Below, one piece after another: positions 1 through 64,000 of a DNA stretch of 64,000 bases. The stretch's first letter is position 1; every line of letters begins with the position of its first letter. This stretch comes from Alphaproteobacteria bacterium. Lineage in GTDB: Bacteria > Pseudomonadota > Alphaproteobacteria > CAAHEQ01 > UBA3637. The translations under genes were made by a program, and so were the position numbers. Location of the stretch: NCBI GenBank assembly GCA_045532865.1, contig JAZSGT010000028.1, forward strand, positions 18,507 through 82,506, given 5' to 3'. The notes below the pieces were generated by a model that worked only from the letters and a program-made list of their open reading frames with translations, had not been told where the DNA came from and ran no database searches.

Positions 1-2
1 GT

Positions 3-335
3 TTGTTTGAGCCATTGAAATATACAAAAAGAACAAAAAGTATTCAGGAGTTTATTGAAAATTCTGAGTTGTTTGAAATTGATGTTCTAGCATTAAAAAA
101 GGATGGGTTGTTAGATGCTTTATACGTGAGCCCTTCTGTGTTAGAAAAAGCGCCTGAAAATAAAAATGATGAACTTTTGTGTAAACTTTCGGATTTGTCT
201 GAAATTGATTTTTCTCCGAACGATTATGACGTTTTGGATGATGAAAAAGGATGGCGTTTTGCCTTTATCAGATATTATTTCTTAGTAATAAAAGAAGGTG
301 TTATTCCACCTAAATATATTAAATTGGCGAAATAA
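3..335 (+). CDS. hypothetical protein, C-terminal fragment running off the window edge
   Basis: ORF open from base 3 to a TAA at 333-335; no motif recognised. Confidence 0.35.
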   Translation: MFEPLKYTKRTKSIQEFIENSELFEIDVLALKKDGLLDALYVSPSVLEKAPENKNDELLCKLSDLSEIDFSPNDYDVLDDEKGWRFAFIRYYFLVIKEGVIPPKYIKLAK

Positions 336-366
336 AAAAAGTATGAGATAATTTTTTATAAAAATA

Positions 367-395
367 TTGACAACAAAATGTTTTTGTTGTATTTT
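367..395 (+). promoter_or_regulatory. sigma70-like promoter (TTGACA, 17 nt spacer, TATTTT) upstream of the 439 gene
   Basis: ttgaca at 367-372, 17-nt spacer, tatttt at 390-395; RBS aaggagg at 429-435. Confidence 0.4.
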
Positions 396-438
396 GTATA
401 ACATTGATTGGTTGTTATTATTTTGTTAAGGAGGAAAT

Positions 439-1101
439 ATGACACCTGTGGAAAACAAAGCTCTTCATGTGGCTGAAGAATTACATGGAAAAGTAAAATT
501 TGGTAAAAGTTCAACAATGATTGAACAATTAAGAAGAACAAGAGAATTGTTGGCAGAGAATACGGAACTTAAAGGTGATGAAAGGGATATTCTTTTGGCG
601 GCTTCTTGGTTAAATAAATGTCATGAAGCAAAAAGAATTGATACTGAAAATGGTAAAACGCCTTGGACTATTGAGGATGTTGAAAAGCATTTTGGTCAAA
701 AAGTTGCAAAAGTTGTTGGAGAGTTGATGACTGAACCAGACGAACCTGAACACTTGACTAAAATGCAACAATGGACAATTAAAGCAGAGTGGGCTCAAAC
801 ATTGTCACAACCTTCTCAACAAATTTTATTGGCTGAAAAAATTATTAATTATATGCAAACAAGGGATGACCCAACACCAAAATGGTCTGTTGCAAGACAT
901 AAGGAGTATTTAGATTCCCGTGATTTGATGGTTGAAGCGATTAAAAGTGCGAGTCCAAGGTTGTATCAATTATCTCGTGATGTAAAAAAAGAAGCACTTG
1001 TTAGTCTTGAGAAGTTAGCACAAAGACAAGCTCAAGAACAAATTGTAACAACTCAAAGTGTAAAGCATCAAAAGTCTGAAGTTGCTCGTGATGGGCGATA
1101 A
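439..1101 (+). CDS. HD-domain-like protein (RelA/SpoT hydrolase-like fold, possibly degenerate)
   Basis: The N-terminal pattern ALHVAEELHG...H...LLAASWL resembles the HD_4 architecture of the paralog at 40290. The canonical HD dipeptide is not obvious. A strong RBS precedes the start. Confidence 0.45.
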   Translation: MTPVENKALHVAEELHGKVKFGKSSTMIEQLRRTRELLAENTELKGDERDILLAASWLNKCHEAKRIDTENGKTPWTIEDVEKHFGQKVAKVVGELMTEPDEPEHLTKMQQWTIKAEWAQTLSQPSQQILLAEKIINYMQTRDDPTPKWSVARHKEYLDSRDLMVEAIKSASPRLYQLSRDVKKEALVSLEKLAQRQAQEQIVTTQSVKHQKSEVARDGR

Positions 1102-1123
1102 TTTGAATATATTTAAATTAAAC

Positions 1124-1160
1124 AAAAAAGAGTGCTGAAATTTTCAGCACTCTTTTTTGT
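1124..1160 (+). terminator. rho-independent terminator
   Basis: Inverted repeat agagtgctgaaa/tttcagcactct followed by a T-run. Confidence 0.7.
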
Positions 1161-1539
1161 AATAAAAAATAGTTAGTTGGTTTTCTTATAGTAAAAAAGG
1201 CGGAATTTTTCGCTATTAAGGCTTGTATTAAAGAGTTGTTTTGCTTGCAACCATTTGCTTGGAATCAAAATTCCAGCTCATGGGTTATAGCCTGAACCGT
1301 CACGACCTCTTTGTTGGTCATAAGCTCAATGCTACACCCCCTCTTTTTTAAACACAATAAAAAAAGCACCCAAATGGATGCTCTTTCATTGGCCAAAGGG
1401 GGTGGGATTTATTCGCATAAATGCGCTCACCCTTCGGGCCGCCTGCCGGCGTTGCCTTCATTTCGGCCGAACCAGTGGTTCAACCCCGCCCCACGTATAA
1501 ATCAAAAAGGCCAACCTTTCGGCTGACCTTTTTCCTTTA

Positions 1540-1617
1540 TGGTTGCGGGGGTGGGATTTGAACCTCACGACCTCCAGGTTATGAGCCTGGCAAGCTACCG
1601 GACTGCTCTACCCCGCG
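1540..1617 (-). tRNA. tRNA-Met (anticodon CAT), initiator-like with a C1/A72 mismatch and encoded CCA
   Basis: The reverse complement reads CGCGGGGTAGAGCAGTCCGGTAGCTTGCCAGGCTCATAACCTGGAGGTCGTGAGGTTCAAATCCCACCCCCGCAACCA. The anticodon loop is CTCATAA. The 3' acceptor strand CCCCGCA gives C1 opposite A72. The T-loop is TTCAAAT. One extra nucleotide (A) sits in the 5' T-stem strand. Confidence 0.85.
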
Positions 1618-1630
1618 ATAGAATAAGGTA

Positions 1631-1659
1631 AATATACATAATTTTAATATAATTGTCAA
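1631..1659 (-). promoter_or_regulatory. sigma70-like promoter for tRNA-Met
   Basis: On the minus strand: ttgaca, 17 nt, tatatt, then about 13 nt to the tRNA 5' end. Confidence 0.55.
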
Positions 1660-1792
1660 TGCTTTTTTGAAAAAAAATTCATTTTTTTAAGAAATACAAA
1701 AAAAATGAAAGGGATATACTTTTTTCGCTTGCTTTTTTGGAGTTGTCAGTCCATATTAAATCTGTATTTTATTTTTTTTAGAGGAGTTTCAT

Positions 1793-2236
1793 ATGAAAAA
1801 ACAAATTGCTACAATTGTTATGTCATCTGCTCTTTTGCTTTCAGGGTGTGCCAGTTGGTGTGATGAATGTGCAGATGGTTCATGCGAAGTAACATCTAAA
1901 GTTGTTCTTCCTGCTAATGCATTATTCGCTTTTGATTCTGCTGAATTGTCAACTAAAGACATTAATGCTTTGGCCCCTGTTGTTGAAAGAATGACAGAAG
2001 ATAAATCAGAAAAAGTTACTATCAAAGGTTACACAGATAGTACAGGTCCTGCTGCATACAATCTTAAATTGTCAGAACGCCGTGCAGAATCTGTTGCATC
2101 ATACCTTGAATCAAAAGGTGTTTGTGCAACAAGAATTACAACAGAAGGTTATGGCGAAACAAATCCTGTTGCTTCAAATGAAACAGCAGCGGGTCGTGCA
2201 CAAAACCGTCGTGCAGAAGTTATTACATACAAATAA
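1793..2236 (+). CDS. pal: OmpA-family lipoprotein (Pal-like peptidoglycan-associated lipoprotein)
   Basis: Lipobox LLLSGC; OmpA C-terminal motifs (TDSTGPAAYNLKLSERRAESVASYL, NRRAEV); RBS agaggag. Confidence 0.8.
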   Translation: MKKQIATIVMSSALLLSGCASWCDECADGSCEVTSKVVLPANALFAFDSAELSTKDINALAPVVERMTEDKSEKVTIKGYTDSTGPAAYNLKLSERRAESVASYLESKGVCATRITTEGYGETNPVASNETAAGRAQNRRAEVITYK

Positions 2237-2251
2237 TTGTTTGAATCTGTT

Positions 2252-2283
2252 AAAAAAAGCGAGGTCTCCTCGCTTTTTTTTTA
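2252..2283 (+). terminator. rho-independent terminator
   Basis: aagcgagg tctc ctcgctt followed by T9. Confidence 0.75.
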
Positions 2284-2357
2284 TTTCTAAAAAAAAATAA
2301 AAGTATTTATTTTTTTATTTCTCTATGTTATAATAAAATTATATAAGGAGACTAGAA

Positions 2358-3362
2358 ATGAAAAAGATACTTTTATTATGTACTTTTTTGTGTTGTGCCA
2401 CGCCAGTAAAAGCTGATTTTGCTGATGCTGAAAATTATTTTACACAACAGGATTTTTCTCGTGCATTTTCAGAGTTTTTACCCCTTGCAAATAATGGGGA
2501 CTTTCGCTCGCAATATTATGTGGGCTATTTGTATTTAAATGGTTTAGGTGTTTCTCAAGATATAAGAGAAGCTATTCGTTATTTGAAAGATTCTGCCGAT
2601 CAAAATTATGATATGGCACAGGCTTTACTTGCTTTTTTATATGAAGAAGGGCATGCAGTACCACAAGATAAAGAAAAGGCATTGGAGCTTTATAAGTTGG
2701 CTGCTGCTCAAAGTAATGCTTCGGCAAATTTGAATCTAGGGGTGATGTATTATAATGGTTCAAATGTTGAAAAAAATCATAGTGTTGCATTGGAGTATTT
2801 TAAAAAAGTTCCATTAGAGGAAAAGCCAATTGTCGCTCGTTATATTGGGGATATCTATTTAAATAACGTTGATTTAAAAGATTATAGAAGTGCGTTGTAT
2901 TATTATTCAGTTGCTGCTGCTACGGGTGACTTAGATGCTTTTTTTGCATTAGGTGAAATTCATCGTAAGGGTTTAGGTGTTCCAAAAAGTGTAACAAAGG
3001 CACTTCCTTATTACAAATATGCTGCATCAAGAGGTTATGCGCCTGCTCAGTATATGCTTGGAATTGTTTTTGCAAATGGTGATGGTGTTACCAAAGACGT
3101 TGGTAAAGCTTATGCGTGGATTTCATTTGCAGCTGAGCAAAAGTTTATTAATGCGGAAAAAGCAATTGAACAACTTTCAGCCAACATGTCAATTTCTGAT
3201 TTTGACCAAGCACGGCGCCAGATTGCATTGATACAAGATAATGAAATGGGAAAAATGGCAATGCCTGTTATTTCTAAAGTTTCATTAAAGTCGGACGAAA
3301 AACAAACTCATAATAAAGCAGGAAATAGACGGCGTAGAGGGGTTCGTTCTAGGAGGAAATAA
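2358..3362 (+). CDS. Sel1-repeat (TPR-like) protein with signal peptide
   Basis: Repeated Sel1 motifs (AxxxYxxAAxxGxxxAQxxLGxxY...G); N-terminal signal peptide; basic C-terminal tail. Confidence 0.8.
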   Translation: MKKILLLCTFLCCATPVKADFADAENYFTQQDFSRAFSEFLPLANNGDFRSQYYVGYLYLNGLGVSQDIREAIRYLKDSADQNYDMAQALLAFLYEEGHAVPQDKEKALELYKLAAAQSNASANLNLGVMYYNGSNVEKNHSVALEYFKKVPLEEKPIVARYIGDIYLNNVDLKDYRSALYYYSVAAATGDLDAFFALGEIHRKGLGVPKSVTKALPYYKYAASRGYAPAQYMLGIVFANGDGVTKDVGKAYAWISFAAEQKFINAEKAIEQLSANMSISDFDQARRQIALIQDNEMGKMAMPVISKVSLKSDEKQTHNKAGNRRRRGVRSRRK

Positions 3363-3676
3363 TGTTAACCAATTTTTTTAAACACTTATTCTCATTTAAT
3401 ATTGCAAGTTTTGCTGGAATTATTGTGGGGTGGATGTTGTTTATGACATATACAGGTTCGATGCCTTTGCCTCCACTGCTTTTTTCTCGTGAGCTTTATG
3501 TTATGGGGTTGCTGGGTGTATCTATTTTTCACTTCTTTTTATGGGTGTTGTTAGATAAAGCGAGTTTTTATAATATTAAAAACAGAATGAAAGATTTAGT
3601 AGTAGATTATATGGTCTTAATGGCTGTAACAACTTGTTTTTGTTCTATGCTTTTTTTAATTAATACATTCTACTAA
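3362..3676 (+). CDS. small membrane protein, hypothetical
   Basis: ATG overlaps the upstream stop (ataATGtta); three predicted TM helices. Confidence 0.35.
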   Translation: MLTNFFKHLFSFNIASFAGIIVGWMLFMTYTGSMPLPPLLFSRELYVMGLLGVSIFHFFLWVLLDKASFYNIKNRMKDLVVDYMVLMAVTTCFCSMLFLINTFY

Positions 3677-4464
3677 TCTTTAACATTTTTATATGCTTGG
3701 GTTAGATCTAAATCATTTAGATCGCCATTGATGAAACGCAACACCTTTTTTTTCAAAATAGTTCGTTCAGGTGTATTTTCATCTAAATCTAAACTCATAA
3801 GATACGAATCGTATTTTTGAAATAAACCATAATCTTTAATTGTTACAGAAAGAGGGGTAGCGCTTGAATAAAAAGAATAGAAAAGCCCCTCGTTTTGAGT
3901 TTGAGTTGGATTAATTCTTGTTTTAAAATCAATATCGATTAATTGAGGATTGATAATTTGGCCATAAGTAATCAAACTGTCTCCTTTTTGTTTTATAACT
4001 AATGAGATATTTAGTTTTAATTCATCAATGTTTGATAGTGCCAAACTTTGCAAAGGTTTTTGAAAGGAATCAATAATTGGTTGGTAATTTTCTAGTTCTT
4101 CAATAATATGAATATTGTGATTTTTTCGTAAAGAATTTAAAACGTTTACATGGGTATTTATCATGCGAATATGAATAAAATCACTTTGCTGTTTTACAAC
4201 CATCTTTTCAATTAAATGATCAACGGCAATGTTTGGAAAAGTTACTTTATAGAAAATAATCCCATCACCAAAAAAAGGTTTTGAAACATTTTTATATTTC
4301 ATATCCACAGGGTTGATCTGATATGTTTTAAACAAGTTTGTAATACTTTTTTTTGTGTGAATATGTTGATATGAAATGAATGTGATACACAAAAAAGAAA
4401 TAGAAAATAAACAAGAATAAAATAAATTTGTAATGATAGCACTGGGATGTATTGAGATAGTCAT
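3673..4464 (-). CDS. hypothetical protein with N-terminal TM anchor
   Basis: Long ORF with no competing ORF; hydrophobic N-terminus. Confidence 0.45.
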   Translation of the reverse strand: MTISIHPSAIITNLFYSCLFSISFLCITFISYQHIHTKKSITNLFKTYQINPVDMKYKNVSKPFFGDGIIFYKVTFPNIAVDHLIEKMVVKQQSDFIHIRMINTHVNVLNSLRKNHNIHIIEELENYQPIIDSFQKPLQSLALSNIDELKLNISLVIKQKGDSLITYGQIINPQLIDIDFKTRINPTQTQNEGLFYSFYSSATPLSVTIKDYGLFQKYDSYLMSLDLDENTPERTILKKKVLRFINGDLNDLDLTQAYKNVKD

Positions 4465-4484
4465 TTTTTAGTATTTATTTAAAC

Positions 4485-5843
4485 TCATTTGTCTACCTCG
4501 CAGAGTTTATTTTTGCAGGACTGAATTGTTTTTACTTTAATAGTCCCACGATAAAATGGAGTTTGATTGTTTGTATTAAGCATTCCTACTATTTTATACC
4601 ACCCATTTTTTAATACTTTTCCTTGAATAATTAATGGTAATGGTTTTGTTGTGTAACTTGCTTTATTACTGTTAGATGAAATATATCCAATAAAACTAAC
4701 AGGTACGGGCTCTTTTTTTACTTTTGACAAAATACATTGATGAGCTATGGGGTGTTCTTCTTGTTTTATAGTTTCTTTTTCTTTATGTTGATAGCTTTTT
4801 TGTGGTATAGGAAATGAAAAAAGAGCAGAATTCATTTCCTGTTGTTTTAGATCATTTTGGGGTGTTTGAATTTCTTCATCAAAAGTGTCAAATGATACAG
4901 GATGTTTTGTTTTTAAAATAGGAGTTGTTTCTATTTGATTAATTTTATTTGTTAATAAATTTTCTTCTTGTTTAGAAAAATCGTTGTCTGCAAAGTTTAT
5001 TGAATGTTGATTTTTAGTAACATTTTTAAATGGAAGTAAATCTATTTTTTTTGTCAGCGATGCACGTAATGCATCTAAGTCTTTTTCTTGTGGTGAAATA
5101 ATATCTTCTAAATTTGCAATTTCAATTGTTTTTGAATAGTGTCCAGATTTTTTGAGAGCTTCTTCTTGCCAGGTATCTTTGCTTGTATGATTTTTTAAAT
5201 CTATTTCAGAGTAAAAAACAATATCTTCTTGTTTTGGTTCAATTACAGGGCTTACAAAAAGCATAACCTTATCTGCAACGGGACAAATAGAACGAACATG
5301 TTTTTCAATATTTTTGAAAATGAGTTGTTGACGTTTTTTGTTGGCGAAAGCTGGGATTTGCTCTGTGACAATAAGCAAACGAAAAGGATCGCAGACATGA
5401 AAGCTGCCGTAATCTCCATTTTGGTTTTTTTTAGCAACCATTTGGCCAATATAATCCATATCATTTAAATCATCTTTGGCGAGTAAAAAGGTTGCTTTTT
5501 GCACCCCAAGTTCTTCAGAAAATCTTGTTAAAAAAGGCGCGTCAACAAAAGCATCTCCTGTCCAATATCCGTAGGAAAAATAACCATAAACTTTTTCTGT
5601 TGGTTGGGAAAAAGCATCAAATATGGTGATGTCATGATATCCTTCAATCCATCCATTGTTTGGACAATTTAAGTGATTTGCTGTAAAATGCCATCCTTTA
5701 GCATTTTTTTCAGTAAGATAGCGCATTTTACAAGAGCCATCTTTAGATGGAATTTGTTGTTCCTCTAATAAAAAAGCTAATGCTAAATGAGAGAAACTAC
5801 AAATAAAAAATATTACAAAAAGAAAAAATGTCTTTATTTTCAT
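4485..5843 (-). CDS. hypothetical secreted protein
   Basis: Signal peptide MKIKTFFLFVIFFICSFSHLALA; 452-aa ORF; no recognisable domain. Confidence 0.5.
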   Translation of the reverse strand: MKIKTFFLFVIFFICSFSHLALAFLLEEQQIPSKDGSCKMRYLTEKNAKGWHFTANHLNCPNNGWIEGYHDITIFDAFSQPTEKVYGYFSYGYWTGDAFVDAPFLTRFSEELGVQKATFLLAKDDLNDMDYIGQMVAKKNQNGDYGSFHVCDPFRLLIVTEQIPAFANKKRQQLIFKNIEKHVRSICPVADKVMLFVSPVIEPKQEDIVFYSEIDLKNHTSKDTWQEEALKKSGHYSKTIEIANLEDIISPQEKDLDALRASLTKKIDLLPFKNVTKNQHSINFADNDFSKQEENLLTNKINQIETTPILKTKHPVSFDTFDEEIQTPQNDLKQQEMNSALFSFPIPQKSYQHKEKETIKQEEHPIAHQCILSKVKKEPVPVSFIGYISSNSNKASYTTKPLPLIIQGKVLKNGWYKIVGMLNTNNQTPFYRGTIKVKTIQSCKNKLCEVDK

Positions 5844-5902
5844 ATCTTATATTATACGTGTCTTTTTATAAAAATCAACAAAACTTTTTTTATGACTTTT
5901 TG

Positions 5903-7486
5903 TTAATTTTCTTTTGGAATAACAAGACAACCTATTTTACTTTGTTTTAGTTTTCTGCAGGCATTTTGAGCTGCTTTTTTAGAATAAAACCCATAAATTC
6001 TTGAGCGATAATAATTGGCTGTTTGGGGTGTTAAAATTTGTTTGTTGCGTATTTTTAAAATGCGTGATGCTCGTTTGGCTTGTTGTTCAGAAATATCTTT
6101 TGTTTTAAATGCACCAACTTGAATACCCCAGCCACTTGGTTTTTCTTCTTGAGACAAATTTTCTTTAGGGGTTAGTTGATTGATAATGGGGTGTTGTGAT
6201 TCGTTTGTTTGATCTATCTGTTCTTGATGTTGAATAAAATCAACTTGTTTTGAATCTTGAGTTTCGGTTGATGTTGAGATTTTGTTTTCTTCTATTTCTG
6301 GTTCTGTTTGATTAAGAGATTCAGATTTGTTTTTATTAGATTCATCATTTTTAATTTCAGATAAGTCATTGGAATCTTGATGAATTGTATTGCTTTCTTT
6401 TTCAAAATCTTCTTCAGCTTTAATATTACTTCCTTGATCAATTAAAGAATTTTCTATTTTAAGGGTTTCTACAGTTTGTTGTGTAAGTAGGGGTTCTTTT
6501 GCTGAGTTGTTTTCGGCTGCGATCGCTGTTTTTGAGACAAAAGGATTTAACGCTAATAACTTGCTGCGATTGATATGTTTGTTTGATTTTAAAACACTAT
6601 CAAGACGTTTAGCCATAACGATAAGTAAGGGAGTCATATCTGGTTTTTCAAGAAGTGCTTCTTTATTTAAAATTTCTTTACTCTTTGAAGTTTTTTTCTG
6701 TTTGATTTTTGAAAAACCTTTATCAAGCAAATTCATTGCTTGTCGATCGCGAAGTGCGACAGTATCTTGTCCAATTACAACAGAAACGAGGCGATTGTTG
6801 TTTCTTTTTGCTGTTGAAATGATATTGTATCCAACTGCAGAAATGTAACCTGTTTTTAAACCTTCAGCTCCCTTATATTTTTTTTGTACGTGGTTGTGAG
6901 AACGATAAGTTCTGCCTCTATACGAAAAGGTTCGTTTTGAAAATAATTTATAGTGATGAGGAAAATGGTGTATCATTGCCATGGCTAAAATAGCCATATC
7001 TTGAGCTGTTGTTACTTGATCTGGATTGTGTAATCCTGATGCATTTTTAAATGTTGTGCTTTTAAGCCCTAAGGAATGAGCAGTTTTTGTCATCATTTGG
7101 GCAAATTCAGCTTCGCTTGGGGCGAGCGCTTCAGCAAGAACAACAGCTACATCATTTGCTGAGATAATAATCAAAGCCATGATTGCATCCCGAACAGAAA
7201 TAGTTTGTCCTGCTTTTACGTAAAGTTTTGACCTTGGTTGTCTAGCTGCTTTTAAAGAAACAGGTAGTCTGTCATCCATTTTAAGAATGCCTTTGTCAAT
7301 AGCACTAAAAGTGAGGTACAAAGTCATAACCTTTGTTAAAGATGCAGGGTATTGTTGAACTTGAGCATTTTTTGAAGAAAGAATGAGTCCACTTTTTGTA
7401 TCAGCCACTAATGTTGAAACACTTGTTTGTCCCATGAGTGGGTACAAAAACACTGATGCAAAAATAAGCAGTTTAAAAAATCTCAT
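5903..7486 (-). CDS. D-alanyl-D-alanine carboxypeptidase (PBP5/6 family, peptidase S11) with C-terminal SPOR domain
   Basis: SxxK (ASLTK), SxN (SAND) and KTG motifs; C-terminal SGWGIQVGAFKTKD...SPOR-like segment; signal peptide. Confidence 0.8.
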   Translation of the reverse strand: MRFFKLLIFASVFLYPLMGQTSVSTLVADTKSGLILSSKNAQVQQYPASLTKVMTLYLTFSAIDKGILKMDDRLPVSLKAARQPRSKLYVKAGQTISVRDAIMALIIISANDVAVVLAEALAPSEAEFAQMMTKTAHSLGLKSTTFKNASGLHNPDQVTTAQDMAILAMAMIHHFPHHYKLFSKRTFSYRGRTYRSHNHVQKKYKGAEGLKTGYISAVGYNIISTAKRNNNRLVSVVIGQDTVALRDRQAMNLLDKGFSKIKQKKTSKSKEILNKEALLEKPDMTPLLIVMAKRLDSVLKSNKHINRSKLLALNPFVSKTAIAAENNSAKEPLLTQQTVETLKIENSLIDQGSNIKAEEDFEKESNTIHQDSNDLSEIKNDESNKNKSESLNQTEPEIEENKISTSTETQDSKQVDFIQHQEQIDQTNESQHPIINQLTPKENLSQEEKPSGWGIQVGAFKTKDISEQQAKRASRILKIRNKQILTPQTANYYRSRIYGFYSKKAAQNACRKLKQSKIGCLVIPKEN

Positions 7487-7605
7487 TTTTCCCCTTTGTT
7501 TAGTCTCAAATCAATCCCTTTATTATAATTTACTATAAATTGATTTGTTTTTTTTTACAACAAATAATCGTTGATTTTAGTATATTTTTTTATCATATTA
7601 ACAGT

Positions 7606-9432
7606 ATGCAAATAAATAATGAACAAAAAGGCGTTTTATTTCTTAAAGAAAAGATAAAATCTGTTTCTTATAAAGCAGGTGTTTATCGTATGATTGGTGA
7701 AGATGGTAGAGTTCTTTACGTTGGAAAAGCCAAAAATTTAAAAAACAGATTACTTAATTATACAAGGCCAGAAAAATTGTCTTATCGTATTCAACAAATG
7801 GTGAGTGAAACTGTTGATTTGATTGTGATTGAAACAGCTGGTGAAACAGAAGCTTTTTTGTTGGAAAACGATTTAATCAAAGAATTTCATCCCTATTATA
7901 ACATTTTGTTAAAAGATGATAAAAGTTATCCATATATTATTATTACGAATGATGAATATCCAAGGTTAATAAAGTATAGAGGAAGTCGAAAAGTAAAGGG
8001 AACCTATTTTGGACCATTTTCATCTGTTTATGCAGTTAAACAATCTTTAACAGAATTACAAAAGATTTTTGGATTAAGAACATGCACAGATTCTTATTTT
8101 AAAAACAGAACAAGACCTTGTTTATTATATCAAATAAAAAGATGTATGGGACCTTGTTGTCAGTGTGTTTCTAAAGAAGAATATCTAGAAAAAGTAAATG
8201 ATGCAAAATTGTTTATGAAAGGCGAAAAAACAGATATTCAAGTTAAGTTAAAAAAAGAAATGGATGTCTTTTCAGAGCAAATGGAATATGAAAAAGCAGC
8301 TATTGTAAGAGATAAAATTTTAGCACTTAATCAAATTCAAAACACGAATTCAGAAGTTGTTTTGAAAAATACAGATCTGGTTGCTTTATATGTTAATGGG
8401 TATCAAGCAGGTGTTGAAATTTTCTTTTATAGAGGAGGAAGAGCTCAAGGAAATATATTTCACTTACTTACAGATATTGATGAAGAAAATCCACAAGAAT
8501 CGTTGGCCTCATTTTTAATGCAGTTTTATGATTCAATTCTTCCTCCAAAATATATTTTACTTTCTTGTGATGTGCCACAAGGATTGTCTGAGGCGTTGTC
8601 TCAAAGGGCGAATTTTCTTGTTCATGTGGATAAGGTTCCTGTACGTGGTGCAAAATTTAAATTAATGCAACAAACTCTTAAAAATGCCCAAAAATCATTT
8701 GATCAACAGATGAATGAAAAAGAAATAAAAGAAAGTGTTTGGGAAGAGTTAAGAAACTTATTGCAAATTGAGAATCTTGAAAAAGTTGAAATTTATGATA
8801 ATAGTCATATGCAAGGGACAGCAGCAGTTGGAGCAATGGTGTGTGCTTCTATTAAAGGGTTTGAAAAAAATAATTATCGTAGATTTAATATTGATGGAAC
8901 AATGGCAAAAACCAATGATGATTTTGGCATGATGAAAGAAGTCATGTATCGCAGATTAACAAGAGGGTTAAAAGAAAATAATTTGCCTTCAGCCATGTTG
9001 ATTGATGGCGGCAAAGGACAGCTTTCCTCTGTTTTGGAAATTATGAAAGAATTAAATATAACAACGGTTGCTGTTTTGGCTGTTGCGAAAGGTGAGGAAC
9101 GTAATAAAGGAAAAGAAACACTCTTTTTGGGAACGAATCCTCAAACGCCAATTCATTTGGATTTGAAAAGTGATTTAATTCATTTGATTCAACGTTTAAG
9201 AGATGAAGCACATCGTTTTGCAATTGGGTCACATAGAAAAAGGAGGGCTCAAAATATGTTTCACGAAACTTTGCTTGATATTGAAGGGGTTGGTAAAAAA
9301 AGAAAGAAAGATTTGCTTGCTCATTTTGGCTCGCCAAAGGCAATTGCTGGCGCTTCAATTGAACAAATTATGAAAGTTGAAGGAATAAGTGAAAAAATTG
9401 CAAAAAAAATATATACATTTTATCATGATTAG
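7606..9432 (+). CDS. uvrC: excinuclease ABC subunit C
   Basis: GIY-YIG N-terminus (GVYRMIGEDGRVLYVGKAKNLKNRL); UvrC C-terminal HhH; start trimmed to the ATG at 7606. Confidence 0.9.
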   Translation: MQINNEQKGVLFLKEKIKSVSYKAGVYRMIGEDGRVLYVGKAKNLKNRLLNYTRPEKLSYRIQQMVSETVDLIVIETAGETEAFLLENDLIKEFHPYYNILLKDDKSYPYIIITNDEYPRLIKYRGSRKVKGTYFGPFSSVYAVKQSLTELQKIFGLRTCTDSYFKNRTRPCLLYQIKRCMGPCCQCVSKEEYLEKVNDAKLFMKGEKTDIQVKLKKEMDVFSEQMEYEKAAIVRDKILALNQIQNTNSEVVLKNTDLVALYVNGYQAGVEIFFYRGGRAQGNIFHLLTDIDEENPQESLASFLMQFYDSILPPKYILLSCDVPQGLSEALSQRANFLVHVDKVPVRGAKFKLMQQTLKNAQKSFDQQMNEKEIKESVWEELRNLLQIENLEKVEIYDNSHMQGTAAVGAMVCASIKGFEKNNYRRFNIDGTMAKTNDDFGMMKEVMYRRLTRGLKENNLPSAMLIDGGKGQLSSVLEIMKELNITTVAVLAVAKGEERNKGKETLFLGTNPQTPIHLDLKSDLIHLIQRLRDEAHRFAIGSHRKRRAQNMFHETLLDIEGVGKKRKKDLLAHFGSPKAIAGASIEQIMKVEGISEKIAKKIYTFYHD

Positions 9433-9471
9433 GTTATAACAAAAAAAGATAGTTTATAAATGAGGTGAGAT

Positions 9472-10206
9472 ATGGTTAAAAAAAGCAAAACTCAACAAAA
9501 AAAAGATTTAATCTTGGAAAATGATGTAAAAGAAGAAACTTTAAAAGACATTGAAGGACTTGACGAAACTCGAAAAAACGAATCGTTTAAAAAGCCTTTA
9601 GTGAACAAAGAAATTGTTGAAAAAGTAAAAAAAGATATGAAAAAACAAATGAATATTCCAAATTTGTTGACGCTTTTTCGAATCTGGGCAATTCCAGGGA
9701 TTGTTTTAACATTCTTTTTTAACTCTGCGTCGGCTGCATGGTTTGGTGTTTTGCTTTTTGCTTTGGCAGGGATTAGTGATTATTTAGATGGTTATTTAGC
9801 ACGTCACTGGAATCAACTTTCTCGTTTTGGTAGAGTGTTAGACCCAATTGCCGATAAGTTATTGGTTGGAGCTATGTTGTTAATGTTGGCTTACACTGCT
9901 CGTTTAGGGGATTGGGGAATTATTCCTGCAGTTGTGATTTTGTGTCGTGAAATTTTGGTTTCTGGTTTGCGTGAGTTTTTGGCAGAAATTAAAGTTGGTT
10001 GTCCGGTTACCCGTTTGGCAAAATGGAAGACAGCTTGCCAAATGTTAGCTTTGCCAATTTTAATGGTGGCTGAACCAACATTTAGTGGTGCTTATTCAGA
10101 TACACTTTATGTTTTAGGTCATTTAGCTTTATGGGGTGCTGCTATACTGACAGTTATGACAGGATACGATTATTGGAAATCTGGCCGAAAATATATGGAA
10201 GATTAG
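9472..10206 (+). CDS. pgsA: CDP-diacylglycerol--glycerol-3-phosphate 3-phosphatidyltransferase with an N-terminal K/E-rich extension of about 55 aa
   Basis: NIPNLLTLFRI...DGYLAR...DPIADK motifs of CDP-alcohol phosphatidyltransferases; strong RBS gaggtga before 9472. Confidence 0.85.
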   Translation: MVKKSKTQQKKDLILENDVKEETLKDIEGLDETRKNESFKKPLVNKEIVEKVKKDMKKQMNIPNLLTLFRIWAIPGIVLTFFFNSASAAWFGVLLFALAGISDYLDGYLARHWNQLSRFGRVLDPIADKLLVGAMLLMLAYTARLGDWGIIPAVVILCREILVSGLREFLAEIKVGCPVTRLAKWKTACQMLALPILMVAEPTFSGAYSDTLYVLGHLALWGAAILTVMTGYDYWKSGRKYMED

Positions 10207-10212
10207 GTTAAA

Positions 10213-10242
10213 AAAACTTCGTAGAAATACGAAGTTTTTTTT
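10213..10242 (+). terminator. rho-independent terminator after pgsA
   Basis: aaacttcgta gaaa tacgaagttt followed by T8. Confidence 0.7.
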
Positions 10243-10249
10243 GTAACTA

Positions 10250-10288
10250 AAAACCCACCAGTTTATCTGATGGGTTCTTTTTTTTATT
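10250..10288 (-). terminator. rho-independent terminator for the minus-strand gene ending at 10305
   Basis: On the minus strand: aacccatcag ataaa ctggtgggtt followed by T-run. Confidence 0.6.
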
Positions 10289-10304
10289 TATAGAAAAAGA
10301 GAGA

Positions 10305-11360
10305 TTATTCCTCTTCAAAAATAAGACCTCTACCTTCTTGAACGGTGTTGCCTTCTATAAGATGTTTTTTAACTTTTTTTCTCAAAGAAGTATCTTCTGG
10401 AAGATTTTCTAAAGAAAAACCAGGGCTTGATTTTTGCATATTAAATAAGAAACGATAGAAATCATCCCCCGTATCATCTTCATGTGGTGGTAAGAGAAGA
10501 AACAGGTTTTGAAAATACATAATATGTCTATCTGGTGTTAAAAACTGACTCATTTGAATGCTCAGCAACCAAGAATGGCATCTATATATAACTTTTTTTC
10601 CGGTGATATTTGGAAAGTATTTTTTAAGTAACTTTTTAGCTTGTGCAAAAGAGTTATCCACAGATTTTGGTTCTAATCGACCATTTCGGTCGATATGAAT
10701 ATTAATGCAAATATCCCCTGGTTGAATTAAAATTTCTGTCTTTTTAATTTTTGAAGAACTTCCAACCTCGTGAATTAATTTTTCACCTTTTTTATTTTTT
10801 GTAATAATAAAAGGATCGTGATAGCAGGAATATTCAAATTGGAGTCGACCAAATTTTAACAGCAACTGACGAACAAAGCGAATTCCCCAAGCTAGTGAAC
10901 CGTAGCTAATGCCATTAATTTTGTACAGTTTAAGTCCACGCAAAATCGTTTCTTTTATCCCAACAATTTGATGAACACGTTGCTTTGTATTGAGCCCTTT
11001 CAGAGCTTTTTTGTGTTGGCTTACTGCACTGAGTAAAACAATAGCTGAAATATCTGCTCGAGGAGGTGTGGCTTTCCAATATTCCATTTCTAGAAAATCA
11101 TCAGCTTCAGATTCAAATGAAATATATTGTATTAAAAGAGCTGCCTTTTTTAAAATGGTGTTTCTTTTAAATTCTTCAATCAAAGAAAGGCAGTGATTGT
11201 AAAATTCTGTTTCTTCCTCTAATTTATAAAATTTAAAAGCAGTGTCTAGTGTTTTTTTTGTAATAACACTTTTTTTTGTGTTTATTTTTGATTCATATTT
11301 TTTAAAAGTTTCTGGTATTGTTTTTAAATTGAGTACATTTTTGATATCTTCTAATAACAT
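10305..11360 (-). CDS. hypothetical protein
   Basis: 351-aa ORF; no confidently recognised domain. Confidence 0.5.
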   Translation of the reverse strand: MLLEDIKNVLNLKTIPETFKKYESKINTKKSVITKKTLDTAFKFYKLEEETEFYNHCLSLIEEFKRNTILKKAALLIQYISFESEADDFLEMEYWKATPPRADISAIVLLSAVSQHKKALKGLNTKQRVHQIVGIKETILRGLKLYKINGISYGSLAWGIRFVRQLLLKFGRLQFEYSCYHDPFIITKNKKGEKLIHEVGSSSKIKKTEILIQPGDICINIHIDRNGRLEPKSVDNSFAQAKKLLKKYFPNITGKKVIYRCHSWLLSIQMSQFLTPDRHIMYFQNLFLLLPPHEDDTGDDFYRFLFNMQKSSPGFSLENLPEDTSLRKKVKKHLIEGNTVQEGRGLIFEEE

Positions 11361-11488
11361 TGCCGTCTCCTGGGCTTATGAACAGATGCAGTATAGTTAA
11401 AAAAAAGTTTTTCTGTCAACGAAAAATCAATTGAATTTGAAAAAAAAAGAAGATAAACTTTGCTGTATCATTTTATGAGGGAGATAAT

Positions 11489-12235
11489 ATGAAAGTTTTA
11501 ATTTTAAAAAATGCAGATGAAGTTGCTTCTTTAGTTGCTGCCGAAATTGTTGAAAGAATAAAAACATTTAAACCAACAGTTGAAAAGCCTTATCTCGTAT
11601 TGGGTTTGCCGACAGGTTCAACGCCAATTCCTGTTTATAAATTATTGGTTCAGGCTTATCAAAATAAAGAAATTTCATTTAAAAATGTTGTTACATTTAA
11701 TATGGATGAATATAAAGGTTTAGACGCTGAACATGATCAAAGTTATCACTATTTTATGGAAGAGAATTTGTTCGGTTTAATTGATATTCCTAGAAATCAA
11801 ATTCATATTTTGGATGGGATGGCAAAAGATACAGGTGCTGAATGTAAAGCATATGAAGAAAAAATTGCTTCGTTTGGTGGAATTGATATCCAATTGGCAG
11901 GAATTGGTGAAAATGGACATTTGGCTTTTAATGAACCTGGCACGTCATTTCAATCTTTAACCCATGAACAAAAATTAACAGAAAATACAATTGAGGTGAA
12001 TTCTCGATTTTTTGAAAAGAAAGAAGATGTTCCAACATCTGCTTTAACAATTGGATTGAAAACAGTTTTTGAAGCTAAAAAAGTTATTGTTTTGGCAACT
12101 GGCGAAAAGAAAGCTGAGGCAGTTTATCAAAGTGTTCGTATGCCTGTAACCGAAAATTGTCCGGCATCAATTCTTCAAAAACACGAAAATTCGGTTTTTG
12201 TGTGTGATGAAGCAGCAGCTAAAAAATTAAAATAA
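11489..12235 (+). CDS. nagB: glucosamine-6-phosphate deaminase
   Basis: GLPTGSTP and AGIGENGHLAFNEPG motifs; RBS gagggag. Confidence 0.8.
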   Translation: MKVLILKNADEVASLVAAEIVERIKTFKPTVEKPYLVLGLPTGSTPIPVYKLLVQAYQNKEISFKNVVTFNMDEYKGLDAEHDQSYHYFMEENLFGLIDIPRNQIHILDGMAKDTGAECKAYEEKIASFGGIDIQLAGIGENGHLAFNEPGTSFQSLTHEQKLTENTIEVNSRFFEKKEDVPTSALTIGLKTVFEAKKVIVLATGEKKAEAVYQSVRMPVTENCPASILQKHENSVFVCDEAAAKKLK

Positions 12236-12302
12236 AAATAAATATTGACAAAAAGTATTTTTTAGTGTATCCTCTTACTTAATAGGAGTAGGAGGATATT
12301 TT

Positions 12303-12659
12303 ATGGATAAAAAATTAATGCTTTCTTTATGTTGTATGGGGCTTGCCTTGACTTCATGTGGTGATGCTATTCCAAAAGCTAAAAAAGGAAGGGAAGCAGA
12401 ATTAAATCAAGAAGCTGTTTTGCTTACATGTGATTTGAAGCGCCATTCAGATTGTTTGTATGCATGGATGACTTTTGATACGGATGGTGATTATTCAAAA
12501 CCTGAATATGCAGGATTTACTGTTTATGAACAAAAAGCGATTTCAGAGAGTGCAGTTGATCAATATCACTATGAGTTATCCCAGTTAAAAATTGGATCGA
12601 AAGCAACGCTTCGCACTTGGAGTGGTATTATTCGAAATATCGCACGTGTTAAAGAATAA
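12303..12659 (+). CDS. hypothetical lipoprotein
   Basis: Lipobox LALTSCG; upstream promoter ttgaca/tatcct; RBS ggagtaggagga. Confidence 0.5.
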   Translation: MDKKLMLSLCCMGLALTSCGDAIPKAKKGREAELNQEAVLLTCDLKRHSDCLYAWMTFDTDGDYSKPEYAGFTVYEQKAISESAVDQYHYELSQLKIGSKATLRTWSGIIRNIARVKE

Positions 12660-12737
12660 AAAATACTTGTAACAAGTTTTATTTTGTCATAAAATGCTTT
12701 TATGGAACATTTGTTGTTTTATAAGTGGGAGGGTTAT

Positions 12738-13319
12738 ATGACAAAAAGTGATACATTAGAGATTATTCCTGTTTATAAAGGGATGAATAAGGTTTTTGAT
12801 GGTTTTGCTGTTTATCGGAATAATAAACTTGTCAAACAAGATGAAAAACCAGTTATTTTACGTTTGAAAACAAATAAAGAAGATTATCAATGCAAAAATG
12901 GATGTTTCTTATCTAAAAAAGAAATTGATAATGGTGTATATGCAAAGAGTTCTAGTGATTCTTTAGGATATTTAGTAAAATATGATTCAAAGTTTTGGGA
13001 ACTTTCATTTAAGGATTATGATAGACTTTCACAACCATCATTGATTTTTACGGCTAAAAGTGAGAAGGGTTCTTTTAAGGGATATTCAATTACACAATTT
13101 GACGAAAATACAAAAAAAATAGAAAACAGAGGTTCTATTTCGCCAGAAAATGTTGTGTATAAAAGGTGCTCTGATGGTAAGTATGCTTGCATTTATAATG
13201 ATGAACAAGCAGGAGGTGAGGTTATCCCTTACCATATGGAAAACATTTCAAAAGAAGAGTATGAAAGTCGATTGAAGAATGACTCTAAAAAAACACGTGT
13301 GCAAAGGAGAAATCGATAA
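12738..13319 (+). CDS. hypothetical protein
   Basis: ATG at 12738 preceded by the RBS gggaggg; the longer start at 12702 has no RBS. Confidence 0.45.
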   Translation: MTKSDTLEIIPVYKGMNKVFDGFAVYRNNKLVKQDEKPVILRLKTNKEDYQCKNGCFLSKKEIDNGVYAKSSSDSLGYLVKYDSKFWELSFKDYDRLSQPSLIFTAKSEKGSFKGYSITQFDENTKKIENRGSISPENVVYKRCSDGKYACIYNDEQAGGEVIPYHMENISKEEYESRLKNDSKKTRVQRRNR

Positions 13320-13350
13320 GATTTTATTCTGCTAAATGTGGTTTTAATAA

Positions 13351-13376
13351 AAAAAACTCCCTTTCGGGAGTTTTTT
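13351..13376. terminator. bidirectional rho-independent terminator
   Basis: aaaaaactccc tttc gggagtttttt, T/A-runs on both sides. Confidence 0.75.
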
Positions 13377-13388
13377 ATTTTTTTGATG

Positions 13389-14336
13389 TTAACCTAAAAA
13401 GGCAAGTGCTGCATCTAAAGAATCTTTATTCCCAATATTAATAGATCTTGCATCAGGAGTGATTCGTTTGATTAACCCACTGAGAACTTTTCCATTCCCA
13501 CACTCGATAAAATCTGTAACTCCTTTTGCTGTCATATATTCAACAGATTCAGTCCATCTTACAGAACCAGTAACTTGTGAAACAAGAAGTTCTTTAATTT
13601 TTTGAGCATTAGTTTCGGCTTCGGCAGTGATGTTTGCAATAATAGGAATCAAAGGTGTAACAATAGGAGTTGTTTGTAATTCAATAGCCATTTTTTTACC
13701 AGCTTCTTCCATTAAAGGAGAATGAAATCCTCCCGATACTGGTAATTTGACAGATTTTTTTGCCCCCATTTCAGCAGCTTTCAAAATAGCTCTATCAATA
13801 GCATCGTTGTGCCCACTGATAACAACTTGGCCTTGGCAGTTATCATTTGCAATAAAACATAAAGAATTATCTGTTGATGCTTCATGAACAAGTGTTGCAA
13901 CTTCTTTTAATGACAAACCAAGTACAGCAGCCATAGCTCCTGGATTTTTTTGGCTTGCTTCTTGCATAAAGGTACCACGAGCTTTTAAAAGTTTGGCTGT
14001 TGCTGATAAGCTCAGAGCTCCAGCCGCACAAAGAGCTGAATATTCACCTAAAGAATGACCGGCAACAAAAGAGGCGATTTCGTTTATTTTTTTGCCTGAC
14101 TCTTTTTCAAGGCAACGCAAAGCAGCAATACTTGTTGCCATAATGGCTGGTTGTGCATTTTGAGTTTGTGTTAATTCTTGAATATCGCCTTCAAACATAA
14201 GTTTAGATAAGTTGAAATGCAAAGCCTCATCAACTTCTTGAAAAACTTCATGAGCGACACTAAAATTAGTATCTAAGTCTTTCCCCATACCGATAGATTG
14301 TGATCCTTGACCAGGAAAAACAAATGCGATTGTCAT
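13389..14336 (-). CDS. fabD: malonyl CoA-acyl carrier protein transacylase
   Basis: FVFPGQGSQ and GHSLGEYSAL motifs. Confidence 0.9.
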   Translation of the reverse strand: MTIAFVFPGQGSQSIGMGKDLDTNFSVAHEVFQEVDEALHFNLSKLMFEGDIQELTQTQNAQPAIMATSIAALRCLEKESGKKINEIASFVAGHSLGEYSALCAAGALSLSATAKLLKARGTFMQEASQKNPGAMAAVLGLSLKEVATLVHEASTDNSLCFIANDNCQGQVVISGHNDAIDRAILKAAEMGAKKSVKLPVSGGFHSPLMEEAGKKMAIELQTTPIVTPLIPIIANITAEAETNAQKIKELLVSQVTGSVRWTESVEYMTAKGVTDFIECGNGKVLSGLIKRITPDARSINIGNKDSLDAALAFLG

Positions 14337-14454
14337 ATTTTTATCCTTTCACCTTGAATTGCTGAATTTATTTTTTTTGATTATACACATTCTTTTGAAA
14401 AAATAAAGTGTTAAATTTCTTGTATTTGATTATTAATTTCTTTATAATAAATAT

Positions 14455-16032
14455 ATGTCTTTGATAAAGTCGATAGCAACAGTGGCCTCTGGAACAGCAC
14501 TTAGTCGTGTTGTTGGTTTTGTGCGTGATGTTTTAATTGCACGCTTTTTGGGCGCAAGTATGATGGCTGATGCGTTTTTTGTGGCATTGAGATTTCCAAA
14601 TTTATTTCGCAGTCTTTTTGCAGAAGGGACATTGAATGTTGCATTTGTTCCTTTACTTTCTGGTCAAATACAAACAAAAGGCGAAAAAAAAGCCTGTGTT
14701 TTTGCTAGAAATGTTTTCAGTTTTTTATTTTATGTTTTGTTAATCTTTACAATTTTGATGGAAATTTTTATGCCAGACATGATGTTTATTCTGGCACCAG
14801 GATTTGAAAAAATAGAGGGAAAACTAGCTTTAACAACAGCTTTAAGTCGAATTACGTTTCCCTTTTTGATTTTTGTTTCACTTGTTTCTTTGTTGGCAGG
14901 AATGCTTAATGCAGTTGGAAAATTTTGGGCAGCTGCATTTGTTCCAACCATATTAAACTTAACAATGATTGCCTCATTATTTTTAATTTCACCATTTTTA
15001 TCAACCTCATATGCTCCAGCTTATGCTTTGTCAATTGGGGTATTGTTGGCAGGGATTATTGAGTTTATTTTTTTATTATATCATATCAAAAAAGCTGGTT
15101 TGTTAATTGGACTTGTTTCACCAATAAAAGCCTTATTCCATGTTTCAAAAGAGGTAAAAACTTTGTTAAAAAAAATGGCACCTGGTGTGTTAGGTTCTGG
15201 AGTGTATCAAATTAATTTATTCTTTGATACATTTTTGGTTTCATTTGTTGGTGCTGGTGCTATTTCATGGTTGAATTATGCACATCATTTATTTCAGTTG
15301 CCTGTTGGTATTATTGGTACGGCTGTTGGAACAGCACTTTTACCTGTTTTATCTAAACATATTAAATTAAATGATTTTAAATTGGCTAATGAACAATTAA
15401 ATCGTTCTTTAGAAGTTTCAATTGCAATGTCTGTTTCATCTATGCTTGGATTGATGTTATTGGCAGAGCCCATTGTTCGAATTTTGTTTGAGAGGGGTGT
15501 ATTTACATCAAACGATTCTATTCATACAGCACATGCGCTATTGGTTTTTGCAGTTGGACTTCCTGCCTATATGTTAACAAAAACCTTATCGCCTTTCTTT
15601 TTTGCAAAGGGTGATACAAAAACACCAGTAAAAATAGCAATATTGGGTGTTTTTTTAAATATTATACTTGCTTTGATTTTTATGCAATTTTGGGGTTATT
15701 TGGGCATTGCTTTAGCAACTGGAGTGACGGTTTGGATTAATGCTGGGCAATATGTTGTCAGACTAAAAAAACAAGGAGTTGTTTCTTTAGATAATCTTGC
15801 AAAGTATCGTTTACCAAGAATTTTAGGAGCATCTTTTTTGATGGCGTTAACTTTAATAGGATTAAAGCATTTGTTTAATATATATGTACCAAATTGGGAA
15901 ACTGAAAATGGGATTATATCAGTTCTATTGTTGGGTATTTTGGTGTTTTCAAGCATGTTTGTTTTTGCCACATCGATTATTTTATTAAAAGGAATTTTGT
16001 TAAAAGATATTAAAAATTTATTACACCGATAG
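14455..16032 (+). CDS. murJ: lipid II flippase MurJ (MviN)
   Basis: N-terminus SGTALSRVVGFVRDVLIARFLGAS; polytopic; about 525 aa. Confidence 0.9.
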   Translation: MSLIKSIATVASGTALSRVVGFVRDVLIARFLGASMMADAFFVALRFPNLFRSLFAEGTLNVAFVPLLSGQIQTKGEKKACVFARNVFSFLFYVLLIFTILMEIFMPDMMFILAPGFEKIEGKLALTTALSRITFPFLIFVSLVSLLAGMLNAVGKFWAAAFVPTILNLTMIASLFLISPFLSTSYAPAYALSIGVLLAGIIEFIFLLYHIKKAGLLIGLVSPIKALFHVSKEVKTLLKKMAPGVLGSGVYQINLFFDTFLVSFVGAGAISWLNYAHHLFQLPVGIIGTAVGTALLPVLSKHIKLNDFKLANEQLNRSLEVSIAMSVSSMLGLMLLAEPIVRILFERGVFTSNDSIHTAHALLVFAVGLPAYMLTKTLSPFFFAKGDTKTPVKIAILGVFLNIILALIFMQFWGYLGIALATGVTVWINAGQYVVRLKKQGVVSLDNLAKYRLPRILGASFLMALTLIGLKHLFNIYVPNWETENGIISVLLLGILVFSSMFVFATSIILLKGILLKDIKNLLHR

Positions 16033-16040
16033 AGGAAAAA

Positions 16041-16952
16041 ATGAAAAAAAAATTTGTAGGGATTAGTTGTCTTGCTTTAGTTATAACTCTTGGTGGGTTG
16101 TTTTATCTTTTGCCTGAGGAAGTGGATAAAACACCTTCTAATTTTGTTGAAAAAAGTTTAAATAAAAATCAATCAACAGATATGTTAATTGATTTGGCAA
16201 AACAGGAAATTAAAGGTCAATATTTAACTGATGTTGATCAAAATAAAATAGAAGAAATATATCGTGATGTGACGGCTGATGGTATGCCTCATATTTTTGT
16301 TGAAAACATTCCTCAAGATTTTCAAATTGAAACAGAAGATGATAAAACCTTGTTTATGAAATTGATGACACCACATTTGTTAAAAACGAATGAAAAAATT
16401 ATGAATGAGCGAAAAGTCATTTTGGTTTTAAATGAAAAAATGAAAGTAAACCAACCTTTGACAGAAAAAGAACGTGATTTTTTCAATAAGATGTCTGAAA
16501 AATATGATGTTATGGATTTAAAAGCCGATTCAGCTAAAATTGCTGAATTAGTCAAACGAGTGGATATTATACCTGTATCGCTTGGTATGGCAATTTCAAT
16601 TTGGGTAACAAATTGGGGTCAAAAAAACAAATCCTCTCCTTTTTTAGAGCATGCATGGAACGGAACTATTGCTTATGAACCAATTAAGTTTGACAAACTC
16701 TCTAATGCTTCAGATAGTTTTGCATTACAATTAAATACCAGATCTCAGTTATTGAGTTTTAGAGATGATCGCCAAAGACATCGTTTCTTTGATAACAAGC
16801 TTTCGTTTGGTTGGGTTCAGGTTGATAATATGAGAAATTATTTGCATATGATTCCAACTTTTACAGATGAGTTGGCATTAATTTATCCATTGGGATATAT
16901 CAAAGAGTTGGATAATGCTTGTTTTAAAGAGGGATGTTTTTTAACAAAATGA
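16041..16952 (+). CDS. hypothetical membrane-anchored protein
   Basis: N-terminal TM helix; no confident domain call. Confidence 0.5.
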   Translation: MKKKFVGISCLALVITLGGLFYLLPEEVDKTPSNFVEKSLNKNQSTDMLIDLAKQEIKGQYLTDVDQNKIEEIYRDVTADGMPHIFVENIPQDFQIETEDDKTLFMKLMTPHLLKTNEKIMNERKVILVLNEKMKVNQPLTEKERDFFNKMSEKYDVMDLKADSAKIAELVKRVDIIPVSLGMAISIWVTNWGQKNKSSPFLEHAWNGTIAYEPIKFDKLSNASDSFALQLNTRSQLLSFRDDRQRHRFFDNKLSFGWVQVDNMRNYLHMIPTFTDELALIYPLGYIKELDNACFKEGCFLTK

Positions 16953-17380
16953 AATATATTTTATTGTTAATATGTTTTTTTATTTCTCCTGTTGTTTGGG
17001 CAGATGAGTTGCCTGAGAAACGTGTGCTTATTATTCAAACAGATTTAGGGGAGCATTATTTTGAAACAGATATTGCAGATACACCACAGTTGCAAGAACG
17101 TGGTTTGATGTATAAGAAAAATATACCAATGAATTATGCAATGACTTTTTTGTTTGAAAAGCCAAAAATTATCCGTATGTGGATGAAAAATACATATATA
17201 CCATTGGACATGATTTTTTTTGATGAGAAAGGGATTATTGTTTCTTTAAAAGAAAATGCAGCACCTCATGATTTAATACATATATCTTCTAAAAGAAATG
17301 CATTGGGAGTTGTTGAGTTAAATGCCGGTCTTATCCAGAAAAAAAAGATTCGTATTGGGGATAAAATTATCCTTAACTAA
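16949..17380 (+). CDS. DUF192-family protein (COG1430) with signal peptide
   Basis: ATG overlaps the upstream stop (ATGA); DUF192-like core ...IPLDMIFFDEKG... Confidence 0.55.
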   Translation: MKYILLLICFFISPVVWADELPEKRVLIIQTDLGEHYFETDIADTPQLQERGLMYKKNIPMNYAMTFLFEKPKIIRMWMKNTYIPLDMIFFDEKGIIVSLKENAAPHDLIHISSKRNALGVVELNAGLIQKKKIRIGDKIILN

Positions 17381-17474
17381 AATATAAAACAATTTGGGAT
17401 AATTTCATATGCTCTTGCAAGAATATTTTTATACTGATATATTGTTTTGTATATAACTGTAAAAGAGGCAAAAA

Positions 17475-18155
17475 ATGAAAAACAAACATGAGAAAAAAAC
17501 AACATTAAAAACGTATTTTTTTACAGGAATTATTGTTACAGCTCCAATTGCAATTACACTTTATTTGGCAATAGAGTTGATTTCTTATATTGATAAAACA
17601 GTAACAGGTTTGATTCCTGAAGCTTATAATCCAAATAATTTTTTGCCGTATGGTATTCCTGGGATTGGAATAATTTTGCTTTTATTGTTTTTTACAGGGG
17701 TTGGCATGTTGGCTGCCAACTTTATCGGACAATATTTTATGAGATTGGGTTATAGAATTATTGGAAAAATGCCTGTTATTTCAGGTTTATATAATGCAAT
17801 TCGCAAAATTTTTGAAACATTATTTGGTGCTGATAAAAATAAAGCATTTCGAAAAGCTTTGTTAATAGAATATCCAAGGAAAGATGTTTGGACTATTGCT
17901 TTTTTGACAGGGCCTGTTCCAAATATGATTAAGAAAAAAATAAAGAATAATAATTTAATTAGTGTTTATGTTCCAACAACACCGAACCCAACTTCAGGAT
18001 TCTTTTTATATGTGGCAGAATCAGATGTTATTTATTTGGATATTACAGTTGATGAAGCCTTGAAAATGATTTTATCAACAGGCATTATTGGCCCAGATGA
18101 AAAAGATAAAATCACAAAAAAAGGTTCACGAAAAAAGACATCTTCACAGTTGTAA
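17475..18155 (+). CDS. DUF502-family membrane protein
   Basis: Conserved architecture of TM helices plus GLYNAIRKIFE...; RBS. Confidence 0.55.
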   Translation: MKNKHEKKTTLKTYFFTGIIVTAPIAITLYLAIELISYIDKTVTGLIPEAYNPNNFLPYGIPGIGIILLLLFFTGVGMLAANFIGQYFMRLGYRIIGKMPVISGLYNAIRKIFETLFGADKNKAFRKALLIEYPRKDVWTIAFLTGPVPNMIKKKIKNNNLISVYVPTTPNPTSGFFLYVAESDVIYLDITVDEALKMILSTGIIGPDEKDKITKKGSRKKTSSQL

Positions 18156-18157
18156 AA

Positions 18158-19126
18158 TTAAATCTGCTGATTGTTTTTTAAGAATTCTTTGAGGCCTTTT
18201 ATGTCCCTATTGGCTAAAATTTGTTTGTAAATTTTAGCATTAGGTTGTCCATGGAATAATCCCATTAAATGAGGGCAAATAATACTTAATTGTGAAGTGT
18301 TCTTTTCAAGATAAGGTACCATATTTTGTAATATTTCAATTCTTGAGAGTGGTGAAGTTGTTTCTTGATAAAATAGTGAATCAACATCTTTTAAAGCGTA
18401 GGGATTTCCATAAGCTAGACGACCAATCATTGCTCCATCAACGTATTTTAGATGTTCTTGTGCCTTTTCAATGGTTAGAATATTACCATTTATGGAAATA
18501 ATCATATCAGGAAAACTTTTTTTTAGTTGATATACTAATTCATAATTTAAAGGTATTTTTTCAGTTCGGTTTTCTTTGGGAGACCAATTTAATTTTGCTT
18601 TTCGTGCATGAACAATGAGGTGGTGGCATCCGGCATTTTTCATTAAAGATGCAAAGTTGAAAAGCTCTTTAAACCCATCTCCTTGAACATCGGATAATGA
18701 AATTCTTGTTTTAACGCTTACCGGAATATTCGCTTTTGCAATCATGTTTGAAACACATTCAGCTACGAGTTCAGGTGTTTTCATTAAAATAGCACCAAAT
18801 TTACCTGCTTGAACACGTGAAGATGGACAACCTGCATTGATGTTAACGCCTTGGTATCCGAAATCGGACGCGTATTTTGCGCAATCAGCCATCATATCTG
18901 GATGGGATCCCCCAATTTGCAAAATAAGGGGATGTTCAACCTCATCATATCCGATCAGTTTTTTTCTGTCTCCAAGTAGAATGGCCGGCATAGCTGTCAT
19001 TTCGGTGTAAAAAACAGCATGTTTAGTAATTTGCCTTAAAAAATAGCGAAAGTGCCTGTCGGTCCAATCTAACATAGGGGCAATTGATATTTGATGTGTT
19101 TTTTTGTTTTTTTCTTGAGTTTTCAT
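18158..19126 (-). CDS. dusA: tRNA-dihydrouridine synthase A
   Basis: SIAPMLDWTDRHFRYF...NINAGCP motifs; start trimmed to the ATG at 19126 (MKTQEKNKKTHQISIAPM). Confidence 0.85.
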   Translation of the reverse strand: MKTQEKNKKTHQISIAPMLDWTDRHFRYFLRQITKHAVFYTEMTAMPAILLGDRKKLIGYDEVEHPLILQIGGSHPDMMADCAKYASDFGYQGVNINAGCPSSRVQAGKFGAILMKTPELVAECVSNMIAKANIPVSVKTRISLSDVQGDGFKELFNFASLMKNAGCHHLIVHARKAKLNWSPKENRTEKIPLNYELVYQLKKSFPDMIISINGNILTIEKAQEHLKYVDGAMIGRLAYGNPYALKDVDSLFYQETTSPLSRIEILQNMVPYLEKNTSQLSIICPHLMGLFHGQPNAKIYKQILANRDIKGLKEFLKNNQQI

Positions 19127-19208
19127 GTTTTTTGGTGTATATTGACAAAAATAGTTTAACTTAATATACAATATATTGAAGTAAAAATCAAAGGAAAAAG
19201 GAGTCAAC

Positions 19209-19430
19209 ATGACACTAACTGAAGTTGAAATGAAAAAAGTTCAAACATATTTGCAACAACTTTTTTGGAATCCTGAAATTAAAGTTCAAAGAGGTTCTGG
19301 GGTGGATGCGCCTGCTGAGGTTTTTATTGGCAAAGAATTTGTCGGTGTTATTTATAAAAATGATGATGATGGGGATATTTCATTTGATTGGAATATGTCA
19401 ATTTTAGCTGAAGATATTGAACAATTCTAG
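19209..19430 (+). CDS. DUF3126-family small protein
   Basis: 73 aa with ...EVFIGKEFVGVIYKNDDDGDISFDWNMSIL..., matching the alphaproteobacterial DUF3126 pattern. Confidence 0.5.
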   Translation: MTLTEVEMKKVQTYLQQLFWNPEIKVQRGSGVDAPAEVFIGKEFVGVIYKNDDDGDISFDWNMSILAEDIEQF

Positions 19431-19451
19431 ATTATGATATTTATGCAATAA

Positions 19452-19480
19452 AAAAACGCTCTTTAAAGAGCGTTTTTTTT
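19452..19480. terminator. bidirectional terminator
   Basis: aaaaaacgctcttt aa agagcgtttttttt. Confidence 0.75.
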
Positions 19481-19494
19481 GTTGCTATACTTAA

Positions 19495-20310
19495 TTAATA
19501 TCCTTGAAAGAATATAACTAAAAGTTGAACGAGCTTCACTCCTGTAAACACTAATGAAAATGAGAACAAGGTGTTAAATACAATAGCAAGTTTAGATGGT
19601 TTTAGAGGCTTTTCACCATATTTGTTTGGACCTTTTGTACCAGAAATAAGTGATAAAAGAAAATATCCAAAAATACTAAAAATATAAATAATGGTGAATT
19701 GTGGAAGGCTTGCAAGTGTGCTTAAGATTCCAAAAACTGTTACAAAAAGGAGGCCTCCCCAAAATCCACTTCTCCCAATATCATGAAATCTTCGAATGCT
19801 CAAAGTAAATAATGCTGCAATGAGAAGTGCTGATGCAATAATAACAGCATAAGATAAGTTGGCAGAAAAAACTGCATATGGTACAAAAACAGGGAATAAA
19901 AGGATGGCTATACTCCAAAAAGTTATAAATTCTGCACGATTTGCTCTTCCTGAAAATGAGAACATATGGATCCAGTTGTCAAAGTAAAGTTCTAAAATAT
20001 TTCGTGTTTTTTCTTTTTGAACGGATTCTTGAAAGATTGGAGTTGAAACTGTGGTTAATTTTTCAACTGGTTCGATAACTGTTGGATGTTCAACCGTTAC
20101 AGTAACTGTTTTTACAGGTGTAATTTTAGGTGTAGATTTTTTCTTTGGAGCTGTTTTTTTTGCAACAACCTCTTTTTTTTCAACAGAAGATACTTTTGTT
20201 GTTTTCGTTTGTTTAGGTTGAGATTTTGCTGAAGTTTTTGTTGTTTTTTTAGTTGTAGCACTTGTTTTTGATTTTGTTTTTGTTTGAGTTTTTACCATTT
20301 TTGTCTCCAA
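19495..20310 (-). CDS. DUF805-family inner membrane protein with a Lys/Thr-rich low-complexity N-terminal extension
   Basis: GRANRAEF motif and TM helices of DUF805; N-terminal ~100 aa rich in K/T/P. Confidence 0.7.
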   Translation of the reverse strand: METKMVKTQTKTKSKTSATTKKTTKTSAKSQPKQTKTTKVSSVEKKEVVAKKTAPKKKSTPKITPVKTVTVTVEHPTVIEPVEKLTTVSTPIFQESVQKEKTRNILELYFDNWIHMFSFSGRANRAEFITFWSIAILLFPVFVPYAVFSANLSYAVIIASALLIAALFTLSIRRFHDIGRSGFWGGLLFVTVFGILSTLASLPQFTIIYIFSIFGYFLLSLISGTKGPNKYGEKPLKPSKLAIVFNTLFSFSLVFTGVKLVQLLVIFFQGY

Positions 20311-20392
20311 TTTAAGTTAATCCACTTTCCCCAATATAAATGATTTTTTTTAAAAAAACAAGCCCTAATATAAATAGATTTTATATATAAAA

Positions 20393-20427
20393 TAAAAAAA
20401 ACAGCTTATTAATCAATAAGCTGTTTT
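20393..20427 (-). terminator. terminator downstream of leuA
   Basis: acagcttatt aatc aataagctgt flanked by A/T runs. Confidence 0.65.
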
Positions 20428-20434
20428 TGGGATG

Positions 20435-21991
20435 TTAATTTGTTCTTTCAAGAAGGTTGAGACCATTAAAAATCGCTTTAATTTTTGATTTTGTTGTTGA
20501 TCGATCAATCGCTCTTGAAATAACATTTTTGTTGTTATTAGAAACTTCAAGTGTTGTAATAGCTTCAGCTGCTTCTTTGTCTTTAGCTCCTAGCATTTGC
20601 TCTTCATATTTTAAAATTGAAATAGCAACACCAACAGACAAAAGTGCATTGATACAAGCATGAACGGGTCCATCACCATGCCCAATGACTTCAATAGATT
20701 GGTTGTCTTTTGTGTATGAAAGGGCAAAACGACCATCATTAATTCTATCAAAAGACATAAATTTGTAAGGTCCTTTAATTTCGCAAAGATGTTTACGATA
20801 AAGTGTATCTAAATCAGTTATATTGAGTTCACCTTTCTTTTCGGCCATTTTTTTTGCATGAGGCATCAGCTGGATTGTTTCTTGAATTGTGATGGGGTAT
20901 CCAGCTGTTTGGAAAAGAGACATTAAAGCACCTTTTCCTGATTGATTTGTAAAACCTAAATGTTCTCCATCATTTCGGCCAACTAATTGAGGCTCAAAAG
21001 CAATATATTGGCCTTTTTTTAACCCTTTTGTTTTGTTCGCACCATCTTGATGGATGCCGCTTCTGTGTGTTAAAACATCAGAACCAATAATTGGCGCTTT
21101 TTCAGGAATGGAAATGTTTGACATTTGTGAAACAAGGTGCGAAGAATCATAAAATTTATGCATATTTAAATTTGTATTGACATCCATGTTATGTAAAGCA
21201 ACAGCGACTTCATACATGTTTGTATTACCAGCGCGTTCACCAAGTCCGTTTAAGGTTGTTTCTAATTGTGTTGCACCTTTAAAAAAACTTTCAACAGTTG
21301 TAGCAGTTGCCATACCTAAATCGTTGTGACAGTGAACAGAAATAGTGGCTTTATCTCCGATGCGATTATAAACGGCTTTAACCATGTCTGTAAAAATAGA
21401 TGGTGTGTAGCGTTCAACAGTATTGGGTAAATTAATTACAGTAGCTCCAGCATTAACAATTTTTTCGATAGCATTTACAACTTCTGGTAAATTTTCTCGA
21501 CAGTCTCCAAAATGTTCCACTGAAAATTCGATTTCACAGTGTGGTAAAAGTTTTTTTGCATTTTTTACTGCCTCAATGGCTGTTTGTGTAACTGTATGAA
21601 TGTCTTTTTTCAAGACGTGTTTAAGTCCTTGTGGATTCATTGCTATAAATGTATGAATTCTTGGTTTTTTGGCGTATTGTACAGCTTGAGCAGCTTTTTT
21701 GATGTCGGATTCAACAGCTCTGGCAAGAACGCTTACAACAACATCTTTTGGTGCTTTTTGTGCGAGTTTTTTACAAGATTCAAAATCCATTTCGCTTGAT
21801 GCTGGAAATCCAATTTCGATTCCTTGAACGCCTAATTCAATTAATTGATTAAAAATGATTTCTTTTTCTTCTTGGTTCCATGGTTTTCTTAAAGCTTGGT
21901 TTCCATCTCTAAGGGTTACATCATAAAAAAATGGTTTTCGTTGATTGTTTTGTTCAGATGTAAAGACGGTGTTTTTTGTTTTGTTTGTCAT
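20435..21991 (-). CDS. leuA: 2-isopropylmalate synthase (long form, with C-terminal regulatory domain)
   Basis: FFYDVTLRDGNQA HMGL-like TIM-barrel start and HxH metal site; length about 518 aa; start trimmed to the ATG at 21991 with a GGAG RBS. Confidence 0.75.
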   Translation of the reverse strand: MTNKTKNTVFTSEQNNQRKPFFYDVTLRDGNQALRKPWNQEEKEIIFNQLIELGVQGIEIGFPASSEMDFESCKKLAQKAPKDVVVSVLARAVESDIKKAAQAVQYAKKPRIHTFIAMNPQGLKHVLKKDIHTVTQTAIEAVKNAKKLLPHCEIEFSVEHFGDCRENLPEVVNAIEKIVNAGATVINLPNTVERYTPSIFTDMVKAVYNRIGDKATISVHCHNDLGMATATTVESFFKGATQLETTLNGLGERAGNTNMYEVAVALHNMDVNTNLNMHKFYDSSHLVSQMSNISIPEKAPIIGSDVLTHRSGIHQDGANKTKGLKKGQYIAFEPQLVGRNDGEHLGFTNQSGKGALMSLFQTAGYPITIQETIQLMPHAKKMAEKKGELNITDLDTLYRKHLCEIKGPYKFMSFDRINDGRFALSYTKDNQSIEVIGHGDGPVHACINALLSVGVAISILKYEEQMLGAKDKEAAEAITTLEVSNNNKNVISRAIDRSTTKSKIKAIFNGLNLLERTN

Positions 21992-22164
21992 AAATACTCC
22001 ATTATAAATATAAAAAAACACCCTCCTAAAAGGGTGTTTATCTGCATTAATTATATAAAAAACTAACCCTTTAGGAGATGAATATCATATCCCAACAATA
22101 AGTTTGATAAAAGGTTTAGTGTTAATTTTTTCATGAAATGATAAGTAACATAATTTAAAAATAA

Positions 22165-22200
22165 AGTCAATAAAAAAATAAACCACGTATAAAGTGGTTT
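22165..22200 (-). terminator. terminator downstream of parC
   Basis: aaccac gtataaa gtggtt hairpin followed by a T-run on the minus strand. Confidence 0.6.
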
Positions 22201-22207
22201 ATTTTTG

Positions 22208-24436
22208 TTAATTTCCAAATTTATTGCTTCGAGGGAAACCGACGGGTGGAATTTTTCCAACAGTTGCACGTTTTGTAAGCCAAAGGGATATATTTCTTTC
22301 TACACGAATGCCGTTTCCAGATGGGAAAGAAAGCCCTTCTTCAAGATTGAAGAATTTGGCATCACTTAAACGTGCTTCTTGATAACGTTGTAAAATAACG
22401 CCACTACCTCTTTGCATCATTGGAATTTCTTCTGTTGCAAAGACAATCATCTTTCTATTTGTGCCAATAACAGCCAAGTGTGAGCCATTAACTTGTTTGC
22501 ATAAGCAGGCTTTATCATCATCTGGTAAATTTAAGATAATTTTACCAGCTCTTGTTTGTGCAATGACATCATTTGAATTGACAATAAATCCTTTTCCTTT
22601 TGAAGATGCAACCAAAAGTTTGGTATCAGGCTGATGTACTAGCATGGTGATAACATCAGCATCCTCTGTAATATCAACTTGTAGTCTTAGTGGTTCCCCA
22701 AAACCACGTCCTCCTGCAATAGCATTTCCTCTTAATGTATAGAATCGACCATTTGTTGTGAAGAAAATAATATTGTCAGTTGTATAGGTTTGGAGTGTGC
22801 ATTTAAGAGAATCGCCTTCTTTAAACTTTAAATCGTCAACAGGAGTGTGGCCTTTGAGGGCACGAATCCAACCTTTTTTAGATAAAACAACAGTAATAGG
22901 TTCTTTTTCAATCATAGCTTCAATTGAAATTTCAACAGCAAGAGGAGCTTCTTGAACAATAGTTCTTCTAGCGCCAAGAGCTGTTTTTTGACCGAATTTT
23001 GTTTTGATTTCTTTAATTTCTAAAGCAAGTCTTTCATCTCTTAATTCTTTAGATTGAATAAGAGCTTCTAATTCTGCTTTTTCTTTTAATAATGAGGCAT
23101 GTTCATCTCTAATTTGATTTTCTTCTAATTTGCGAAGAGAACGTAAACGCATGTTCAAAATAGCTTCGGCTTGAACATCAGTCAAATTAAATTCAGCCAT
23201 CATAACGGCTTTTGGTTCATCTTCGTTTCGAATAATTTCAATAACTCTATCAAGATTAAGAAATGCGATTAAGAAACCTTCTAAAATCTCCATTCTATGG
23301 ATAATTTTATCAAGACGATATTGAGATCGACGAATCAAAACTTGGTCACGATGTTTTAAAAATGCTTGAAGTACTTCTTTGATGTTCATCACTTTTGGTG
23401 TGTGATCAGCATCTAACACATTCATATTCAAGTTGAAGTTAACTTGTAAATCTGTGTTTTTAAAAAGATGTTCCATTAATTGTTCAGGAGCAACCGTTCT
23501 TGATTTTGGTTCAAGCACAATGCGAACGACATCAGATGATTCATCTCGAATATCAGCCAATAATGGTAGCTTCTTTTCTGATAATAATTTAGCCACACGC
23601 ATGATTAAATCAGATTTTTGAACCATATAAGGAATTTCTGTTACAACAATTTGGTACTGTCCGTGAGAAAGTTCTTCTTTTTCCCATTTGGCACGCACCT
23701 TCATAGCACCACGTCCCTCTTTATATGCTTTAACAATATTTTCACGAGGTTCAGCTAAAATACCACCGGTTGGAAAATCGGGACCTTGAATAAAATCCAT
23801 TACTTTTTCAATATCAGTATCTGGATGTTTAATCAAATAAAGAAGCGCATCTGAAATTTCACCCACATTATGAGGAGGAATGTTTGTAGCCATACCCACA
23901 GCAATACCCGATGAGCCATTAGCGAGTAGGTTTGGAAATGCAGCAGGCATAACGGTTGGTTCTTCTTCCTCGCCATCATATGTTTTGTCAAAATCAACGG
24001 CGTTATCATCTAGTCCATCCATCAAGGCAACGGCAACAGCTGTTAATCTTGCCTCAGTATAACGCATGGCAGCTGCTTTATCCCCATCAATGTTGCCAAA
24101 GTTTCCTTGACCATCAACGAGTGGGTATCGCACGGCAAAATCTTGAGCCAAACGAACCATGGCATCGTAAACAGAAGAATCTCCATGGGGGTGATATTTA
24201 CCAATAACATCACCAACCACACGAGCACATTTTTTAAAGCCAGAAACAGGGTCTAATTTTAATTGGCGCATTGCAAACAAAAGGCGTCGATGAACCGGTT
24301 TTAATCCGTCACGCACGTCAGGTAAAGACCTTGCAACAATGGTTGATAATGCATAAGCTAAATATCTCTCAGATAATGCATCTGCAAGTTTTGCCTCTTT
24401 AATATTTTCGGTTATTTCTATTGTGTTATCAGTCAT
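22208..24436 (-). CDS. parC: DNA topoisomerase IV subunit A
   Basis: GyrA/ParC N-terminal domain with catalytic Tyr region (AAMRYTE); about 742 aa without a GyrA-box-rich long C-terminus; start trimmed to MTDNTIEI. Confidence 0.8.
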
Positions 24437-24552
24437 AATACTTGGGATTATAAAGAGAAAAAAGAAAAAACGCAAGCTTTTTTTATATCTTGTCTTTTAA
24501 ATAAAAGTTTGGTAAAGTATACTCATTTCTTAAAAATAAATGAAAAGGAAAA

Positions 24553-25113
24553 ATGATGCGATTTTTAGCAATAATGACAAGTGTTTTGTTTTTCTCTGGA
24601 TTAGCACATGCAAGTTCAGAAATGACACCTGAAGGTTTTTTTGGAGAGTGGCGTGTTTATACGGCCAAAGAGGGGAATGGAACGGTTTGTTTTATGGTTA
24701 CAGCGCCACAGCATACAACAGTTGAAAGAGAGGGGAATTTTTTAAGTATTACGCATCGCCCTCATGAGAATAGCTATGATGTTGTTTCGGTGATGTTTGG
24801 GGTTCCTTATCATAAAAAATCACGTCCAACGATTGAAATAGATAATCATCGACCACTTGAAATGGTAACAAGTGATGATGCAGCGTTTATTAAAAATGAA
24901 AAAGATGAAAAAAACTTTGTTCAAGAAATGATTAAAGGGAATGTTGCACGGACGAAGGGAAAATCTCAAAAGGGTACATTATTGCGTGAAACATATTCTT
25001 TAAAAGGTTTTGCAAAAGCATATGAATTGTTAAATGAAAAATGTCGTCCTGAGATGGTTGAAAAAGAAGAAACTTTAGCTCCTTCTGAGGATAATAAAGA
25101 GGAAGTTAAATGA
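24553..25113 (+). CDS. invasion-associated locus B (IalB)-like secreted protein
   Basis: Signal peptide; about 165-aa mature protein with FGEWRVYT...GTVCFM pattern typical of the alphaproteobacterial IalB family. Confidence 0.45.
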   Translation: MMRFLAIMTSVLFFSGLAHASSEMTPEGFFGEWRVYTAKEGNGTVCFMVTAPQHTTVEREGNFLSITHRPHENSYDVVSVMFGVPYHKKSRPTIEIDNHRPLEMVTSDDAAFIKNEKDEKNFVQEMIKGNVARTKGKSQKGTLLRETYSLKGFAKAYELLNEKCRPEMVEKEETLAPSEDNKEEVK

Positions 25114-26165
25114 AAAAAGAGTTAATTGGATTATCATTTGAAGAGTTGCAAAGTGAATTGGTTGCTTTGGGTGAAAAGCCTTTTCGGGCAAAACAGCTTT
25201 GGCACTGGTTGTATAATAAAGGTGAAACAGATTTTTATAAAATGACAACGCTTGCCAAAACATTTCAGGCAAGATTGGATGAGTTGTACACAGCCAAGCA
25301 TCCTAAAATTGTTACGGAGCAAACATCAAAGGATGGTACGCGTAAATGGTTGATGGAATTTCAAGATGAAAAACAAGTTGAGTGTGTTTATATTCCAGAA
25401 GCTGATAGAGGCGCTGTTTGTCTTTCCACTCAAGTTGGTTGCGCACAAGGGTGTAAGTTTTGTCGTACTGGTACGCAACGGATGATGCGCAACTTAACAG
25501 CAGGTGAAATTGTTGGGCAGTTTATGTCTGCACGAGATAGTTATGGGGAATGGCCTACGCCAACAGATGAAACAAGAATGCTTTCAAATATTGTTGTGAT
25601 GGGGATGGGTGAACCACTTTGTAATTTTGAAAATTTAAAGACTGCATTGAAAATTTTGATGAATGGTGATGGGATTGGTATTTCAAAACGCAGAATTACA
25701 GTTTCAACTTCTGGTGTTGCAAACCACATTCCAGAACTTGCTGATTTGGGTGTTAAGCTTGCAGTGAGTTTGCATGCGCCAACAAATGAGCTTAGAAATC
25801 AAATTATGCCGGTGAATAAAAAGTTTCCATTAGAAGTTTTGATTGAAGCATGTAAGGAATATCAAAGACGGAGTGAACGTAGGCAGTTTATTACAATGGA
25901 ATATGTTCTTTTAAAAGATGTGAATGACTCCATAGAGCATGCAGAAAAACTGATGAAATTAGTTGATGGGTTAGAAGTTAAATTTAATCTTATTCCGTTC
26001 CACTATTGGGAGGGAGCACCATTTGAACCATCAAGCATGAATCAAATGCATCGTTTTGCAAAAGTTTTGGAAAGTAATTGGTTTGCTTCTCCAATTAGAC
26101 GTTCTAGAGGGGAAGATATTATGGCTGCTTGTGGGCAGTTAAAATCGGCAAAAGGTAAAAAATAG
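25110..26165 (+). CDS. rlmN: 23S rRNA (adenine2503-C2)/tRNA methyltransferase, radical SAM
   Basis: CAQGCKFCRTG radical-SAM cysteine motif; RlmN-typical length and C-terminus. Confidence 0.9.
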   Translation: MKKELIGLSFEELQSELVALGEKPFRAKQLWHWLYNKGETDFYKMTTLAKTFQARLDELYTAKHPKIVTEQTSKDGTRKWLMEFQDEKQVECVYIPEADRGAVCLSTQVGCAQGCKFCRTGTQRMMRNLTAGEIVGQFMSARDSYGEWPTPTDETRMLSNIVVMGMGEPLCNFENLKTALKILMNGDGIGISKRRITVSTSGVANHIPELADLGVKLAVSLHAPTNELRNQIMPVNKKFPLEVLIEACKEYQRRSERRQFITMEYVLLKDVNDSIEHAEKLMKLVDGLEVKFNLIPFHYWEGAPFEPSSMNQMHRFAKVLESNWFASPIRRSRGEDIMAACGQLKSAKGKK

Positions 26166-26178
26166 GAAAGGGGAAAAT

Positions 26179-26682
26179 ATGGAGCTGATAGAAGCAATCA
26201 AAACACGTAGGTCTATTCGTCAATATGAAGAAGGATTTGTTGTTCCGTTTGAGGATTTGAAACAAATAATTGAAGCAGGAATGTATGCGCCTTCAGCAAT
26301 GAGAAAAATGCCTTGGGAGTTTTTGATTATTACGGATCAGGTTTTGTTAAGTGCGATTGAAAAAACGCATAATTATGCGTCTTTTGCAACTTCTGCAGGA
26401 GCAATGATAGCTGTTTGTTTGGATAAAGATAAAGAACATGCAGGAATGGGTGTGATTGATGTGTCTTTGGCTTCTCAAAATATTATGTTGATGGCGCATG
26501 AAATGGGATATGGGACTTGTTATTGCGGTGTATATCCAGAACGACATGAGGAGTTTAATAAAATTTTGCAAGTGCCACCACATATTGATGTGATAGGATT
26601 GATTTCTATTGGAAAACCGATTGAAACAAAAGGATGTCCACCTCGTTATGATGAAAATAAAGTTCATATTAATAAGTGGTAG
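26179..26682 (+). CDS. nitroreductase-family protein
   Basis: IKTRRSIRQY N-terminus and nitroreductase fold motifs. Confidence 0.75.
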   Translation: MELIEAIKTRRSIRQYEEGFVVPFEDLKQIIEAGMYAPSAMRKMPWEFLIITDQVLLSAIEKTHNYASFATSAGAMIAVCLDKDKEHAGMGVIDVSLASQNIMLMAHEMGYGTCYCGVYPERHEEFNKILQVPPHIDVIGLISIGKPIETKGCPPRYDENKVHINKW

Positions 26683-26705
26683 TTATTTGTAAATAAAAAT
26701 AAAAA

Positions 26706-26754
26706 AAATACTCTAATTTGTTTTTTTGTGGGGTAAATTTTAGAGTATTTTTTA
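26706..26754 (+). terminator. terminator-like long hairpin after the nitroreductase gene
   Basis: atactctaa ... ttagagtat (9-bp stem, 23-nt loop) followed by T5. Confidence 0.45.
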
Positions 26755-26786
26755 CGATTTGTATTAAAGGAAAAATAAAAAATATA

Positions 26787-26815
26787 TTGACGTTTTTTTG
26801 AAAATTTGATATCCT
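26787..26815 (+). promoter_or_regulatory. sigma70-like promoter of the Cys-rich pilin-like operon
   Basis: ttgacg (26787-92), 17-nt spacer, tatcct (26810-15); about 50-nt leader to the ATG at 26873. Confidence 0.55.
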
Positions 26816-26872
26816 AAACTTAGGGGGTATTTGCGCCTAGTGTTTGTTGTATCTGAAAAGAAGGGGACGCTG

Positions 26873-29647
26873 ATGCAAGTAAAACGATACAAAAATGGCC
26901 AATCTGGAAGAAGTATGTTGGAAATGCTTAGCGTTTTGGCAATTCTTGGAATTTTGTCAATATCAGGTATTGTGGGGTATCAATATGCGATGCGTCTTTA
27001 TCGTATTGCTGAAACATATGATGAGGTGAGTGTTACTATTTCAGGGGGTAGAACGTGGCCTGTTTTGGAGCATTATGGTCCTTTAACAAAAGTTGCGAAT
27101 GAAACAGGTGCTCCTTATCCACATGCAGATACATTAGCTTATAACGTTCCAATTCGAGAAGTTGTTTCAAAAGTAAATTATCGAAATGCACTAACAGCTG
27201 CAGAAGCATTGGGTGAAAGTGCGACTGATTATTATGAAAGACGTGAATATGAAGCGTTTTCATCCAAAATATTTGCACCTGTATGGGTGCGGGCAGAAAC
27301 ACCTGAAGCATGGTCTGTTCGTGTAACTGGGCTTTCATATGATATGTGTGCTTCTCTTGTTACAAAAAGGGAGTTGGGCTATCAATATGTTTATGTTGCT
27401 TTAAATGATGATAGTGGAAATCCGGTTGATCCAAATTATTGGGATTTTCCACTTGTAACAAGTTATTCAAATAGCGATATAAAAGATCATGATAAGGTAA
27501 AGGCTCTTTGTGAAGCAATTGATCCAGGGCATAGATCTGTTCCTCCTGCCTATACCTTTCAAAAAAATATTTCTCTTTTGAATAAAGATGGTTCCAATAT
27601 TACTTCAGTTGGGGAATGCAAAATTGAAAATGGTGTTCCTTCTGTTCGTTGTATGGCATTTAGTGCCCGTGTGGATAATGCGCCATTACAAACATTGGTT
27701 TTTTACTGGGGAGCAAAAGCTGAAGATGAGCCTATTCCTTTTGAAACGTGTAGAGCTGGTACAATGTATGATGGGGATGGTAATCCAAGTCAATATTGTT
27801 GTGAAACAGAAGCTAGGGGTCTTTGGATTGATGGTCCAGATATTTGTTGTGCTTTAGGTGAGAGTTTGCCATCACCTGAAACTGTTCAAATTGCTGGCAA
27901 ATATTATAGATTAGATCGTGATTTGACTGGTAAAAACACGGATGGGAACGATGAACCACTTTGTGATGATACCCCTCCCACGGATAACTGTTGTATTGGT
28001 GGAACACCATGGTATGTGGGAGATGATCCAGCAAACATTAGGGGAGCTTGTAAAGGAAACTGTCCTTCAGGTCCTGTATCAGCAACTGTTCCTAACAGAG
28101 TAGAACACAGTTGGTGTTGTGAGACTCAGGCTGGTGGAATATGGAAATTAAGACCAGGAAGCCCAAGTAATGCGAGACTTCCACTTTCTTCATCTCCAAA
28201 GTCCCCTTTAAACGGAAGCGGAGGTGCCTTGTGTTGTTGGGGAGGCAGTGGCAGTGTTTTAGCATATGACAGTTCAAATCCAATGTCTTGTTTTGCACCT
28301 AATGTATGGAGTAAAAAACCACCAACATTGGTTACAGGGGTTGTTAATCATCCGTTGAAGAATACGGGTATGTCTTGTACAAAAAAAGGACCTAATGGTG
28401 GCACATCTTCAGATTCAGATGATGATGACGATGATGATTCAACAAAAACCTGTCCAACTGGTTATACATACAGTGATGCAGCTGATTCTACTGGAACAAT
28501 CCCTGCACCAGGTTGTATACAGCAGCAAACTGCTATGGGTTACTATTGGTGTTGTCCAGATGATTCAACAAATTCAAACTCGAGATCTGTTGATAATTCT
28601 TTAGGAGATGGATCTTCAAAGTCTCGTTCATATTCTAACAATTCAGATTTCAATGATCCAGATTCCGGAGGTTCTGATTTTAATGATGACGATTCTTGTA
28701 TTGTTCAGCCTCCTTTGCCACCCTTAGATATATATGGAAATGAAAATACTGATTGTTGTCCAACAGAAAAGAAAAACGGAACTTATCAAATAAATCCATA
28801 TGTTGGTGCAAAAAAAGTTTCACCAGCTTGTTGTGATGCAATACCAAATATGACAACAGTTTATGGCAAAGGTGGTGATCGGTTCTGTAATTCAGAATGT
28901 TGTAATAGTGGAGAAATTAAAGAAGGATTTGCAAATTTTCAAAATGATCCAACAGCATCTAGGTATCGCTCTGGTATCTTTGTAAACGCCAAAGGGGCTT
29001 CAGTTCCATCAATGTGTTGTCAGTTGTTGGATGCAAATGGCTCTTCATCAAAATTCCAACATCCAGAATGTTGTGAAACTGATTTAGCTCACGATGTTGG
29101 AGATGAAGCTGGTCGTTGGGTTGGTATAGGTGAGATTACATTAAATATCACAGTTTATGATACAGAGACAGGAACATGCACTTATCAAATGATTTCAAGT
29201 GCTAAAAATGCTTGTTGTAAGAAAAATGAAAATGGGTATGATATTGAGTGTAATGAAAATGTTTTCTGTTGTGGAACCGATCAAGAAGAAAATAAAAAAT
29301 CAGAAGTTTGCTGTCCGTTAGTTACAGGACATTATTGGAATGCAGAAAAAGGAGAATGTACGCCTTGTAGTGTTCCTGTTGATGGATGTGGGCCTTATTG
29401 TGAAGAAGTTGGTGAACACTGCTGTATTAAAGATATAAATGGCTGTTCTGAACCATATGCATGGGCTCCAAGGGGTGTAACCTCTTCTTCTAGTGGTGTT
29501 TATATCGAACAATCCTGTTGCCATGAGTGTATAAATGATACAGGTAAAAAGTTCATTGGCTTTACAAAAGCAGCATATGATAAAAAAGATAGAATTATTG
29601 GTGATTGTTATAATGGCTTTACGCTGAGATCGTCAACTAAACATTAG
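26873..29647 (+). CDS. giant cysteine-rich type IV pilin-like (prepilin N-terminal cleavage/methylation domain) protein
   Basis: RBS aagaagggga followed by ATG. N-terminus is MQVKRYKNGQSG|RSMLEMLSVLAILGILSISGIVGY, with Glu at +5 after Gly. The next ~230 aa are Cys-poor. The following ~650 aa hold about 51 Cys, including about 18 CC doublets (CCETEARGLW, CCETQAGGIW, CCPDD, CCPTE, CCPLVTGHYW). There is a poly-Asp run SSDSDDDDDDDS and an SDFNDxDS tandem repeat. Confidence 0.7.
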   Translation: MQVKRYKNGQSGRSMLEMLSVLAILGILSISGIVGYQYAMRLYRIAETYDEVSVTISGGRTWPVLEHYGPLTKVANETGAPYPHADTLAYNVPIREVVSKVNYRNALTAAEALGESATDYYERREYEAFSSKIFAPVWVRAETPEAWSVRVTGLSYDMCASLVTKRELGYQYVYVALNDDSGNPVDPNYWDFPLVTSYSNSDIKDHDKVKALCEAIDPGHRSVPPAYTFQKNISLLNKDGSNITSVGECKIENGVPSVRCMAFSARVDNAPLQTLVFYWGAKAEDEPIPFETCRAGTMYDGDGNPSQYCCETEARGLWIDGPDICCALGESLPSPETVQIAGKYYRLDRDLTGKNTDGNDEPLCDDTPPTDNCCIGGTPWYVGDDPANIRGACKGNCPSGPVSATVPNRVEHSWCCETQAGGIWKLRPGSPSNARLPLSSSPKSPLNGSGGALCCWGGSGSVLAYDSSNPMSCFAPNVWSKKPPTLVTGVVNHPLKNTGMSCTKKGPNGGTSSDSDDDDDDDSTKTCPTGYTYSDAADSTGTIPAPGCIQQQTAMGYYWCCPDDSTNSNSRSVDNSLGDGSSKSRSYSNNSDFNDPDSGGSDFNDDDSCIVQPPLPPLDIYGNENTDCCPTEKKNGTYQINPYVGAKKVSPACCDAIPNMTTVYGKGGDRFCNSECCNSGEIKEGFANFQNDPTASRYRSGIFVNAKGASVPSMCCQLLDANGSSSKFQHPECCETDLAHDVGDEAGRWVGIGEITLNITVYDTETGTCTYQMISSAKNACCKKNENGYDIECNENVFCCGTDQEENKKSEVCCPLVTGHYWNAEKGECTPCSVPVDGCGPYCEEVGEHCCIKDINGCSEPYAWAPRGVTSSSSGVYIEQSCCHECINDTGKKFIGFTKAAYDKKDRIIGDCYNGFTLRSSTKH

Positions 29648-29659
29648 GGAGATAGAAAA

Positions 29660-30832
29660 ATGAAGAAATGGACATACAAAATAATGGCAATTTTTTTCAT
29701 CGTTAGTTCTGTCTCTTGGCAGGCATTAGGTGCAGTTGATTGTCAAAAAGTTTATAATAATATTGATTTAGAGTATAATTTAAACAATAAACCTGCTTCA
29801 GCCAAATGTTGTGTTGATATGTGTGGTGGAGTAGGTGGTCTTGACAATACAGGGGCTTGTTGCTGTGGGCCAAGATGTGCAGGAGATGATCCTTCAACCG
29901 AACCAACAGAACCACAAAATTGTGAAGAAGAAATAATGTGTTGCTTTGATGAGCCAGAATATTATGATAAGCATCCAGATTGTTGTGAGTTAAATGATAA
30001 ATATGAGTTTGTGGCAAGCTATTATGAGGATAGTTGGGGTGACCTTTCTAAATTAAGACCTGAAAGTCAGTGTTGTATTAAAGATGAACCTAAGAATGTA
30101 AGTGGACAGGTAACAAAAACTTGTTGTGAAGGTTTAATGGGCTCTTATAGAAATGGAAACGTCTGGGCAGGTTCTTCTAGTTCTGAAAGTGGAAATCCTT
30201 CCAGTGTTGGAGATGGTGATGAAGCTTGTTGCAAACAAGGATATCCCTACAATTATGCTGGAGAGATGACTGGGCCATGCTGTGAACTTTATGGAACGGA
30301 ACTCAAGTTTGATAAACCCGATAATACACATGAACAAACAGATCTGATAAAGCATTGTCATTTTTATGAAGACAATACACTGAATGTATCAGCCTGTTGC
30401 GTTAAAGGAAGTCGAAGGTTATGTGATAGCAATTCTGAAGACGAATATAGAGGGGCTCCGAGTTTTATTTGTTGTTATGCTGCACAAGGAGAAGTTTGGG
30501 TTAAGGTTAAGGATGAAGGAACTGAGAGATGGGAGCCTGCTAAAGGGAATATTGGTACGCATAAAAACATTGAACATGATTCTACTGCATGGAAGTGCTG
30601 TACAACATTTGGTTACAGAGGTGTTGGTGCAACCGATTGTACACCAAAAGATGGTGTTACAAGCGATTTTGATGATATAGATTGCAGTAAAGTGGTTAGC
30701 AATTATAATCCAAATTATAACTTAGAGCATAGAGCTGAAGCAACAGCTTGTTGCCAGGATTTCTGTGGGTCTTCAGGTTTTATTGATGATACGGGAACCT
30801 GTTGTTGTTCTCCTGGATGTGGTGGGGGATAA
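29660..30832 (+). CDS. cysteine-rich (CC-doublet) secreted protein, partner of the pilin-like protein
   Basis: RBS gggagat. Sec signal peptide MKKWTYKIMAIFFIVSSVSWQALGA. 38 Cys in 390 aa. Terminal modules are AKCCVDMCGGVGGLDNTGACCCGPRCAGDD near the N-terminus and ACCQDFCGSSGFIDDTGTCCCSPGCGGG at the C-terminus. Confidence 0.7.
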   Translation: MKKWTYKIMAIFFIVSSVSWQALGAVDCQKVYNNIDLEYNLNNKPASAKCCVDMCGGVGGLDNTGACCCGPRCAGDDPSTEPTEPQNCEEEIMCCFDEPEYYDKHPDCCELNDKYEFVASYYEDSWGDLSKLRPESQCCIKDEPKNVSGQVTKTCCEGLMGSYRNGNVWAGSSSSESGNPSSVGDGDEACCKQGYPYNYAGEMTGPCCELYGTELKFDKPDNTHEQTDLIKHCHFYEDNTLNVSACCVKGSRRLCDSNSEDEYRGAPSFICCYAAQGEVWVKVKDEGTERWEPAKGNIGTHKNIEHDSTAWKCCTTFGYRGVGATDCTPKDGVTSDFDDIDCSKVVSNYNPNYNLEHRAEATACCQDFCGSSGFIDDTGTCCCSPGCGGG

Positions 30833-30860
30833 TAAAACAAAAGCTAAGGTTGTTTAACAA

Positions 30861-30889
30861 AAAAACCACCGATTTTATCGGTGGTTTTC
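30861..30889. terminator. bidirectional terminator between the Cys-rich operon and fabI
   Basis: aaaccaccgat ttta tcggtggttt. Confidence 0.8.
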
Positions 30890-30906
30890 TATGAAAATGA
30901 TAACGT

Positions 30907-31737
30907 CTATTCTGACAGTTTAAATTGAGAGAGTAACTCTGCTGATTTTGTTGCATTGCGAGGATTAATCATTGCATTTTTGTTATATCCTGCATCAACA
31001 TGAATAATTTCACCCGTTACGCCAGCAGCTAAATCTGAACAAAGATACATGCCTGTGCCACCAACATCTTCAATTGTTACGTTGCGACAAAGGGCTGAAT
31101 TGTTCTCTGTCCAGCCAAGAATTTGTCTGAAATCACCAATACCGGCAGCAGCAAGTGTGCGAATTGGTCCGGCAGAAATAGCATTCACACGAATGTTTTG
31201 ATGTCCAAGGTCAAAAGCAATAAAGTGAATAGATGCTTCTAATGCAGCTTTTGCAACGCCCATTACGTTATAGTTTGGTAAATATCTTTCAGCACCTAAA
31301 TAGGTGAGTGTTAAACAAGCGCCACCATCTGTCATTAATTCAGAAGCACGTTTACAAACATCTGTGAATGAATAACAAGAAATGAGCATTGAATTGGTGA
31401 AGTTTGCTTGAGTTGTGTCAACATATCTGCCTTTAAGTTCATTTTTGTCAGAAAAAGCAATAGCGTGAACAACAAAGTCCAATTTGCCCCACTTTTTTTT
31501 TAGTGTTGCAAAAACATTATCCATTGATTCTGGATTGAGTACATCGCATGGGATTAAAATATCTGAACCAATGCTTTCAGCCAATGGTTTAACACGTTTT
31601 TCAAGTGCTTCACCTTGGTATGTAAAAGCAATTTCAGCCCCTTGATCTGCCATGGCTTTTGCAATACCCCAAGCAATGGAGTGGTCGTTTGCAACACCCA
31701 TGATGAGACCTTTTTTCCCTGCCATAATTCCTGTCAT
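30907..31737 (-). CDS. fabI: enoyl-[acyl-carrier-protein] reductase (NADH)
   Basis: MTGIMAGKKGLIMGVAND...; SDR fold with the FabI Y-x6-K region; start set at the ATG with an aagga RBS. Confidence 0.9.
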   Translation of the reverse strand: MTGIMAGKKGLIMGVANDHSIAWGIAKAMADQGAEIAFTYQGEALEKRVKPLAESIGSDILIPCDVLNPESMDNVFATLKKKWGKLDFVVHAIAFSDKNELKGRYVDTTQANFTNSMLISCYSFTDVCKRASELMTDGGACLTLTYLGAERYLPNYNVMGVAKAALEASIHFIAFDLGHQNIRVNAISAGPIRTLAAAGIGDFRQILGWTENNSALCRNVTIEDVGGTGMYLCSDLAAGVTGEIIHVDAGYNKNAMINPRNATKSAELLSQFKLSE

Positions 31738-31949
31738 ATTTTTTCCTTCCATAATATTTCACACATTATATTTTATAGACTATTCTAGATAAAGATATAC
31801 GAAAAGTCAAAAAAAAGCAAATGACACTTTTATGACAGTTGTAAAATAAAGGCTAGTAGCTCAAAATGAGCGTTTTTTTTGTTTTTGTCTGGTTGACTTT
31901 TATTGAAAATAAGTGTATTATTTTTCAACATAATTTAAAGGAGTATAAT

Positions 31950-33722
31950 ATGAAAGCTGCTGAGTTAAGAAAAAAGTTTATCGATTTTTTTGTTTCAAAA
32001 AATCATGTGGAGATTAAAAGCGCTCCATTAATTCCTGATAATGATCCAACTGTTCTTTTTACAATGGCTGGGATGCATCCATTGGTTCCGTTTTTGTTGG
32101 GCGCTCCTCATCCAGCTGGGAAGCGTTTGGTTGATTTTCAAAAATGTATCAGAACAGGTGATATTGAAGAGGTGGGTGATAAGGTTCATTTAACTTTTTT
32201 TGAAATGCTTGGTAATTGGTCCATTGGTGATTATTTTAAAAAAGAAGCAATAGAATATAGTTTTGAATTTTTAACAAGCAAAGAATGGCTAGGACTTGAT
32301 TTAGATAAATTAGCATTTACTGTTTTTGCAGGGAATGCGCATGCTCCTTTTGATGAAGAGGCTTATAATACATGGCTTTCATTGGGTGTTTCTCCAAACA
32401 AAATTGCAAAACTGGAAGCAAACTGGTGGGGTCCAGCAGGGGTAACAGGCCCTTGTGGTCCAGATACAGAAATGTTCTATTGGACTGGCTCAGAACCAAC
32501 ACCAGAAGTTTTTGATCCAGAAAATCCTCTTTGGGTCGAAATTTGGAATGATGTTTTGATGCAATATAATAAAAATGAAAAAGGCGAGCTTGAAAAGTTA
32601 GCCCATCCAAATGTTGATACTGGTATGGGTTTTGAACGTGTTGTTGCTGTATTAAATGGATTTGACAGTTGTTATGACACAGAACTTTTCGTTCCATTAT
32701 TTGAAGCGTTGGATAAATTCCGTGGTATTGAAACGCCTTCTGAACGGACGAGAGAAGAACGCATTATTATTGATCATGCAAGAGCTGCCACGTTTATTAT
32801 GGCTGAAGGGATTACTCCAGGGAATAAAGATCAACAATACCAATTGCGCCGTATCGTTCGCAGAATGTTAGGGGAAGGGCATAAATTGAATTTAGCTCCA
32901 GGTTTTGCATTACCTGTTGCTGAAAAAGTGATTGAAATGTATCAAGGATATTATCCAGAACTTGCTAAAAACAAAGAACTTATTTTATCAGCTTTTGAAT
33001 TGGAAGAAAAAGATTTTTCAAAAACACTTGTTCGTGGTGTTCAAATGTTTGAAAAAGCTATTCAAGATGAAAAAAATGTTCAAAATGGCGTTTTAAGTGG
33101 TTTGGTTGTTTTTGATTTGGCTCAAACATTTGGGTTCCCAAAAGAAATGGCTGTTATGATGGCTGAAGAAAAAGGTCTTAAAGTGAATTTAAAAGAATTT
33201 GATGAAGCCTTTAAACACCATCAAGATATTTCTCGTGGGGCATCTGCTCCTTGTGGTTTAGCTGATAAAAAAGAAGAAACAACAGCACTTCATACAGCAA
33301 CACACTTGTTGCACCAAGCACTCAGAACAGTTCTTGGAACTCATGTGGAGCAACGTGGTTCTCACATTACAGCTGAACGGTTGCGTTTTGACTTTTCTCA
33401 TCATGAAAAAGTTTCTCCAGATGATTTGAAAAAAGTTGAAGATCTTGTCAATGAGGTTATTCAAAAAGATATGCCAGTTCTGTGTGAAGAAATGACTCTT
33501 GATGAGGCTTTACAAAAAGGAGCAATTGGTCTTTTTGCTAATAAGTATGGTGAAAAAGTAACTGTTTACTCTATGGGTGATTTTAGTAAAGAGGTTTGTG
33601 CAGGTCCTCACGTAACAAATACTGGTGTTTTAAAATCATTCCATATCATGAAAGAGGAAAGCTCTAGTAAAGGTGTTCGCCGAATAAAAGCAACGGTAGG
33701 ATTTGTGAAAAACAATGCATAA
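31950..33722 (+). CDS. alaS: alanine--tRNA ligase, compact form (lacks beta-barrel linker and C-Ala domain)
   Basis: AlaRS class II catalytic core (FTMAGMHP, GDYFK, WGPAGVTGPCGPDTE, DTGMGFERV); editing-core HTATHLLH and CAGPHV motifs present; only about 590 aa; RBS aaaggag. Confidence 0.85.
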   Translation: MKAAELRKKFIDFFVSKNHVEIKSAPLIPDNDPTVLFTMAGMHPLVPFLLGAPHPAGKRLVDFQKCIRTGDIEEVGDKVHLTFFEMLGNWSIGDYFKKEAIEYSFEFLTSKEWLGLDLDKLAFTVFAGNAHAPFDEEAYNTWLSLGVSPNKIAKLEANWWGPAGVTGPCGPDTEMFYWTGSEPTPEVFDPENPLWVEIWNDVLMQYNKNEKGELEKLAHPNVDTGMGFERVVAVLNGFDSCYDTELFVPLFEALDKFRGIETPSERTREERIIIDHARAATFIMAEGITPGNKDQQYQLRRIVRRMLGEGHKLNLAPGFALPVAEKVIEMYQGYYPELAKNKELILSAFELEEKDFSKTLVRGVQMFEKAIQDEKNVQNGVLSGLVVFDLAQTFGFPKEMAVMMAEEKGLKVNLKEFDEAFKHHQDISRGASAPCGLADKKEETTALHTATHLLHQALRTVLGTHVEQRGSHITAERLRFDFSHHEKVSPDDLKKVEDLVNEVIQKDMPVLCEEMTLDEALQKGAIGLFANKYGEKVTVYSMGDFSKEVCAGPHVTNTGVLKSFHIMKEESSSKGVRRIKATVGFVKNNA

Positions 33723-33728
33723 AATCAA

Positions 33729-33759
33729 AATGGCGAATGGAAGCATTCGCCATTTTTTG
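33729..33759 (+). terminator. rho-independent terminator after alaS
   Basis: aatggcgaatg gaag cattcgccatt followed by T5. Confidence 0.75.
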
Positions 33760-33769
33760 TTGAGGGAAA

Positions 33770-34555
33770 ATGTTTGGTGCAATTATAGGAGATGTTATTG
33801 GTTCTTCTTATGAATTTCATAATGTGAAAACAAAAGATTTTAAGTTGTTTACTGAAAATTCATGTTTCACAGATGATACAATTTTAACATGTGCTACAGC
33901 TGAATGGTTGCTAACTGGACAGCCTGCTGAAGTGATTTTAAAAAAATGGGGAAATAAATATAAAAACAGGTATTATGAGAATGGTCAAATTCCTCCTTTT
34001 GGGAAAGGATTTTCAAATTGGCTTGAAACAGGTGTTCCTTATGGGGCTAAAACAAATGGATGTGTGATGAGAATAAGCCCCGTTGGGTTGATGGAAAAGG
34101 ATTTGAATATTGCATTAAAAAAAGCGCATTATTTTACAAATTTGACGCATAATCATCCAGAAAGTTTAAAATACGTTTCTATGTATATTGAAACGATGTT
34201 TTTACTGAAGAAAAATGTGCATCCTAATCAAATTAAAAAATATCTTTCTTCAAAATATGAATGTGATTTGTCAAAGTCAATTGATGATATAAGGCCATCT
34301 TATAACAAATTTTATGTTTCCTGCAAAAACTCAGTTCCACAAGCCATTGTGGCTGGATTAGATGCTACTTCATATGAAGATGCTATTCGAAGTGCTGTTT
34401 CATTAGGGGGAGATAGTGATACGTTGGCGTGTATGGCTGGGGGTATTGCAGAATTGAGGTTTTCAATCCCTCAAAAATTGCAAAAAAAGACGTTGACATA
34501 TTTGGACCCTGTCATGAGAAAATTGATTTTTGATTTTTATCAAAAGAAAAGATAG
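33770..34555 (+). CDS. ADP-ribosylglycohydrolase family protein
   Basis: N-terminal GAIIGDVIGSSYEF and FTDDTILT motifs of the ARH/DraG family. Confidence 0.75.
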   Translation: MFGAIIGDVIGSSYEFHNVKTKDFKLFTENSCFTDDTILTCATAEWLLTGQPAEVILKKWGNKYKNRYYENGQIPPFGKGFSNWLETGVPYGAKTNGCVMRISPVGLMEKDLNIALKKAHYFTNLTHNHPESLKYVSMYIETMFLLKKNVHPNQIKKYLSSKYECDLSKSIDDIRPSYNKFYVSCKNSVPQAIVAGLDATSYEDAIRSAVSLGGDSDTLACMAGGIAELRFSIPQKLQKKTLTYLDPVMRKLIFDFYQKKR

Positions 34556-34631
34556 TGATTTAATTTGTTAAAAAAGAGTTTTTATGGTAAAATAAAAATA
34601 TGTGATACAAAAGAAAATAGGGGAATGGTCT

Positions 34632-36203
34632 ATGGCTGATAATAAAATGCTTTCACTTCAAGAAAAAAGAAAATTAGCAAGTTGTTTTGATTTAAGCTTA
34701 TTATCTCAAGATGATAGAGAATTTTTTTATTCCATATTATATAATCATTTAGATGAATTCCCTATTTTAACCATGCTTGCAAAAGATGTGATGAATGGTT
34801 CAAATAAAAAAATATTTATTAATGTGAAAAAGTTAGATTCTAACATAAATGGGTATCAAGGCAATGGTGAAATTTGTTTTTCAACGCAATTATGGCATTC
34901 TTGTAAACAAAAAAAAGATACAAAAAGAGCGGCTTCTACATTTTGGCATGAGATTATGCATGCAATTCAGCAAGATAAGTTGACTTATTCCTATTCAAAA
35001 AGAGGATATATGGTGTATCGTCAATTTATTGAAGCTGAAGCAATGAGTTATTCTAATTTGATGGTGCCTAGGTGCGAATTTGAAGATGAACTTTATAAAT
35101 CAATTTTAAAAGATTCACCATCTAAGTTTGAGGCTCAAAAAAGATATATTGCTGTTTCTACAAGATTACGTTTAAATGCTGATAGAGAACTGGCAAAATT
35201 TGATGCTCAAAATATTATGGGAAAATATTTTTCAGAATCAAAATGGGAAGATTCTGAAAAATATACAATCAAAGGTTGGCGTGATTTTTATTATAAATAT
35301 CACCAAGATTATGCTAAAAATATATGGGAAACAAAAGGAAGCTATGATAACAAATTAATTTCAGAAAGTGAAAAATATTTTGAAGACAGATATGGTATTA
35401 AAATTTCTGCAAAAGCAGCTATTTCTGAAGATGTTATTAATAATTATGGCTTATCAACTGGAATATTAAATACACGTATTATAAAGTTAAATGATGCAGA
35501 AGTTTTTGAAATTTCTAAATGGCGAGAACTGTCAGATAGACATGGTAATAAAGCATATACATTGGATATGCCAAATATGGATCCATCTTATATTAATGAT
35601 GTGTATGGGCATATTCTTGCAAATGGAATTCATGTTAAAAAGACGTATGCAATCCATAGAGATGGGTTTTCATCAAGATTACTTCAGATTGTAAATACAC
35701 CTGAAAATATTAAAAAGTTTATTGAAAAATGTGAGACATCAAAACAACCAAAAGTAAGAGAAGATATTTGGCCTAAACCAGATGAAAGAAAATGTGGCTA
35801 TGGTAAGCAAATTTTTAATAATGCTATTATTGCTATTGATGTTGAAAATCCTCCCATTTTTCAAGTTGGAAAATACAAGAATATTAGTGTTGATTTTAAT
35901 GAGTTCCTTTCCCCTAAAAATAAAAAGTTTTTAAAAGAAGGTGGTTTGATTTTTGTTGGTAAGCATCCAGATTCGTTAGCGATTGATCTTCCAAAAGAGG
36001 TGATGGATAAGGCTTGTAAATATTGTGCTTTTAAAGAAAGTGATCCAACTGTATCTCGATTGCAAGGATACTTGTTTGTTGATAGGGAAGGGTTTCTTTG
36101 TTACAAAGAGTGCTCAACAAATGGTTCGTTTGTTCAACGGGGTAATCCAAATAGATTAAACCAATGTAAAAATCGAGAGCAATATTCTATGTCAACAAGA
36201 TAA
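34632..36203 (+). CDS. hypothetical protein with HExxH (WHEIMHAIQ) zincin-like motif
   Basis: 523-aa ORF from the ATG at 34632 (GTG at 34602 also possible). HEIMH followed about 30 aa later by EAEA, gluzincin-like. No signal peptide. Confidence 0.5.
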   Translation: MADNKMLSLQEKRKLASCFDLSLLSQDDREFFYSILYNHLDEFPILTMLAKDVMNGSNKKIFINVKKLDSNINGYQGNGEICFSTQLWHSCKQKKDTKRAASTFWHEIMHAIQQDKLTYSYSKRGYMVYRQFIEAEAMSYSNLMVPRCEFEDELYKSILKDSPSKFEAQKRYIAVSTRLRLNADRELAKFDAQNIMGKYFSESKWEDSEKYTIKGWRDFYYKYHQDYAKNIWETKGSYDNKLISESEKYFEDRYGIKISAKAAISEDVINNYGLSTGILNTRIIKLNDAEVFEISKWRELSDRHGNKAYTLDMPNMDPSYINDVYGHILANGIHVKKTYAIHRDGFSSRLLQIVNTPENIKKFIEKCETSKQPKVREDIWPKPDERKCGYGKQIFNNAIIAIDVENPPIFQVGKYKNISVDFNEFLSPKNKKFLKEGGLIFVGKHPDSLAIDLPKEVMDKACKYCAFKESDPTVSRLQGYLFVDREGFLCYKECSTNGSFVQRGNPNRLNQCKNREQYSMSTR

Positions 36204-36299
36204 AAGCGAATGTTTTTTAAATCTGATAGATAAAAATCATCTTGTTTTTTTTGTGATATTTTGATATGATTATCCCAATTTAGTGAAAGGGATTTTAAA

Positions 36300-37820
36300 A
36301 TGAAAAAATATATCACAACACCTATTTATTATACAAATGGTGCTCCTCATATTGGGCATGCTTATACAACAATTTTAGCCGATGTATTCAAAAAATTTGA
36401 ACAAATGAAAGGAAATGATGTTTTCTTTTCAACAGGGACGGACGAACATGGTCAAAAAAACCAACACTCTTGTGAGGCTTCTGGTTTATCTCCAGATGAA
36501 TTTTTGACACGCCAAAGTCAGTTGTTCAGAGATTTGTTTGACAGAATGGGTATTGATTATGACTATTTTGTTAGAACAACTTCTGAAGACCATAAAAAAG
36601 TTGTTCGTAGAGTATTGCAAGATTTATTTGATCGTGGTTTGATTATCAAAAAATCATATGAAGGTTTATATTGTGAAGGGTGTGAACAATTTAAAAAGAA
36701 ATGTGATTTAACAGAAGAAGGGTTATGTCCTGATCATTTGAAAGCTCCAAAAGTTATTTCTGAAGAAAATTACTTTTTCCGTTTAGAACCATATCGCCAA
36801 TGGTTAAAAGAATATATTGCTTTAAATCCTGATTGGATTACGCCAACAAATTATGCAAAAGAAGTTTTGGGAATGCTTGAAGAACCTTTGGATGATTTGT
36901 GTATTTCTCGTCCAAAAGACAGAGTTTGGTTGGGTATTGAATTGCCTTTTGATGCAGATTTTGTTACATATATTTGGTTTGATGCATTGATTAACTATAT
37001 TTCAACATTAAAATTTGGTGAAAATGAAGATTTTGCATCCTATTGGAAAAATTCATATCATTTACTTGCAAAAGATATTTTGAAACCACACTGCATTTAT
37101 TGGCCAATCATGTTAAAAGCAATTGGTATTGATCCTGTCAGTCGTTGTATTGTTCATGGATATTGGATTGGTGAAGGCGGTGTTAAAATGTCCAAATCAT
37201 TGGGTAACGTTGTTGATCCAAATGAAGTGATTGATATTATGGGTGTTGAACCTTTACGATTCTATTTAATCAACAACATGAGTTTAAGCAATGATTCGCC
37301 AATTAGTATTGCACTTTTAAGACAAGGCTATAAATTGTTGGCAAACAATTTAGGTAACTTGCAAATGCGTGTTCTAAAAATGGTTGATAAGAATTTGGAA
37401 GGCGCTATTCCTTCTGATGTTGCTTTGTTACCTGAGGATGAAAAAGTTTTAACAGACATTTCAGCTGAATTTAATGCTGTGTATAAGAAAGATAGTTCTC
37501 TTGAAACAGCTGTTGAATTAGCAAGTAAAATTATGTCAGCTTGTAATCAGGTGAATGCTTATTTCGCTGCAAATGAACCTTGGATATTGGCAAAAAATCC
37601 AGAAAAAATGGAGCGCTTTAAACAAGTTGTTTACACAACTTTGGATGCATTGAGATTGATTGCAACAGCTTTATATCCTCTGATGCCAAACACAAGCAAA
37701 TCTATTCTTGAAACATTGGATGTTAAAGAGGATAAAGTTGAAGCTTTGTTTGAAGCAAAAGCTTTGGATGAAGGAAAAATTACAGTTCCAAGTCCATTGT
37801 TCCCATTCTTGCCTGAATAG
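36300..37820 (+). CDS. metG: methionine--tRNA ligase (short form)
   Basis: HIGH (PHIGHAYT) and KMSKS motifs; CxxC knuckle region. Confidence 0.9.
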   Translation: MKKYITTPIYYTNGAPHIGHAYTTILADVFKKFEQMKGNDVFFSTGTDEHGQKNQHSCEASGLSPDEFLTRQSQLFRDLFDRMGIDYDYFVRTTSEDHKKVVRRVLQDLFDRGLIIKKSYEGLYCEGCEQFKKKCDLTEEGLCPDHLKAPKVISEENYFFRLEPYRQWLKEYIALNPDWITPTNYAKEVLGMLEEPLDDLCISRPKDRVWLGIELPFDADFVTYIWFDALINYISTLKFGENEDFASYWKNSYHLLAKDILKPHCIYWPIMLKAIGIDPVSRCIVHGYWIGEGGVKMSKSLGNVVDPNEVIDIMGVEPLRFYLINNMSLSNDSPISIALLRQGYKLLANNLGNLQMRVLKMVDKNLEGAIPSDVALLPEDEKVLTDISAEFNAVYKKDSSLETAVELASKIMSACNQVNAYFAANEPWILAKNPEKMERFKQVVYTTLDALRLIATALYPLMPNTSKSILETLDVKEDKVEALFEAKALDEGKITVPSPLFPFLPE

Positions 37821-37825
37821 AAGTT

Positions 37826-38101
37826 GTGATGAAGATTGATTGTGGCAAAAGATATGCAATGCAGGCATTGATTAAAACGCACAAAGTTTTTGTTCAAAAA
37901 GGTATTAAATCAGAGGGTGATTATTCTTGTGTCAAAGTTGATTTTTCAAATGTAACTTCTGAAACGGCAAAAGCATTTAAACGTTGTTATAGAAAAAAAT
38001 TGTTGAAAGAATTTGTAAAAAAAAGTTGCCATGACCAGCAGTTATTACGGCTTGTATTTCACCATTTGCATTGCTTTGGGTTGCAGGATGTGTGGATTTA
38101 G
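37826..38101 (+). CDS. hypothetical small protein (doubtful)
   Basis: 91-aa ORF directly after metG; no similarity recognised. Confidence 0.25.
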   Translation: MMKIDCGKRYAMQALIKTHKVFVQKGIKSEGDYSCVKVDFSNVTSETAKAFKRCYRKKLLKEFVKKSCHDQQLLRLVFHHLHCFGLQDVWI

Positions 38102-38224
38102 TGGATAATAAACCACAAAAAGATGCTTCTTATCAGATAAAGGTTGAAAAAATTAATTCACAGAATAAATCTATACCTCCTATTCATTATATAAATCGTG
38201 AGAAAAATTAAACTTTAAAAAATG

Positions 38225-38260
38225 AGACGGTTAATCTTAAAAAGATTGCCGTCTTTTTTT
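38225..38260 (+). terminator. rho-independent terminator
   Basis: agacgg...ccgtct stem with an inner aatctt/aagatt stem, followed by T7. Confidence 0.65.
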
Positions 38261-38287
38261 GTGGTGGATTTTAATATAATTTTAAAA

Positions 38288-38316
38288 TTGACTTTCATTT
38301 TGATAAAGCATATAAT
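38288..38316 (+). promoter_or_regulatory. near-consensus sigma70 promoter (TTGACT, 17 nt, TATAAT)
   Basis: ttgact at 38288-93, 17-nt spacer, tataat at 38311-16. Confidence 0.6.
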
Positions 38317-38346
38317 CGTATGCATATAAAAATAAAGGAGTTGCTT

Positions 38347-38655
38347 ATGTTTTTATCAAGATTAAAGTCTTTTTTTGTCCCCGATACAACAGATTTATTG
38401 CTTAAGAATGAAAATATTTATGTTGATAAAACATTCTTTAATCGGTGTTTAAAAGGGAAATATCTTTTGAATATGAAATATAGAAAAGTAAAAGTTGGTT
38501 TATTAAAACGCCAAATTGATAAAAAGATTTATGATTTAACAGAAAATGACTTGTATAAGTATCTTCAAAATCGTGAAAAAGAGGGAAAAATGAGTTCTTC
38601 TTTTGAACAGTTGATTGAAAATATTGAAAAAATGGATTCGATACAAAAAGTGTAA
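38347..38655 (+). CDS. hypothetical protein; possibly the 5' part of a frameshifted gene that continues to about 38820
   Basis: ATG at 38347 with an aaggag RBS. The ORF stops at 38655, but the +2 frame stays open to 38820 (YRSNLIKDGQHRAIYLLWKYGPDYEVDTIHIRVKK...). That is followed immediately by the terminator at 38823. Confidence 0.35.
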   Translation: MFLSRLKSFFVPDTTDLLLKNENIYVDKTFFNRCLKGKYLLNMKYRKVKVGLLKRQIDKKIYDLTENDLYKYLQNREKEGKMSSSFEQLIENIEKMDSIQKV

Positions 38656-38822
38656 TTATTTGTAAATATCGCTCAAATCTAATTAAAGATGGTCAACACA
38701 GAGCAATTTATTTGTTGTGGAAATATGGTCCAGATTATGAGGTTGATACAATCCATATTCGTGTAAAGAAAAGTTTATTAAGATTTCAATTGTTTCCTTG
38801 GTTGAAAAAGAAATTTTAAAAA

Positions 38823-38845
38823 AGAGAGGGTTTCCTCTCTTTTTT
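38823..38845 (+). terminator. rho-independent terminator
   Basis: agagagg gttt cctctct followed by T5. Confidence 0.75.
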
Positions 38846-38846
38846 C

Positions 38847-38875
38847 TTGACTTAAATAACTAGTGATATTATTTT
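38847..38875 (+). promoter_or_regulatory. sigma70-like promoter driving the trp leader and trpB
   Basis: ttgact at 38847-52, 17-nt spacer, tatttt at 38870-75. The predicted transcription start lies next to the leader ATG, so the leader may be leaderless. Confidence 0.45.
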
Positions 38876-38882
38876 GCAACTT

Positions 38883-38951
38883 ATGAAGTATATAAAATTA
38901 TTTGATTTTTCTTGTGTTTTTAAAAGCGTATATGCATTTTGGTGGTGCTAA
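38883..38951 (+). CDS. trp leader peptide-like ORF (MKYIKLFDFSCVFKSVYAFWWC) with tandem Trp codons
   Basis: 22 codons ending ...ttt TGG TGG tgc TAA; the hairpin ggtgc-taac-gcacc overlaps the stop codon and is followed by a U-rich tract; sits 90 nt upstream of trpB. Confidence 0.45.
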   Translation: MKYIKLFDFSCVFKSVYAFWWC

Positions 38952-38968
38952 CGCACCTGTTTATATAT
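38944..38968 (+). promoter_or_regulatory. candidate attenuator hairpin (ggtgcTAAcgcacc plus U-rich tract) overlapping the leader stop codon
   Basis: 5-bp GC-rich stem whose 5' arm is the second Trp codon and Cys codon; the loop contains the stop codon. Confidence 0.35.
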
Positions 38969-39041
38969 GATAGATTAACCATCTTAAAACGGTTCTTTAT
39001 TTAATAAAAAAATCAAACATTATGAATATAAAAAAGGAAAA

Positions 39042-40223
39042 ATGATGAAAAAATTTAACGGTTTTTTTGGCAGTTTTGGTGGTTCATATATATCAGAAAA
39101 ATTGCAAAAAGAAATGAATAAAATTGAAAATGTATATAATGAATTAACAACAAATTCTGAGTTTATTGAAAAATTAAAATATATTAGAAAAACATATCAA
39201 GGTCGCCCAACTCCAATTACATTTGCTGAAAATTTAAGTAATAAAATTGGTGGTGCAAAAATTTATTTAAAAAGAGAAGATTTAAACCATACCGGAGCTC
39301 ACAAATTGAACCATGCAATGGGAGAAGCTTTGCTCGCAAAATATATGGGGAAGAAAAAGTTGATCGCAGAAACAGGTGCTGGGCAACATGGTGTTGCAAT
39401 GGCAACAGCAGCAGCTTATTTGGGATTAGAATGTGAAATTTATATGGGTGAAGTGGATATTGAAAAACAAAAACCGAATGTGCTAAGGATGAAATTACTG
39501 GGTGCAAAAATTGTCCCTGTAACTCAAGGTCAAAAATCTTTGAAAGAGGCAGTTGATAGTGCTTTTGATGCTTATTTGAGTGATCTTGATAATTCACTTT
39601 ACTGCATTGGATCTGTTGTGGGACCACATCCATTTCCAATGATGGTGAGAGATTATCAAACAATCATTGGAGAAGAAGCTCGTGAGCAGATGGTAAGAGA
39701 TTTTGGATCACTTCCAAATGCAGTTGTTGCTTGTGTGGGTGGTGGTTCAAATGCTATTGGTATTTTTAGTGGTTTTGTGGATGAAAAATCTGTTGCTCTA
39801 TATGGGATTGAGCCTTTAGGAAAAGGTTCAAAAATAGGAGAGCATTCTGCTTCAATTAATTTTGGAAAAGAAGCGATTATGCAGGGGTTTAAATCTTTTG
39901 TGATTCAAGGGGTAGATGGTGAACCTGCGCCTGTTTATTCCATTGCGAGTGGTCTTGATTATCCAAGTGTTGGCCCAGAACATGCTTATTTGCACACAAT
40001 TGGACGAGCAAAATATGTTTTGATTGACGACATAGAATGTTTAGATGCTTTTTATGAACTATCTAAAACAGAAGGTATCATTCCTGCGCTTGAAAGTGCA
40101 CATGCTGTCGCTTATGCAATCAAACTTGCAAAAACGATGAGTTCAAATCAAAAGATATTAGTCAATTTGTCGGGCAGAGGTGATAAAGATTTGGATTTTA
40201 TTGCTGAGAAATATGGAATTTGA
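39042..40223 (+). CDS. trpB: tryptophan synthase beta chain (TrpB1-type), not adjacent to trpA
   Basis: [54 protein letters not shown] and [10 protein letters not shown] motifs; RBS aagga. Confidence 0.85.
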
Positions 40224-40289
40224 TTTTTTTACTAAAATAAGGTAAAATACAAATTACGAAGTTGCAATAAAATGTACTGAGGATAATTT

Positions 40290-41108
40290 ATGTATCAACA
40301 ACTATCTGTTTTAGATATTCAAAAAAACAAAATATTGTGTGATGTGTGGAAGTTTGTTTCTTCAGTTCATGCAGGTCAAACACGAAAAGGGATTAATCAA
40401 ACAGGAATTTTGCCAAAACACACAGCGCATTTATTTCGTGTTATGGAAATCACAGCAAATGCATTGGGTAACCCTATGATGGTCTTAAAAAATAATGATT
40501 TACTACCACTTTTGAGTGCCGCTTTATTGCATGATACAATAGAAGATACGGTTGTTAATACGTCTGAAAAATTGGAGAGAGCATTAATGCCACTTGTGGG
40601 GTTTGATTGTTCAAAAAAAATAGCTGCTCTTGTTCAAGAACTTTCAAACCCTGCAGAGTGCTTTTTGGGAAAAACAAAAGAAGAAAAAGATAAAAACAAA
40701 AAGGAATGGCAAATCCAACATGCTCTTAAAATGTCCACTCCTGCTAAGTTGATTAAAATGGCAGATCAAATTGCAAATATAATAGATTCGGCAGATTTGG
40801 ATATGGCAGGGATTAAAAGTAATCCTAACGCATGGAGTGAGGAAAAAAAGATTTTTTATGTTGGTAAAGCATTGGCTGTTTGCAATGCGTGTTCAGATGG
40901 GATAGAAAAATCAACTCTTTTGCAAAAGAATATGTTTTTAAAGTTGAATAATTTTGCGTCTTTTGCTGCAGAGTATGCGTTATTTAAAATCAAAAATCCA
41001 CAATATGCACATTTGGATTTTTTTGAAGAGCTGAAATTAAAAAATAGAAGATGCTTTAAAAAACAACAGTTAATTGTTACTGATTATAAAGGAATAGAAA
41101 GAGTATAA
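40290..41108 (+). CDS. HD-domain protein of the RelA/SpoT hydrolase family (small alarmone hydrolase-like)
   Basis: VHAGQTRKG...H...LLHDTIEDT motifs of the (p)ppGpp hydrolase HD_4 domain; no synthetase domain. Confidence 0.7.
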   Translation: MYQQLSVLDIQKNKILCDVWKFVSSVHAGQTRKGINQTGILPKHTAHLFRVMEITANALGNPMMVLKNNDLLPLLSAALLHDTIEDTVVNTSEKLERALMPLVGFDCSKKIAALVQELSNPAECFLGKTKEEKDKNKKEWQIQHALKMSTPAKLIKMADQIANIIDSADLDMAGIKSNPNAWSEEKKIFYVGKALAVCNACSDGIEKSTLLQKNMFLKLNNFASFAAEYALFKIKNPQYAHLDFFEELKLKNRRCFKKQQLIVTDYKGIERV

Positions 41109-41226
41109 GGTTGTTCGTTTTGTTTTGTGTTGTGTTGGGCATGCTGTCTCGCTAAAGCTCGACATTACGTTGTTGCACTCCGTCCGAGAACATGCTTCGC
41201 CTGTTCTTCTCATGCCACCCCAAATA

Positions 41227-41254
41227 AAAAAAGACGGTATAAAACCGTCTTTTT
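41227..41254. terminator. bidirectional terminator (ends the minus-strand rnpB/tRNA-Pro unit and the plus-strand upstream gene)
   Basis: aagacggt ataaa accgtctt flanked by A-run and T-run. Confidence 0.8.
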
Positions 41255-41255
41255 A

Positions 41256-41332
41256 TGGTCGGGGCGACATGATTCGAACATGCGACACCTTGGTCCCAAA
41301 CCAAGTACTCTACCAGGCTGAGCTACGCCCCG
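41256..41332 (-). tRNA. tRNA-Pro (anticodon TGG), CCA encoded
   Basis: The reverse complement reads CGGGGCGTAGCTCAGCCTGGTAGAGTACTTGGTTTGGGACCAAGGTGTCGCATGTTCGAATCATGTCGCCCCGACCA. The anticodon loop is TTTGGGA. Confidence 0.9.
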
Positions 41333-41402
41333 ATGATTGAGTAGTTAACTATATACACTAAAAAAAAATGAAATGCAAGTAAAAAATTAAAAAAAATAAA
41401 AA

Positions 41403-41767
41403 AATGTCAGACAATCTATAAGCCGGGTTTTGTAATCGATAATCATTCGTCTGGGATAAACATTACTGTTTACCTCTAGCGACCTACCTCTTGAGAGCAG
41501 ATCAGAAACGCTCTTTTTACAAAGAAAATCTTTGGCTCTCTTCACTTGGTCTTGCTTCCGATAGGGCTTGCCGTGCCATTTTAATCGCTTAAAATGCGGT
41601 GAGCTCTTACCTCGCCGTTTCACCCTTACCAATTAAAAAATTGGCGGTTTGTTTTCTATGGCGCTATCCCGTGGGTCACCCCAGCTGGACGTTATCCAGT
41701 ATCGTGTTTCCGTGAAGCCCGGACTTTCCTCCAAAGTTGCCTTCAGCGATTATCCGATCGTCTGACG
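41403..41767 (-). ncRNA. rnpB: RNase P RNA (bacterial type A)
   Basis: The minus strand contains GGAGGAAAGTCCGGGCTTCACGGAAACACGATACTGGATAACGTCCAGCTGGGGTGACCCACGGGATAGCGCC...GGTAAGGGTGAAACGGCGAGGTAAGAGCTCACCGC...ACAAAACCCGGCTTATAGATTGTCTGAC. Both universally conserved P4 strands (AGGAAAGTCCGGGC and ACAAAACCCGGCTTA) are present. The 5' and 3' ends are complementary (P1). Confidence 0.85.
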
Positions 41768-41773
41768 AGGTGT

Positions 41774-41802
41774 TTTATATCAAAAAAAAGACGAAATGTC
41801 AA
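41774..41802 (-). promoter_or_regulatory. sigma70-like promoter for rnpB (and probably the downstream tRNA-Pro)
   Basis: On the minus strand: ttgaca, 17 nt, tataaa, then about 7 nt to the predicted rnpB 5' end. Confidence 0.55.
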
Positions 41803-41880
41803 TAAAAAGCCTTTGATATAAAATGATATTGCTTATTTTTTCTTTTTTATATAGAATAAAGAAAAATAAAGGAGGTGTCG

Positions 41881-42534
41881 ATGATAATGAAAAATGTAAC
41901 AGTTGTAAATCATCCTATTCTTAAACATAACCTTGCTGTTATAAGGAATAAAACAACAACCAGAGAACAATTTTTGTCAGCTTTTAAAAAGATTAGTTAT
42001 TTTTTGCTTGAAACAGCATTTTTAAAATTGCCAACAAAAACAGTTTTAATCGAGACTCCTCTTGAAACAATGAAAACAAAAGTTATTGATGAAAAGTATA
42101 CTTATATTATAGCACCAATATTAAGAGCGGGTCTTGCTTTGACGGAGACGGCTGTTGAGTTATTGCCTCAAGCGCATGTATTGCATATTGGCATGTACCG
42201 AGATGAAAAAACAAAGAAACCTGTTTGGTATTATGACAAGACGCCTGCTGATTTGCCTCGAAAGACAAAGGTTTTTATTTTGGATCCAATGTTGGCAACA
42301 GGAGGTTCTGCGTTGGCGAGTGTGGAATTGTTTCAAAAAAAAGGTGTGGACATAAAAGATATGGTTTTTATTTCTGTTTTAAGTGCTCCAGAAGGAATAA
42401 AAACATTGAAAGATGTTTATCCTGATTTGAAAATAGTAACCGGAGCTTTGGATAACTGTTTGAATAACAATGCTTATATTGTTCCTGGTCTTGGTGATGC
42501 TGGGGATAGATATTTTAATTCTCTTATCCCTTAA
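41881..42534 (+). CDS. upp: uracil phosphoribosyltransferase
   Basis: NHPILKHNLAVIRNK...DPMLATGGS motifs; RBS aaggagg 5 nt before the ATG. Confidence 0.9.
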   Translation: MIMKNVTVVNHPILKHNLAVIRNKTTTREQFLSAFKKISYFLLETAFLKLPTKTVLIETPLETMKTKVIDEKYTYIIAPILRAGLALTETAVELLPQAHVLHIGMYRDEKTKKPVWYYDKTPADLPRKTKVFILDPMLATGGSALASVELFQKKGVDIKDMVFISVLSAPEGIKTLKDVYPDLKIVTGALDNCLNNNAYIVPGLGDAGDRYFNSLIP

Positions 42535-42668
42535 TTTTCAAGCTGTTTAAAGATGGTATTATGTTACCATTGCAAAAAAATGTTAAAAAACAATGAAAAA
42601 GATGTTGACAATGCATTTTTTTTATTGTATAAATGTGTGTCTTTAAAAAATAACAAGGATTAAATAAC

Positions 42669-43139
42669 ATGACAATGAAAACAACAAAAACAATTAATCC
42701 GGAAAATAGCGATATCAAATGGTACGTTATTGATGCTTCAAATTTGGTTTTAGGCCGTTTGGCAAGCCAAATTGCAACAATCTTACGTGGAAAAAATAAA
42801 CCATGCTATTCTCCAAACCAAGATTGCGGTGACTATGTGGTTGTCGTTAATGCAGAAAAAGTTCAATTAACAGGTCGTAAATTAGAACAAAAAACATATT
42901 ATCATCACACAGGTTATGTTGGTGGTATTAAAGGTGTTTCTGTTGCAAAACAATTAGAAGAACACCCAGAACGTGTTTTACAAAAAGCTGTTGAAAGAAT
43001 GATTTCAAGAAATGCTTTAGGTCGTAAACAAATGAAAAAATTGCGCATTTTTGTCGGCCCAGAACACACACATCAAGCTCAAAATCCAATTGTTTTGGAT
43101 ATTGCTGCTAAAAATCCAAAGAATAAAAGAGGTGCATAA
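42669..43139 (+). CDS. rplM: 50S ribosomal protein L13
   Basis: [17 protein letters not shown]...; uL13 signature. Confidence 0.95.
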
Positions 43140-43618
43140 TGGTTAGCAAAAAAACAACAACTTTAGAAGATTTGAAACAAGAAACAGCAACAGCTGTTGA
43201 AGTTGCACCAAGAACACCAAAAAAAGATGCTTTAGGTCGTTCACAATCTGTTGGTAAAAAGAAAAATGCAATTGCTCGTGTCATTATTAAATTAGGCTCA
43301 GGCAAAATCACAGTTAATGGTAGAAGTATTGAAAACTACTTCCCACGTCCTGTGTTGCAAATGATTATTAATCAACCATTTGCTGTTACAAACCGTGAAG
43401 GTCAATTTGATGTTCAATGTAATGTTTGTGGTGGTGGTTTGTCTGGTCAAGCTTATGCTGTCCGTCATGGTATCAGCCGTTGCTTGGATATGTTTGAACC
43501 AGAATTACATACAGCACTTAAGAAAGCTGGTTTCTTAACACGCGATTCACGTATTGTTGAACGTAAAAAACCAGGTTTGTCAAAAGCAAGAAAACGTTTC
43601 CAATTCTCAAAACGTTAA
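43139..43618 (+). CDS. rpsI: 30S ribosomal protein S9
   Basis: [16 protein letters not shown]...[17 protein letters not shown]...[11 protein letters not shown]; ATG overlaps the rplM stop. Confidence 0.95.
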
Positions 43619-43637
43619 TTGGTTTCAAATTCAAAAA

Positions 43638-43668
43638 AATCTCTACCATTTGGTGGAGATTTTTTTTG
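43638..43668 (+). terminator. rho-independent terminator after rpsI
   Basis: atctctacca tt tggtggagat followed by T8. Confidence 0.75.
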
Positions 43669-43732
43669 TTGAATTTTGAAAAAAAAGATCACTCAAAAAA
43701 AGTATTCTTTTTGTTTTTATTTTATAAAAAAT

Positions 43733-44191
43733 TTATTGTCTTTGGGAACTGTCGCGTCCACCTGCATCGTATCTGCCAAAGTTTTTAACCAGTTGTTCAA
43801 GTACAGAAAGTTCTTTTCCTGTAACTTGCGTATATGCACTGTCATATGCAACATCATTTCCGTCGCTTAAGGTGAGGTGTCTTATATTTCGAACAGACTT
43901 GTCTTGTTTAAATGAAATAACATATACATCACGTTCAATTTCTTCGGGATGATAGAATGCTCTGTTTTCTTTTTTTGATTTAAAGTAAATATAAAAAGAA
44001 TCGTTACCGATTTTGTTTTCAAAAATGGGTTTTCCAAGCAAATCAATAACTTTCTCTTGGGGCATTCCTGCTTGAATCATATTTAATCTTTGTTGTGAGG
44101 GTAAATCACCACTTTGATATGTTTCTAATCCACAAGAATTTAACAAAACTATACTTGATAATAAAGATGTATAAATAAGTTTCTTGAACAT
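43733..44191 (-). CDS. bamE: outer membrane protein assembly factor BamE (SmpA/OmlA lipoprotein)
   Basis: Lipobox LLNSCG; SmpA/OmlA-like core (...IQAGMPQEKVIDLLGKP...); start trimmed to MFKKLIY with an aaggaa RBS. Confidence 0.6.
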   Translation of the reverse strand: MFKKLIYTSLLSSIVLLNSCGLETYQSGDLPSQQRLNMIQAGMPQEKVIDLLGKPIFENKIGNDSFYIYFKSKKENRAFYHPEEIERDVYVISFKQDKSVRNIRHLTLSDGNDVAYDSAYTQVTGKELSVLEQLVKNFGRYDAGGRDSSQRQ

Positions 44192-44255
44192 TTTTTCCTT
44201 CTTTGATATAATCATTTCTAATTGTATATATAAGCAGAAGAAAGGGTGTTCGTCA

Positions 44256-44786
44256 ATGGAAAAAACAGCAAAAACAGAAAAAGACATTTTATTTGTTTTA
44301 GATGCAAGAACGGTGACAAAACAAGGAAAGGATTATTTGTTGGTTGCAAACAAAACGCAATGTCAAGAGTTGGCTGAATTTTATGAATTACCAGCAGTTA
44401 AAAATCTTTCTTTTGAGTTTAATGCTTGTTTGGAAGATGATGTTATTGAGTTGACGGGTGTTTTAAAAGCAAATATTGTTCAAACATGTGTTGTAACTTC
44501 AGAAGAATTTGAAGAAAATATTAATTATCCATTTGTGTTGTTGTTTTCAGAAGATGAGAATGTTGTTTTAACGCAAGAAAATAAAGTGGATTTTTCGCCC
44601 GATGACGAGAGTATTGAACTTATTAAAAATGGGCGCATTTACTTTTATGAAATTGTTCGGGAACAGTTGGGATTATCTTTAAATCCCTTCCCTAAAAAAA
44701 CAGATGAACCATTTGTTTATTACGAAGAAAAAGTTGAGAGTGTGAAGGAGAATCCTTTTGCTGTTTTGAAACACTTGACAAAATAA
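44256..44786 (+). CDS. DUF177 (YceD-like) protein
   Basis: Acidic ~176-aa protein ending NPFAVLKHL, characteristic of the YceD/DUF177 family; RBS agaagaaaggg. Confidence 0.6.
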   Translation: MEKTAKTEKDILFVLDARTVTKQGKDYLLVANKTQCQELAEFYELPAVKNLSFEFNACLEDDVIELTGVLKANIVQTCVVTSEEFEENINYPFVLLFSEDENVVLTQENKVDFSPDDESIELIKNGRIYFYEIVREQLGLSLNPFPKKTDEPFVYYEEKVESVKENPFAVLKHLTK

Positions 44787-44836
44787 ATAAATGTGTTAGA
44801 ATATAAGATAGGGTAGTGAAAGTATAGGTGGTTTCA

Positions 44837-45721
44837 ATGGAAGATAAAAAGAAACAAGAAGCTCAAGAAGCTGTAAAAGATGAAAAAGCAGTTGATGAAA
44901 TTGTCGATGTTGATTTGTCTTTGAAAAAAGATGAAAAAGATTCTGAAAGTCTTCTTCTGATTAATCAACAAGCGCTTCAATCACAATATATTGAAAAATT
45001 AGAGAAACTTTTATCAAAGGATGATGTGACAGATCAGGATATTAAAAACGTTGAGTTTTGTAAAGCTGAACTTTTGGCGCAATTTTTAGGAGTGATATCT
45101 TTTTCTTCTACATTGTCAAACACAGATGGTAGAAAAAAAGCAGCAGATGTTTTGTCTTCTCATCTTGCTAAGCTTTATTCAAAAGCAACAAAATTAAAAG
45201 AAAAATTGGCCAGAAAAGCTGATTTAGGCGTTCTTGGTAATGATGTAATGGAAACAAAATTTGGAGCTAGCAAACCTGATGTTGTAACGGATGATATGTT
45301 GGCTGGACGTGACTTGAAAAAAGTATGTATTTTGTTGGCAGGTGGTTTTGCTATGATATTTTCAAACCCAACATATCGAGAAGCTGCAATGAATCCTAGT
45401 GCTGAAACGCGTTCAAAAGCACTTGCAATGGTTAAAGCTCAAAATGCAACACAAAATTCTGGAACAGGAACATTGTTTTCTGTATTAACAGATCTTGTTT
45501 CAAGCCCAGAAAAGCGTTTAACTGCGCAATTGCCAGATTTATTGGATGAATTTAATCAAAAAGTCGTTGGTGAAGATCGGAATCAATTTACAAATTGGGC
45601 TGAAAGTTTAGTAACTGGTTTGTCAAATTTAGGTGGAAAGAATTCGATTTTAAATGCCTTGCAAGGTAAAGATATGTCAAAAATAATGGGCAATCTTATG
45701 GGGTCTAAAAATATTGCATAA
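44837..45721 (+). CDS. hypothetical protein
   Basis: ATG at 44837 with an aggtgg RBS; no signal peptide; no recognised domain. Confidence 0.45.
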   Translation: MEDKKKQEAQEAVKDEKAVDEIVDVDLSLKKDEKDSESLLLINQQALQSQYIEKLEKLLSKDDVTDQDIKNVEFCKAELLAQFLGVISFSSTLSNTDGRKKAADVLSSHLAKLYSKATKLKEKLARKADLGVLGNDVMETKFGASKPDVVTDDMLAGRDLKKVCILLAGGFAMIFSNPTYREAAMNPSAETRSKALAMVKAQNATQNSGTGTLFSVLTDLVSSPEKRLTAQLPDLLDEFNQKVVGEDRNQFTNWAESLVTGLSNLGGKNSILNALQGKDMSKIMGNLMGSKNIA

Positions 45722-45732
45722 TTGAGGGAAAG

Positions 45733-46380
45733 ATGGGCGAAGAGGCTTTTTATACACATGGTGTGCAAGAGTATCGTAAAAATTCAAGATTTCCAACATT
45801 AAGCAGATATCGTGATTTAATTGGCTTTTTGAAAAATGTATTCAAAGATGGAATCGTAACGGATGAAGAATTGCGAGTTGTTTCGGTAGTGGAACGTGAT
45901 ATTTTACTTGAATATGAATTGGCTGCTGTTATTTGTTCCTCGATTCCTCAATCTTCACCCAGACGTTTGGCAGCAGAGCGTTTGCTTAGTCATCTTTATC
46001 GTTGTTTTATTGTGATGAGTTTTGCAAAAGAAAGAGCTAAAATTCAAAATGCGAATCAAAAATTAAAAGGGCATAAGCAAGAAAGTGTTCGCTCAAAAGA
46101 TTCAGACAGAGTTTTGACTGTGAAAATAAACCCTTTGCAGGGTGAGTTGTTGAAGGGATTGGCAACTGAAAGGCAAAGAATAGAGGCAGAACTACCAAGG
46201 ATTCGCCGAGATTTGGCAAAACTTCCTGCAGATGAGCGTGTTTTGTATGAAGGGCGTGTAAATGCTGCTCTTGATTATTTGGAACAAATTAATTTGGAAA
46301 ACTTAAATGCGCTTGAAGTAAACCGTTTGTTGGGACTTGAACGCAGGTTGGTAGAAGAAAAAGAAAGAGTTAAAGAATAA
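45733..46380 (+). CDS. hypothetical coiled-coil-rich protein
   Basis: 215-aa ORF immediately downstream; charged C-terminal half. Confidence 0.45.
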   Translation: MGEEAFYTHGVQEYRKNSRFPTLSRYRDLIGFLKNVFKDGIVTDEELRVVSVVERDILLEYELAAVICSSIPQSSPRRLAAERLLSHLYRCFIVMSFAKERAKIQNANQKLKGHKQESVRSKDSDRVLTVKINPLQGELLKGLATERQRIEAELPRIRRDLAKLPADERVLYEGRVNAALDYLEQINLENLNALEVNRLLGLERRLVEEKERVKE

Positions 46381-46409
46381 TTTTTTGTATATTATATATA
46401 AAAAAATAC

Positions 46410-46438
46410 TTGACTTTTTTGTGTAAAAATTGTATAAA
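46410..46438 (+). promoter_or_regulatory. sigma70-like promoter of the rpmH-rnpA operon
   Basis: ttgact, 17 nt, tataaa. Confidence 0.5.
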
Positions 46439-46517
46439 GAATAACACTTTAAACAAAACAGGCCCTAGGCAGGCGGTCTGGCTATGCAATTAATTAGATA
46501 AATTAAGGAGAAATAAA

Positions 46518-46652
46518 ATGAAACGCACATATCAACCAAGTAAGCTTGTTCGGACACGCCGTCATGGTTTTAGAGCAAGAATGGCGACTTTAGGCGGTCG
46601 TAAAGTTTTAAATGCACGTCGTCGTAAAGGGCGTAAAGTTTTAAGCGCATAA
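46518..46652 (+). CDS. rpmH: 50S ribosomal protein L34
   Basis: [44 protein letters not shown]; not in the ORF track (44 aa); RBS aaggag. Confidence 0.95.
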
Positions 46653-46723
46653 TTAAGACGACGAATCGACTTTTGTTTGTCAGGTTAAGGGTAAAACAAA
46701 TAGTCATAAAAGATTAAACAAAG

Positions 46724-46753
46724 GGAGCGATTCTTGAATTGTTCCTTTTTTTT
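46724..46753 (+). terminator. attenuator-type terminator between rpmH and rnpA
   Basis: ggagcgattc tt gaattgttcc (10 bp including 2 G.U) followed by T8. Confidence 0.45.
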
Positions 46754-46767
46754 ATAGTGAATTTAAA

Positions 46768-47172
46768 ATGGAAAAATCTTCTTTAAAATATTCCCGATTA
46801 AAAAAGCGGCGTCAGTTTTTAAAAGCGACACATAATGGCAAAAAGTTTGTGGCTTCGACAATGGTTTTGCAAGCTGTTAAACAAGATGAGTTTGATGGGA
46901 TTCGTCTTGGTTTTACTGTAACAAAAAAGATGGGAAATGCAGTTGTTAGAAATCGGATTAGAAGAAGATTACGAGCTGTTGCGCAAGCTGTTTTTTTTAA
47001 TCATGCATTGTTTGGTTATGATTATGTTCTTGTTTCCAGAAAAGCTGCATATGATGCACCTTTTGATGTGTTGAATAGAGATTTACTTTATTTAATGCGT
47101 TTGATGAAGAAAGCATTTGAAGAAAAAAATGATGAAGAAACTGGTGTTGTTGATGAAGAAGCTAATGCATAA
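46768..47172 (+). CDS. rnpA: ribonuclease P protein component
   Basis: Basic RnpA with an [10 protein letters not shown]-type helix; conserved rpmH-rnpA-yidD-yidC context. Confidence 0.9.
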
Positions 47173-47410
47173 TTTGATGATGAATTTTTGTTTGTTTCTT
47201 ATTCGGTTTTATCAGCTTTTTTTGTCTCCATTAAAAGGTCATTGCTGTCGTTTTGAGCCAACATGTTCTGATTATGCAAAAGAAGCTTTTTTGTTGCATG
47301 GGATACGAAAAGGTGCTATTTTAACGCTCAAAAGAATTTTAAAATGTCACCCATGGGGTGGGGATGGATATGATCCAGTTCCAAAAAATAATATAAGGGA
47401 AATAAAATGA
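47165..47410 (+). CDS. yidD: membrane protein insertion efficiency factor YidD
   Basis: [26 protein letters not shown]...[13 protein letters not shown]; overlaps the rnpA stop. Confidence 0.8.
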
Positions 47411-49059
47411 CTCAAATGAAAAAACAACAAAATGAAGAAGTTAAAAATGTTATCATTGCAATGATTTTGGTAACGATTATTATGTTTACATTTAATCGTT
47501 TTTCAACATCCAAACCAATGGATGAAAATTTGCAAGATGAAGCAATTAAAACCGTTCAGCTTGAACAGCAAAATACGCGTAATCTTGTGCCACAAACGGA
47601 AGTTGTTGTTGAAAAAAAAGCTGATCCTGTCTTACTTAAAAATGAATTTGTTGATGCTTCATTTGACCCTGCTTTAGGTGGATTTAATAAGGTAGCTTTA
47701 TTAAAATATAAAGAAACGTTGGATGCAGATAGTAAAAATATTTCTGTTTTAGGGGATGATTATTTCACTTCACTTCTATGGAAAAGTAAAGATGTAAAAA
47801 TGCCTTCAAAAAATTCTTTTTGGAAAGAGGATGAAACTCGTTCATCTGCGCAAAATAAAGTTTTTGTCTTTCAAAACGAAGAAGTTAAAATTGAGAGAGA
47901 ATTAACACTTGATAATCAATATATGTTTCTAATTAAAGATACAATTACAAATTTAACACAATCTCCAATTAAGGCATATCAAGAAGGATTTATTTCTAGA
48001 AAAATGGAAGCTAATCCTCCAGTTTCAACTGTTCATCAAGGTTTTGTTGGTTATTTAAATGATTATTTAGTTGAAGAAAAATATGATCAAGATGAAAAAA
48101 TTTATTCTGATAGAACAAAAGATGGTTGGTTTGGTTTTACAGATAAATATTGGCAAACATTAATGGTTTTAAATCCAAATGAAAATGTTTCAGTTTCATA
48201 TACATCTGATAAAAATGCAACCTATAAAGCATATTTTGAAACAGATAACTTTTTAATTCAACCAAATCAAAGTGCTTCAAAAACAACACGTTTGTTTGTT
48301 GGTGCAAAAGATATTGATGTGATTAATGCTTATCAAAAAAATCAGAATATAACACATTTTGATTTAAGCATTGATTTTGGGTGGTTCAGATTTTTAACAC
48401 AGCCATTTTTACATTTTTTAAATTGGTTGTATGCTTTATTAGGAAATATGGGAGTTGCGATTTTGGTTTTTGCAACATTAATTCGTTTTGCTTTGTTACC
48501 AATTGCGACAAAATCATATGAGAGCATGGCAAAAATGCGAAAAGTTCAACCAAAAATTAAAGAGTTGCAAAAAAGATTTAAAAAAGATCCACGAAGACTT
48601 CAAATTGAAATGGCAAATCTTTATAAGCGAGAAAAAATCAATCCTGCCTCAGGTTGTTTGCCTTTATTGTTACAAATCCCAGTATTTTTTGCCTTATACA
48701 AAGTGTTATCTATTTCAATTAATATGAGACAGGCTCCATTTTTTGGATGGATTCAAGATTTATCAATGCCAGATCCATTATCTCCATTTAATGGTTTTGG
48801 TTATTTTGATATTGGGTTGCCAGCTTTTTTAACGATTGGTATTTGGCCAATTTTAATGGGATTAACGATGTATATTCAACAAAAATTATCACCAGCTCCA
48901 GCTGACAAAACACAAGCAAAGGTAATGTTGTTTTTGCCTGTAATTTTTACATTAATGATGGGATCATTTGCTTCGGGTTTAATTATTTATTGGACGTGGA
49001 GTAATATTTTATCAATATTCCAACAAAAATATATTATGAAAAAAGTAGGGGTTGAATAA
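47407..49059 (+). CDS. yidC: membrane protein insertase YidC
   Basis: Periplasmic domain plus conserved C-terminal 5-TM core (...[16 protein letters not shown]...). Confidence 0.9.
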
Positions 49060-49712
49060 TGACTTTTTTAACACTCGAAGAACAAACCGAAAAATTAAAA
49101 AAAGAGGGGAATGCTCTTTTTATTGAAAAGCCTACTTTTTTAAGGGGGGTTGCAAGTGTTGATCAATTACCAACAACAAATGTGGATGAATTTGCATTTG
49201 CTGGGCGTTCAAATGTTGGAAAGTCTTCTTTAATTAATGCAGTGACTGGTGTGCGAGGATTAGCACGAGCATCAAATACACCAGGGAGAACGCAAGAACT
49301 TAATTTTTTTGATGCAAATAAACAATTTTTTATTGTTGATTTGCCTGGATATGGTTATGCAGCAGCACCTGAAAAAATGGTTCAAGCATGGACCCGTCTT
49401 ATTCATGATTATCTAAGAGGTCGTGTTCAATTAAAACGTGTTTTTTTGCTTGTTGATTCAAGGCATGGTCTTAAAGACGTTGATGTTAAAATTATGAAAA
49501 TGTTGGATGCAGCAGCTGTTAGTTATCAAATTATTTTAACAAAAATTGATAAAATTTCAAAAGTACAATGTGATAAAGTATTTGCAGAAACAGTTGAAAA
49601 AGCAAAATCACATGTTGCAGCTTATCCAGAAATTTTAGTTACAAGTTCTGAAAAAAATATTGGGATTGAAGCTGTTCGTGCTCAGTTTGTAAAAGTTTTA
49701 AAAGGGATATAA
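49059..49712 (+). CDS. engB: ribosome biogenesis GTPase YihA/EngB
   Basis: AFAGRSNVGKSSLINAVTG G1 motif; placement after yidC as in alphaproteobacteria. Confidence 0.85.
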   Translation: MTFLTLEEQTEKLKKEGNALFIEKPTFLRGVASVDQLPTTNVDEFAFAGRSNVGKSSLINAVTGVRGLARASNTPGRTQELNFFDANKQFFIVDLPGYGYAAAPEKMVQAWTRLIHDYLRGRVQLKRVFLLVDSRHGLKDVDVKIMKMLDAAAVSYQIILTKIDKISKVQCDKVFAETVEKAKSHVAAYPEILVTSSEKNIGIEAVRAQFVKVLKGI

Positions 49713-49716
49713 TAAA

Positions 49717-51042
49717 ATGGCATATTCAATGGGTGAAACAATTTATGCCTTGTCATCAGGTGCTGGAAAAGGTGGTGTTGCCGTTATTAGACTTTCAGGT
49801 TCGGATGCACTTAAAATACTTTCATGCATGACAGGTATTGAAAATCCAAAACCAAGATATGCTTATTTTTCCCCTCTTAAAAATAAAGAAAATATCGTTA
49901 TTGATCATTCATTAGTGCTTTATTTTAAAGGTCCTAACAGTTTTACTGGTGAAGATGTTGTTGAGTTTCAAGTTCATGGAGGCAGAAGCGTTATTGAAAG
50001 TGTTTTTGAAGCTCTTTCAATGTTTAAAAATGCACGTCCTGCTGAAGCTGGTGAGTTTTCAAGACGGGCTGTTGTTCATGGGAAAATGGATTTGACAAGT
50101 GCTGAAGGTTTGATGGATTTAATTGATGCACAAACGGAATGGCAACGAAGACAAGCTTTGACTCAAATGGAGGGAAAATTAGGAGCGCTTTATGAAGGAT
50201 GGCGCCAATTATTGATAAAAGATATGGCTTATTTAGAGGCTTTTATTGATTTTCCTGAAGAAGATATTCCTCCAGAAAAAATGAAGCTAATTGACGAAGG
50301 GGTATTACGTCTTATTTGTCAAATTGAAAACCATTTAAAAGATAATAAAAAAGGCCAACGGTTAAGAAATGGATTTCAAATTGCAATTATTGGCGAACCA
50401 AATGTTGGTAAATCTAGCTTGATTAATTTATTGAGCGAAAAAGATGTTGCTATTGTTTCAAATATTGCAGGAACGACAAGAGATGTTGTTGAAACGTATT
50501 TAGATATTGAAGGGTTTCCTGTTGTTTTGGCTGATACAGCAGGTTTGAGGGATAATGCAGAAGAAATTGAAGCTGAAGGTATTAAACGTGCTGTTAGAAA
50601 AGCTGAAGAATCTGATTTAATTTTGCATGTATGCGACATTAAAAATTACCCAAATAAAGATTCTTTGCCTGAAAATTTAAAAGATATTCCATCAATTACT
50701 GTATGGAATAAGTTAGATGTTGTTCACAGAAAAGTAAGTGAAACAGAAATAGCTATGAGTGCCAAAACAAAAGAAGGATTTTCTAAATTAAAGAGTCAAA
50801 TAGCCTCCTTTTTGATGGAAAATTTTTCACCAGACACAACTGGTGTTATCACAAGAGAAAGATATAGAAAAGCATTAGAAGATTGTGTTCATTCATTGAA
50901 AAGTTCATTGATGTCATATGAATTAGAATTAAAAGCTGAAGATTTGAGAATGGCATCAAGAGCATTAGGACGAATTGTTGGTAAAATTGAAACAGAAGAA
51001 TTATTAGATGTGGTCTTTCGTGATTTTTGTATCGGAAAATAA
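49717..51042 (+). CDS. mnmE: tRNA modification GTPase MnmE
   Basis: GEPNVGKSSLINLL and DTAGLRD motifs, and C-terminal CIGK. Confidence 0.9.
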   Translation: MAYSMGETIYALSSGAGKGGVAVIRLSGSDALKILSCMTGIENPKPRYAYFSPLKNKENIVIDHSLVLYFKGPNSFTGEDVVEFQVHGGRSVIESVFEALSMFKNARPAEAGEFSRRAVVHGKMDLTSAEGLMDLIDAQTEWQRRQALTQMEGKLGALYEGWRQLLIKDMAYLEAFIDFPEEDIPPEKMKLIDEGVLRLICQIENHLKDNKKGQRLRNGFQIAIIGEPNVGKSSLINLLSEKDVAIVSNIAGTTRDVVETYLDIEGFPVVLADTAGLRDNAEEIEAEGIKRAVRKAEESDLILHVCDIKNYPNKDSLPENLKDIPSITVWNKLDVVHRKVSETEIAMSAKTKEGFSKLKSQIASFLMENFSPDTTGVITRERYRKALEDCVHSLKSSLMSYELELKAEDLRMASRALGRIVGKIETEELLDVVFRDFCIGK

Positions 51043-51067
51043 AATTAAAGGATAAAAGGATTTGTGT

Positions 51068-52915
51068 ATGAATAAAAAATATGATGTAATTGTTGTTGGG
51101 GGTGGGCATGCAGGATGTGAAGCTTGTGCAGCAGCCGCACGAGTGGGTGCAAAAACACTGTTAATAACGCATCATATTTCCACGATAGCTGATATGTCTT
51201 GTAACCCTGCAATTGGTGGTTTAGGAAAAGGAACTTTGGTTCGAGAAATTGATGCTTTAGATGGTTTGATGGGGCATGTTATTGATAAAACGGGTATTCA
51301 ATTTCGCATTCTAAATCAGTCAAAAGGTCCGGCTGTTCAAGGTCCAAGAGCACAAGCAGATAAAGATGCGTATAAAAAATACATGCAAGAGATTTTGCTT
51401 TCTTATCCAAATTTAGAAATTTTAGAAGGTGATGCGCAAGAGATTTTGTTTGAGGATAACCAAATAAAAGGTATTATTGTTTCTGATGAAACAATTTTGG
51501 CAGATAGTTTGGTTATTACAACAGGAACATTTTTGAATGGATTAATGCATATTGGAACTGAAAAAGTTGAAGGTGGACGCTTTGGGGAAGACGCGTCTAA
51601 AGGAATTACGCCTTCACTTAAAAAAATGGGTTTTGTACTGGGTCGTTTAAAAACTGGTACGCCGGCTAGATTGGATAAAGATTCAATTGATTGGTCATTA
51701 CTAGAAGAGCAAAAAGGAGATGAAGAACCAAAACCATTTTCTTTCATGACAACAGATTTTTATCCTGTTCAAGAATCTTGTTATATCACACATACAACGC
51801 CTGAAACGCATAAAGTTATTTTGGACAATTTGGATCGTGCCCCATTATATAGTGGACAAATTAATTCTGTTGGGCCAAGATATTGCCCAAGTATTGAAGA
51901 TAAATTGGTTCGTTTTCAAGGAAGAGATTCTCACCATATTTTCTTAGAACCTGAAACAAAAGATGGCATCAGCATTTATCCAAATGGGATTTCTACTTCT
52001 TTACCAAAAGATGTTCAAGAAGCTTTTTTAAGAACAATACCTGGTTTGGAAAATGTGAAGATTTTGCGTTATGCTTATGCTATTGAATATGATTATGTTG
52101 ATCCAAGAGAGCTTAAATTAACACTTGAAACAAAAAAAGTGAAAGGTCTATTCTTAGCAGGACAAATCAATGGAACGACGGGGTATGAAGAAGCTGCTGG
52201 GCAAGGTTTGTTGGCTGGGGTTAATGCGGCTCATTTTGCATTAAAAACAGGTAAAACGTTGGTGTTTGACCGATCGGATTCTTACTTGGGTGTTATGATT
52301 GATGATATTACAACACAGGGGATTGATGAACCGTATCGTCTGTTTACTTCTCGAGCTGAATATCGTTTGACGATGCGAGCAGATAATGCCGATTTACGTT
52401 TGACAATGCAAGGAATAGACAGTTCTTGTGTTGGTGAAAAAAGAAAAAAATATTTCTTAGAAAAAAAACGTTTGATGGATGAAGCAAGAGACTTGGTTTC
52501 AACTTTGTATCGAACACCAAAAGAGCTGAATGAACTTGGTTATAATATTAATCTTGATGGACAAAAAAGGAATCCATATGATTTACTTTCATGTCAAGGA
52601 ATTGTTTGGGCAGATGTGATAAAAGTTTGGCCTGTATTGAAAGGAATAAGAAAAGACATTGCTGAACAGTTAGAGATTGAGGGTAGATATCATGGGTATT
52701 TATCCAGACAAAAATCTGATATTGAATCGTTTAAAAAAGACGAAGCACTTAAAATTCCTGAAAATATTGACTATTCAAAAATTGGTGGTCTTTCAAATGA
52801 AATTGTTATACGTTTAACAAGAAGTAAACCTTTAACAATTGGTGCGATGACAAGAATGATGGGGGTTACTCCAGCAGCTGTTACAGCTGTGATTGCATAT
52901 TTAAAGAAAAAGTAA
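51068..52915 (+). CDS. mnmG: tRNA uridine 5-carboxymethylaminomethyl modification enzyme MnmG (GidA)
   Basis: [18 protein letters not shown]-binding start; about 615 aa; RBS aagga. Confidence 0.9.
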
Positions 52916-53049
52916 ATAACATAAGTATTTATTTAAAATTTTCTTCTCTTGACAAAGCTTTAATTTAACCACACCTATAAGAGTGATTTAGCTGGGCTGT
53001 CGTAGAAAAACGAGGCTTTTTGTGAAATTAACAATTACTAGGGGGTATT

Positions 53050-53310
53050 ATGAAAAAAGAAATGAATGATATAACATGTTTAAGTATTGAAGAAAGGAAA
53101 ATCTTAAAAGAAGAAATTAAACAAGCATGGCCAGAGTTACCACTTGAACTGAAACAATTTATTGTTGAGGCAATGCAACAAAATTTAAAAACACTTTATA
53201 TGTTGCAAGATTGGGCAAAGAAAGAAAATCATGAAACAATGCTTGATTTGGTTTCTCGCAAAATTGCTTATAAAGAAGATGTTGTTCAAAAAATGGAATC
53301 CTCAATATAG
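53050..53310 (+). CDS. hypothetical small protein
   Basis: 86 aa; RBS aggggg; precedes the LuxR-type gene. Confidence 0.4.
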   Translation: MKKEMNDITCLSIEERKILKEEIKQAWPELPLELKQFIVEAMQQNLKTLYMLQDWAKKENHETMLDLVSRKIAYKEDVVQKMESSI

Positions 53311-53324
53311 GTAAAGGAGGCCAT

Positions 53325-53570
53325 ATGGAGCAAAATGAAAAAAATTATCAAAAAGAAAATTACGCATTGGGTGATGGTTCCTTTTTGTCTGAACGACAAG
53401 TAGCTGTTTTAAATCAATTGGCGCTTGGTTTATCAAATAAGCAAATTGCGCATGTTTTAGGTGTTGCAGAACCAACGATAAAAATGCATGTGAGTTCGTT
53501 ATTGAGGGCTTTTAAAGTTCAAAATCGTGTTCAAATTTTATTAAAAGCCAAAGAAAAAGATTTTGTGTAA
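53325..53570 (+). CDS. LuxR-family helix-turn-helix protein (stand-alone HTH)
   Basis: LSERQVAVLNQLALGLSNKQIAHVLGVAEPTIKMHVSSLLRAFKVQNRVQ matches the LuxR/GerE HTH signature; RBS aaggagg. Confidence 0.6.
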   Translation: MEQNEKNYQKENYALGDGSFLSERQVAVLNQLALGLSNKQIAHVLGVAEPTIKMHVSSLLRAFKVQNRVQILLKAKEKDFV

Positions 53571-53602
53571 TGCAAAGGAACAAAAAAACAGGCAAGTTTA
53601 AT

Positions 53603-53637
53603 GACTTGTCTGTTTTTTTATGTATATTTTTGATAAT
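53603..53637 (+). terminator. rho-independent terminator
   Basis: acaggcaagt ttaatg acttgtctgt followed by T7. Confidence 0.7.
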
Positions 53638-53740
53638 TGTATTTGTGATTATTTTTATATTTTGGGGTAAAAATAAATTGCTTTTGCCCTTAAAATTTGG
53701 TACGTTAAGAAAAGTAAAAAATAAATTTAAAGAGGGTTAT

Positions 53741-55381
53741 ATGATTAAATCACATTCATTTTTGTTTGGAGCTATTGTTTCAACTTTGGTATTATATAGT
53801 GGTTCAGAAGCTTGGGCAACACAAAATAACCAAACTGTGCCAACTCAAACAGAACAACAAAAAAAGATTCAAGTTCCTGTTTATTCAAAAGAGGATGTTA
53901 TTTTTCATGAAGGTTTATTTTTGAAAAAGACTGATAAACAGCCTGTGAATGGTGTTCTTCAAGCAAAATCAGAGAGTGGAAAAGTAATTGCACAGACATT
54001 TTTTTATAATGGTATGCCTCATGGGGAGAGTGTTACGTTTTATGATAATGGGAAAACTAAAACTCATGAAAAATATAATCAAGGCCGTTTGCATGGAAAA
54101 TCAGTTTCTTATTATGAAAATGGTAAAATTTTAAACGAATCCTATTTCTATATGGGTAGACCTGAAGGTAAATCAACAGTTTTTTATGAAGATGGAAGTG
54201 TCAAGTTTGAAACCATGTATAAAAATGGGAAGAAAAATGGGGATGATAAAGCCTTTTTTGAACAAGGAAAACCCATGTTGTTGCGCCATTATACAGATGG
54301 TGTTTTAGATGGACCTGTTAAAGAATACTATCAAAATGGTAATTTAAAGGGTGAGGGAGTATTTAAAAAAGATGGACCCGAAGGTATTGTGAAAACATAT
54401 TATGAAAATGGTAAATTAAGAACAGAGGAAATGTACGTTAAAGGTAAAAAACAAGGGCCTTCTAAGTCATATTATGATTTTGGACAATTGATGCAAGAAG
54501 AAAATTATGAAAATGATTTGTTGACGGGTATTGCTAAAAATTATTATGAAGATGGTCGCATTGAAAAAGAGGCTACATATCAAAATGGAAAACAAGAAGG
54601 GGCTGTGAAAGTTTATTATAACACAGGACAAATAAAACTGGATGCGATTTATAAAAATGATTTGCCACATGGAAAATTAACAACATATTTCTTAGATGGA
54701 AATATTCAAACAAGTGTTGAAATGGTTGATGGCAAATTGAATGGAAAAATAGTTGAATATTATGAAAATGGACAAATTGCTTTAGAAAAAAATTACAAAA
54801 TGGGATTAGAAGATGGCCCTGTAATTGCCTATTATGAAAATGGGAAGAAAAAAATGGCAACCATTTTTAAAGATGGTAAAAAAGAAGGGGAATTTGCAAA
54901 TTTTTATGAGGATGGTTCTCAAAGTACACGAACAATGTTTAAAAATGACAAACCTCATGGTGAATTCAAACAATATTATCCAAATGGACAGCTCAATGTT
55001 GAAGGCGCATATATCGATGGTAAATTAAATGGAGTACAAAAAATTTATTACAATACAGGAAAGCTTCAAAGTGAAGATTTTTACAAAAATGATTTGCTAG
55101 AAGGCGAAAGTAAGACATATTATGAAAATGGTGTTTTAAGAAGTACTTCTTATTTTAAAGAAGGGAAGAAACACGGTAAGGCACTCATTTATGATGAAGC
55201 TGGGACATTGATTTTAGATATGACATTTGATATGGACAATTTAGTTGCTGCTAAAACTAAAAAAATGATGGATGATGAAGCAGCAGCTACTGGTGAAAAA
55301 AAGGTTGAAGCAAAACCAGCGATAGAAAATAAAGAAACTGCATCTATTCAAAATAAAGAATCTATAAAGACAACGAATTAA
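53741..55381 (+). CDS. MORN-repeat-variant (YwqK-family) repeat protein with signal peptide
   Basis: More than 15 tandem YYENGKL/KNGK.EG...YYENG repeats; signal peptide MIKSHSFLFGAIVSTLVLYSGSEAWA; start set after the upstream terminator, with an aagaggg RBS. Confidence 0.65.
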   Translation: MIKSHSFLFGAIVSTLVLYSGSEAWATQNNQTVPTQTEQQKKIQVPVYSKEDVIFHEGLFLKKTDKQPVNGVLQAKSESGKVIAQTFFYNGMPHGESVTFYDNGKTKTHEKYNQGRLHGKSVSYYENGKILNESYFYMGRPEGKSTVFYEDGSVKFETMYKNGKKNGDDKAFFEQGKPMLLRHYTDGVLDGPVKEYYQNGNLKGEGVFKKDGPEGIVKTYYENGKLRTEEMYVKGKKQGPSKSYYDFGQLMQEENYENDLLTGIAKNYYEDGRIEKEATYQNGKQEGAVKVYYNTGQIKLDAIYKNDLPHGKLTTYFLDGNIQTSVEMVDGKLNGKIVEYYENGQIALEKNYKMGLEDGPVIAYYENGKKKMATIFKDGKKEGEFANFYEDGSQSTRTMFKNDKPHGEFKQYYPNGQLNVEGAYIDGKLNGVQKIYYNTGKLQSEDFYKNDLLEGESKTYYENGVLRSTSYFKEGKKHGKALIYDEAGTLILDMTFDMDNLVAAKTKKMMDDEAAATGEKKVEAKPAIENKETASIQNKESIKTTN

Positions 55382-55483
55382 ATGTTTGGTATATAGAATG
55401 ATAAAAGTTCTTTACAAAAGAGCTTTTATCGTCTATGTAGGAAAGTACATATTTTTATATGTTTCAATTATAAGGATTTAAAA

Positions 55484-56368
55484 ATGACTTGTTTTTCAAA
55501 ATTTATAAATGTTGTTGGTTGTGGGGTATTGATTGCTTCAAGCACGGTTGCATTTGCTGGAGATGAATATCAAAAACCATCAGAACTCAGAGCAAATTTT
55601 AGACGTGTTGGTCTTGAAATGTCTTCAACGAAAGTTTCAAATGCAAAGGAATATGAGAATTCACCAGTTACGCAATTAAATGCTGATAACCAAAGTTTAA
55701 TTAAAGGCGTGTTTGATTTTGTTTTAGAATATGACAATCAAGATATGCGTTGGGATAATTCTTTGTTTATGAATTATGGTAGAACCAAAATCAAAGGTCA
55801 TGAAGAAGGGGATGTTTCTGAAACAAGCGAAAATGAAGATAAGATTTTGCTGACATCTGATTATGCTTACAAAATGTGGAAAGTGCGTGATATGGATTTA
55901 GGTCCATTTGCAAGTATTGCCTATCAAACGGAATTTACACGTAATGAAGATGCGCCAAGAATGAAAGTTTTTCGTGGCAAGAGTGGTTTAAAATTGTTTA
56001 GTGGTAAAATTGTTAAAGAATTATATGTTGCTGGTGTAGGTGAATATGATATCACATATAGTGATCATGTGGGTAAATTTGCAGCTGAAACAGGTTGGCG
56101 CTTAGAACATCAGTTAAGAGATGGTGTTCAATTGTCAACAGACGGTTATTTTAGAAAATATTTTACATATAGCCAGTATGTAGGAACAGACTTAAAATAC
56201 GATTTAAATGTAACTGCAAGAATGGATGTTGATATTACTGAAACGTTAACATTTGGTCCATATATTTCATATCGTTTAGCGCAATCTCGTGAAGCAAGTA
56301 GTCATGCAAGTAACTTGATGATTGGTGTTTCATTAGCTTATAAAAATTTGTATCAATTATTTCAATAA
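55484..56368 (+). CDS. putative outer-membrane beta-barrel protein (DUF3078-like)
   Basis: Signal peptide; alternating amphipathic beta-strand pattern; C-terminal aromatic residue (..YQLFQ). Confidence 0.4.
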   Translation: MTCFSKFINVVGCGVLIASSTVAFAGDEYQKPSELRANFRRVGLEMSSTKVSNAKEYENSPVTQLNADNQSLIKGVFDFVLEYDNQDMRWDNSLFMNYGRTKIKGHEEGDVSETSENEDKILLTSDYAYKMWKVRDMDLGPFASIAYQTEFTRNEDAPRMKVFRGKSGLKLFSGKIVKELYVAGVGEYDITYSDHVGKFAAETGWRLEHQLRDGVQLSTDGYFRKYFTYSQYVGTDLKYDLNVTARMDVDITETLTFGPYISYRLAQSREASSHASNLMIGVSLAYKNLYQLFQ

Positions 56369-56380
56369 AGGAGTATCAAA

Positions 56381-56857
56381 ATGAAGTTATTAAATGAATT
56401 TAAAAAATTTGCAATGCGTGGCAATGTTTTGGATATGGCTGTTGGTATTATTATTGGGGCAGCATTCGGAAAGATTGTTGACTCACTTGTTAAAGATGTG
56501 ATTATGCCTCCAATTGGGTTGGCAATGGGGAAAATTGATTTTGCAAACCTCTTTTTTGTGTTGAAAGATGGAGCCGGAGCATCTGGTCCATACCACTCTC
56601 TTTCAGCCGCACAAGCAGCTGGTGCGGTTACAATGAATGTTGGTATGTTTTTAAACACAATTATCAGTTTTACAATTGTTGCTTTTGCAGTGTTTATGCT
56701 TATAAAAGCAGTGAATACATTACAAGCTAAATTGGAAGCAGCTGAAAAAGAAGAAGCTTCAGCAGCAGCTCCAACAACAAAAGAATGTCCATGCTGTTTT
56801 TCAAAAATAGATATTCGTGCAACAAAATGTCCTAACTGTACATCTGATATAAAATAA
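56381..56857 (+). CDS. mscL: large-conductance mechanosensitive channel with a C-terminal Cys4 zinc-ribbon-like tail
   Basis: [31 protein letters not shown]...PP MscL signature; extra C-terminus [25 protein letters not shown]. Confidence 0.85.
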
Positions 56858-56880
56858 TAAATTTATTAAAATAACTTGCA

Positions 56881-56941
56881 AGGACGGTTTTTTCGTTGTA
56901 AAAATGTATGAGCATTTTAAAGACGATGACCGTCCTTTTTC
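56881..56941 (+). terminator. terminator-like hairpin after mscL
   Basis: aggacggt...accgtcct 8-bp stem with a large loop, followed by T5. Confidence 0.45.
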
Positions 56942-56965
56942 TATATAAAAATATGGGGGAATAAA

Positions 56966-58495
56966 ATGAAAAAATACTTTATGGCAGGATTGATGATGTG
57001 CTTTTTTTCATGTGTAGCGGTGAGCGAAGATATTCCTTCCTTTAAGTATAATAACGTTATTGTTAAAGCAAGAGAATTAGCTTCAAAAAAATATAAGCCA
57101 CAAGAATTAAGGTTGCCACAAGAATTGGTTTCAATGGATTATGATGCATTTAGAAATGTGCGTTATGTTCGAGAAGAGGGACCTTGGTATGGGAAAAACA
57201 TTCCTTTTGAAATTCAATTTTTTCATATGGGGTCAATTTTTAAAAATTCTGTTCGTGTTAATGAAATTATTGGTGGAAAACCTGTGTATATTCCTTATGA
57301 AGGGCATGCATTTACAAACAATAATAACCCATTAAATGCAAAAGGATTTGGTGATATTGATTATGCTGGTTTTCGTTTGCATTATCCTTTAAATACACCA
57401 GATTACTATGATGAATTGATCACGTTTTTGGGTGCAAGCTATTTTAGAGCTTTAGGACAAGGTCAAAAGTATGGTATCTCTGCTCGTGGATTAGCAATTG
57501 ATACTGGGCTTCAAACGGGAGAGGAGTTTCCTGTTTTTAAAGAATTTTGGGTGAAACGACCAGCTCAGCGTAATAGGAATATGACAATTTATGCTTTGCT
57601 AGATAGCAAAAGTGTAACAGGGGCTTATGAATTTTTTATTCAACCAGGAAAAACAACAAAAATTGATGTAACTGCAACAATTTTCCCACGAGAAGACATC
57701 AACAAATTGGGAATTGCACCTTTAACGAGTATGTATTTGTTTGGTGAAAATACAAAAGCAAGATTTTTTGATTATCGGCCAGAAGTTCATGACAGTGATG
57801 GACTGCTTGTTTTAAATGGAAATGATGAATGGTTGTGGCGGCCATTGGATAATTCAAAACAACTTAGAATGAGTTCTTTTGTTGATAACAATCCAAAAGG
57901 ATTTGGATTGTTGCAACGTGATAGAAATCCTGACCATTACCAAGATATGGAAGCTTATTATGAACAACGACCAAGTGTTTGGATTGAACCATTATTTGGT
58001 TTTTCAAAAGGAAGTGTTCATTTGGTTGAAATTCCATCAGATAGAGAAATTCATGATAATGTTGTTGCCTTTTTTTGGCCAGATAAAAAAATTGAAAAAG
58101 GAAAGGAATATCTATTTAAATATCGCATGCATTGGATGAGTGATGCTGTTCCTGAAATTTCAGATAAGGCATATGTTGATTCAACATATTCAGGGGTTGG
58201 AGGTGTTGCTGGAAGTCCAAGAGAGACATTTACAAAATTTGTGATTGATTTTAAAGGTGGGAAATTAGATTCAATTGAAAATGAAAGTTTTTTAAATCCA
58301 GTTGTTTCTGCTTCATCTGGTCATATAAATAATGTTGTTGTTCAAAAGAACACAATTTCAGGAGGATATAGATTATTTTTTGATTATAAACCAAGTGAAA
58401 AAACAGCAGAGCTTCGTGCATCACTTTCTTCAAAAAAAGATGAAGATGCTGGTGCTATTTTAACAGAAGTTTGGTCATATCAATTTTTACCATAG
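56966..58495 (+). CDS. opgG: glucans biosynthesis protein G (periplasmic)
   Basis: MdoG/OpgG family length and conserved blocks; signal peptide. Confidence 0.85.
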   Translation: MKKYFMAGLMMCFFSCVAVSEDIPSFKYNNVIVKARELASKKYKPQELRLPQELVSMDYDAFRNVRYVREEGPWYGKNIPFEIQFFHMGSIFKNSVRVNEIIGGKPVYIPYEGHAFTNNNNPLNAKGFGDIDYAGFRLHYPLNTPDYYDELITFLGASYFRALGQGQKYGISARGLAIDTGLQTGEEFPVFKEFWVKRPAQRNRNMTIYALLDSKSVTGAYEFFIQPGKTTKIDVTATIFPREDINKLGIAPLTSMYLFGENTKARFFDYRPEVHDSDGLLVLNGNDEWLWRPLDNSKQLRMSSFVDNNPKGFGLLQRDRNPDHYQDMEAYYEQRPSVWIEPLFGFSKGSVHLVEIPSDREIHDNVVAFFWPDKKIEKGKEYLFKYRMHWMSDAVPEISDKAYVDSTYSGVGGVAGSPRETFTKFVIDFKGGKLDSIENESFLNPVVSASSGHINNVVVQKNTISGGYRLFFDYKPSEKTAELRASLSSKKDEDAGAILTEVWSYQFLP

Positions 58496-58503
58496 GATAA
58501 AAA

Positions 58504-59001
58504 ATGGAAGTTGTAAAACTCTATCAGGTAGATGATTGGATTAAAGCTTATTTAAAATCTTGGGGATATGAAGATGATGAGCTTGTTCAAAAAATTTATG
58601 AGGAGCTTAAACAAAAAAGTTCAAAAAATATAACACCAGAATACGTGATGAATTATTTGGATACTTATGTAACGAATTATCTTGATTCAAATTTGGATAT
58701 TGCCTTAACAGGTGTTCAAAAATTAAATTATTTTAAAATGATTTTTTTAATAAATAAAGCCTACAAAAAATGTCAAATTTTTGATCAGATTTCTGAAGAA
58801 GAAAATTTGTTTTTAAGAAGTTGTTTTGAAAAAGAAAAATATCTTATCACACCAGATATTATTCCAGCAAATATGTTTAGGCAGAGTATCAAAACATTCC
58901 ATCCGATTTGGCAAATTAAAAAAGCAGTTGCTAAAAGTGTTCAAAAAATAATTATCCCATCTAAAAAAAGAAGTATAAAAAAAGAGGGTAAAAATGGATA
59001 A
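58504..59001 (+). CDS. hypothetical protein inserted between opgG and opgH
   Basis: 165-aa ORF with no competing frame; overlaps the opgH start by 8 nt. Confidence 0.4.
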   Translation: MEVVKLYQVDDWIKAYLKSWGYEDDELVQKIYEELKQKSSKNITPEYVMNYLDTYVTNYLDSNLDIALTGVQKLNYFKMIFLINKAYKKCQIFDQISEEENLFLRSCFEKEKYLITPDIIPANMFRQSIKTFHPIWQIKKAVAKSVQKIIIPSKKRSIKKEGKNG

Positions 59002-61033
59002 CGAATATATCATTTTATCTGATATCAACAAAAGACAAGTTTTATTTAGACGAATTGTCCTTTTTGGATTGGTTTTAATAAGTGTTATTTTTGCAACAAT
59101 CAAATGGGCTTTGTTTATTCCAAGTGATTTGAACCAGTTTTTAAGATATGGTTTGATTTTTTTGTTTTGTGCTACATTTGGGTGGATTTCGCTTTACTTC
59201 TGGTCAAGTATTTTTGGTTTTTTTGAGCTACTGAGACGCAAAAAAATGCCAGGGATAAAAAGAGCTCCTGCGCACAAAAGGTTAACAACAAAAACAGCTA
59301 TTTTAATGCCTGTTTATAATGAAAATCCATTAAATGTGTATGCAAATTTATTGGCTATGGCAAGGGATTTGGAAAAAACAGGACAAGAAACAGCTTTTGA
59401 TTTTTTTGTGTTAAGTGATACAACAAAACCAGATGTGTGGGTGCAAGAAGAAGCTCTTTGGTTGGAAATTAAAAAGAAGTTTCCTAAAAATATTTCAATT
59501 TATTATCGTCACAGGCCTAAAAATACGGCAAGAAAAAGTGGTAACATCGAAGACTTTTGTGTCAGATGGGGACGTCATTATGATTTTATGATTGTTTTGG
59601 ATGCAGATAGTTTGATGACGGGTTCAACCGTTGTTCAAATGGCACAGTTGATGGAAGTAAACACAACAACAGGTATTATTCAGGCTCCTCCAATGATTAT
59701 TAATACAAACAGTTGGTTTGCACGTGTGCAACAATTTGCAGGTCGTGTTTATGGTCCAATTGTAAGTGCTGGTTTGGCTTATTGGCAAGTTTGGGATAGT
59801 AACTATTGGGGGCATAATGCCATTATCAGAGTTAAAGCTTTTATTGAAAGCTGTGGGTTACCTGTTTTCCCTGGCCAAGCTCCTTTTGGTGGGCATATTT
59901 TGAGCCATGACTTTGTTGAGGCGGCCCTTATCAGAAGAGATGGTTGGCTTGCTTGGATGCTTCCTGAGTTAAAAGGTAGTTATGAAGAATGTCCTCCGTC
60001 TATGATTGATTTTGCCGTGCGAGATCGCCGTTGGTGCCAAGGTAATTTGCAGCATTTAAGGATTTTATTTTCAAAAAAATTACACCCAGTGTCAAGAATT
60101 CACTTTACTATGGGGATTATGTCTTATTTATCCTCCCCATTGTGGTTTTTATTTTTGTTGTTTGGTCTTGGGATAGCTTTGTGGCGCGAGTTTTTTCCTC
60201 CAGAATATTTTTCTGATACAAAAACGCTTTTTCCATCTTGGCCGGTGTTTGATTTTTTTGGGACAATAATGCTTTTTGCTTTATCCATGGGGATGCTTTT
60301 TTTACCAAAAATACTTGGATTTTTGATTGTTCTTATTCAAACACCTAAAAAGAAAACATACGGTGGTTATTGGGGGTTATGCAAAACGTTTTTTGTTGAA
60401 ACCTTATTTAGTGCAATGACTGCTCCAATTATGATGTTGTTTCAAACAAAAATTGTATTTGATATTTTAATGGGCTTTGATGCTGGCTGGTCGTCTCAAA
60501 ATAGAGATACAAAAGGTACTTCTTGGTCTGAGGCATTTAAAAGACACTATATTCATACGGCTCTTGGAATTGCTACAACAATTATAGTTTATTTATATGC
60601 TAATAGCTTATTTTATTGGATATTACCAATTACAGTTGGGTTAATCTTGTCTATTCCAATTTCTGTTTTTTCTTCTAGGGAAACAACAGGGTTGTGGGCA
60701 AAAAGGCATAAACTATTTTTAATTCCAGAAGAATATAAAAAACCAACAATTTTAAGAATGGCAGAAGAGGCTTGTGAAGAACTTTCGCTTGTTGCTCCTT
60801 GTGAAAAGGGTATCCATTTGTTGTTGAAAAATCCAATATACAGAGCGTTGCATATTTATATGTTGTCGGTGAATTCGCCAACTCCTGATTTTAATGCAGA
60901 GGTGGAAAAAAGTACTCTTAAAAAAGTGCAGCTATATGCGAACACCCATCAATTGGATTTATCTCCTGATGAAGTAAAATATTGTCTTTATCAACCAGCT
61001 TTGTTAGAGGGAATGGCTCTTTTATCAGCTTAA
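58994..61033 (+). CDS. opgH: glucans biosynthesis glucosyltransferase H
   Basis: GT2 motifs (FMIVLDADS, QxxRW-like RDRRWCQGNLQH); multiple TM helices. Confidence 0.85.
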   Translation: MDNEYIILSDINKRQVLFRRIVLFGLVLISVIFATIKWALFIPSDLNQFLRYGLIFLFCATFGWISLYFWSSIFGFFELLRRKKMPGIKRAPAHKRLTTKTAILMPVYNENPLNVYANLLAMARDLEKTGQETAFDFFVLSDTTKPDVWVQEEALWLEIKKKFPKNISIYYRHRPKNTARKSGNIEDFCVRWGRHYDFMIVLDADSLMTGSTVVQMAQLMEVNTTTGIIQAPPMIINTNSWFARVQQFAGRVYGPIVSAGLAYWQVWDSNYWGHNAIIRVKAFIESCGLPVFPGQAPFGGHILSHDFVEAALIRRDGWLAWMLPELKGSYEECPPSMIDFAVRDRRWCQGNLQHLRILFSKKLHPVSRIHFTMGIMSYLSSPLWFLFLLFGLGIALWREFFPPEYFSDTKTLFPSWPVFDFFGTIMLFALSMGMLFLPKILGFLIVLIQTPKKKTYGGYWGLCKTFFVETLFSAMTAPIMMLFQTKIVFDILMGFDAGWSSQNRDTKGTSWSEAFKRHYIHTALGIATTIIVYLYANSLFYWILPITVGLILSIPISVFSSRETTGLWAKRHKLFLIPEEYKKPTILRMAEEACEELSLVAPCEKGIHLLLKNPIYRALHIYMLSVNSPTPDFNAEVEKSTLKKVQLYANTHQLDLSPDEVKYCLYQPALLEGMALLSA

Positions 61034-61630
61034 TTATTCAAATACTTTGATTCGTTTTTGAATTTCTAAAAAGGTTTTTTCATCAGCTGGTTTTTCGACA
61101 CTGCCAAAATTCATTTGAGCAAGCAATTTCCAAGAAGCAGGGGGAGAAAATGTTTTTTGAACATAATCGTCGACGAGGGGATTATAATGTTGTAAATTAG
61201 CCCCTAATCCCAGTTCTGTTAAAGCAAGCCAGACGCAATATTGAAGCATTCCTGCAGATTGCATACTCCAAATAGGGAAGTTATCGGCATAGAGAGAAAA
61301 TTTTTTTTGCAACATTTGAATGGTATGTTGTTCTTCAAAAAAAAGAATAGAGCCGATTCCTTTTGAAAAAGAAGTTAATTTTTCTTTTGTTTTTTCAAAT
61401 TGCTCAGGAGGGGTTATTTTTTTGAGCGTATTTTTGGTTGAAATCCAAAATTGTTTGTATGGTTCGTTAAAAAGAACAATAACACGACCAGTTTGGGAAT
61501 TAAAAGCTGTAGGGGTTTGTTTTAAACAGTCACAAATGGTTTGAACAATCTCTTGAGGGGAGATGTCACTCTTTTTTCCTAAATGATAGATTGATCTTCT
61601 TGATTTGATGAGAGAGATAAAATCTGACAT
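61034..61630 (-). CDS. nitroreductase-family protein
   Basis: MSDFISLIKSRRSIYHL nitroreductase N-terminus; AGGAGG RBS; the upstream in-frame extension is hydrophobic junk and was rejected. Confidence 0.7.
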   Translation of the reverse strand: MSDFISLIKSRRSIYHLGKKSDISPQEIVQTICDCLKQTPTAFNSQTGRVIVLFNEPYKQFWISTKNTLKKITPPEQFEKTKEKLTSFSKGIGSILFFEEQHTIQMLQKKFSLYADNFPIWSMQSAGMLQYCVWLALTELGLGANLQHYNPLVDDYVQKTFSPPASWKLLAQMNFGSVEKPADEKTFLEIQKRIKVFE

Positions 61631-61815
61631 ATTGCCTCCTTTTGGTTGTTTATAAAAAAGATAGAGCATAACGTTTTGAAAATCAATATAGATTTTATAA
61701 CTAAAAATAATGTAAAAACATAATAAATTCAAAGGGAAATAAAAAAAACATAAAAACAATAAAAAAAGTATTGCATTTTTTAAAATAAAAGTGTATAAAT
61801 ACAACATCTTACGAT

Positions 61816-61891
61816 GACCCCATCGTCTAGAGGCCTAGGACATCGCCCTTTCACGGCGGTAACCGGGGTTCGAATCCCCGTGGGGTCGCCA
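61816..61891 (+). tRNA. tRNA-Glu (anticodon TTC), CCA encoded
   Basis: GACCCCATCGTCTAGAGGCCTAGGACATCGCCCTTTCACGGCGGTAACCGGGGTTCGAATCCCCGTGGGGTCGCCA. Confidence 0.9.
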
Positions 61892-62181
61892 ATAAAAACC
61901 ACCGAAGGGTGGTTTTTTTTATGGCGAAATTCAAACGGGGGCAAGAACCCCATAGGTGTTCAGTCGCGAAGCGTAAGCGAAGTGGACGCCAGAGGTGGTC
62001 CGAAAGGACGAGCGTTAAGCTCGCAATCCTCAGTGGGGTCGTGGGTAAAAACCACCGAAGGGTGGTTTTTTTTATGGCGAATTTCAAACGGGGGCAAGAA
62101 CACCATAGGGGTTCGGTCACGAAGCGTAAGCGAAGTGGACGCCGAAAGGCGGTCCGAAGGGACGAGCGTTAAGCTCGCAAT
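61876..62181. repeat. tandem direct repeat (2 copies of about 153 bp, roughly 90% identical): tRNA-Glu 3'-end remnant, terminator hairpin, and a ~105-nt GC-rich element
   Basis: Copy 1 spans 61876-62027 and copy 2 spans 62028-62181. The second terminator copy is at 62047-62075. Each copy's element includes a GTCC-GNRA-GGAC hairpin. Confidence 0.8.
61893..61921 (+). terminator. rho-independent terminator after tRNA-Glu
   Basis: aaaaaccaccgaagggtggtttttttt. Confidence 0.8.
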
Positions 62182-62204
62182 TTACATATTCTGATTATAA
62201 AATA

Positions 62205-62237
62205 AAGAAACTGCCTGAAAAGGCAGTTTCTTTATTG
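62205..62237. terminator. bidirectional terminator (ends ettA on the minus strand)
   Basis: aaagaaactgcc tgaaaa ggcagtttcttt. Confidence 0.75.
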
Positions 62238-62243
62238 GGTAGA

Positions 62244-63923
62244 TTATCTGGAGATTGGTTTGTATTTGATGCGATGTGGTTGATCTGCATCTGCCCCTAA
62301 TCTGCGTTTTTTGTCAGCTTCATATTCTTCATAGTTACCTTCAAAATAAACAACTTGACTATCGCCTTCAAAAGCAAGAATATGAGTTGCTAATCTGTCT
62401 AGGAACCATCTGTCGTGTGATGTGATAACAGCGCAGCCAGGGAAGTTCATTAATGCTTCTTCCAATGCGCGCAATGTATCAACATCTAAGTCGTTTGTAG
62501 GTTCGTCAAGCAAAAGAACGTTTGCTCCTTGTTTAAGCATTTTTGCCATGTGCACGCGATTGCGTTCACCACCAGAAAGTTGGCCAACTTTCTTTTGTTG
62601 ATCTGGACCTTTAAAGTTGAATTGTGAAACATATCCACGAGAGTTCACTTCACGTTTGCCAAGTGTTAAAATATCTTTTCCTTCGGAAATTTCTTGCCAG
62701 ACAGTTTTGTTATCATCAAGAGCATCTCTTGATTGATCGACATATCCAAGAGAAACAGTTTCACCCACTCTGAATGAGCCACTATCTGGTTGTTCTTGAC
62801 CTGTGATAATTTTCATCAATGTGGTTTTCCCAGCGCCATTTGGACCAATGATACCGACGATACCCCCAGCAGGTAATTTGAATGAAAGATTTTCAAATAA
62901 TAATTTTTCACCATAAGCTTTTGTGAGATTTTCAGCTTCTAAAACAACTTGCCCCAATCTTGGACCAGCAGGAATGATAATCTGAGCGACTTCTGGTGCT
63001 TTTTCTCTTTCTTGTGATTTTTTAAGCAATTCTTCATAAGCTGTGATACGTGCTTTTGATTTTGCTTGACGGGCTTTTGGAGATTGACGCACCCATTCAA
63101 GTTCTTCTTTTAATGTTTTTTGACGGTTGTTGTCGGCATTTTGCTCTTGTTCCATTCGTTTTTGTTTTTGTTCAAGCCAACTTGTGTAGTTTCCTTCAAA
63201 AGGAATGCCTTCACCACGGTCCATTTCCAAAATCCAACCAGTTACATTGTCAAGGAAGTATCTGTCGTGTGTTACCATAACAACAGTACCTGTGTAATTT
63301 TTTAAGAATACTTGTAACCAAGCAACAGATTCTGCATCCAAGTGGTTTGTAGGTTCGTCAAGTAAAAGCATGTCTGGTTTTGATAATAATAAGCGACATA
63401 AGGCAACACGGCGTTTTTCACCACCAGAAAGTTTTGTTACATCTGCATCGGCAGGTGGGCAACGAAGAGCATCCATGGCAATTTCAATTGTGCGTTCTAA
63501 TTCCCACCCATTACAAGCATCAATTTTTTCTTGCAATTCGGCTTGTTCAGCTAAAAGAGCGTCCATATCAGCATCTGGATCAGCAAATTTCATATTCACT
63601 TCTTCAAATCGTGCAAGTAAATCTCTAATTTCTCCAACACCATCCATGATGTTGCCCATGACGTCTTTTGAAGGGTCGAGTTGAGGTTCTTGAGGCAGAT
63701 ATCCAACTTTAACACCATCTGCTGCAAAAGCTTCGCCTGTGAAATCTTGATCTAGACCTGCCATAATTTTAATAAGTGTTGATTTACCAGCACCATTTGG
63801 ACCGATAACACCAATTTTTGCCCCTGGGAAGAATGAAAGCCAAATATGTTTTAACACCTCTTTTCCACCAGGGAATGTTTTGCACAAATCTTTCATGACA
63901 TAAATGTATTGATATGAAGCCAT
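62244..63923 (-). CDS. ettA: energy-dependent translational throttle protein EttA (ABC-F ATPase)
   Basis: Two ABC cassettes (GPNGAGKST twice, LSGGE twice); the EttA N-terminal region; 559 aa. Confidence 0.9.
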
Positions 63924-64000
63924 TTTTTATCCTTTCCTTATAATAAAATTTATCTGGTTATACCAATAAATCTAAAAAAAATCAATATAATTTATTAAAT

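What the first reader, a model, noticed from the sequence alone, without database searches (positions are those of the whole stretch)
26787..30892. Self-contained two-gene locus encoding giant Cys-rich (CC-doublet) secreted proteins, the first pilin-like: candidate undescribed surface or pilus-associated system
A strong promoter (26787-26815) and a bidirectional terminator (30861-30889) bracket two co-oriented genes, wedged between housekeeping genes (nitroreductase and fabI). The first protein (924 aa) pairs a type IV prepilin-like N-terminus with a ~650-aa region dominated by CC doublets, about 18 by my count. Examples are CCETEARGLW, CCETQAGGIW, CCPLVTGHYW and CCxxxxxxCC. The second (390 aa) is an ordinary Sec-secreted protein that is about 10% Cys, again mostly as CC or CCC. 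I recognise no described bacterial family with this architecture. A disulfide-cross-linked or metal-binding surface fibre, perhaps adhesin-like, displayed via a pilin-type anchor in an AT-rich intracellular alphaproteobacterium would be new. The prepilin peptidase and assembly genes are not in this window.
Basis: partly seen in the sequence, partly recalled or inferred. Interest (0 to 1): 0.9.

Follow-up and report, generated by a model that had tools for sequence, protein, structure and literature searches.

The report
Hypervariable cysteine-rich pilin and secreted partner
A gut alphaproteobacterium carries a fast-evolving two-gene locus: a giant type IVb-like pilin fused to an undescribed cysteine-doublet domain, plus a secreted cysteine-rich partner, most likely a variable pilus-tip recognition device whose function is untested.

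Summary
ORF1 (26873-29647, 924 aa) and ORF2 (29660-30832, 390 aa) sit between a conserved promoter and a hairpin terminator. CC doublets number 16 and 15, against about 3 in shuffles.

The pair keeps its position in related animal-gut MAGs and is hypervariable. Flanking proteins are 95-99% identical, ORF1 and ORF2 about 60%. dN is about 9-45 times that of the housekeeping flanks. Cysteines are 96-100% conserved.

Sister genomes carry arrays of small pilins with the same leader. Elsewhere this leader class lies in a complete type IVb pilus operon.

My best reading is a pilus-tip minor pilin with a secreted partner, comparable to CofB/CofJ. That function is inferred. No prepilin peptidase or assembly gene was seen in the DNA I could fetch.

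It is a new variant of a known kind, the modular pilin.

The parts
26762..26815 (+). Promoter: A-rich UP-like tract (GGAAAAATAAAAAATA), -35 TTGACG (26787), 17-nt spacer ending in TG, -10 TATCCT (to 26815)
   Evidence: Sequence and scan. The hexamers and the A-tract are invariant or nearly so in L001, L002, L003 and L007.
26816..26872 (+). Conserved 5'UTR with an AAGGGGA Shine-Dalgarno sequence; possible weak hairpin pairing TGTATC with the start-codon region GATGCA
   Evidence: Alignment. RNAalifold gives -5.3 kcal/mol, with no covariation in the start-codon helix (one compensatory change, in the other short helix). This is a lead only.
26873..26908 (+). ORF1 leader peptide (aa 1-12, MQVKRYKNGQSG) of a class III (prepilin-type) signal; predicted cleavage is G12|R13
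   Evidence: G12, R13, M15 and E17 are invariant in 14 of 14 family members. The same G-R-S-M-x-E is invariant in 30 small pilins. Cleavage is inferred.
26873..27742 (+). ORF1 pilin module (aa 1-~290): alpha-1 helix (aa 15-61) plus alpha/beta head with conserved C159 and C213
27743..29644 (+). ORF1 CC-repeat region (aa 291-924): 50 Cys, 16 CC doublets, recurring CC-x2-5-G-x1-2-[WYF] and CC-x12-16-CC units
   Evidence: No family or PDB match. Cys are 96-100% conserved against 39-56% for other residues.
28556..28696 (+). Asp/Ser/Asn-rich low-complexity linker inside ORF1 (aa ~562-608); length-variable among homologs
   Evidence: Sequence, alignment gaps, pLDDT below 50 over 565-606, nucleotide identity minimum of 46-47%.
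29660..30832 (+). ORF2: 390-aa secreted Cys-rich protein (includes stop codon)
29660..29734 (+). ORF2 Sec-type signal peptide (aa 1-25, MKKWTYKIMAIFFIVSSVSWQALGA); not a lipobox
   Evidence: Sequence; conserved in homologs. The cleavage site is inferred.
29741..29866 (+). ORF2 N-terminal 42-aa module C-x21-CC-x3-CG-...-G-x-CCC
   Evidence: HMM domain with i-E 1.3e-22; AF2 pLDDT 73-81.
30683..30808 (+). ORF2 C-terminal copy of the same 42-aa module
   Evidence: HMM domain with i-E 5.5e-23; AF2 pLDDT 78-87.
30861..30889 (.). Bidirectional intrinsic terminator hairpin (ACCACCGA-TTTT-TCGGTGGT flanked by an A-run and a T-run), shared with convergent fabI
   Evidence: Sequence; conserved in L001 and L002.

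Best explanation
Proposed model. ORF1 is a modular minor pilin of the type IVb class. After insertion in the inner membrane, a prepilin peptidase would cut the 12-residue leader at G12|R13. The alpha-1 helix and the roughly 290-aa head would then dock the protein into a type IVb filament built from small major pilins that carry the same leader and are encoded elsewhere. Because the cargo is bulky, the most likely position is the tip. The tip would display a roughly 630-aa ectodomain scaffolded by conserved cysteine doublets, whose loops evolve fast.

ORF2 is co-transcribed, exported by Sec, and built from related CC units. It would act as a soluble partner that is released through, or binds to, the pilus tip, as CofJ does with CofB and TcpF with TcpB. 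Together they would set what the bacterium attaches to: a host surface, mucus or another cell.

Shown: the gene structure, the pilin homology and fold, the novelty of the Cys-rich modules, the conserved pairing and synteny, the conserved expression signals, the hypervariability with conserved cysteines, and the pilin arrays in sister genomes.

Inferred: leader cleavage, filament incorporation, tip position, disulfide formation, the ORF1-ORF2 interaction and the adhesive role.
For: Pilin identity of ORF1:
- G12, R13, M15 and E17 are invariant in the family.
- The AF2 model has a 47-residue N-terminal helix and an alpha/beta head.
- 13 of the top 14 Foldseek PDB hits are type IVb pilins.
- hhalign gives 99.8% and E 3e-28 over 146 columns to small pilins. 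One of those passes the Pfam PilS and Bundlin thresholds.

Link to a type IVb machine:
- Pilins with the same leader lie in an operon with TcpQ, secretin, PilO, T2SSE, T2SSF and a second ATPase.
- Sister genomes (the same MAGs as L001 and L002) carry the same leader on 13 small pilin paralogs found in one 20-kb stretch, and on further copies elsewhere.

The two genes as a unit:
- They co-occur in 8 of 9 loci and are 12 nt apart.
- The promoter, 5'UTR and terminator are conserved.
- The CC blocks of the two proteins align in register (E 1e-4, probability 55%).
- The pattern CC-x3-C[GS]-...-CCC is found only in the ORF2 family and in five ORF1 homologs among 289 fetched proteins.

Exposure and selection:
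- dN is 0.27-0.35 against 0.006-0.041 for the housekeeping flanks, at comparable dS.
- Cys are 96-100% conserved while other residues are 39-56% identical.
- Nucleotide identity falls from 88-98% to 46-70% exactly across the two genes.

Precedent: modular pilins (PMC8179133) and CofB/CofJ (PMC6048534).
Against: - No prepilin peptidase, ATPase, platform protein or secretin was found in the window or in any DNA fetched from sister genomes. Whole genomes could not be searched.
- If the organism belongs to order Rs-D84, which I did not test, the one paper on that order reports type IV pili only for another lineage (PMC12306168).
- ORF1 does not reach the Pfam N_methyl or TIGR02532 thresholds.
- Arg at +1 is unusual for a pilin (my knowledge).
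- The locus is an orphan among housekeeping genes, not inside a pilus operon as cofB/cofJ and tcpB/tcpF are.
- The CC region was modelled poorly and ORF2 worse, so neither a fold nor disulfides are shown.
- dN/dS stays below 1 and dS is near saturation, so positive selection is not demonstrated.
- The ORF1-ORF2 profile match is marginal and may reflect composition.
Confidence: 0.5

Rival explanations
1. Envelope-scaffold reading. ORF1 is not polymerised into a pilus. Its pilin-type helix serves as an inner-membrane anchor or as a short pseudopilus component. The Cys-rich domain and ORF2 would form a disulfide-cross-linked periplasmic or outer-envelope layer, functionally like the chlamydial cysteine-rich envelope proteins.
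For: - No assembly genes were seen in any fetched DNA.
- Both proteins are very Cys-rich and exported.
- The relatives of this organism appear to have reduced genomes, where envelope shortcuts occur. This rests on PMC12306168, and membership of that order was not tested.
Against: - G-1 and E+5 would not need to be invariant in a mere anchor.
- The whole pilin head is conserved and homologous to filament-forming type IVb pilins.
- A structural envelope layer would not be expected to evolve about 9-45 times faster than the neighbouring genes.
- There is no similarity to chlamydial envelope families in Pfam.
Confidence: 0.17
2. Secretion-piston reading. The type IVb-like filament works mainly as a secretion device. 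ORF2 is its dedicated exoprotein, an effector or colonisation factor acting on a eukaryotic or bacterial partner. ORF1 would be the specific minor pilin that recognises ORF2 and pushes it out, as TcpB does for TcpF.
For: - The gene pairing is tight and the two proteins evolve at similarly high rates.
- ORF2 has a Sec leader.
- There is precedent for pilus-dependent secretion of TcpF via the minor pilin TcpB (abstracts of PMC9565799 and PMC10120004 listed).
- Sister genomes hold large ankyrin-repeat arrays, which suggests interaction with eukaryotic cells.
Against: - ORF2 has no recognisable enzymatic or toxin domain.
- The huge ORF1 ectodomain is not needed for a piston role.
- The same missing-machinery caveat applies.
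- This reading overlaps with the best explanation rather than excluding it.
Confidence: 0.18
3. Thiol or metal reading. The CC doublets stay reduced in the anoxic gut and bind metals (Cu, Zn, Cd) or buffer redox stress, like an exported metallothionein.
For: - The Cys content is high, with vicinal cysteines.
- The habitat is anaerobic.
- No Dsb-like CxxC protein was seen in the window.
Against: - Metallothionein-like binders do not need a pilin module, a 900-aa size or hypervariable loops.
- The regular CC-x12-16-CC spacing, with Gly and aromatic positions between doublets, looks like a folded hairpin scaffold.
- There are no His- or Met-rich metal motifs and no metal-related Pfam hit.
Confidence: 0.07
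4. Decaying or unexpressed gene remnants, or an assembly artefact.
For: The public gene call for ORF1 starts at an internal Met and gives 910 aa. Homologs are few: 14 and 7 among 5.8 billion proteins.
Against: - Full-length intact ORFs exist in at least 9 independently assembled genomes.
- dN/dS is 0.2-0.5, not about 1, among close relatives.
- Cys are 96-100% conserved.
- The promoter, Shine-Dalgarno sequence and terminator are conserved.
Confidence: 0.02

Closest known systems
Modular type IV pilins (for example Streptococcus sanguinis PilB and PilC; Raynaud et al. 2021, PMC8179133)
   Same: Both have an N-terminal class III signal and pilin module carrying a bulky C-terminal functional module, thought to be displayed at the filament tip. 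That paper notes many such pilins have extra modules not yet defined by any signature.
   Different: Here the pilin module is of the type IVb class and itself about 290 aa. The cargo is about 630 aa of CC-doublet repeats with no database signature, not a vWA or lectin domain. The gene is an orphan paired with a secreted protein, and the locus is hypervariable.
Type IVb minor pilin plus secreted partner: CofB/CofJ (ETEC CFA/III) and TcpB/TcpF (Vibrio cholerae TCP)
   Different: The C-terminal domains show no sequence or fold similarity to the CofB beta-repeat and lectin domains; the matches run through the pilin module only. The genes are not inside a pilus operon. ORF1 and ORF2 share Cys-rich building blocks, which CofB/CofJ do not. 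Binding is untested.
Bundlin/PilS-family type IVb major pilins (Pfam PF05307, PF08805)
   Same: They share the leader-plus-helix class and the head core. The profile match is 99.8% to small pilins that pass these Pfam thresholds.
   Different: ORF1 itself does not hit these Pfam models. Its head has about 100 extra residues, and it carries the Cys-rich extension.
R64 thin-pilus adhesin PilV with shufflon-switched C-termini (my knowledge)
   Same: It is a type IVb minor pilin whose variable C-terminal part sets partner specificity.
   Different: Variation here is between lineages, by substitutions and indels. No inverted repeats, shufflon or template repeat occur in the locus.
Eukaryotic CC-doublet disulfide scaffolds (granulins) and Cys-rich variant surface proteins (Giardia VSPs); resemblance recalled from memory
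   Same: They also show regularly spaced cysteine doublets or pairs, with conserved cysteines and variable loops.
   Different: There is no Pfam match to Granulin or any other Cys-rich family. The fold here is unknown.

Membership tests
Type IV pilin (type IV filament subunit) | Short hydrophilic leader ending in Gly or Ala | tested here: met
   The 12-aa leader MQVKRYKNGQSG ends in G12, which is invariant in 14 of 14 members.
Type IV pilin (type IV filament subunit) | Glu at +5 within a hydrophobic stretch of about 21 residues that starts an alpha-1 helix of about 50 residues | tested here: met
   E17 is invariant. The AF2 helix spans aa 15-61.
Type IV pilin (type IV filament subunit) | Curated signature N_methyl (PF07963) or TIGR02532 above threshold | tested here: not met
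   PF07963 scores 11.2 bits against a 21.2 cut-off. TIGR02532 scores 11.4 against 16.3. Arg at +1 and Ser-Met at +2/+3 depart from the consensus.
Type IV pilin (type IV filament subunit) | Globular alpha/beta head packed on alpha-1, with a conserved disulfide | tested here: met
Type IV pilin (type IV filament subunit) | Leader removed by a prepilin peptidase and subunit polymerised by an ATPase/platform machine present in the same genome | not testable with these tools
   No such gene is in the window or in the roughly 300 kb of related DNA fetched.
Type IVb pilin class (Bundlin, PilS, TcpA, CofA) | Sequence or profile homology of the head to type IVb pilins | tested here: met
   hhalign gives 99.8% and E 3e-28 to 30 small pilins. 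One of them, P0084, hits PilS (4e-13) and Bundlin (4e-12). There is no direct Pfam hit for ORF1.
Type IVb pilin class (Bundlin, PilS, TcpA, CofA) | Non-Phe residue at +1 and a larger pilin than type IVa (my knowledge of the class) | tested here: met
   Arg is at +1 and the pilin module is about 290 aa. The 12-aa leader is shorter than the 15-30 aa typical of the class.
Type IVb pilin class (Bundlin, PilS, TcpA, CofA) | Encoded in or with a type IVb assembly operon | tested here: not met
   The locus lies between nitroreductase and fabI. Pilins with the same leader do lie in such an operon in another organism.
CofB/TcpB-type minor pilin with secreted partner (CofJ/TcpF) | Pilin module plus C-terminal domains homologous to those of CofB or TcpB | tested here: not met
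CofB/TcpB-type minor pilin with secreted partner (CofJ/TcpF) | Adjacent gene for a Sec-exported protein that binds the minor pilin | tested here: inconclusive
   Adjacency and the Sec leader are met. Binding is not testable here.
Known Cys-rich families (granulin, chlamydial envelope proteins, metallothioneins and others) | Match to the family profile | tested here: not met
   No Pfam, NCBIfam, PHROGs or PDB-sequence match for the CC region or ORF2 at E up to 1-10. Six larger CC-repeat pilins also have none.

The most novel reading that the evidence does not exclude
The CC-doublet repeats form a new disulfide-laddered fold that serves as a rapidly diversifying recognition surface at the tip of type IVb pili. 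ORF1 and its secreted partner ORF2 would then determine which host or partner cell these gut alphaproteobacteria attach to. These bacteria appear to have reduced genomes and carry many ankyrin-repeat genes. The same design recurs in a wider, undescribed class of CC-repeat pilins of 800-1500 aa, some with mucin-like Thr/Pro tails. That would make it a general, unrecognised bacterial solution for variable surface recognition.
Probability: 0.3. Interest if true: 0.7.

Novelty: new variant of a known kind. Interest (0 to 1): 0.55.

Why it matters
The related MAGs come from uncultured animal-gut alphaproteobacteria. They may belong to a lineage with reduced genomes that is proposed to depend on partner cells, although that membership was not tested. 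How such cells attach to a partner is unknown.

This locus is the fastest-evolving stretch in an otherwise highly conserved neighbourhood. It keeps its cysteine scaffold and its expression signals, which is what one expects of a surface recognition device under diversifying pressure.

It also adds an undescribed cysteine-doublet module to the repertoire of modular pilins. It identifies a G|RSMxE leader class with thousands of members that standard pilin signatures under-score, and that the public gene call for this protein truncated. If the pilus-tip and partner model holds, it gives a testable handle on host or partner specificity in these organisms, and a new disulfide-rich fold.

Tried and rejected
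Family and structure searches
- Pfam, NCBIfam and PHROGs on both proteins gave only sub-threshold N_methyl matches.
- PDB sequence searches with both family profiles gave only insignificant pilin hits for ORF1 and nothing for ORF2.
- tblastn of the pilin module against plasmids found nothing.
- The AF2 model of ORF2 was too poor to search (pLDDT 45), apart from the two terminal modules.

Search for pilus machinery
- Motif scans for the GspE/PilB Walker A and the A24 peptidase GxGDxK in the window and nine loci found nothing.
- Pfam on unannotated large genes next to the pilin arrays found nothing relevant.
- Contexts of small pilins and of two other CC-repeat pilins held only housekeeping, ankyrin or other pilin genes.
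- Attempts to extend beyond the window by exact look-up of edge genes and of P0001 failed because they are not on record.

Variation mechanisms
- Shufflon and diversity-generating retroelement mechanisms were rejected. The locus has no inverted repeats, no tandem repeats and only chance-level short direct repeats.

Shared modules
- My first impression was that the 42-aa ORF2 end-module is inserted in ORF1 homologs P0004-P0008. An HMM of the module did not confirm this, even at E = 100.
- Only the shorter pattern CC-x3-C[GS]-...-CCC is shared.

Other checks
- No Dsb-like CxxC protein was found in the window.
- A literature search for the leader motif found no paper.

Full report
**1. What is in the sequence**

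Two co-oriented ORFs occupy 26873-29647 (ORF1, 924 aa) and 29660-30832 (ORF2, 390 aa). They lie between a nitroreductase-like gene and a convergent fabI.

The ATG at 26873 is the real start of ORF1. It follows an AAGGGGA Shine-Dalgarno sequence, and all homologs begin at the equivalent MQKK.... The longer TTG-start ORF listed mechanically lies in a conserved untranslated leader. The public gene call (P0001, 910 aa) starts at an internal Met and so removes the leader peptide.

ORF2 starts 12 nt after the ORF1 stop, behind a GGGAG.

The promoter-like site is TTGACG, 17 nt, TATCCT, with TG before the -10 hexamer (26787-26815). A consensus scan does not distinguish it from chance: 20 sites found against 20.8 in shuffles. 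However, the two hexamers, an upstream A-tract and most of the 57-nt leader are invariant in four other species. One of these species has an ORF1 protein only 34% identical.

The hairpin at 30861-30889 is conserved in L001 and L002.

ORF1 has 55 Cys and 16 CC doublets, where shuffles give 3.2 +/- 1.7. ORF2 has 38 Cys and 15 overlapping CC, where shuffles give 3.6 +/- 1.7.

**2. ORF1 is a pilin of the type IVb class, not just pilin-like at the tip**

Curated signatures miss it. N_methyl scores 11.2 bits against a 21.2 cut-off, and TIGR02532 scores 11.4 against 16.3. Several other lines of evidence nevertheless agree:

- In 14 family members G12, R13, M15 and E17 are invariant. This is the register G|xxxxE of a class III signal, with Glu at +5 and, unusually, Arg at +1.
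- An AlphaFold model built on the family alignment has only moderate overall confidence (mean pLDDT 56.6). It scores 70-88 over residues 130-280, and shows a helix at 15-61 followed by an alpha/beta head.
- Of the 14 best Foldseek matches in PDB, 13 are type IVb pilins: CofA, TcpA and PilS of S. Typhi. The best has E 5e-3 and probability 0.99.

An exhaustive HMMER search of 1.84 billion representatives with the family profile found 5017 proteins at E <= 1e-3. Of these, 1705 had E <= 1e-10 and only 15 had E <= 1e-30. Nearly all of the 150 best hits that were listed match only profile positions 1-61, and most of those are pilin-sized.

Thirty of these small pilins share an invariant G-R-S-M-x-E. 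A profile-profile comparison of the ORF1 module with them gives 99.8% probability and E 3e-28 over 146 columns. The match includes the head segment around the conserved Cys. One of them, P0084, passes the Pfam thresholds for PilS (4e-13) and Bundlin (4e-12). It lies in an operon with TcpQ, secretin, PAP_PilO, T2SSE, T2SSF, four pilins and a second ATPase.

The leader class of ORF1 therefore belongs to type IVb pili.

**3. The Cys-rich parts are undescribed**

Residues 291-924 of ORF1 and all of mature ORF2 match nothing in Pfam, NCBIfam, PHROGs or PDB sequences. Neither fold search matched the CC region.

Cysteines come mostly as doublets. These are often paired at 12-16 residues apart, with recurring CC-x2-5-G-x1-2-[W/Y/F].

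ORF2 has a typical Sec leader and no lipobox. It carries a 42-aa module at each end (aa 28-69 and 342-383; HMM i-E about 1e-22). These modules are the only parts of ORF2 modelled with confidence.

The two proteins appear related. Their profiles align with CC doublets in register (ORF2 77-173 against ORF1 286-428). At E 1e-4 and 55% probability, this is suggestive only. The pattern CC-x3-C[GS]-...-CCC occurs, among 289 fetched proteins, only in the ORF2 family and in five ORF1 homologs. An HMM of the full 42-aa module did not detect those five.

**4. Distribution and context**

Close homologs are rare: 14 for ORF1 and 7 for ORF2 among 5.8 billion clusters, none of them named.

Nine genomic loci were recovered. 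All are 'Alphaproteobacteria bacterium' MAGs, and the sample names that can be read point to animal guts such as roe deer colon, yak rectum and sheep rectum. Their GC content is 34-38%.

In eight of the nine, the giant pilin is followed by a Sec-leader protein with 8-10% Cys. In the more distant loci L007 and L009 an extra gene lies between the two, and L006 and L008 have a gap of the same size. In four loci the locus follows the same nitroreductase gene, and in five it lies next to the same fabI.

Sister genomes are the same MAGs as L001 and L002, with housekeeping proteins 92-99% identical to the window. They carry many 145-165-aa pilins with the same leader. Thirteen such paralogs were found in one 20-kb stretch, with near-identical N-termini and variable heads. 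Others sit inside arrays of ankyrin-repeat genes.

Longer relatives of 430-1516 aa found by the exhaustive search combine the same leader and head with even longer CC-repeat regions. Two of them have Thr/Pro-rich tails. The two whose context was examined are also orphan genes among housekeeping genes. The architecture is thus a broader, undescribed class.

**5. The locus is a hypervariable island**

| Measure | Window vs L001 | Window vs L002 |
|---|---|---|
| Protein identity, five housekeeping flank genes | 95-99% | 93-99% |
| Protein identity, ORF1 | 64% | 62% |
| Protein identity, ORF2 | 62% | 60% |
| dN, five housekeeping flank genes | 0.006-0.028 | 0.009-0.041 |
| dN, ORF1 and ORF2 | 0.27-0.28 | 0.33-0.35 |
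| dN/dS, five housekeeping flank genes | 0.014-0.036 | 0.015-0.044 |
| dN/dS, ORF1 | 0.29 | 0.37 |
| dN/dS, ORF2 | 0.21 | 0.24 |

The sixth flank gene, a 186-aa exported protein upstream, diverges faster than the housekeeping genes (section 9).

Nucleotide identity is 88-98% in the flanks against L001. It drops to 46-70% from about 27200 to 30800, and recovers within 300 nt. The part of ORF1 encoding the leader and helix stays at 82%.

Within the CC region, 96-100% of cysteines are conserved against L001, L002 and L003, while only 39-56% of other residues are identical.

dS is near saturation, and dN/dS does not exceed 1. Positive selection is therefore not demonstrated. What is shown is a conserved scaffold with very fast loops.

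No inverted, tandem or template-like repeats are present, so a shufflon or a diversity-generating retroelement is unlikely.

**6. Most likely mechanism**

The anatomy fits the modular-pilin design, in which a pilin module carries a functional module for display by the filament, probably at the tip (PMC8179133).

More specifically, it resembles type IVb systems in which a large minor pilin works with a Sec-exported protein encoded next to it. In ETEC, CofB at the pilus tip binds secreted CofJ, which bridges to the host cell (PMC6048534). TcpB and TcpF are the Vibrio counterpart.

I therefore propose the following sequence:

- ORF1 is cleaved at G12|R13.
- It is incorporated at the tip of a pilus made of the small pilins with the same leader.
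- It exposes a disulfide-scaffolded variable ectodomain.
- ORF2 is its soluble partner.

Only the homology, the architecture, the pairing and the evolutionary pattern are shown. Processing, assembly, disulfides, binding and adhesion are inferred.

**7. Main weakness**

No prepilin peptidase or assembly gene was found in the window or in any DNA I could fetch from sister genomes. Whole genomes could not be scanned.

A paper on Rs-D84/Enterousia describes reduced-genome, probably partner-dependent gut alphaproteobacteria of farm animals. It mentions type IV pili only for a different lineage (PMC12306168). Whether the window's organism belongs to that order was not tested.

The rival readings are a membrane-anchored envelope scaffold, a secretion piston for ORF2, and thiol or metal chemistry. 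None of them is excluded, though the invariant cleavage motif, the conserved pilin head and the hypervariability argue for a surface-exposed pilus component. Gene decay is contradicted by the evidence in sections 1 and 5.

**8. Novelty**

The kind of system is known: modular type IV pilins, and type IVb minor pilins with secreted partners. The new elements are:

- the CC-doublet module;
- its sharing between the pilin and the partner protein;
- the G|RSMxE leader class with Arg at +1, for which no paper was found;
- the orphan position of the locus and its hypervariability;
- the lineage.

I rate it a new variant of a known kind, of moderate interest.

**9. Things seen in passing**

- A possible weak hairpin in the 5'UTR pairs TGTATC with the start-codon region. 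It is conserved, but no compensatory change supports that helix.
- The alaS ORF is only 618 aa.
- A 186-aa exported protein upstream (24553-25113) diverges faster than its neighbours.
- A 428-aa gene ending in a Ser/Arg-rich tail is inserted between the ORF1 and ORF2 homologs in distant relatives.
- RNase P RNA and three tRNAs lie elsewhere in the window.

Noticed in passing
L015 7251-20098 (contig JAZQXL010000018.1, same MAG as L002): Thirteen paralogous 145-165-aa pilin genes were found within 20 kb. Their N-termini are near-identical (..SGRSMVEMLGVLAIIGVLSVGGIAGYSLSMRRHRAN) and their heads vary. This looks like a pilin variation repertoire in a small genome.
   Followed up: partly
L013 1613-20471 and L019 1-9626 (contig JAZQXL010000014.1): Large arrays of ankyrin-repeat protein genes (at least 12, one of 1703 aa) surround small pilin genes in a sister genome. 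This hints at interaction with eukaryotic cells.
   Followed up: no
L007 12894-14180 (also L009 12872-14122; L006 and L008 have a gap of the same size): In the more distant relatives an extra gene of about 416-428 aa lies between the ORF1 and ORF2 homologs. It is not Cys-rich and has no Pfam family; the L007 copy ends in a Ser/Arg-rich tail. It is absent from the window.
   Followed up: partly
window 26873-26914 versus public protein P0001: The public gene call for ORF1 starts at the internal Met15 (910 aa). This deletes the leader peptide and the cleavage site, which would hide its pilin nature from annotation.
   Followed up: yes
window 26816-26880: The 57-nt 5'UTR is more conserved than the coding sequence across species. 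A weak predicted hairpin pairs TGTATC with the GATGCA around the start codon. No compensatory change supports that helix.
   Followed up: partly
P0030, P0036, P0040, P0048, P0058 (loci L017, L018): A wider class of 800-1500-aa proteins has the same leader and pilin head plus longer CC-doublet repeat regions (up to 35 CC). Two have Thr/Pro-rich mucin-like tails. None has a Pfam match beyond one sub-threshold N_methyl hit (P0040), and the two whose context was examined (P0030, P0058) are orphan genes among housekeeping genes.
   Followed up: partly
window 31866-33722: The alanyl-tRNA synthetase ORF is only 618 aa, shorter than the roughly 870 aa usual in bacteria (my knowledge). It is conserved at that length in L001-L003, which is consistent with a reduced genome.
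   Followed up: no
window 24553-25113: A 186-aa protein with a signal peptide, upstream of rlmN, diverges faster than its housekeeping neighbours (65-96% identity, dN/dS 0.10-0.19).
   Followed up: no
L004 5501-6890: Two divergently oriented small pilin genes (167 aa each from the pilin-type start) with the same leader lie about 1 kb upstream of the shorter (518 aa) ORF1 homolog. This is the only locus where small pilins and the giant pilin are neighbours.
   Followed up: partly

Follow-up and report, generated by a model that had tools for sequence, protein, structure and literature searches.

A 924-residue type IVb pilin-like protein with arginine at position +1 and a cysteine-rich C-terminal region in an uncultured gut alphaproteobacterium

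A gene in the genome of an uncultured gut alphaproteobacterium encodes a 924-aa protein that appears to start like a prepilin, and it raises the question of whether a protein of this size, with Arg instead of the usual residue directly after the predicted cleavage site, is a pilin and, if so, of which kind. A preceding sequence-only reading had proposed a class III (prepilin-type) signal with an atypical +1 residue on a cargo-bearing pseudopilin. We analyzed the gene within a 64-kb stretch of DNA, here called the window. Read from the window sequence, the open reading frame spans 26873..29647 on the + strand, with the stop codon ending at 29647. It is surrounded by housekeeping genes (ParC, RlmN, FabI, AlaRS) and lies between nitroreductase/RlmN and FabI/AlaRS, not within a type IVb pilus gene cluster. 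The gene is located on the chromosome, and its synteny is conserved vertically, the same arrangement being found in the related loci L001 and L002. The features discussed below are the following:

26787..26815, + strand: sigma-70-like promoter candidate (TTGACG and TATCCT spaced by 17 nt, the -10 preceded by TG), by consensus match only
26860..26867, + strand: ribosome-binding site GAAGGGGA, 5 nt 5' of the ATG, read from the sequence
26873..26908, + strand: 12-aa leader peptide MQVKRYKNGQSG, from sequence and homologue alignment
26909..26980, + strand: predicted mature N-terminus and hydrophobic helix alpha1N, RSMLEMLSVLAILGILSISGIVGY, from sequence, HMM and alignment
26909..27727, + strand: type IVb pilin module, residues 13-285, a 49-residue alpha1 helix and an alpha/beta head, from model and homology
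27749..29644, + strand: Cys-rich C-terminal region, residues 293-924, from the Cys map
29660..30832, + strand: partner gene, 12 nt 3' of the large gene, with a 390-aa product, from sequence

The ATG at 26873 was taken as the start codon because it follows the ribosome-binding site GAAGGGGA and the homologues begin at the same place. The DNA around this site is conserved in L001, L002, and L004, with KKGT[LV]M as its translation, and reads EEKGTLM in L003. An upstream TTG at 26831, which had been raised as a possible true start, was discarded, as in-frame stops 5-6 codons upstream of the ATG rule out such an extension in L001 and L004. The NCBI model of the gene (P0001, 910 aa) instead begins at Met15, by which the leader and the cleavage site are lost. 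Judged by the conservation of residues 1-14 among homologues, with Gly12 and Arg13 invariant, this start most probably results from misannotation, and we rejected it. The promoter candidate is located about 58 nt 5' of the ATG, inside the AT-rich spacer of 190 nt that follows the nitroreductase gene, in a region where consensus matching finds sigma-70-like sites no more often than in shuffled sequence.

From this ATG, the protein begins with MQVKRYKNGQSG/RSMLEMLSVLAILGILSISGIVGY, the slash marking the predicted cleavage site, and the reading frame and N-terminus proved to be exactly as the sequence-only reading had described them. Type IV pilins are defined by a hydrophilic leader ending in Gly or Ala and by 20-25 hydrophobic residues after the cleavage site, usually with a Glu at position 5 (PMC10191384). 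The 924-aa protein displays both features: its leader has a net charge of +3 and ends in Gly12 at position -1 (26906-26908), and the cleavage site is followed by a hydrophobic stretch of 24 residues, R13 to Y36, with Arg13 (26909-26911) at +1 and Glu17 (26921-26923) at +5. The proposed comparison with N-methylation profiles, run on the N-terminal 60 aa, gave a divided result, with TIGR02532 scoring above its cut-off (18.6 versus 16.3 bits) and PF07963 just below (17.5 versus 21.2 bits); neither was reported when the whole 924-aa protein was scanned. Residues that characterize type IVb pilins, namely a variable residue 1, the lack of Pro22, and helix-deforming glycines including Gly14 (PMC10710030), are likewise recognizable, the mature protein being predicted to carry Arg1, Glu5, Gly14, Gly20, and Gly23, with Val, not Pro, at 22. 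The long leader of type IVb pilins is missing here, where it comprises 12 residues; according to Pelicic, leader length does not discriminate pilin classes (PMC10191384).

The segment that follows the signal is also that of a type IVb pilin, both in the fold of its head domain and in its sequence homology. The AlphaFold model shows a helix at residues 13-61 followed by a globular alpha/beta head (pLDDT 81), together forming the "lollipop" of a pilin, and the best structural matches of this module are pilins. Among its cysteines, Cys159 and Cys213 are invariant, and Cys249 and Cys260 are nearly so. The head comprises about 225 residues after alpha1 and is thus larger than in bundlin and PilS, and the Pfam families Bundlin and PilS remained below the cut-off for the 924-aa protein. 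The protein has small relatives that share its G/RSM-E N-terminus, and a profile comparison with 29 of these small G/RSM pilins gave 99.8%, reaching into the head domain.

Is the Arg at +1 a peculiarity of this one protein? Relatives were found by an alignment-based genome scan, a scan with the single sequence having given none. G12, R13, M15, E17, and L19 are shared by all 14 full-length homologues, and the motif is present in 161 of 168 related proteins, with a median leader length of 12. Such conservation makes a chance match of the N-terminal motif untenable. Within the motif-bearing relatives, position -1 is Gly in 161/161, position +5 is Glu in 160/161, and position +1 is Arg in 159/161 (Lys in the other 2), a tabulation of the +1 residue that rests on the best 150 of 5,349 profile matches. 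Arg +1 is thus a family hallmark rather than an accident, and on sequence grounds we regard it as the mark of a very large, unstudied family of bundlin/PilS-like type IVb pilins of gut Alphaproteobacteria. The residue had been called atypical, which holds insofar as Arg replaces the usual residue, but it is not peculiar to the 924-aa protein. Position 1 was already known to vary among type IVb pilins (PMC10710030); our literature search returned nothing relevant on RF32 or gut Alphaproteobacteria pili, or on Arg at position 1. In known pili, only the N-terminal amine is paired with Glu5 (PMC10710030). Since the side chain of Arg1 adds a second positive charge, packing like that of known filaments is not guaranteed.

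The remainder of the protein, residues 293-924, contains 51 Cys, including 16 CC doublets, arranged in repeated CC-x(12-16)-CC modules around an acidic, Asp/Ser/Asn-rich middle part of low complexity. Searches returned no recognizable domain in this region, with no Pfam match even at E<=10 and no NCBIfam match. Its fold is predicted with low confidence (pLDDT below 50 over residues 367-525, 565-606, and 885-924, and 55-82 over about 290-365 and 610-740), and the full-length AlphaFold model (pLDDT 56.6) is too uncertain for the C-terminal region. Foldseek searches with this model matched the pilin module only, with no structural match elsewhere, the C-terminal region in question being of low confidence. 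In the homologue alignment, the C-terminal parts are far more variable across the family than the pilin module. Of the cargo-bearing pseudopilin proposed earlier, the fusion of a pilin module to a large C-terminal region is supported; this region, which lacks a recognizable domain, is at most a putative "cargo".

The large gene is co-transcribed with the partner gene, whose counterparts lie directly 3' of the large gene in L001-L004 (36-59% identity). The 390-aa product carries a Sec-type signal peptide and 38 Cys with 13 CC doublets in the same CC modules as the large protein, as well as a CC...C...CCC...C motif at each end. It matches no Pfam or NCBIfam family.

The 64-kb window holds no pilus machinery. 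Small G/RSM relatives lie in clusters that are collinear with the bundle-forming-pilus (BFP) operon of E. coli, in gut Alphaproteobacteria. One of them, P0099, matches the Pfam families Bundlin and PilS and is 30% identical to BfpA, with the cleavage sites in register. Its cluster reads TcpQ/BfpG, secretin, BfpC/PilO, BfpD ATPase, BfpE platform, pilins, and BfpF ATPase. The small G/RSM relatives must be assembled in such BFP-like clusters, because they are the only pilins there. As for the large family, the 518-aa member at L005 adjoins two 167-aa G/RSM pilins, and the member at L007 is on the same contig as a PilT/BfpF-like ATPase. In relatives, the PilT-like ATPase of the L007 type is an orphan beside EF-Tu and NusA, not part of a pilus cluster. 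For a prepilin peptidase and assembly proteins, the window was searched by tblastn with the Bfp proteins (including BfpP) and the L011 proteins, by a GxGDxK motif scan, and by Pfam on multi-TM ORFs. A prepilin peptidase (Peptidase_A24) was detected neither in the 64-kb window nor in the related loci and the two BFP-like clusters that were read; the motif scan was uninformative, since it missed BfpP itself.

Taken together, these data argue for a modular type IVb pilin that occurs as a minor subunit, probably at the tip, of a BFP-like pilus and presents a disulfide-rich binding module, a reading to which we assign a probability of about 0.6. The precursor would enter the inner membrane by means of its class III signal, and a prepilin peptidase acting on the cytoplasmic side would cleave the Gly12-Arg13 bond, yielding a mature protein that begins with Arg1 and carries Glu5. 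This subunit might then be incorporated, in low amounts and probably at the tip, into a type IVb pilus of the bundle-forming kind, so that the CC-repeat region of about 640 residues would be exposed on the cell exterior and serve in binding. The secreted CC-rich product of the downstream gene may act together with the large pilin. Cleavage, N-terminal modification, pilus incorporation, tip location, and adhesive function are steps that we infer from architecture and homology. A minor or tip pilin, as the sequence-only reading had envisaged, is the most sensible interpretation of the observed fusion between a pilin module and a large C-terminal region. The size of about 900 aa, which had been considered rare, is indeed unusual but has precedents, since large modular pilins have been described and occur widely (PMC8179133).

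The strongest competitor is a membrane anchor derived from a pilin, in which the class III-like segment stays uncleaved and holds the Cys-rich region in the periplasm or envelope without any pilus. The failure to find a prepilin peptidase gene in the window or the loci read and the position of the gene outside a pilus cluster would fit such an anchor, and Arg at +1 agrees with the positive-inside rule for a stable one. We nevertheless consider it unlikely: Gly -1 and Glu +5, conserved almost without exception, are needed for cleavage and pilin docking and not for a plain anchor, the pilin head has kept its complete fold, which is conserved, and complete BFP-like clusters contain no pilins other than small relatives with this N-terminus.

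Less probable still is that the pilin module nucleates a short pseudopilus-like fiber that exports the downstream CC-rich protein. Type IVb pili are known to secrete partner proteins that bind a minor pilin, as in the pairs TcpB-TcpF and CofB-CofJ, and the tight two-gene operon with a signal peptide-bearing partner is conserved here. However, T2SS genes were not seen, and the partner has no detectable similarity to TcpF or CofJ (no Pfam match). Export of this kind overlaps with the preferred tip-subunit reading rather than excluding it.

A fortuitous resemblance of an ordinary Sec signal or TM helix to a prepilin signal, or a true start at Met15, might be argued from the subthreshold PF07963 score, the whole-protein scans without an N_methyl domain, and the NCBI model, but is highly improbable given the TIGR02532 score, the invariant Gly12 and Arg13, and a downstream domain with a type IVb pilin fold homologous to bundlin-like pilins.

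Two other pilin classes were rejected. The notion of a T2SS pseudopilin gained no support, as no T2SS genes were found, every structural and sequence relative is a type IVb pilin, and the related clusters resemble bfp and include a retraction ATPase. A Tad/Flp pilin would show the Flp motif G/xxxxEY, which the protein lacks, having Met rather than Tyr at +6, and it is far too large.

Known type IVb systems offer partial parallels. The minor pilins CofB and TcpB consist of pilin modules with extra C-terminal domains, form trimers at the pilus tip, and start assembly (PMC7248040). The 924-aa protein shares this plan, with a Glu5-bearing module at residues 13-285 and an extension of about 640 residues. 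CofB (ETEC CFA/III) and TcpB (Vibrio cholerae TCP) are, however, single minor pilins with PDB chains of 496 and 390 residues, against which the 924-aa protein is roughly double in length, and their beta-repeat or lectin-like domains differ from the CC-repeat region; the structural matches to both cover only about 122 of the 285 residues of the pilin-module model searched. Also unlike CofB and TcpB, the protein has Arg at position 1 and is encoded in a housekeeping neighborhood instead of a pilus operon. The relationship to bundlin (BfpA) and PilS (PF05307, PF08805) is visible in the small G/RSM relatives, which score above the threshold of both Pfam models and align with BfpA over about 75-97% of the length, depending on the comparison, and the module of the large protein is homologous to these small bundlin/PilS-like pilins. 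Its cleavage site aligns in register with the BfpA leader (...EKG/L), which is short, like the 12-aa leader here. Position 1 is Leu in BfpA (KG/LSLIE) and Met in TcpA (PMC10710030), as opposed to Arg. The variable C-terminal parts are reminiscent of a third system. PilV, a type IVb minor pilin of the R64 thin pilus (IncI1), owes its binding specificity to a variable C-terminal part; the present protein is far larger, cysteine-rich, and chromosomal and, unlike PilV, has no shufflon or recombinase near its gene.

Pilin recognition rules assume a hydrophobic residue 1, and thousands of sequence clusters carry Arg1 instead. Under standard annotation, large members appear as "hypothetical" or have the signal trimmed off, as happened in the NCBI model of the 924-aa gene. 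If Arg1 pilins assemble, they would put to the test current ideas on the neutralization between the N-terminus and Glu5 in the filament core, and on what prepilin peptidases and their methylase domains accept. The family probably supplies a surface-binding repertoire of abundant uncultured gut Alphaproteobacteria, and a conserved pilin carrier with highly variable Cys-rich modules and a secreted partner would make a plausible colonization or aggregation system. More tentatively, and with the odds against it, gut Alphaproteobacteria (CAG-495-type and related) may possess a distinct type IVb branch in which all pilins carry Arg1 and giant CC-repeat pilins and secreted CC partners constitute a colonization system. 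If so, a guanidinium group would sit in a filament core that is normally hydrophobic, where it may take the place of the salt bridge between the N-terminal amine and Glu5 or add to it, and dozens of giant pilins, of up to about 1,500 aa and with a new disulfide-rich CC-repeat fold, would have arisen within the branch. Such an Arg1 branch might need a non-canonical processing enzyme, because no peptidase gene was found in the clusters read.

In its architecture, the protein resembles the modular pilins PilB and PilC of Streptococcus sanguinis, which carry a C-terminal module on a pilin module and are presumed to present it on the pilus tip, where it would mediate adhesion (Raynaud et al, 2021; PMC8179133). 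The 924-aa protein can be called modular in architectural terms only, since no Pfam or NCBIfam domain was recognized in its second module. The modular pilins in that study were identified through IPR012902 and a known second domain, belong to type IVa, and reach 860 aa at the extreme (PMC8179133). The family described here escapes both of these search criteria, is of type IVb rather than type IVa, and includes relatives of up to 1,549 aa.

The sequence-only reading had proposed a prepilin peptidase substrate at the start of a 924-aa protein, and all elements of that layout (short basic leader ending in Gly, Glu at +5, hydrophobic helix) are present in the ORF, which runs on the + strand from the ATG at 26873 to a stop ending at 29647 and begins MQVKRYKNGQSGRSMLEMLSVLAILGILSISGIVGYQYAMRLYR. 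The basic 12-residue leader of this large pilin ends in Gly12, followed by Arg13 at +1, Glu17 at +5 and a hydrophobic stretch of 24 residues (R13-Y36). Taken alone, the HMM evidence for an N_methyl signal is borderline, because neither TIGR02532 nor PF07963 is reported when the whole 924-aa protein is scanned; on the N-terminal 60 aa, the anticipated match was obtained with TIGR02532 (18.6 bits, cut-off 16.3) but not with PF07963 (17.5 bits, cut-off 21.2). At the sequence level, conservation settles that the motif is no chance match: G12, R13, M15, E17, L19, V21, L28, G32, I33 and G35 are invariant across an alignment of 14 full-length homologues. The motif is present in 161 of 168 relatives gathered, with Gly at -1 in all 161, Glu at +5 in 160 and a median leader length of 12 residues. 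Arg at +1, previously described as atypical, is indeed not the usual Phe, but it is the norm among these relatives (159 Arg, 2 Lys), the sample drawing on the best 150 of 5,349 matches to an Arg-containing profile and its Arg share therefore biased upward.

The following signals precede the ORF:
26787-26815: candidate promoter-like site TTGACG-17-TATCCT, in the 190-nt gap behind the upstream nitroreductase gene
5 nt ahead of ATG 26873, + strand: ribosome-binding site GAAGGGGA, read from the sequence

A TTG at 26831, earlier considered a possible true start, is unsupported, as the related loci L001 and L004 have an in-frame stop 5-6 codons before the equivalent ATG. The NCBI model of the gene (P0001, 910 aa) begins at Met15 (26915) and thereby loses the leader, Gly-1 and Arg+1. 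Residues 1-14 are kept across every homologue, which contradicts this start and makes the model most likely wrong. Several database relatives, including P0026 and P0035, are clipped at the N-terminus in the same way; automated start calling thus seems to trim the prepilin-type signal of these relatives systematically. Just past the nitroreductase stop, at 26705-26751, the arms AAAATACTCTAA ... TTAGAGTATTTT form an inverted repeat without mismatch over 12 bp; they enclose a loop of 23 nt, and a T run comes next. It is probably the nitroreductase terminator and would part that gene from the pilin operon; a simple terminator scan missed it because the stem is AT-rich.

An AlphaFold model of the N-terminal 285 residues, built from 12 homologues (pLDDT 81, pTM 0.79), predicts an unbroken helix over residues 13-61, starting exactly at the predicted mature N-terminus, and then an alpha/beta head. 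Numbered from the mature N-terminus, the helix carries Gly14, lacks Pro22 and does not begin with Phe, features that set type IVb apart from type IVa pilins (PMC10710030). With the full-length model, which is weak (mean pLDDT 56.6), the top Foldseek matches are 14 type IVb pilin chains. When the module profile was compared with PDB sequences, pilins made up 6 of 10 weak matches, and residues 146-220 weakly matched the part of the TcpA head where its conserved cysteines lie. Profile-profile comparison with 29 small pilins gave a probability of 99.8% (E 3.5e-29, 139 columns), the aligned span entering the head domain as far as the ...GL..EAC... motif, so that the module is a diverged member of the bundlin-like pilin family. 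Fold, homology and motif conservation are shown; the kind of protein, a modular or minor pilin of type IVb, is a known one.

Searched against 1.84 billion representative proteins, the profile yielded 5,349 matches at E<=1e-3, of which 1,509 reach E<=1e-10. The sequences read fall into two classes: proteins of ~200 aa beginning ...GRSM[VI]EMLGVLAIIGVLSVGGIAGYSKAM, and proteins of 400-1,549 aa that share this N-terminus and end in cysteine-rich regions. Among the best matches gathered, nearly all large relatives have CC-rich C-termini with 5-23% Cys. Sources that name the large proteins call them 'hypothetical protein', and we found no literature on them. Among these sequences, a sample biased towards Arg, a basic residue invariably fills position 1, which is new for a pilin family of this very large size. 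Five large G|RSM relatives outside the window (P0025, P0031, P0044, P0045 and P0046) carry long Thr/Pro-rich, mucin-like tracts, which replace the CC repeats or accompany them and would fit surface-exposed, possibly glycosylated stalks.

Residues 293-924 of the large pilin contain 51 Cys and 16 CC doublets, frequently paired as CC-x(12-16)-CC (e.g. CCETEARGLWIDGPDICC), with an acidic low-complexity tract midway. No Pfam match to this region was found even at E<=10, and C-terminal regions are far more variable than the pilin module in the alignment of homologues. Also new, besides this cysteine-rich repeat region without family assignment, is a conserved CC-rich partner with a predicted secretion signal:
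29660-30832, 12 nt downstream of the large pilin gene: CC-rich partner, 390 aa, predicted ordinary Sec-type signal peptide, 38 Cys, 13 CC doublets
L001 12849-13832 and L002 12975-13952: partner homologues

The partner lies immediately downstream of the large gene in L001-L004 (36-59% identity); CC-rich relatives lie one gene further along in L007-L009, with a weaker case in L010. A near-identical CC-x3-C-x11-CCC-x3-C motif occurs at both partner ends (residues 50-73 and 364-387) and recurs as a mid-protein insert in some large homologues (P0004-P0008), which suggests a shuffled mini-domain.

Cleavage, modification, pilus incorporation and function we infer from what is established for type IV pili (PMC10191384). 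The precursor would be inserted by SRP/Sec with its leader on the cytoplasmic side, prepilin peptidase would cleave behind Gly12, and machinery like that of the E. coli bundle-forming pilus (BFP) would pull the mature Arg1/Glu5 subunit out of the membrane; the CC-repeat region, possibly together with the secreted partner, would form an exposed binding surface. An uncleaved-anchor role is unlikely, given how strictly Gly-1 and Glu+5 are conserved. As a processed pilin, the protein would, because of its bulk, most plausibly occur in few copies at the tip of the pilus, a position paralleled by CofB and TcpB (PMC7248040) and by the modular pilins of Raynaud et al. (PMC8179133). Known filaments bury the N-terminus, whose amine pairs with Glu5 (PMC10710030); packing may differ here, because Arg1 brings an extra charged side chain to this buried site.

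The 924-aa homologues come from MAGs labelled Alphaproteobacteria, the named sources being ruminant gut (roe-deer colon, yak rectum, sheep rectum), and G+C is 34-38% in the homologous loci and 33.5% in the window. The order ParC, IalB-like, RlmN, nitroreductase, large pilin, CC-rich partner, FabI, AlaRS is kept in L001 and L002, which means that the gene is inherited vertically within a housekeeping region and does not belong to an island. The 64-kb window holds no pilus machinery and no further prepilin-like N-terminus; a gene position apart from any pilus operon is likewise new. On single contigs, the large family is tied to pili twice: two 167-aa G|RSM pilins adjoin a family member of 518 aa in L005, and a PilT/BfpF-like ATPase is encoded ~10 kb away from a member in L007. 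In low-G+C relatives this ATPase is an orphan, pilus genes not being close by; one source annotates it as 'TadA'.
L007 19571-20395 (- strand) and L017 10001-11233: PilT/BfpF-like ATPase, ~410 aa, between the rimP-nusA-infB operon and EF-Tu
L011 606-13207 and L016 3246-13616: BFP-like type IVb clusters, from gut Alphaproteobacteria of CAG-495 type, ~46% G+C

P0099, a small family member, matches Pfam Bundlin and PilS and shares 30% identity with BfpA, the BFP pilin, ...EKG|LSLIE standing opposite ...QNG|RSMVE. Searched against all plasmid records, it matches BfpA and entries annotated 'type 4 pilus major pilin' or 'pilus assembly protein'. Its cluster (TcpQ, secretin, PAP_PilO, unknown, T2SSE, T2SSF, four pilin-like genes, 321-aa T2SSE) is collinear with E. 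coli bfpG-B-C-D-E...F by tblastn, and three of its four pilin-like genes have the G|RSM N-terminus. Collinearity with bfpG-B-C-D-E...F holds for the L011 and L016 clusters. The platform protein of the P0099 cluster is very frequent in public data, where its named sources are 'Alphaproteobacteria bacterium', 'Proteobacteria bacterium' and 'Proteobacteria bacterium CAG:495'. In L011 and L016, an uncharacterised 572-585-aa gene stands ahead of the TcpQ-like gene. No BfpP/A24 prepilin peptidase gene lies within or adjoining these two clusters, nor did the searches turn up a Peptidase_A24 gene in the window, in any of the loci read or in two complete-looking BFP-like clusters. Since classical type IVb operons carry a dedicated peptidase (PMC10710030), that of these lineages must sit elsewhere or depart from known ones.

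Further features of the window are:
2358-3362: Sel1-repeat protein with signal peptide, 334 aa
31866-33722: alanyl-tRNA synthetase, short form, 618 aa, best match NF002436/PRK01584
34602-36203: 533-aa protein with 11 Cys, no Pfam family match
41403-41765, - strand: RNase P RNA, adjoining tRNA-Pro
53570-55381: MORN-repeat protein, 603 aa
61816-61891: tRNA-Glu

MORN and Sel1 repeats are frequently associated with host interaction. The TIGR00344 alaS profile spans 847 positions, compared with 618 aa for the AlaRS of the window. An ORF at 61814-62194, overlapping tRNA-Glu, is probably spurious. Similar-sized ORFs hold the place of the 533-aa protein in the L001 and L002 gene order, and by eye its N-terminus resembles that of L005 10449-11996 (...CFDLS...).

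Follow-up and report, generated by a model that had tools for sequence, protein, structure and literature searches.

The 390-residue protein encoded at 29660..30832 of the window (by which we mean the whole 64-kb stretch of DNA that we analyzed) carries, at its two ends, homologous copies of one domain of ~45–50 residues, which stem from an old duplication and have both been maintained. By our sequence and fold comparisons the module is a new domain, matching no described family and confined to a tiny lineage. It is best read as a putative cystine-stabilized accessory module, borne by a secreted modular protein whose disulfide density would be unusual for a bacterium.

The 390-residue protein and its terminal modules

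The reading frame, on the + strand, contains both peptides quoted in the preliminary description of this DNA. With 38 cysteines (9.7%, against a median of 1.2% for the ORFs of the window), its product has the highest cysteine share among the window ORFs of at least 150 residues, and the upstream neighbor comes next at 5.8%. The cysteines are often adjacent: we counted 15 CC adjacencies, where 5000 shuffles gave 3.6 ± 1.75 (maximum 10), and the upstream protein is likewise enriched (16 versus 3.2 in shuffles). The 390-residue protein is acidic (pI ~4.4) and consists of a signal peptide, an N-terminal module, a P/T/E linker, a core of ~250 residues with CC doublets, and a C-terminal module. The features of the locus are as follows (a slash marks the cleavage point of a signal sequence, here and below):

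26873..29647, + strand: upstream partner gene, 924 residues from a conserved ATG (the mechanical ORF, of 938 residues, starts from the TTG at 26831)
29647..29651, + strand: Shine-Dalgarno sequence GGGAG, 8 nt before the ATG at 29660 and overlapping the upstream stop codon
29660..29731, + strand: predicted Sec-type signal peptide, read from the sequence (MKKWTYKIMAIFFIVSSVSWQALG/AVDC)
29732..29878, + strand: N-terminal module, residues 25–73, by homology to the C-terminal copy
29879..29920, + strand: Pro/Thr/Glu-rich linker AGDDPSTEPTEPQN, joining the N-terminal module to the core
29921..30673, + strand: central core, residues 88–338, with nine conserved CC doublets and four single cysteines
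30674..30829, + strand: C-terminal module, residues 339–390, by homology to the N-terminal copy
30866..30888, no strand assigned: hairpin CCACCGAT-TTT-ATCGGTGG, with an A-run and a T-run on its flanks
30907–31752, – strand: fabI-like gene, convergent with the gene of the 390-residue protein

The predicted signal peptide has a basic n-region, a hydrophobic core and small residues at –3 and –1, and those of the orthologues show the same layout, with AVA/E or AAA/E at the cleavage point. A lipoprotein was considered and rejected: cysteines do occur in the signal peptides of some orthologues, yet the residue at –1 is Val or Thr, not Gly, Ala or Ser. The N-terminal module begins at the predicted mature N-terminus and has eight cysteines (C28, C50, C51, C55, C67, C68, C69 and C73). 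The linker that follows it is variable among orthologues and was modeled with a pLDDT below 50. The C-terminal module, also with eight cysteines (C342, C364, C365, C369, C381, C382, C383 and C387), extends to the final residue, after which come the stop codons TAA TAA.

The preliminary description had presented the two modules as near-identical and had suggested internal-repeat detection as a check. Profile self-alignment of the family alignment paired residues 26–76 with 340–390 at a probability of 98.6% (E 1e-15), and the two copies align without gaps over 50 residues, with a BLOSUM62 score of 153 against 41 ± 7.7 (maximum 76) in composition-preserving shuffles. The repeat is thus homologous, but its copies are only 45% identical in protein sequence, their DNA alignment is visibly diverged, and each is longer than had been described, beginning ~22 residues upstream of the earlier boundary (AVDCQKVYNNIDLEYNL... 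in one copy and DIDCSKVVSNYNPNYNL... in the other) with the motif [AED]-[VI]-D-C-x-[KL]-V-x-x-N-x4-Y-N-L. An alignment of 12 copies gave the common core D-C-x2-V-x2-N-x4-Y-N-L-x8-CC-x3-C-G-x8-G-x-C-x-C, in which D3, C4, V7, N10, Y15, N16, L17, C26, C27, C31, G32, G41, C43 and C45 are invariant; the six invariant cysteines are spaced C-x21-CC-x3-C-x11-C-x-C. In the pattern formerly proposed for the module (CC...CCC-x-P-x-C), neither CCC nor PxC is conserved.

Both modules are under purifying selection, with dN/dS values of 0.13–0.51 (N) and 0.14–0.48 (C) at near-saturated synonymous sites. The copies from different homologues cluster separately as N-type and C-type, and the duplication is therefore older than the divergence of these species. 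A six-frame regex scan of the 64-kb window for the module matched the gene at 29660..30832 only.

When the full-length protein was modeled with AlphaFold2 from seven sequences, the overall pLDDT was 45 and confidence was restricted to the two modules (73–81 for the N-terminal and 78–87 for the C-terminal one), which showed identical secondary structure. The module alone, from the shallow alignment of 12 copies, reached a pLDDT of 89.6 and a pTM of 0.70, and was predicted to form three short helices (4–8, 13–18 and 20–30) and a β-hairpin. These models support the discrete fold that the preliminary description had suggested, and the module as an independently folding domain. Its relatives were sought widely. 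Foldseek found no match to the module model in PDB or BFVD (best E about 9), nor did the module profile match any PDB sequence; no Pfam family was matched by any of the 12 copies at E ≤ 10 or by the whole protein at E ≤ 1, and NCBIfam gave no match for the 390-residue protein.

The central core is the part common to all homologues, including one without modules, and ends in a conserved GVTSDFDD motif. Its cysteines at C88, C94/95, C108/109, C138/139, C207/208, C233, C246/247, C255, C271/272, C313/314 and C327 are invariant among the orthologues. The roughly nine central CC-x(n)-W/Y units formerly described survive as nine conserved CC doublets, but not as a tandem repeat, for which the best internal match in profile self-alignment (125–157 versus 176–209) had a probability of 9.5%. 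The AlphaFold2 model of the core is of low confidence.

Homologues and the putative pairing of cysteines

A word-indexed search of 5.8 billion clusters returned six homologues, 49–58% identical, all unnamed and devoid of Pfam domains. When 1.84 billion representative proteins were searched exhaustively by HMM, five matched at E ≤ 0.001; this search added P0008 (with a divergent N-terminal module) and P0009 (module-less), both of which match in the core only, as well as P0010, which matches in the module only (E 2.6e-4). One further orthologue, at locus L009, came from a genome scan. The number of modules per homologue is 0, 1 or 2, in the following arrangements (SP, signal peptide):

SP–N–core–C: window protein and P0002–P0004
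SP–N–core: P0005 and the L009 orthologue
SP–N'–N–core: P0006, with two modules in tandem at the N-terminus
SP–core–C: P0007
SP–divergent N–core: P0008
SP–core: P0009

The genes of P0005, P0006 and the L009 orthologue are complete; they stop soon after the conserved ...TSDF[ND]D motif. The sequence of P0010 belongs to an ORF that spans at least 390 residues, on a contig of 42% GC. This ORF combines one full module, a preceding half-module-like segment (CC-x3-C...C-x-C), other Cys-rich parts and long Thr/Ser/Pro linkers; the module sits between T/S linkers, and the host protein is unrelated to the 390-residue one.

A degenerate DNA pattern run against JGI metagenomes hit four stretches, the one real hit being the P0010 gene again, and no relatives were found on plasmids, phages or viral contigs. 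The module alignment, used as query in a word-indexed search of proteins, returned nothing; this result is uninformative because the parent proteins were missed too. Altogether, 15 billion proteins contain about ten members of the family, and a single clade of uncultured Alphaproteobacteria from the gut accounts for all of them. Two related loci in the species-representative genome collection belong to alphaproteobacterial MAGs, one of which is from roe-deer colon (RGIG4140). We found nothing on the module family in the literature. The module is an accessory, mobile domain, since its copy number is 0, 1 or 2, the gene pairing described below is kept when it is missing, and one copy resides in the unrelated P0010.

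Every copy of the module, including all 13 from close orthologues, has either six or eight cysteines. C44 and C49 are both present in 8 of these 13 copies, and also in those of P0010 and P0008, and five copies lack both. In P0005 an even count is held in another way: C44 is lost, C49 is kept and a new cysteine occurs at position 36. The divergent copy of P0008 has lost C31 and C45 together, which suggests that these two form another putative pair. In the mature proteins, the cysteine totals of eight close orthologues (38, 36, 36, 36, 30, 34, 28 and 28) are all even; those of the two most distant homologues (27 and 25) are odd.

Gain and loss of cysteines in pairs, with parity kept, is what disulfides predict and a metal–thiolate cluster does not. 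Because each copy has six or eight cysteines, with C44 and C49 gained or lost as a pair, the sequences favor disulfides over a metallothionein-like site in the module. Of the metal- or disulfide-stabilized fold proposed in the preliminary description, it is therefore the disulfide part that we retain, in keeping also with the even totals. After Sec export, all cysteines would be oxidized, giving three disulfides per minimal module, four where the covarying C44–C49 is present, and about 19 in the whole protein. In the N-terminal module of the window protein, the two putative pairs C31–C45 and C44–C49 would be C55–C69 and C68–C73. The anaerobic gut habitat counts against such full oxidation, as do the odd totals of the two most distant homologues and the mixed cysteine parity of the upstream partner.

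Odd counts that are complementary between the two partners, a possible sign of intermolecular disulfides, were also considered; the counts agree with this at locus L019 (59 + 27) but neither in the window (55 + 38) nor at other loci, and the idea was rejected.

Genomic context and possible role

The gene of the 390-residue protein starts 12 nt after the upstream one, and the two Cys-rich genes are probably co-transcribed, given this short gap and the absence of any terminator-like site within it. The hairpin at 30866..30888 likely serves, judging from its position and flanks, as a bidirectional intrinsic terminator common to the 390-residue protein's gene and the convergent fabI-like gene; a simple terminator scan missed it because its T-run is only 4 long. 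In all homologues with readable context, the gene is found after a member of the upstream family and before fabI, and the operon-like pairing and synteny with the upstream family hold in at least eight loci. The pairing is kept at locus L020, where the module-less P0009 has a partner of 910 residues. Conversely, the upstream-family member at L018 has no partner gene, and that at L017 is followed by a different downstream gene.

The window has a GC content of 33.5%, and the neighbors of the pair are housekeeping genes, namely IalB-like, RlmN, nitroreductase, FabI, AlaRS, ADP-ribosylglycohydrolase, MetRS, ParC, LeuA, MurJ, BamE, YidC, MnmE/G, MdoG/H and the RNase P RNA. The presence of BamE points to a diderm envelope. 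The sole radical-SAM gene nearby is that of RlmN, which lies two genes upstream and is an ordinary rRNA methyltransferase. Genes for pili, type II secretion or Dsb proteins are absent from the 64-kb window, as are a prepilin peptidase, an assembly ATPase and a platform protein.

In the upstream partner, a short basic leader precedes G/RSMLEMLSVLAILGILS, resembling a prepilin-type class III signal; a conserved head of ~300 residues and a variable CC-rich region (55 cysteines, 16 CC) come next. Its family comprises 14 proteins, none with a Pfam domain. The leader, the motif G-R-[ST]-M-x-E-x-L-x-V and a subsequent stretch of ~20 hydrophobic residues were found in 13 of them; the fourteenth is the window's own P0011, whose NCBI start lies 28 codons into the ORF, and the ORF as read in the window does have the motif. 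Comparison of the partner with N_methyl, PF07963, TIGR02532, PRK10506, PpdD and TcpA gave matches that were all below threshold. When the N-terminal profile was compared with PDB, five of nine matches were pilins, in register with G/FTLIE, at E values of 0.056–0.67. These signs make a pilin-like partner plausible. Type IV pilins and T2SS pseudopilins likewise have a basic leader, Gly at –1, Glu at +5 and a hydrophobic helix of ~20 residues; the partner differs in the atypical Arg that takes the place of Phe or Met at +1, and in a mature part of ~900 residues with 50–60 cysteines, far above the normal size of a type IV pilin.

Homology between the 390-residue protein and its partner was also examined and rejected, the BLASTP value of E 0.004 resting on cysteine-driven alignments and the profile–profile probability being 2.5%. 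The two have a compositional style in common, with ancestry not demonstrable from their sequences.

The explanation that we prefer, for which we judge the chances to be evenly balanced, is that the modules act as interaction elements on a secreted, disulfide-rich protein and not as a coupling element. Disulfides would make them rigid knobs, resistant to proteases, on either end of a core that is itself laddered by disulfides. The 390-residue protein would partner the giant pilin-like protein of the probably co-transcribed gene, at the cell surface or outside the cell; its knobs would bind a ligand or another protein, with their copy number setting the valency, and would not couple it to the pilin-like protein. 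Binding by the knobs is the weakest step of this proposal, made by analogy only because we found no sequence or structural relative of known function.

The preliminary description had instead pictured the modules as caps that might dock the 390-residue protein onto the pilin-like one. The proximity of the two genes, with no terminator between, their synteny in every locus that has a 390-residue homologue and the CC-richness of both proteins speak for some such tie, but we consider docking by the modules improbable. The pair is kept with P0009, which has no module, and with homologues that have an N-terminal or a C-terminal module only, and the module also occurs in the unrelated P0010; on the distribution seen in these sequences, docking could not be indispensable for joining the two proteins, and in the form originally stated it is not supported. 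Members of the upstream family also exist apart from any 390-residue partner (L018 and L017), and the six-frame scan revealed no module-like sequence in the partner itself. Self-association, in which modules would pair head-to-tail or homotypically, maybe through intermolecular disulfides, into chains or a mesh like those of mucins or von Willebrand factor, would suit the 4 of 10 homologues that have the same domain at each extreme end, the tandem duplication in another and the flexible linkers. This too is quite unlikely, as half of the homologues carry no more than one copy and the even number of cysteines per module argues for intramolecular pairing.

A use of the cysteine clusters in sequestering or sensing metals, metallothionein-fashion, in the periplasm or outside the cell, is very unlikely, in spite of the dense local Cys and Gly, the CCC triplet and an anaerobic gut in which thiolates could persist. 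Against it stand the lack of conservation of CCC and PxC, the cysteine changes that are always paired, an invariant aromatic and hydrophobic core with a helical fold confidently predicted without metal, and the absence of Pfam matches at E ≤ 10. The module has a size and cysteine content typical of disulfide-rich peptides and is delimited by linkers, so that modules might be cleaved there and released as disulfide-rich toxins, bacteriocins or signals. Two-domain SCREPs of venoms, a concept taken from PMC6262176, would offer an analogy. We rate this release as highly improbable, since the surroundings lack a protease site, a maturase, an immunity gene and a transporter, the neighbors are housekeeping genes, and no SCIFF or bacteriocin model was matched. 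Chance resemblance between low-complexity segments, which the preliminary description had named as the finding that could undo its reading, can be dismissed almost entirely. Cys/Gly-rich composition might produce such a likeness, but the modules are conserved in orthologues, and the shuffles, the profile self-alignment, the clustering, the dN/dS values and the AlphaFold2 models contradict it as well.

A more far-reaching reading, which is also more doubtful, would have the module found an undescribed cystine-stabilized domain family and, with the CC core and the giant partner, make up a new, heavily disulfide-cross-linked adhesin, at a pilus tip or on the surface, of uncultured gut Alphaproteobacteria; this would be unusual for a bacterium in an anoxic habitat. 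Should the disulfide assignment hold, a gut anaerobe would export ~19 disulfides in 366 residues, in a new mini-domain plus a ladder of CC doublets, alongside a pilin-like protein of ~900 residues with more than 50 cysteines. Among bacteria, disulfide chemistry this extreme outside the cytoplasm would be unusual, and the compact cystine scaffold, being new, might find use in protein engineering. The importance of the finding is limited by the fact that the family is tiny and clade-bound, is connected with no known pathway and addresses no long-standing question.

Comparison with known cysteine-rich systems

The likeness to metallothioneins and keratin-associated proteins (KAPs), which the preliminary description had drawn from the CCCxPxC string, does not withstand comparison. 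It amounts to local CCC and C-x-C strings beside Gly and Pro in the 390-residue protein alone. These strings are not conserved among the modules, neither the middle cysteine of CCC nor the cysteine of PxC being invariant, whereas a Val, a Tyr and a Leu (V7, Y15 and L17) are; metallothioneins lack such a core, and the module has an ordered fold, with helices, predicted without metal, as well as paired cysteine changes. No metallothionein or KAP model of Pfam was matched; KAPs are eukaryotic proteins with CCxP-type pentapeptide repeats, and the locus is bacterial, with bacterial housekeeping genes around it.

Like granulins, in which CC doublets pin stacked hairpins, the core has many CC doublets, each cysteine of which presumably bonds a different partner. 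However, the core is no granulin: the granulin motif of 12 Cys sets four CC doublets close together, but here the doublets are spaced by 12–40 residues rather than 5–8, the Pfam model gave no match, and the structural model of the core is of low confidence. SCIFF peptides and ranthipeptides (TIGR03973) are stand-alone peptides of ~45 residues encoded next to a dedicated radical-SAM maturase, whereas the module is part of a 390-residue secreted protein. The C-terminus (...CCCSPGCGGG) also differs from the MYXO-CTERM, GlyGly-CTERM and PEP-CTERM types, in which a short motif precedes a transmembrane helix and a basic tail; it has no hydrophobic segment and no NCBIfam match.

The eight-cysteine motif of plant nsLTPs and 2S albumins (C..C..CC..CXC..C..C) belongs to helical bundles, and the module resembles these in being, by prediction, a small helical domain stapled by disulfides, with CC and CXC. 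It differs in the number and order of its cysteines (C, CC, C, CXC, followed in some copies by a last C), in its length of ~50 residues and in being bacterial. The superfamily is defined by eight ordered cysteines in a four-helix bundle of ~90 residues, and neither Pfam nor Foldseek against PDB linked the module to it.

A close parallel in general organization is that of hevein/CBM18-type and other cystine-stabilized binding modules, which are joined by Pro/Thr linkers in secreted modular proteins. Our module departs from these in its cysteine pattern (C-x21-CC-x3-C-x11-CxC) and helical prediction, and matches none of their families in sequence or fold. What it has in common with them is a size of ~45–50 residues, three to four putative disulfides, delimitation by linkers, a terminal location, a variable copy number and occurrence in different host proteins.

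Cysteine parity and the start of the upstream gene

The number of cysteines in the mature upstream pilin-like proteins is often odd, with values of 55, 61, 61, 59 and 53 found among the window protein (26873-29647 on the + strand) and its relatives at loci L001, L002, L017 and L019, whereas it is even in every close orthologue of the downstream Cys-rich protein. Judging from these counts, the difference suggests one thiol in the upstream partner that would be either free or bonded intermolecularly. No consistent complementarity between the cysteine counts of the upstream and downstream proteins was seen.

In the NCBI-derived product of the window's upstream gene (P0011, 910 aa), translation begins at MLEMLSV..., which lies 28 codons inside the ORF (window 26831-26915). 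This cuts off the leader MQVKRYKNGQSGRS, which is conserved in all other members of the upstream family and contains a putative prepilin cleavage site. The start codon as deposited is probably incorrect.

Acidic motif and module arrangement

Just ahead of its C-terminal module, the downstream protein has the short acidic motif S-D-F-[ND]-D-x-D with a cysteine after it (GVTSDFDDIDC; window 30662-30685). This motif with its cysteine recurs two or three times in the window's upstream protein and in that protein's closest relative, P0012 (SDFNDPDSGGSDFNDDDSC); none was found in the more distant members of the upstream family. A role in calcium binding or in processing is possible. In the window's upstream protein, the motif region lies as follows:

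28600-28640, residues ~577-595 of the upstream protein

One orthologue of the downstream protein, P0006 (locus L007, 948-1919), has two tandem modules at its N-terminus and none at its C-terminus, lacks two CC doublets through an internal deletion, and has a first module that falls outside both the N-type and the C-type sequence clusters. Its contig comes from a Logan assembly and is short (2.5 kb), so this architecture may be an assembly artefact.

Other genes of the window

Besides RNase P RNA and three tRNA genes, all ordinary, the window encodes two repeat proteins of types often found in host-associated bacteria:

1540-1617, -, tRNA-Met(CAT)
2358-3362, +, Sel1-repeat protein, 334 aa
41256-41332, -, tRNA-Pro(TGG)
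41403-41765, -, RNase P RNA class A
53570-55381, +, MORN_2-repeat protein, 603 aa
61816-61891, +, tRNA-Glu(TTC)

A 533-aa ORF (34602-36203, +) is syntenic with a gene of ~515-522 aa that, in related loci, lies between the ADP-ribosylglycohydrolase and MetRS genes. The ORF gave no Pfam match and contains an HExxH motif (FWHEIMHAIQ), on the basis of which it may encode an uncharacterised metalloprotease-like protein.

The alanyl-tRNA synthetase-like gene (31866-33722, +) is short; its mechanical ORF begins ~28 codons before the start that is conserved. In related loci, the AlaRS-like protein comprises 590-618 aa, with the domains tRNA-synt_2c and tRNA_SAD; a typical bacterial AlaRS has ~870 aa.

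Follow-up and report, generated by a model that had tools for sequence, protein, structure and literature searches.

A putative ribosome-mediated tryptophan attenuator upstream of a stand-alone trpB gene in uncultured Alphaproteobacteria

Introduction

Leader-peptide attenuation of trp genes is textbook knowledge, and the examples known to us precede whole operons or trpE. The TRAP-regulated trp leader of Bacillus carries 9–11 (G/U)AG triplets with a spacing of 2–3 nt. In Sinorhizobium meliloti, the leader RNA rnTrpL is leaderless and 110 nt long; the apical loop of its first stem-loop (SL1) is located at approximately nt 40–47, SL2 is the antiterminator and SL3 is the terminator (PMC6614838). 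Simple arithmetic on a 14-codon ORF that begins at nt 1 places the trpL stop codon at nt 43–45, within the range of the SL1 loop. Here, we describe an element upstream of trpB in the window (the whole 64,000-nt stretch of DNA analyzed), and compare its layout with those of described systems. All features discussed below are on the + strand.

Results

In the window, the trpB gene (39042–40223) encodes the tryptophan synthase beta subunit, which contains the PF00291 domain and scores 552 bits against TIGR00263 (cut-off, 392). Its ATG is at 39042, followed by a second ATG at 39045, and a Shine-Dalgarno region, AAGGAA, can be read from the sequence at 39034–39039. According to the annotation of the neighboring genes, trpB is an orphan, with trpA and other trp genes absent beside it, and no trp gene was found among the neighbors in 15 related loci. 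The orphan trpB occurs in at least five different gene neighborhoods among the related loci, and the leader described below accompanies it in each. A 7-codon mini-ORF overlapping the trpB start (39022–39045) was rejected as a candidate element, being not conserved, with its frame broken in L095 and absent elsewhere.

A trpL-like leader ORF of 22 codons plus the stop codon (38883–38951; MKYIKLFDFSCVFKSVYAFWWC) ends 90 nt before the trpB ATG. Its last codons are TGG TGG TGC TAA (38940–38951), so that codons 20 and 21 are tandem Trp codons (38940–38945), the presumed sensor. A GC-rich hairpin, GGUGC-UAAC-GCACC (38944–38957; 5′ arm GGTGC, 38944–38948; 3′ arm GCACC, 38953–38957), has a 5′ arm made up of the final two bases of codon 21 and the Cys codon UGC that follows, and the stop codon UAA (38949–38951) lies inside its loop. 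An earlier note, made from the window alone, had described a promoter, this ORF, the hairpin with the stop codon in its loop and a U-rich tract, and the coordinates and sequences of all of these were as it had given them.

Fifteen distinct trpB loci encoding TrpB proteins of 71–95% identity were fetched; they are labeled as Alphaproteobacteria MAGs or are unlabeled metagenome contigs. The closest TrpB relatives in genomes, L001 (77%) and L002 (73%), carry the exact 18-mer TGGTGGTGCTAACGCACC and a 22-codon ORF ending in WWC and a stop codon. Two metagenome contigs found by means of the 18-mer also have the element upstream of trpB, and eleven more distinct leaders were obtained from contigs encoding TrpB homologues of 71–95% identity. 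The leader ORF, its W-W-C end (YWC in L101/L102) and the hairpin are located upstream of trpB in all 15 distinct relatives fetched; conservation of the small ORF and its Trp codons, which the earlier note had named beforehand as a check, was thus found in every relative examined. All related loci fetched have this 18-mer ahead of trpB, either exactly or with differences confined to the loop, L101/L102 being altered in the first Trp codon as well. In the 64-kb window the exact 18-mer occurs once, against 0.01 occurrences expected, even with three mismatches allowed. Mean pairwise identity was 92% in the 18-nt core, 38% in the preceding 57 nt and 41% in the following 12 nt. Since the same element is present in all 15 distinct trpB relatives fetched, it is beyond chance. 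Among 78 other genome loci with TrpB proteins of 64–69% identity (Clostridia, Spirochaetes, Helicobacter and others), no comparable leader was found. In a metagenome scan with the 18-mer, 11 of 13 matches fell by chance in unrelated DNA, most of it high in GC, and a degenerate-motif scan of viral contigs yielded 66 matches, none beside trpB, which were likewise attributed to chance.

The tandem Trp codons are kept in 14 of the 15 distinct leaders, the exception being L101/L102, which have W..YWC instead, and the Cys codon after them is invariant. The ORF has 20–23 codons in the relatives and 27 in L111, where the stop codon of the hairpin loop is lost and the ORF is extended by 8 codons. Although its length is constant at 20–23 codons, the peptide sequence is not conserved; frame 0 is stop-free in 16 of 16 loci, and stops interrupt the other two frames in most loci. 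The leader carries two Trp codons in the window and two or three in the relatives, the extra ones occurring in four lineages and only at 2–4 codons upstream of WW. As judged from these sequences, the presence of a Trp-codon leader-peptide sensor ahead of trpB is well supported.

A putative σ70-type promoter precedes the leader ORF (38847–38875), with TTGACT (38847–38852) and TATTTT (38870–38875) separated by a 17-nt spacer. This promoter was also listed independently by a 1-kb scan, in which promoter-like sites numbered 5 against 6.8 expected, so that the match by itself is not above chance; most related loci have the same arrangement, namely a TTGACA-like box, a 16–18-nt spacer, TAnnnT and then the ATG at a distance of 6–7 nt. 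In the window, 7 nt separate the -10 box from the leader ATG, and no Shine-Dalgarno sequence precedes this ATG in the window or in the relatives. Because the -10 box is located 6–7 nt from the leader ATG in most lineages and a Shine-Dalgarno sequence is absent, the leader mRNA is probably leaderless, with a predicted transcription start on the leader AUG or beside it, which lends weight to a guess made in the earlier note.

The hairpin stem is identical in all relatives, and its loop occurs as UAAC, UAAG, UAAU, UGAC, UGAU or UGUG. No covariation was observed in the stem; as the stem is invariant, substitutions do not prove the pairing. RNA folding had been suggested as a check in the earlier note. 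The hairpin itself has a predicted stability of -6.8 kcal/mol and is the sole structure recovered by RNAalifold from the related leaders; the full 170-nt leader does not exceed shuffled sequences in stability (z = 0.11). Downstream of the hairpin lies a U/A-rich linker, UGUUUAUAUAUGAU (38958–38971), a candidate terminator tail or pause tract; the tail starting at 38958 reads TGTTTATATAT. Across the lineages, T accounts for 56% of the 12 nt past the hairpin and for 34% of the remaining leader, which substantiates the U-rich tract of the earlier note. In a 1-kb scan, two terminator-like sites were detected against 0.1 expected, and the hairpin with its T tail was listed by the program. A loose terminator-like rule is satisfied by the hairpin and tail in 11 of 15 leaders. 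In many lineages the U run begins 3–6 nt past the stem, a U-rich tail is missing in four lineages that retain the hairpin, and in L097, L101 and L106 no terminator-like site was found between the leader ORF and trpB.

The region 38972–38994 can form a compact H-type pseudoknot, or two hairpins with a common C-rich center. In the window, S1 pairs AGAU (38972–38975) with AUCU (38981–38984), S2 pairs AACC (38977–38980) with GGUU (38991–38994), L1 is U (38976) and L3 is UAAAAC (38985–38990). An equivalent fold of 20–24 nt, starting 11–16 nt past the hairpin, is present in 12–14 of 15 leaders. These structures were assessed by a finder with shuffle controls, a MAFFT alignment having left the arms out of register; the finder detected the pseudoknot/hairpin pair in 12 of 15 leaders (each p = 0.003–0.03 against shuffles; the statistics are post hoc and the lineages related). 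The arms differ between lineages yet remain complementary, giving many different arm pairs; for example, the S1 of the window (AGAU:AUCU) is a double change relative to that of L094 (AGGU:ACCU). The window pseudoknot fails the rule of the finder that S1 contain two G-C pairs, and the pseudoknot is absent from L002. The loop sequences vary by lineage, L3 keeping only its A-richness, and the downstream folds showed no extra nearest-neighbor stability over shuffles (mean z, -0.55 to -0.7), an energy measure that cannot score pseudoknots. The pseudoknot had been overlooked in the earlier note.

Immediately after S2 in the window is a second U-rich tract, CUUUAUUU (38995–39002); a U-rich run follows S2 in only 7 of 14 lineages. 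A clear terminator was seen in L111 alone, where S2 has the textbook form, with a 7-bp stem and U7. Farther downstream, AAUCA (39011–39015) matches a motif, A[AU]UC[AU], that is found within 30 nt past the pseudoknot in 11 of 14 leaders, against 3.9 expected from shuffles (the motif was defined post hoc).

Discussion

We consider it rather probable, on the basis of sequence comparison, that the leader is a cis-acting, ribosome-mediated tryptophan attenuator of the trpL type for the stand-alone trpB. The comparison shows that the ORF, the Trp codons, the hairpin, the U-rich linker, the pseudoknot and the promoter geometry are conserved; we infer translation of the leader, the stall, the ON state under starvation and the nature of the OFF signal. 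In this model, transcription would begin on the leader AUG or directly beside it and yield a leaderless mRNA, and a ribosome would pass approximately 19 codons before reaching UGG UGG. When charged tRNA-Trp is scarce, the ribosome would stall on the 5′ arm of the hairpin, leaving GGUGC unpaired and GCACC free, and when it is ample, the ribosome would reach the stop codon in the loop, cover both arms and depart, after which the hairpin would re-form. As to how this difference is read out, we tentatively favor, at somewhat less than even confidence, that the hairpin is the equivalent of stem-loop 1 in trp attenuators of the classical and alphaproteobacterial types, acting as a pause and a sequestering element, and that the decision is made downstream. 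If GCACC is sequestered or covered, the G-C-G islands beyond it would form the pseudoknot (S1 and S2) and, together with a U-rich tail, stop or stall the polymerase; if GCACC is free, it would compete for the first of the G islands, leaving the compound structure incomplete, and transcription would enter trpB.

The alternating G-rich and C-rich segments of the leader permit 1:2, 2:3, 3:4, 4:5 and 1:4 pairings on folding. The energies of the 2:3 duplex between GCACC and the first G island differ little within and across lineages (-3.9 kcal/mol against -3.4 kcal/mol; permutation p = 0.15), and in 4–5 lineages the contact is a mere CC:GG. As an antiterminator this pair is strong in L094, L095, L085, L087 and L103, and overall it is no better than cross-lineage controls, so that the proposed link is weak. 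Two lineages, L085 and L101, have an upstream Trp codon at which the ribosome would stall approximately 12 nt before WW and leave the hairpin free, which counts against the attenuator model preferred here. The 5′ UTR was also examined for a Rho utilisation site; its excess of C over G is mild (162:119) and its C content is just 10–20%.

The earlier note had proposed a candidate minimal attenuator, in which a ribosome stalled at the tandem Trp codons occludes the hairpin and thereby allows read-through; in such a design, the hairpin and U-rich tail would be the sole terminator, no antiterminator would exist, and the stalled ribosome would simply cover the 5′ arm. The terminator-like rule satisfied in the window and in 11 of 15 leaders, the U bias of the tail, the recovery of the hairpin alone by RNAalifold and the situation in L111, where the tail has become coding and a strong terminator arises downstream, are all in keeping with such a design, and the actinobacterial ilvB leaders, in which regulatory codons overlap the terminator, offer a precedent, one whose mode of regulation is described as unclear (PMC1262725). 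Nevertheless, we regard it as unlikely. The stem has just 5 bp, the U run is often displaced from it or absent, and the conserved pseudoknot would be left without a role; with the pseudoknot/hairpin pair lying 11–16 nt farther on in 12–14 of 15 leaders, the element is not minimal. The proposed occlusion is also difficult to reconcile with the footprints of the two machineries. The toeprint of a ribosome lies at approximately +15/16 from the P site, and in a collided expressome a minimum of approximately 26 nt separates the P site from the RNA 3′ end. With the polymerase at the release point, 7–9 nt past the stem, the A site of a coupled ribosome would hold the first UGG under both conditions, an uncoupled or lagging ribosome would be absent or late under both conditions, and the stop codon would be reachable only once the polymerase was at least 15 nt past the stem. 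As the position of the ribosome would be alike in both conditions, coupled or uncoupled, occlusion alone would not tell starvation from sufficiency and would lack a Trp-dependent step. A post-transcriptional scheme, in the manner of ermC or the mycobacterial poly-Cys sORFs, would avoid this kinetic problem, because co-transcriptional timing is unnecessary when a stall refolds the downstream RNA or shields the 5′ end from RNases and so raises trpB translation or mRNA half-life with no regulated termination. A Trp codon anywhere in the last six codons would suffice, which fits the extra upstream Trp codons; the C-rich leader segments GCACCU and CCACCU are anti-Shine-Dalgarno-like, and leaderless sORFs of M. 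smegmatis with sensor codons at the 3′ end control translation of the next gene (bioRxiv 10.1101/834739). However, pairing of the tail with its own trpB ribosome-binding site was no better than with those of other lineages (permutation p = 0.26) or than that of shuffled tails (mean z = 0.02), so that sequestration by the tail was rejected as not specific. Moreover, the G-rich Trp codons are unable to pair with the Shine-Dalgarno sequence, the latter is unsequestered in most full-length folds, and GCACCU freed by a stall would rather mask it, which is the wrong direction. We therefore judge this scheme decidedly improbable.

Two further explanations set attenuation aside or add to it. The 22-residue peptide ending in WWC might itself be a functional small hydrophobic protein, a role compatible with attenuation, as suggested by its invariant C-terminus, Cys included, and by the S. 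meliloti leader peptide peTrpL, which is reported to act in trans (PMC7298713). The rest of the peptide is, however, unconserved, its 38% nucleotide identity being by our estimate close to that of unrelated AT-rich sequence, and conservation extends beyond the stop codon into the non-coding GCACC, which places the constraint on the RNA; a function of the peptide is accordingly very improbable in our view. The least credible explanation takes GGTGC-N4-GCACC for a roadblock operator, a palindrome in the DNA to which a dimeric regulator would bind, and regards the ORF as secondary. Invariant half-sites flanking a variable 4-nt spacer without covariation are indeed the pattern of a protein-binding palindrome. 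Against this, the palindrome has a single copy in the 64-kb window and a single copy in each of 23 related loci (160 kb in total), in every case in the trpB leader; there is no sign of a regulon, and no regulator gene is conserved alongside it. Nor would an operator account for the open frame and fixed length of the ORF, for the position of the first UGG outside the palindrome and of the stop codon inside its spacer, or for the leaderless promoter.

Returning to the ribosome-mediated attenuator, there is a slight chance that the pseudoknot is more than a passive terminator component, being either a novel type of expression platform, in which a pseudoknot would terminate or pause transcription, or a small aptamer for a further signal (indole or free tryptophan, for example). 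If the aptamer reading were true, an indole-salvage enzyme would respond both to its substrate and, by way of the leader peptide, to charged tRNA-Trp. Tryptophan synthase has a side reaction that yields cysteine from serine and sulfide, and in a related, similarly remote reading the invariant Cys codon might turn the leader into a sensor of both Trp and Cys, serving a TrpB with cysteine as a second product in the gut.

Very probably, the element represents a known kind of control, in which Trp supply is read through the ribosome, in an unusual layout. It would extend trp attenuation to a stand-alone trpB in uncultured low-GC gut Alphaproteobacteria. The host organisms presumably live on indole from neighbors, and the leader would mark trpB, and hence indole salvage, as a regulated, Trp-limited function in them. 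Its anatomy is unusual in combining a predicted leaderless mRNA, a sensor codon in an unvarying 5-bp stem, a loop that contains the stop codon and, farther on, a tiny conserved pseudoknot. At approximately 120 nt, it may serve as a compact test system for the RNA minimum of an attenuator and for a pseudoknot as a terminating or pausing structure, and TGGTGGTGCT-RR-N-GCACC upstream of trpB provides an annotation signature for these genomes.

Comparison with known systems

At the Rfam gathering score, the window and 13 related loci gave no T-box, Trp leader or riboswitch match; the T-box riboswitch (RF00230), recognizable by its specifier loop, T-box sequence and antiterminator bulge, in particular had no match in the window or related loci. 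At E ≤ 10, no relevant match was obtained in 38650–39100, including Trp_leader (RF00513). The segment 38952–39041 contains one UAG and no repeat array of TRAP triplets. No Rfam match to a preQ1-I-like pseudoknot riboswitch was found, and the loop sequences vary by lineage.

The mycobacterial poly-Cys sORFs resemble the element in being leaderless short ORFs with sensor codons at the 3′ end, located approximately 90–100 nt before the regulated gene; they differ in that their control is translational, with the sensor codons base-paired to the Shine-Dalgarno region ahead of the next gene, whereas no specific pairing with the trpB ribosome-binding site was observed here (bioRxiv 10.1101/834739). 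In the actinobacterial ilvB leaders, too, the regulatory codons of a short ORF overlap a candidate terminator hairpin with a U run behind it (Seliverstov et al. 2005, PMC1262725), but they concern other amino acids, another phylum and another GC content, and a conserved pseudoknot downstream is not described for them. With E. coli trpL, the element shares a short ORF whose tandem UGG codons would sense charged tRNA-Trp, a stop codon so placed that a terminating ribosome would cover the second segment, and a first hairpin followed by a pause-prone tract. It differs from E. coli trpL in its predicted leaderless mRNA, in the location of the regulatory codons within a hairpin arm and in the single orphan trpB downstream, and a 2:3 antiterminator is not demonstrable here.

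No sequence similarity to Sinorhizobium trpL was seen, and no Rfam family matched the element. In the model species, Sinorhizobium trpL precedes trpE(G), never trpFBA, and here it is an orphan trpB that follows; the Sinorhizobium peptide has 14 residues with WWW, compared with 20–23 residues ending in WWC; and its GC-rich SL2 and SL3 end in a plain hairpin terminator, whereas here a 5-bp invariant stem-loop 1 is followed by a pseudoknot/hairpin pair of 20–24 nt. The likeness lies in the layout. As in S. meliloti and other Rhizobiales, the transcript begins at the leader AUG without a leader (predicted here), and consecutive Trp codons are placed close to the C-terminus of a short peptide. In both, Trp codons contribute to the 5′ arm of the first stem-loop and the stop codon falls at its apical loop, and the SL1 of Sinorhizobium is not the terminator (PMC6614838). 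If termination follows the pseudoknot here, the regulatory RNA would likewise comprise approximately 110–120 nt in total.

The leader ORF and hairpin upstream of trpB

A promoter on the + strand of the window (TTGACT, 38847–38852; 17-nt spacer; TATTTT, 38870–38875), read from the sequence and also listed by a pattern scan, is followed by a 22-codon ORF, MKYIKLFDFSCVFKSVYAFWWC, whose ATG (38883) lies 7 nt past the −10 box and which ends with TGG TGG TGC TAA (38940–38951). Sequence inspection and the pattern scan both showed a 5-bp hairpin on this strand, in which GGTGC (38944–38948) pairs with GCACC (38953–38957) around the loop TAAC holding the stop codon, and the tract TGTTTATATAT lies directly 3′ of the stem. 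An earlier note had read these parts as a minimal Trp attenuator, and each was present exactly as claimed. The pattern scan of 1 kb around the leader gave two terminator-like sites (0.1 expected) and five promoter-like sites (6.8 expected); because the latter were not above expectation, the promoter match in the window taken alone carries no weight. The hairpin (−6.8 kcal/mol) is much weaker than the canonical terminators of this genome, such as the two-way intrinsic terminator (38818–38845, both strands; 12-bp stem with an A run on one side and a T run on the other) that ends the upstream unit right before the leader promoter. The whole leader was not more stable than shuffles (z = 0.11), and no curated Rfam family matched the leader in the window or in 13 related loci, even at E ≤ 10 for 38650–39100.

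The gene downstream, trpB (tryptophan synthase beta, + strand; PF00291; TIGR00263, 552 bits with a cut-off of 392), starts at 39042 with two adjacent ATG codons (39042–39047). Identical and near-identical database proteins have 392 aa, indicating that gene callers took the second ATG (39045). A 7-codon mini-ORF, MNIKKEK* (39022–39045), whose TGA overlaps this start (ATGATG), was shared by the window and its closest relative, L094, had its frame broken in the related locus L095, was absent from the other loci, and is probably fortuitous. Annotation of the window by profile search showed trpB to be an orphan, since the next ORF is not trpA and no other pathway gene is nearby. That next ORF (40290–41108, 272 aa), found only in the window and L094, matched no Pfam family and gave a faint RelA/SpoT-type match (E = 5e-4, 18 bits). 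The surroundings have a G+C content of ~30% and contain ordinary housekeeping genes; tRNA-Pro(UGG) (41256–41332) and class A RNase P RNA (41403–41765), both on the − strand, lie between trpB and upp-rplM-rpsI, and the order trpB, RNase P, upp, rplM, rpsI is also kept in two related loci (L096 and L097). In L094 (TrpB 95% identical), a MunI-type restriction enzyme, an MT-A70 methyltransferase and an HTH regulator (6782–8460) replace the RNase P RNA and upp. Three ORFs around metG (34602–36203, 533 aa; 37826–38101, 91 aa; 38320–38655, 111 aa) had no Pfam or NCBIfam match.

Conservation of the leader among relatives

Of the 80 loci yielded by a TrpB scan with one genome per species, the two with the most similar TrpB (77% and 73% identical), both from animal-gut MAGs labelled Alphaproteobacteria, have upstream of trpB the exact 18-mer formed by the end of the leader ORF and the hairpin, TGGTGGTGCTAACGCACC, which closes the 22-codon ORFs MKQKEMNLLFLNFSTQYCLWWC and MKNFMIVHSNTFNFILAWRWWC; it was absent from the remaining 78 (Clostridia, Spirochaetes and others; TrpB 64–69%). 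Among 13 exact matches in metagenome contigs, two precede trpB and close a 22–23-codon ORF, and the other 11, in unrelated, mostly high-GC DNA, were rejected as chance. On two high-GC environmental contigs (L088, 2015–2032; L089, 250–267; both − strand) the 18-mer was seen inside a conserved stretch that has no relation to trpB; a conserved ORF, beginning MNIKRMRGRNHRP and MNMKRMRGRNHRP, respectively, follows ~60 nt downstream. A protein search gave over 100 relatives of TrpB (70–96% identical), and 12 contig look-ups among these added 11 distinct leaders, giving 15 in total.

The check proposed in the earlier note, a WW leader upstream of trpB in related genomes, came out positive: the small ORF is conserved in all 15 distinct leaders, with frame 0 open throughout (other frames have 1–4 stops in most loci) and a length of 20–23 codons except in the related locus L111, and W-W is present in all but L101/L102. 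The shared ending is W-W-C-stop with GGUGC-[stop+N]-GCACC, L101/L102 having W-I-A-Y-W-C instead. The loop holds UAA or UGA (UGU in L111) with C, G or U as fourth base, and all ten stem bases are invariant among the relatives. Mean pairwise identity was 92% in the 18-nt core, 38% in the preceding 57 nt of ORF and 41% in the following 12 nt. The leader and trpB occur in at least five unrelated neighbourhoods (metG ... trpB ... RNase P-upp-rplM-rpsI; lon-hup-trpB; an aminoacyl-tRNA synthetase, then trpB; a type IV secretion coupling protein, then trpB; gpsA and trpB divergent), indicating that the leader belongs to trpB and not to a neighbouring gene. In L103–L105, L107 and L108 (about 550–3771) both lie directly 3′ of the coupling protein, which is TraG/VirD4-like; this lineage is widespread, with its TrpB on 175 contigs, and there are hints that the neighbourhood is a mobile element.

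The promoter elements (TTGACA-like box, 16–18-nt spacer, TAnnnT) end 6–7 nt before the leader ATG in most lineages. This ATG is not preceded by GGA/AGG, whereas a clear AAGGA precedes trpB. A single promoter match would mean little, but the promoter position is fixed within otherwise unconserved sequence, and the suggestion of the earlier note that the mRNA is leaderless, with a predicted start at or next to the ATG, is therefore reasonable: the geometry without a Shine-Dalgarno sequence is kept, while the start itself is only predicted.

A candidate pseudoknot downstream of the hairpin

Across lineages, the 12 nt after the stem contain 56% U, compared with 34% in the rest of the leader, and in many the U run starts only 3–6 nt past the stem. 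When 5 or more T were required among the 8 nt after the hairpin, a loose criterion, the hairpin was terminator-like in 11 of 15 leaders but not in L097, L101, L106 and L111. Ordered G-, C- and G-rich islands, GG..CC(N)CC..GG, begin 11–16 nt after the stem (21 in L178), a pattern found in 9–11 of 14 leaders (0.05 expected from shuffles) and not mentioned in the earlier note. A finder requiring stems S1 and S2 of at least 3 bp, each with at least two G-C pairs, and loops L1 of 1–4, L2 of 0–1 and L3 of 3–8 nt detected an H-type pseudoknot at this site in 12 of 15 leaders (real versus shuffled, p 0.003–0.03 each; Fisher combined 1e-13), its rules having been fixed after the pattern was seen and the lineages being related. 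The arms vary between lineages while staying complementary, both in S1 (AGGU:ACCU, GGA:UCC, GGGA:UCCC, GGC:GCC, GGUU:AACC) and in S2 (AACC:GGUU, GCCA:UGGC, CCC:GGG, AUCC:GGAU, AAUCC:GGAUU, GAC:GUC, GGC:GCC, AAACCG:CGGUUU). On the + strand of the window, S1 is AGAU (38972–38975) with AUCU (38981–38984), changed on both sides relative to L094, and S2 is AACC (38977–38980) with GGUU (38991–38994), followed by CUUUAUUU. This covariation also fits two mutually exclusive hairpins sharing the C-rich centre. One or the other structure is present in the window, L001, L085, L087, L094–L097, L100, L101, L103, L106, L111 and L178. In 11 of 14 leaders (shuffles predict 3.9), an AAUCA-like motif lies 2–16 nt past the pseudoknot (39011–39015 in the window).

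L111 provides a natural experiment. With its loop stop codon changed to UGU, the ORF runs eight codons further (MTEIKNAFERMISARQIWWCCGTAYFE*) and ends one base before S1. S2 is a textbook terminator, AAACCGG-CCUUA-UCGGUUU followed by U7, which shows that a real terminator can occupy the S2 position; an extended S1, overlapping the ORF end, could act as its antiterminator. The 5-bp hairpin is kept although its U-rich tail is lost, showing that termination alone does not account for its retention.

Proposed mechanism

The leader ORF is very likely a Trp sensor, because no other reading accounts together for a frame that stays open, a length that is fixed, a first UGG placed outside the stem, additional Trp codons that (in four lineages) occur only 2–4 codons upstream of the main pair, and the linkage to trpB. 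Regulation was assumed, from the role of the enzyme, to be on under starvation. How the sensor is read out is less clear. The earlier note took the hairpin as sole terminator, its 5′ arm being hidden by a stalled ribosome, which we consider doubtful. The toeprint of a ribosome is ~15–16 nt from its P site; in a collided ribosome-polymerase pair, at least ~26 nt of mRNA separate the P site from the RNA 3′ end. With polymerase 7–9 nt past the stem, a close ribosome would be positioned with its A site on the first UGG, hiding the 5′ arm with or without Trp-tRNA, a lagging ribosome would be absent in both Trp conditions, and the stop codon would be unreachable until polymerase has moved 15 nt or more beyond the stem, to where the pseudoknot begins. 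Occlusion would thus fail on timing, as we infer from these footprints, and the sole Trp-dependent difference would be whether GCACC is exposed. Control of translation or mRNA stability is more improbable still, as the leader was not seen to pair specifically with the ribosome-binding site of trpB, and a DNA operator is unlikely.

With the ribosome stalled at the first UGG, GCACC would be exposed; with the ribosome at the stop codon, GCACC would be covered, and after release it would be sequestered by the hairpin. Stem-loop 1 follows this logic in both E. coli and S. meliloti, and we therefore favour, tentatively, a relay in which the decision may be carried out downstream of the hairpin. In S. 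meliloti, the SL1 apical loop is at ~nt 40–47, SL2 serves as antiterminator and SL3 as terminator (PMC6614838); by our arithmetic (a 14-codon ORF from nt 1), the trpL stop codon (nt 43–45) would fall at this loop. In such a relay, the G-C-G islands would fold fully (S1 and S2, stacked) whenever the hairpin is closed or covered and, with the U-rich tract, would stop or stall polymerase; free GCACC would compete for the first G island and give read-through, a pairing without statistical support (p = 0.15) and in several lineages a mere CC:GG contact.

Comparison with known systems

The trpB leader element is real and conserved and deserves a bench test; it would represent a new principle only if the pseudoknot proves to act as a sensor or as a terminator of a new type. 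By analogy, it would work like a trpL attenuator, and its layout appears closest to the leaderless trpL of alphaproteobacteria, the S. meliloti transcript likewise being described as leaderless (PMC6614838). Leaderless sensor sORFs have a precedent in mycobacterial poly-Cys (bioRxiv 10.1101/834739), as do regulatory codons overlapping a terminator in actinobacterial ilvB (PMC1262725). Unlike in alphaproteobacterial trpL, the gene that would be controlled here is an orphan trpB (trpFBA of S. meliloti is without such a leader; PMC6614838), the length and ending of the peptide differ, the sensor codon is contained in an invariant 5-bp stem, and a miniature pseudoknot or hairpin pair takes the place of large GC-rich stem-loops.
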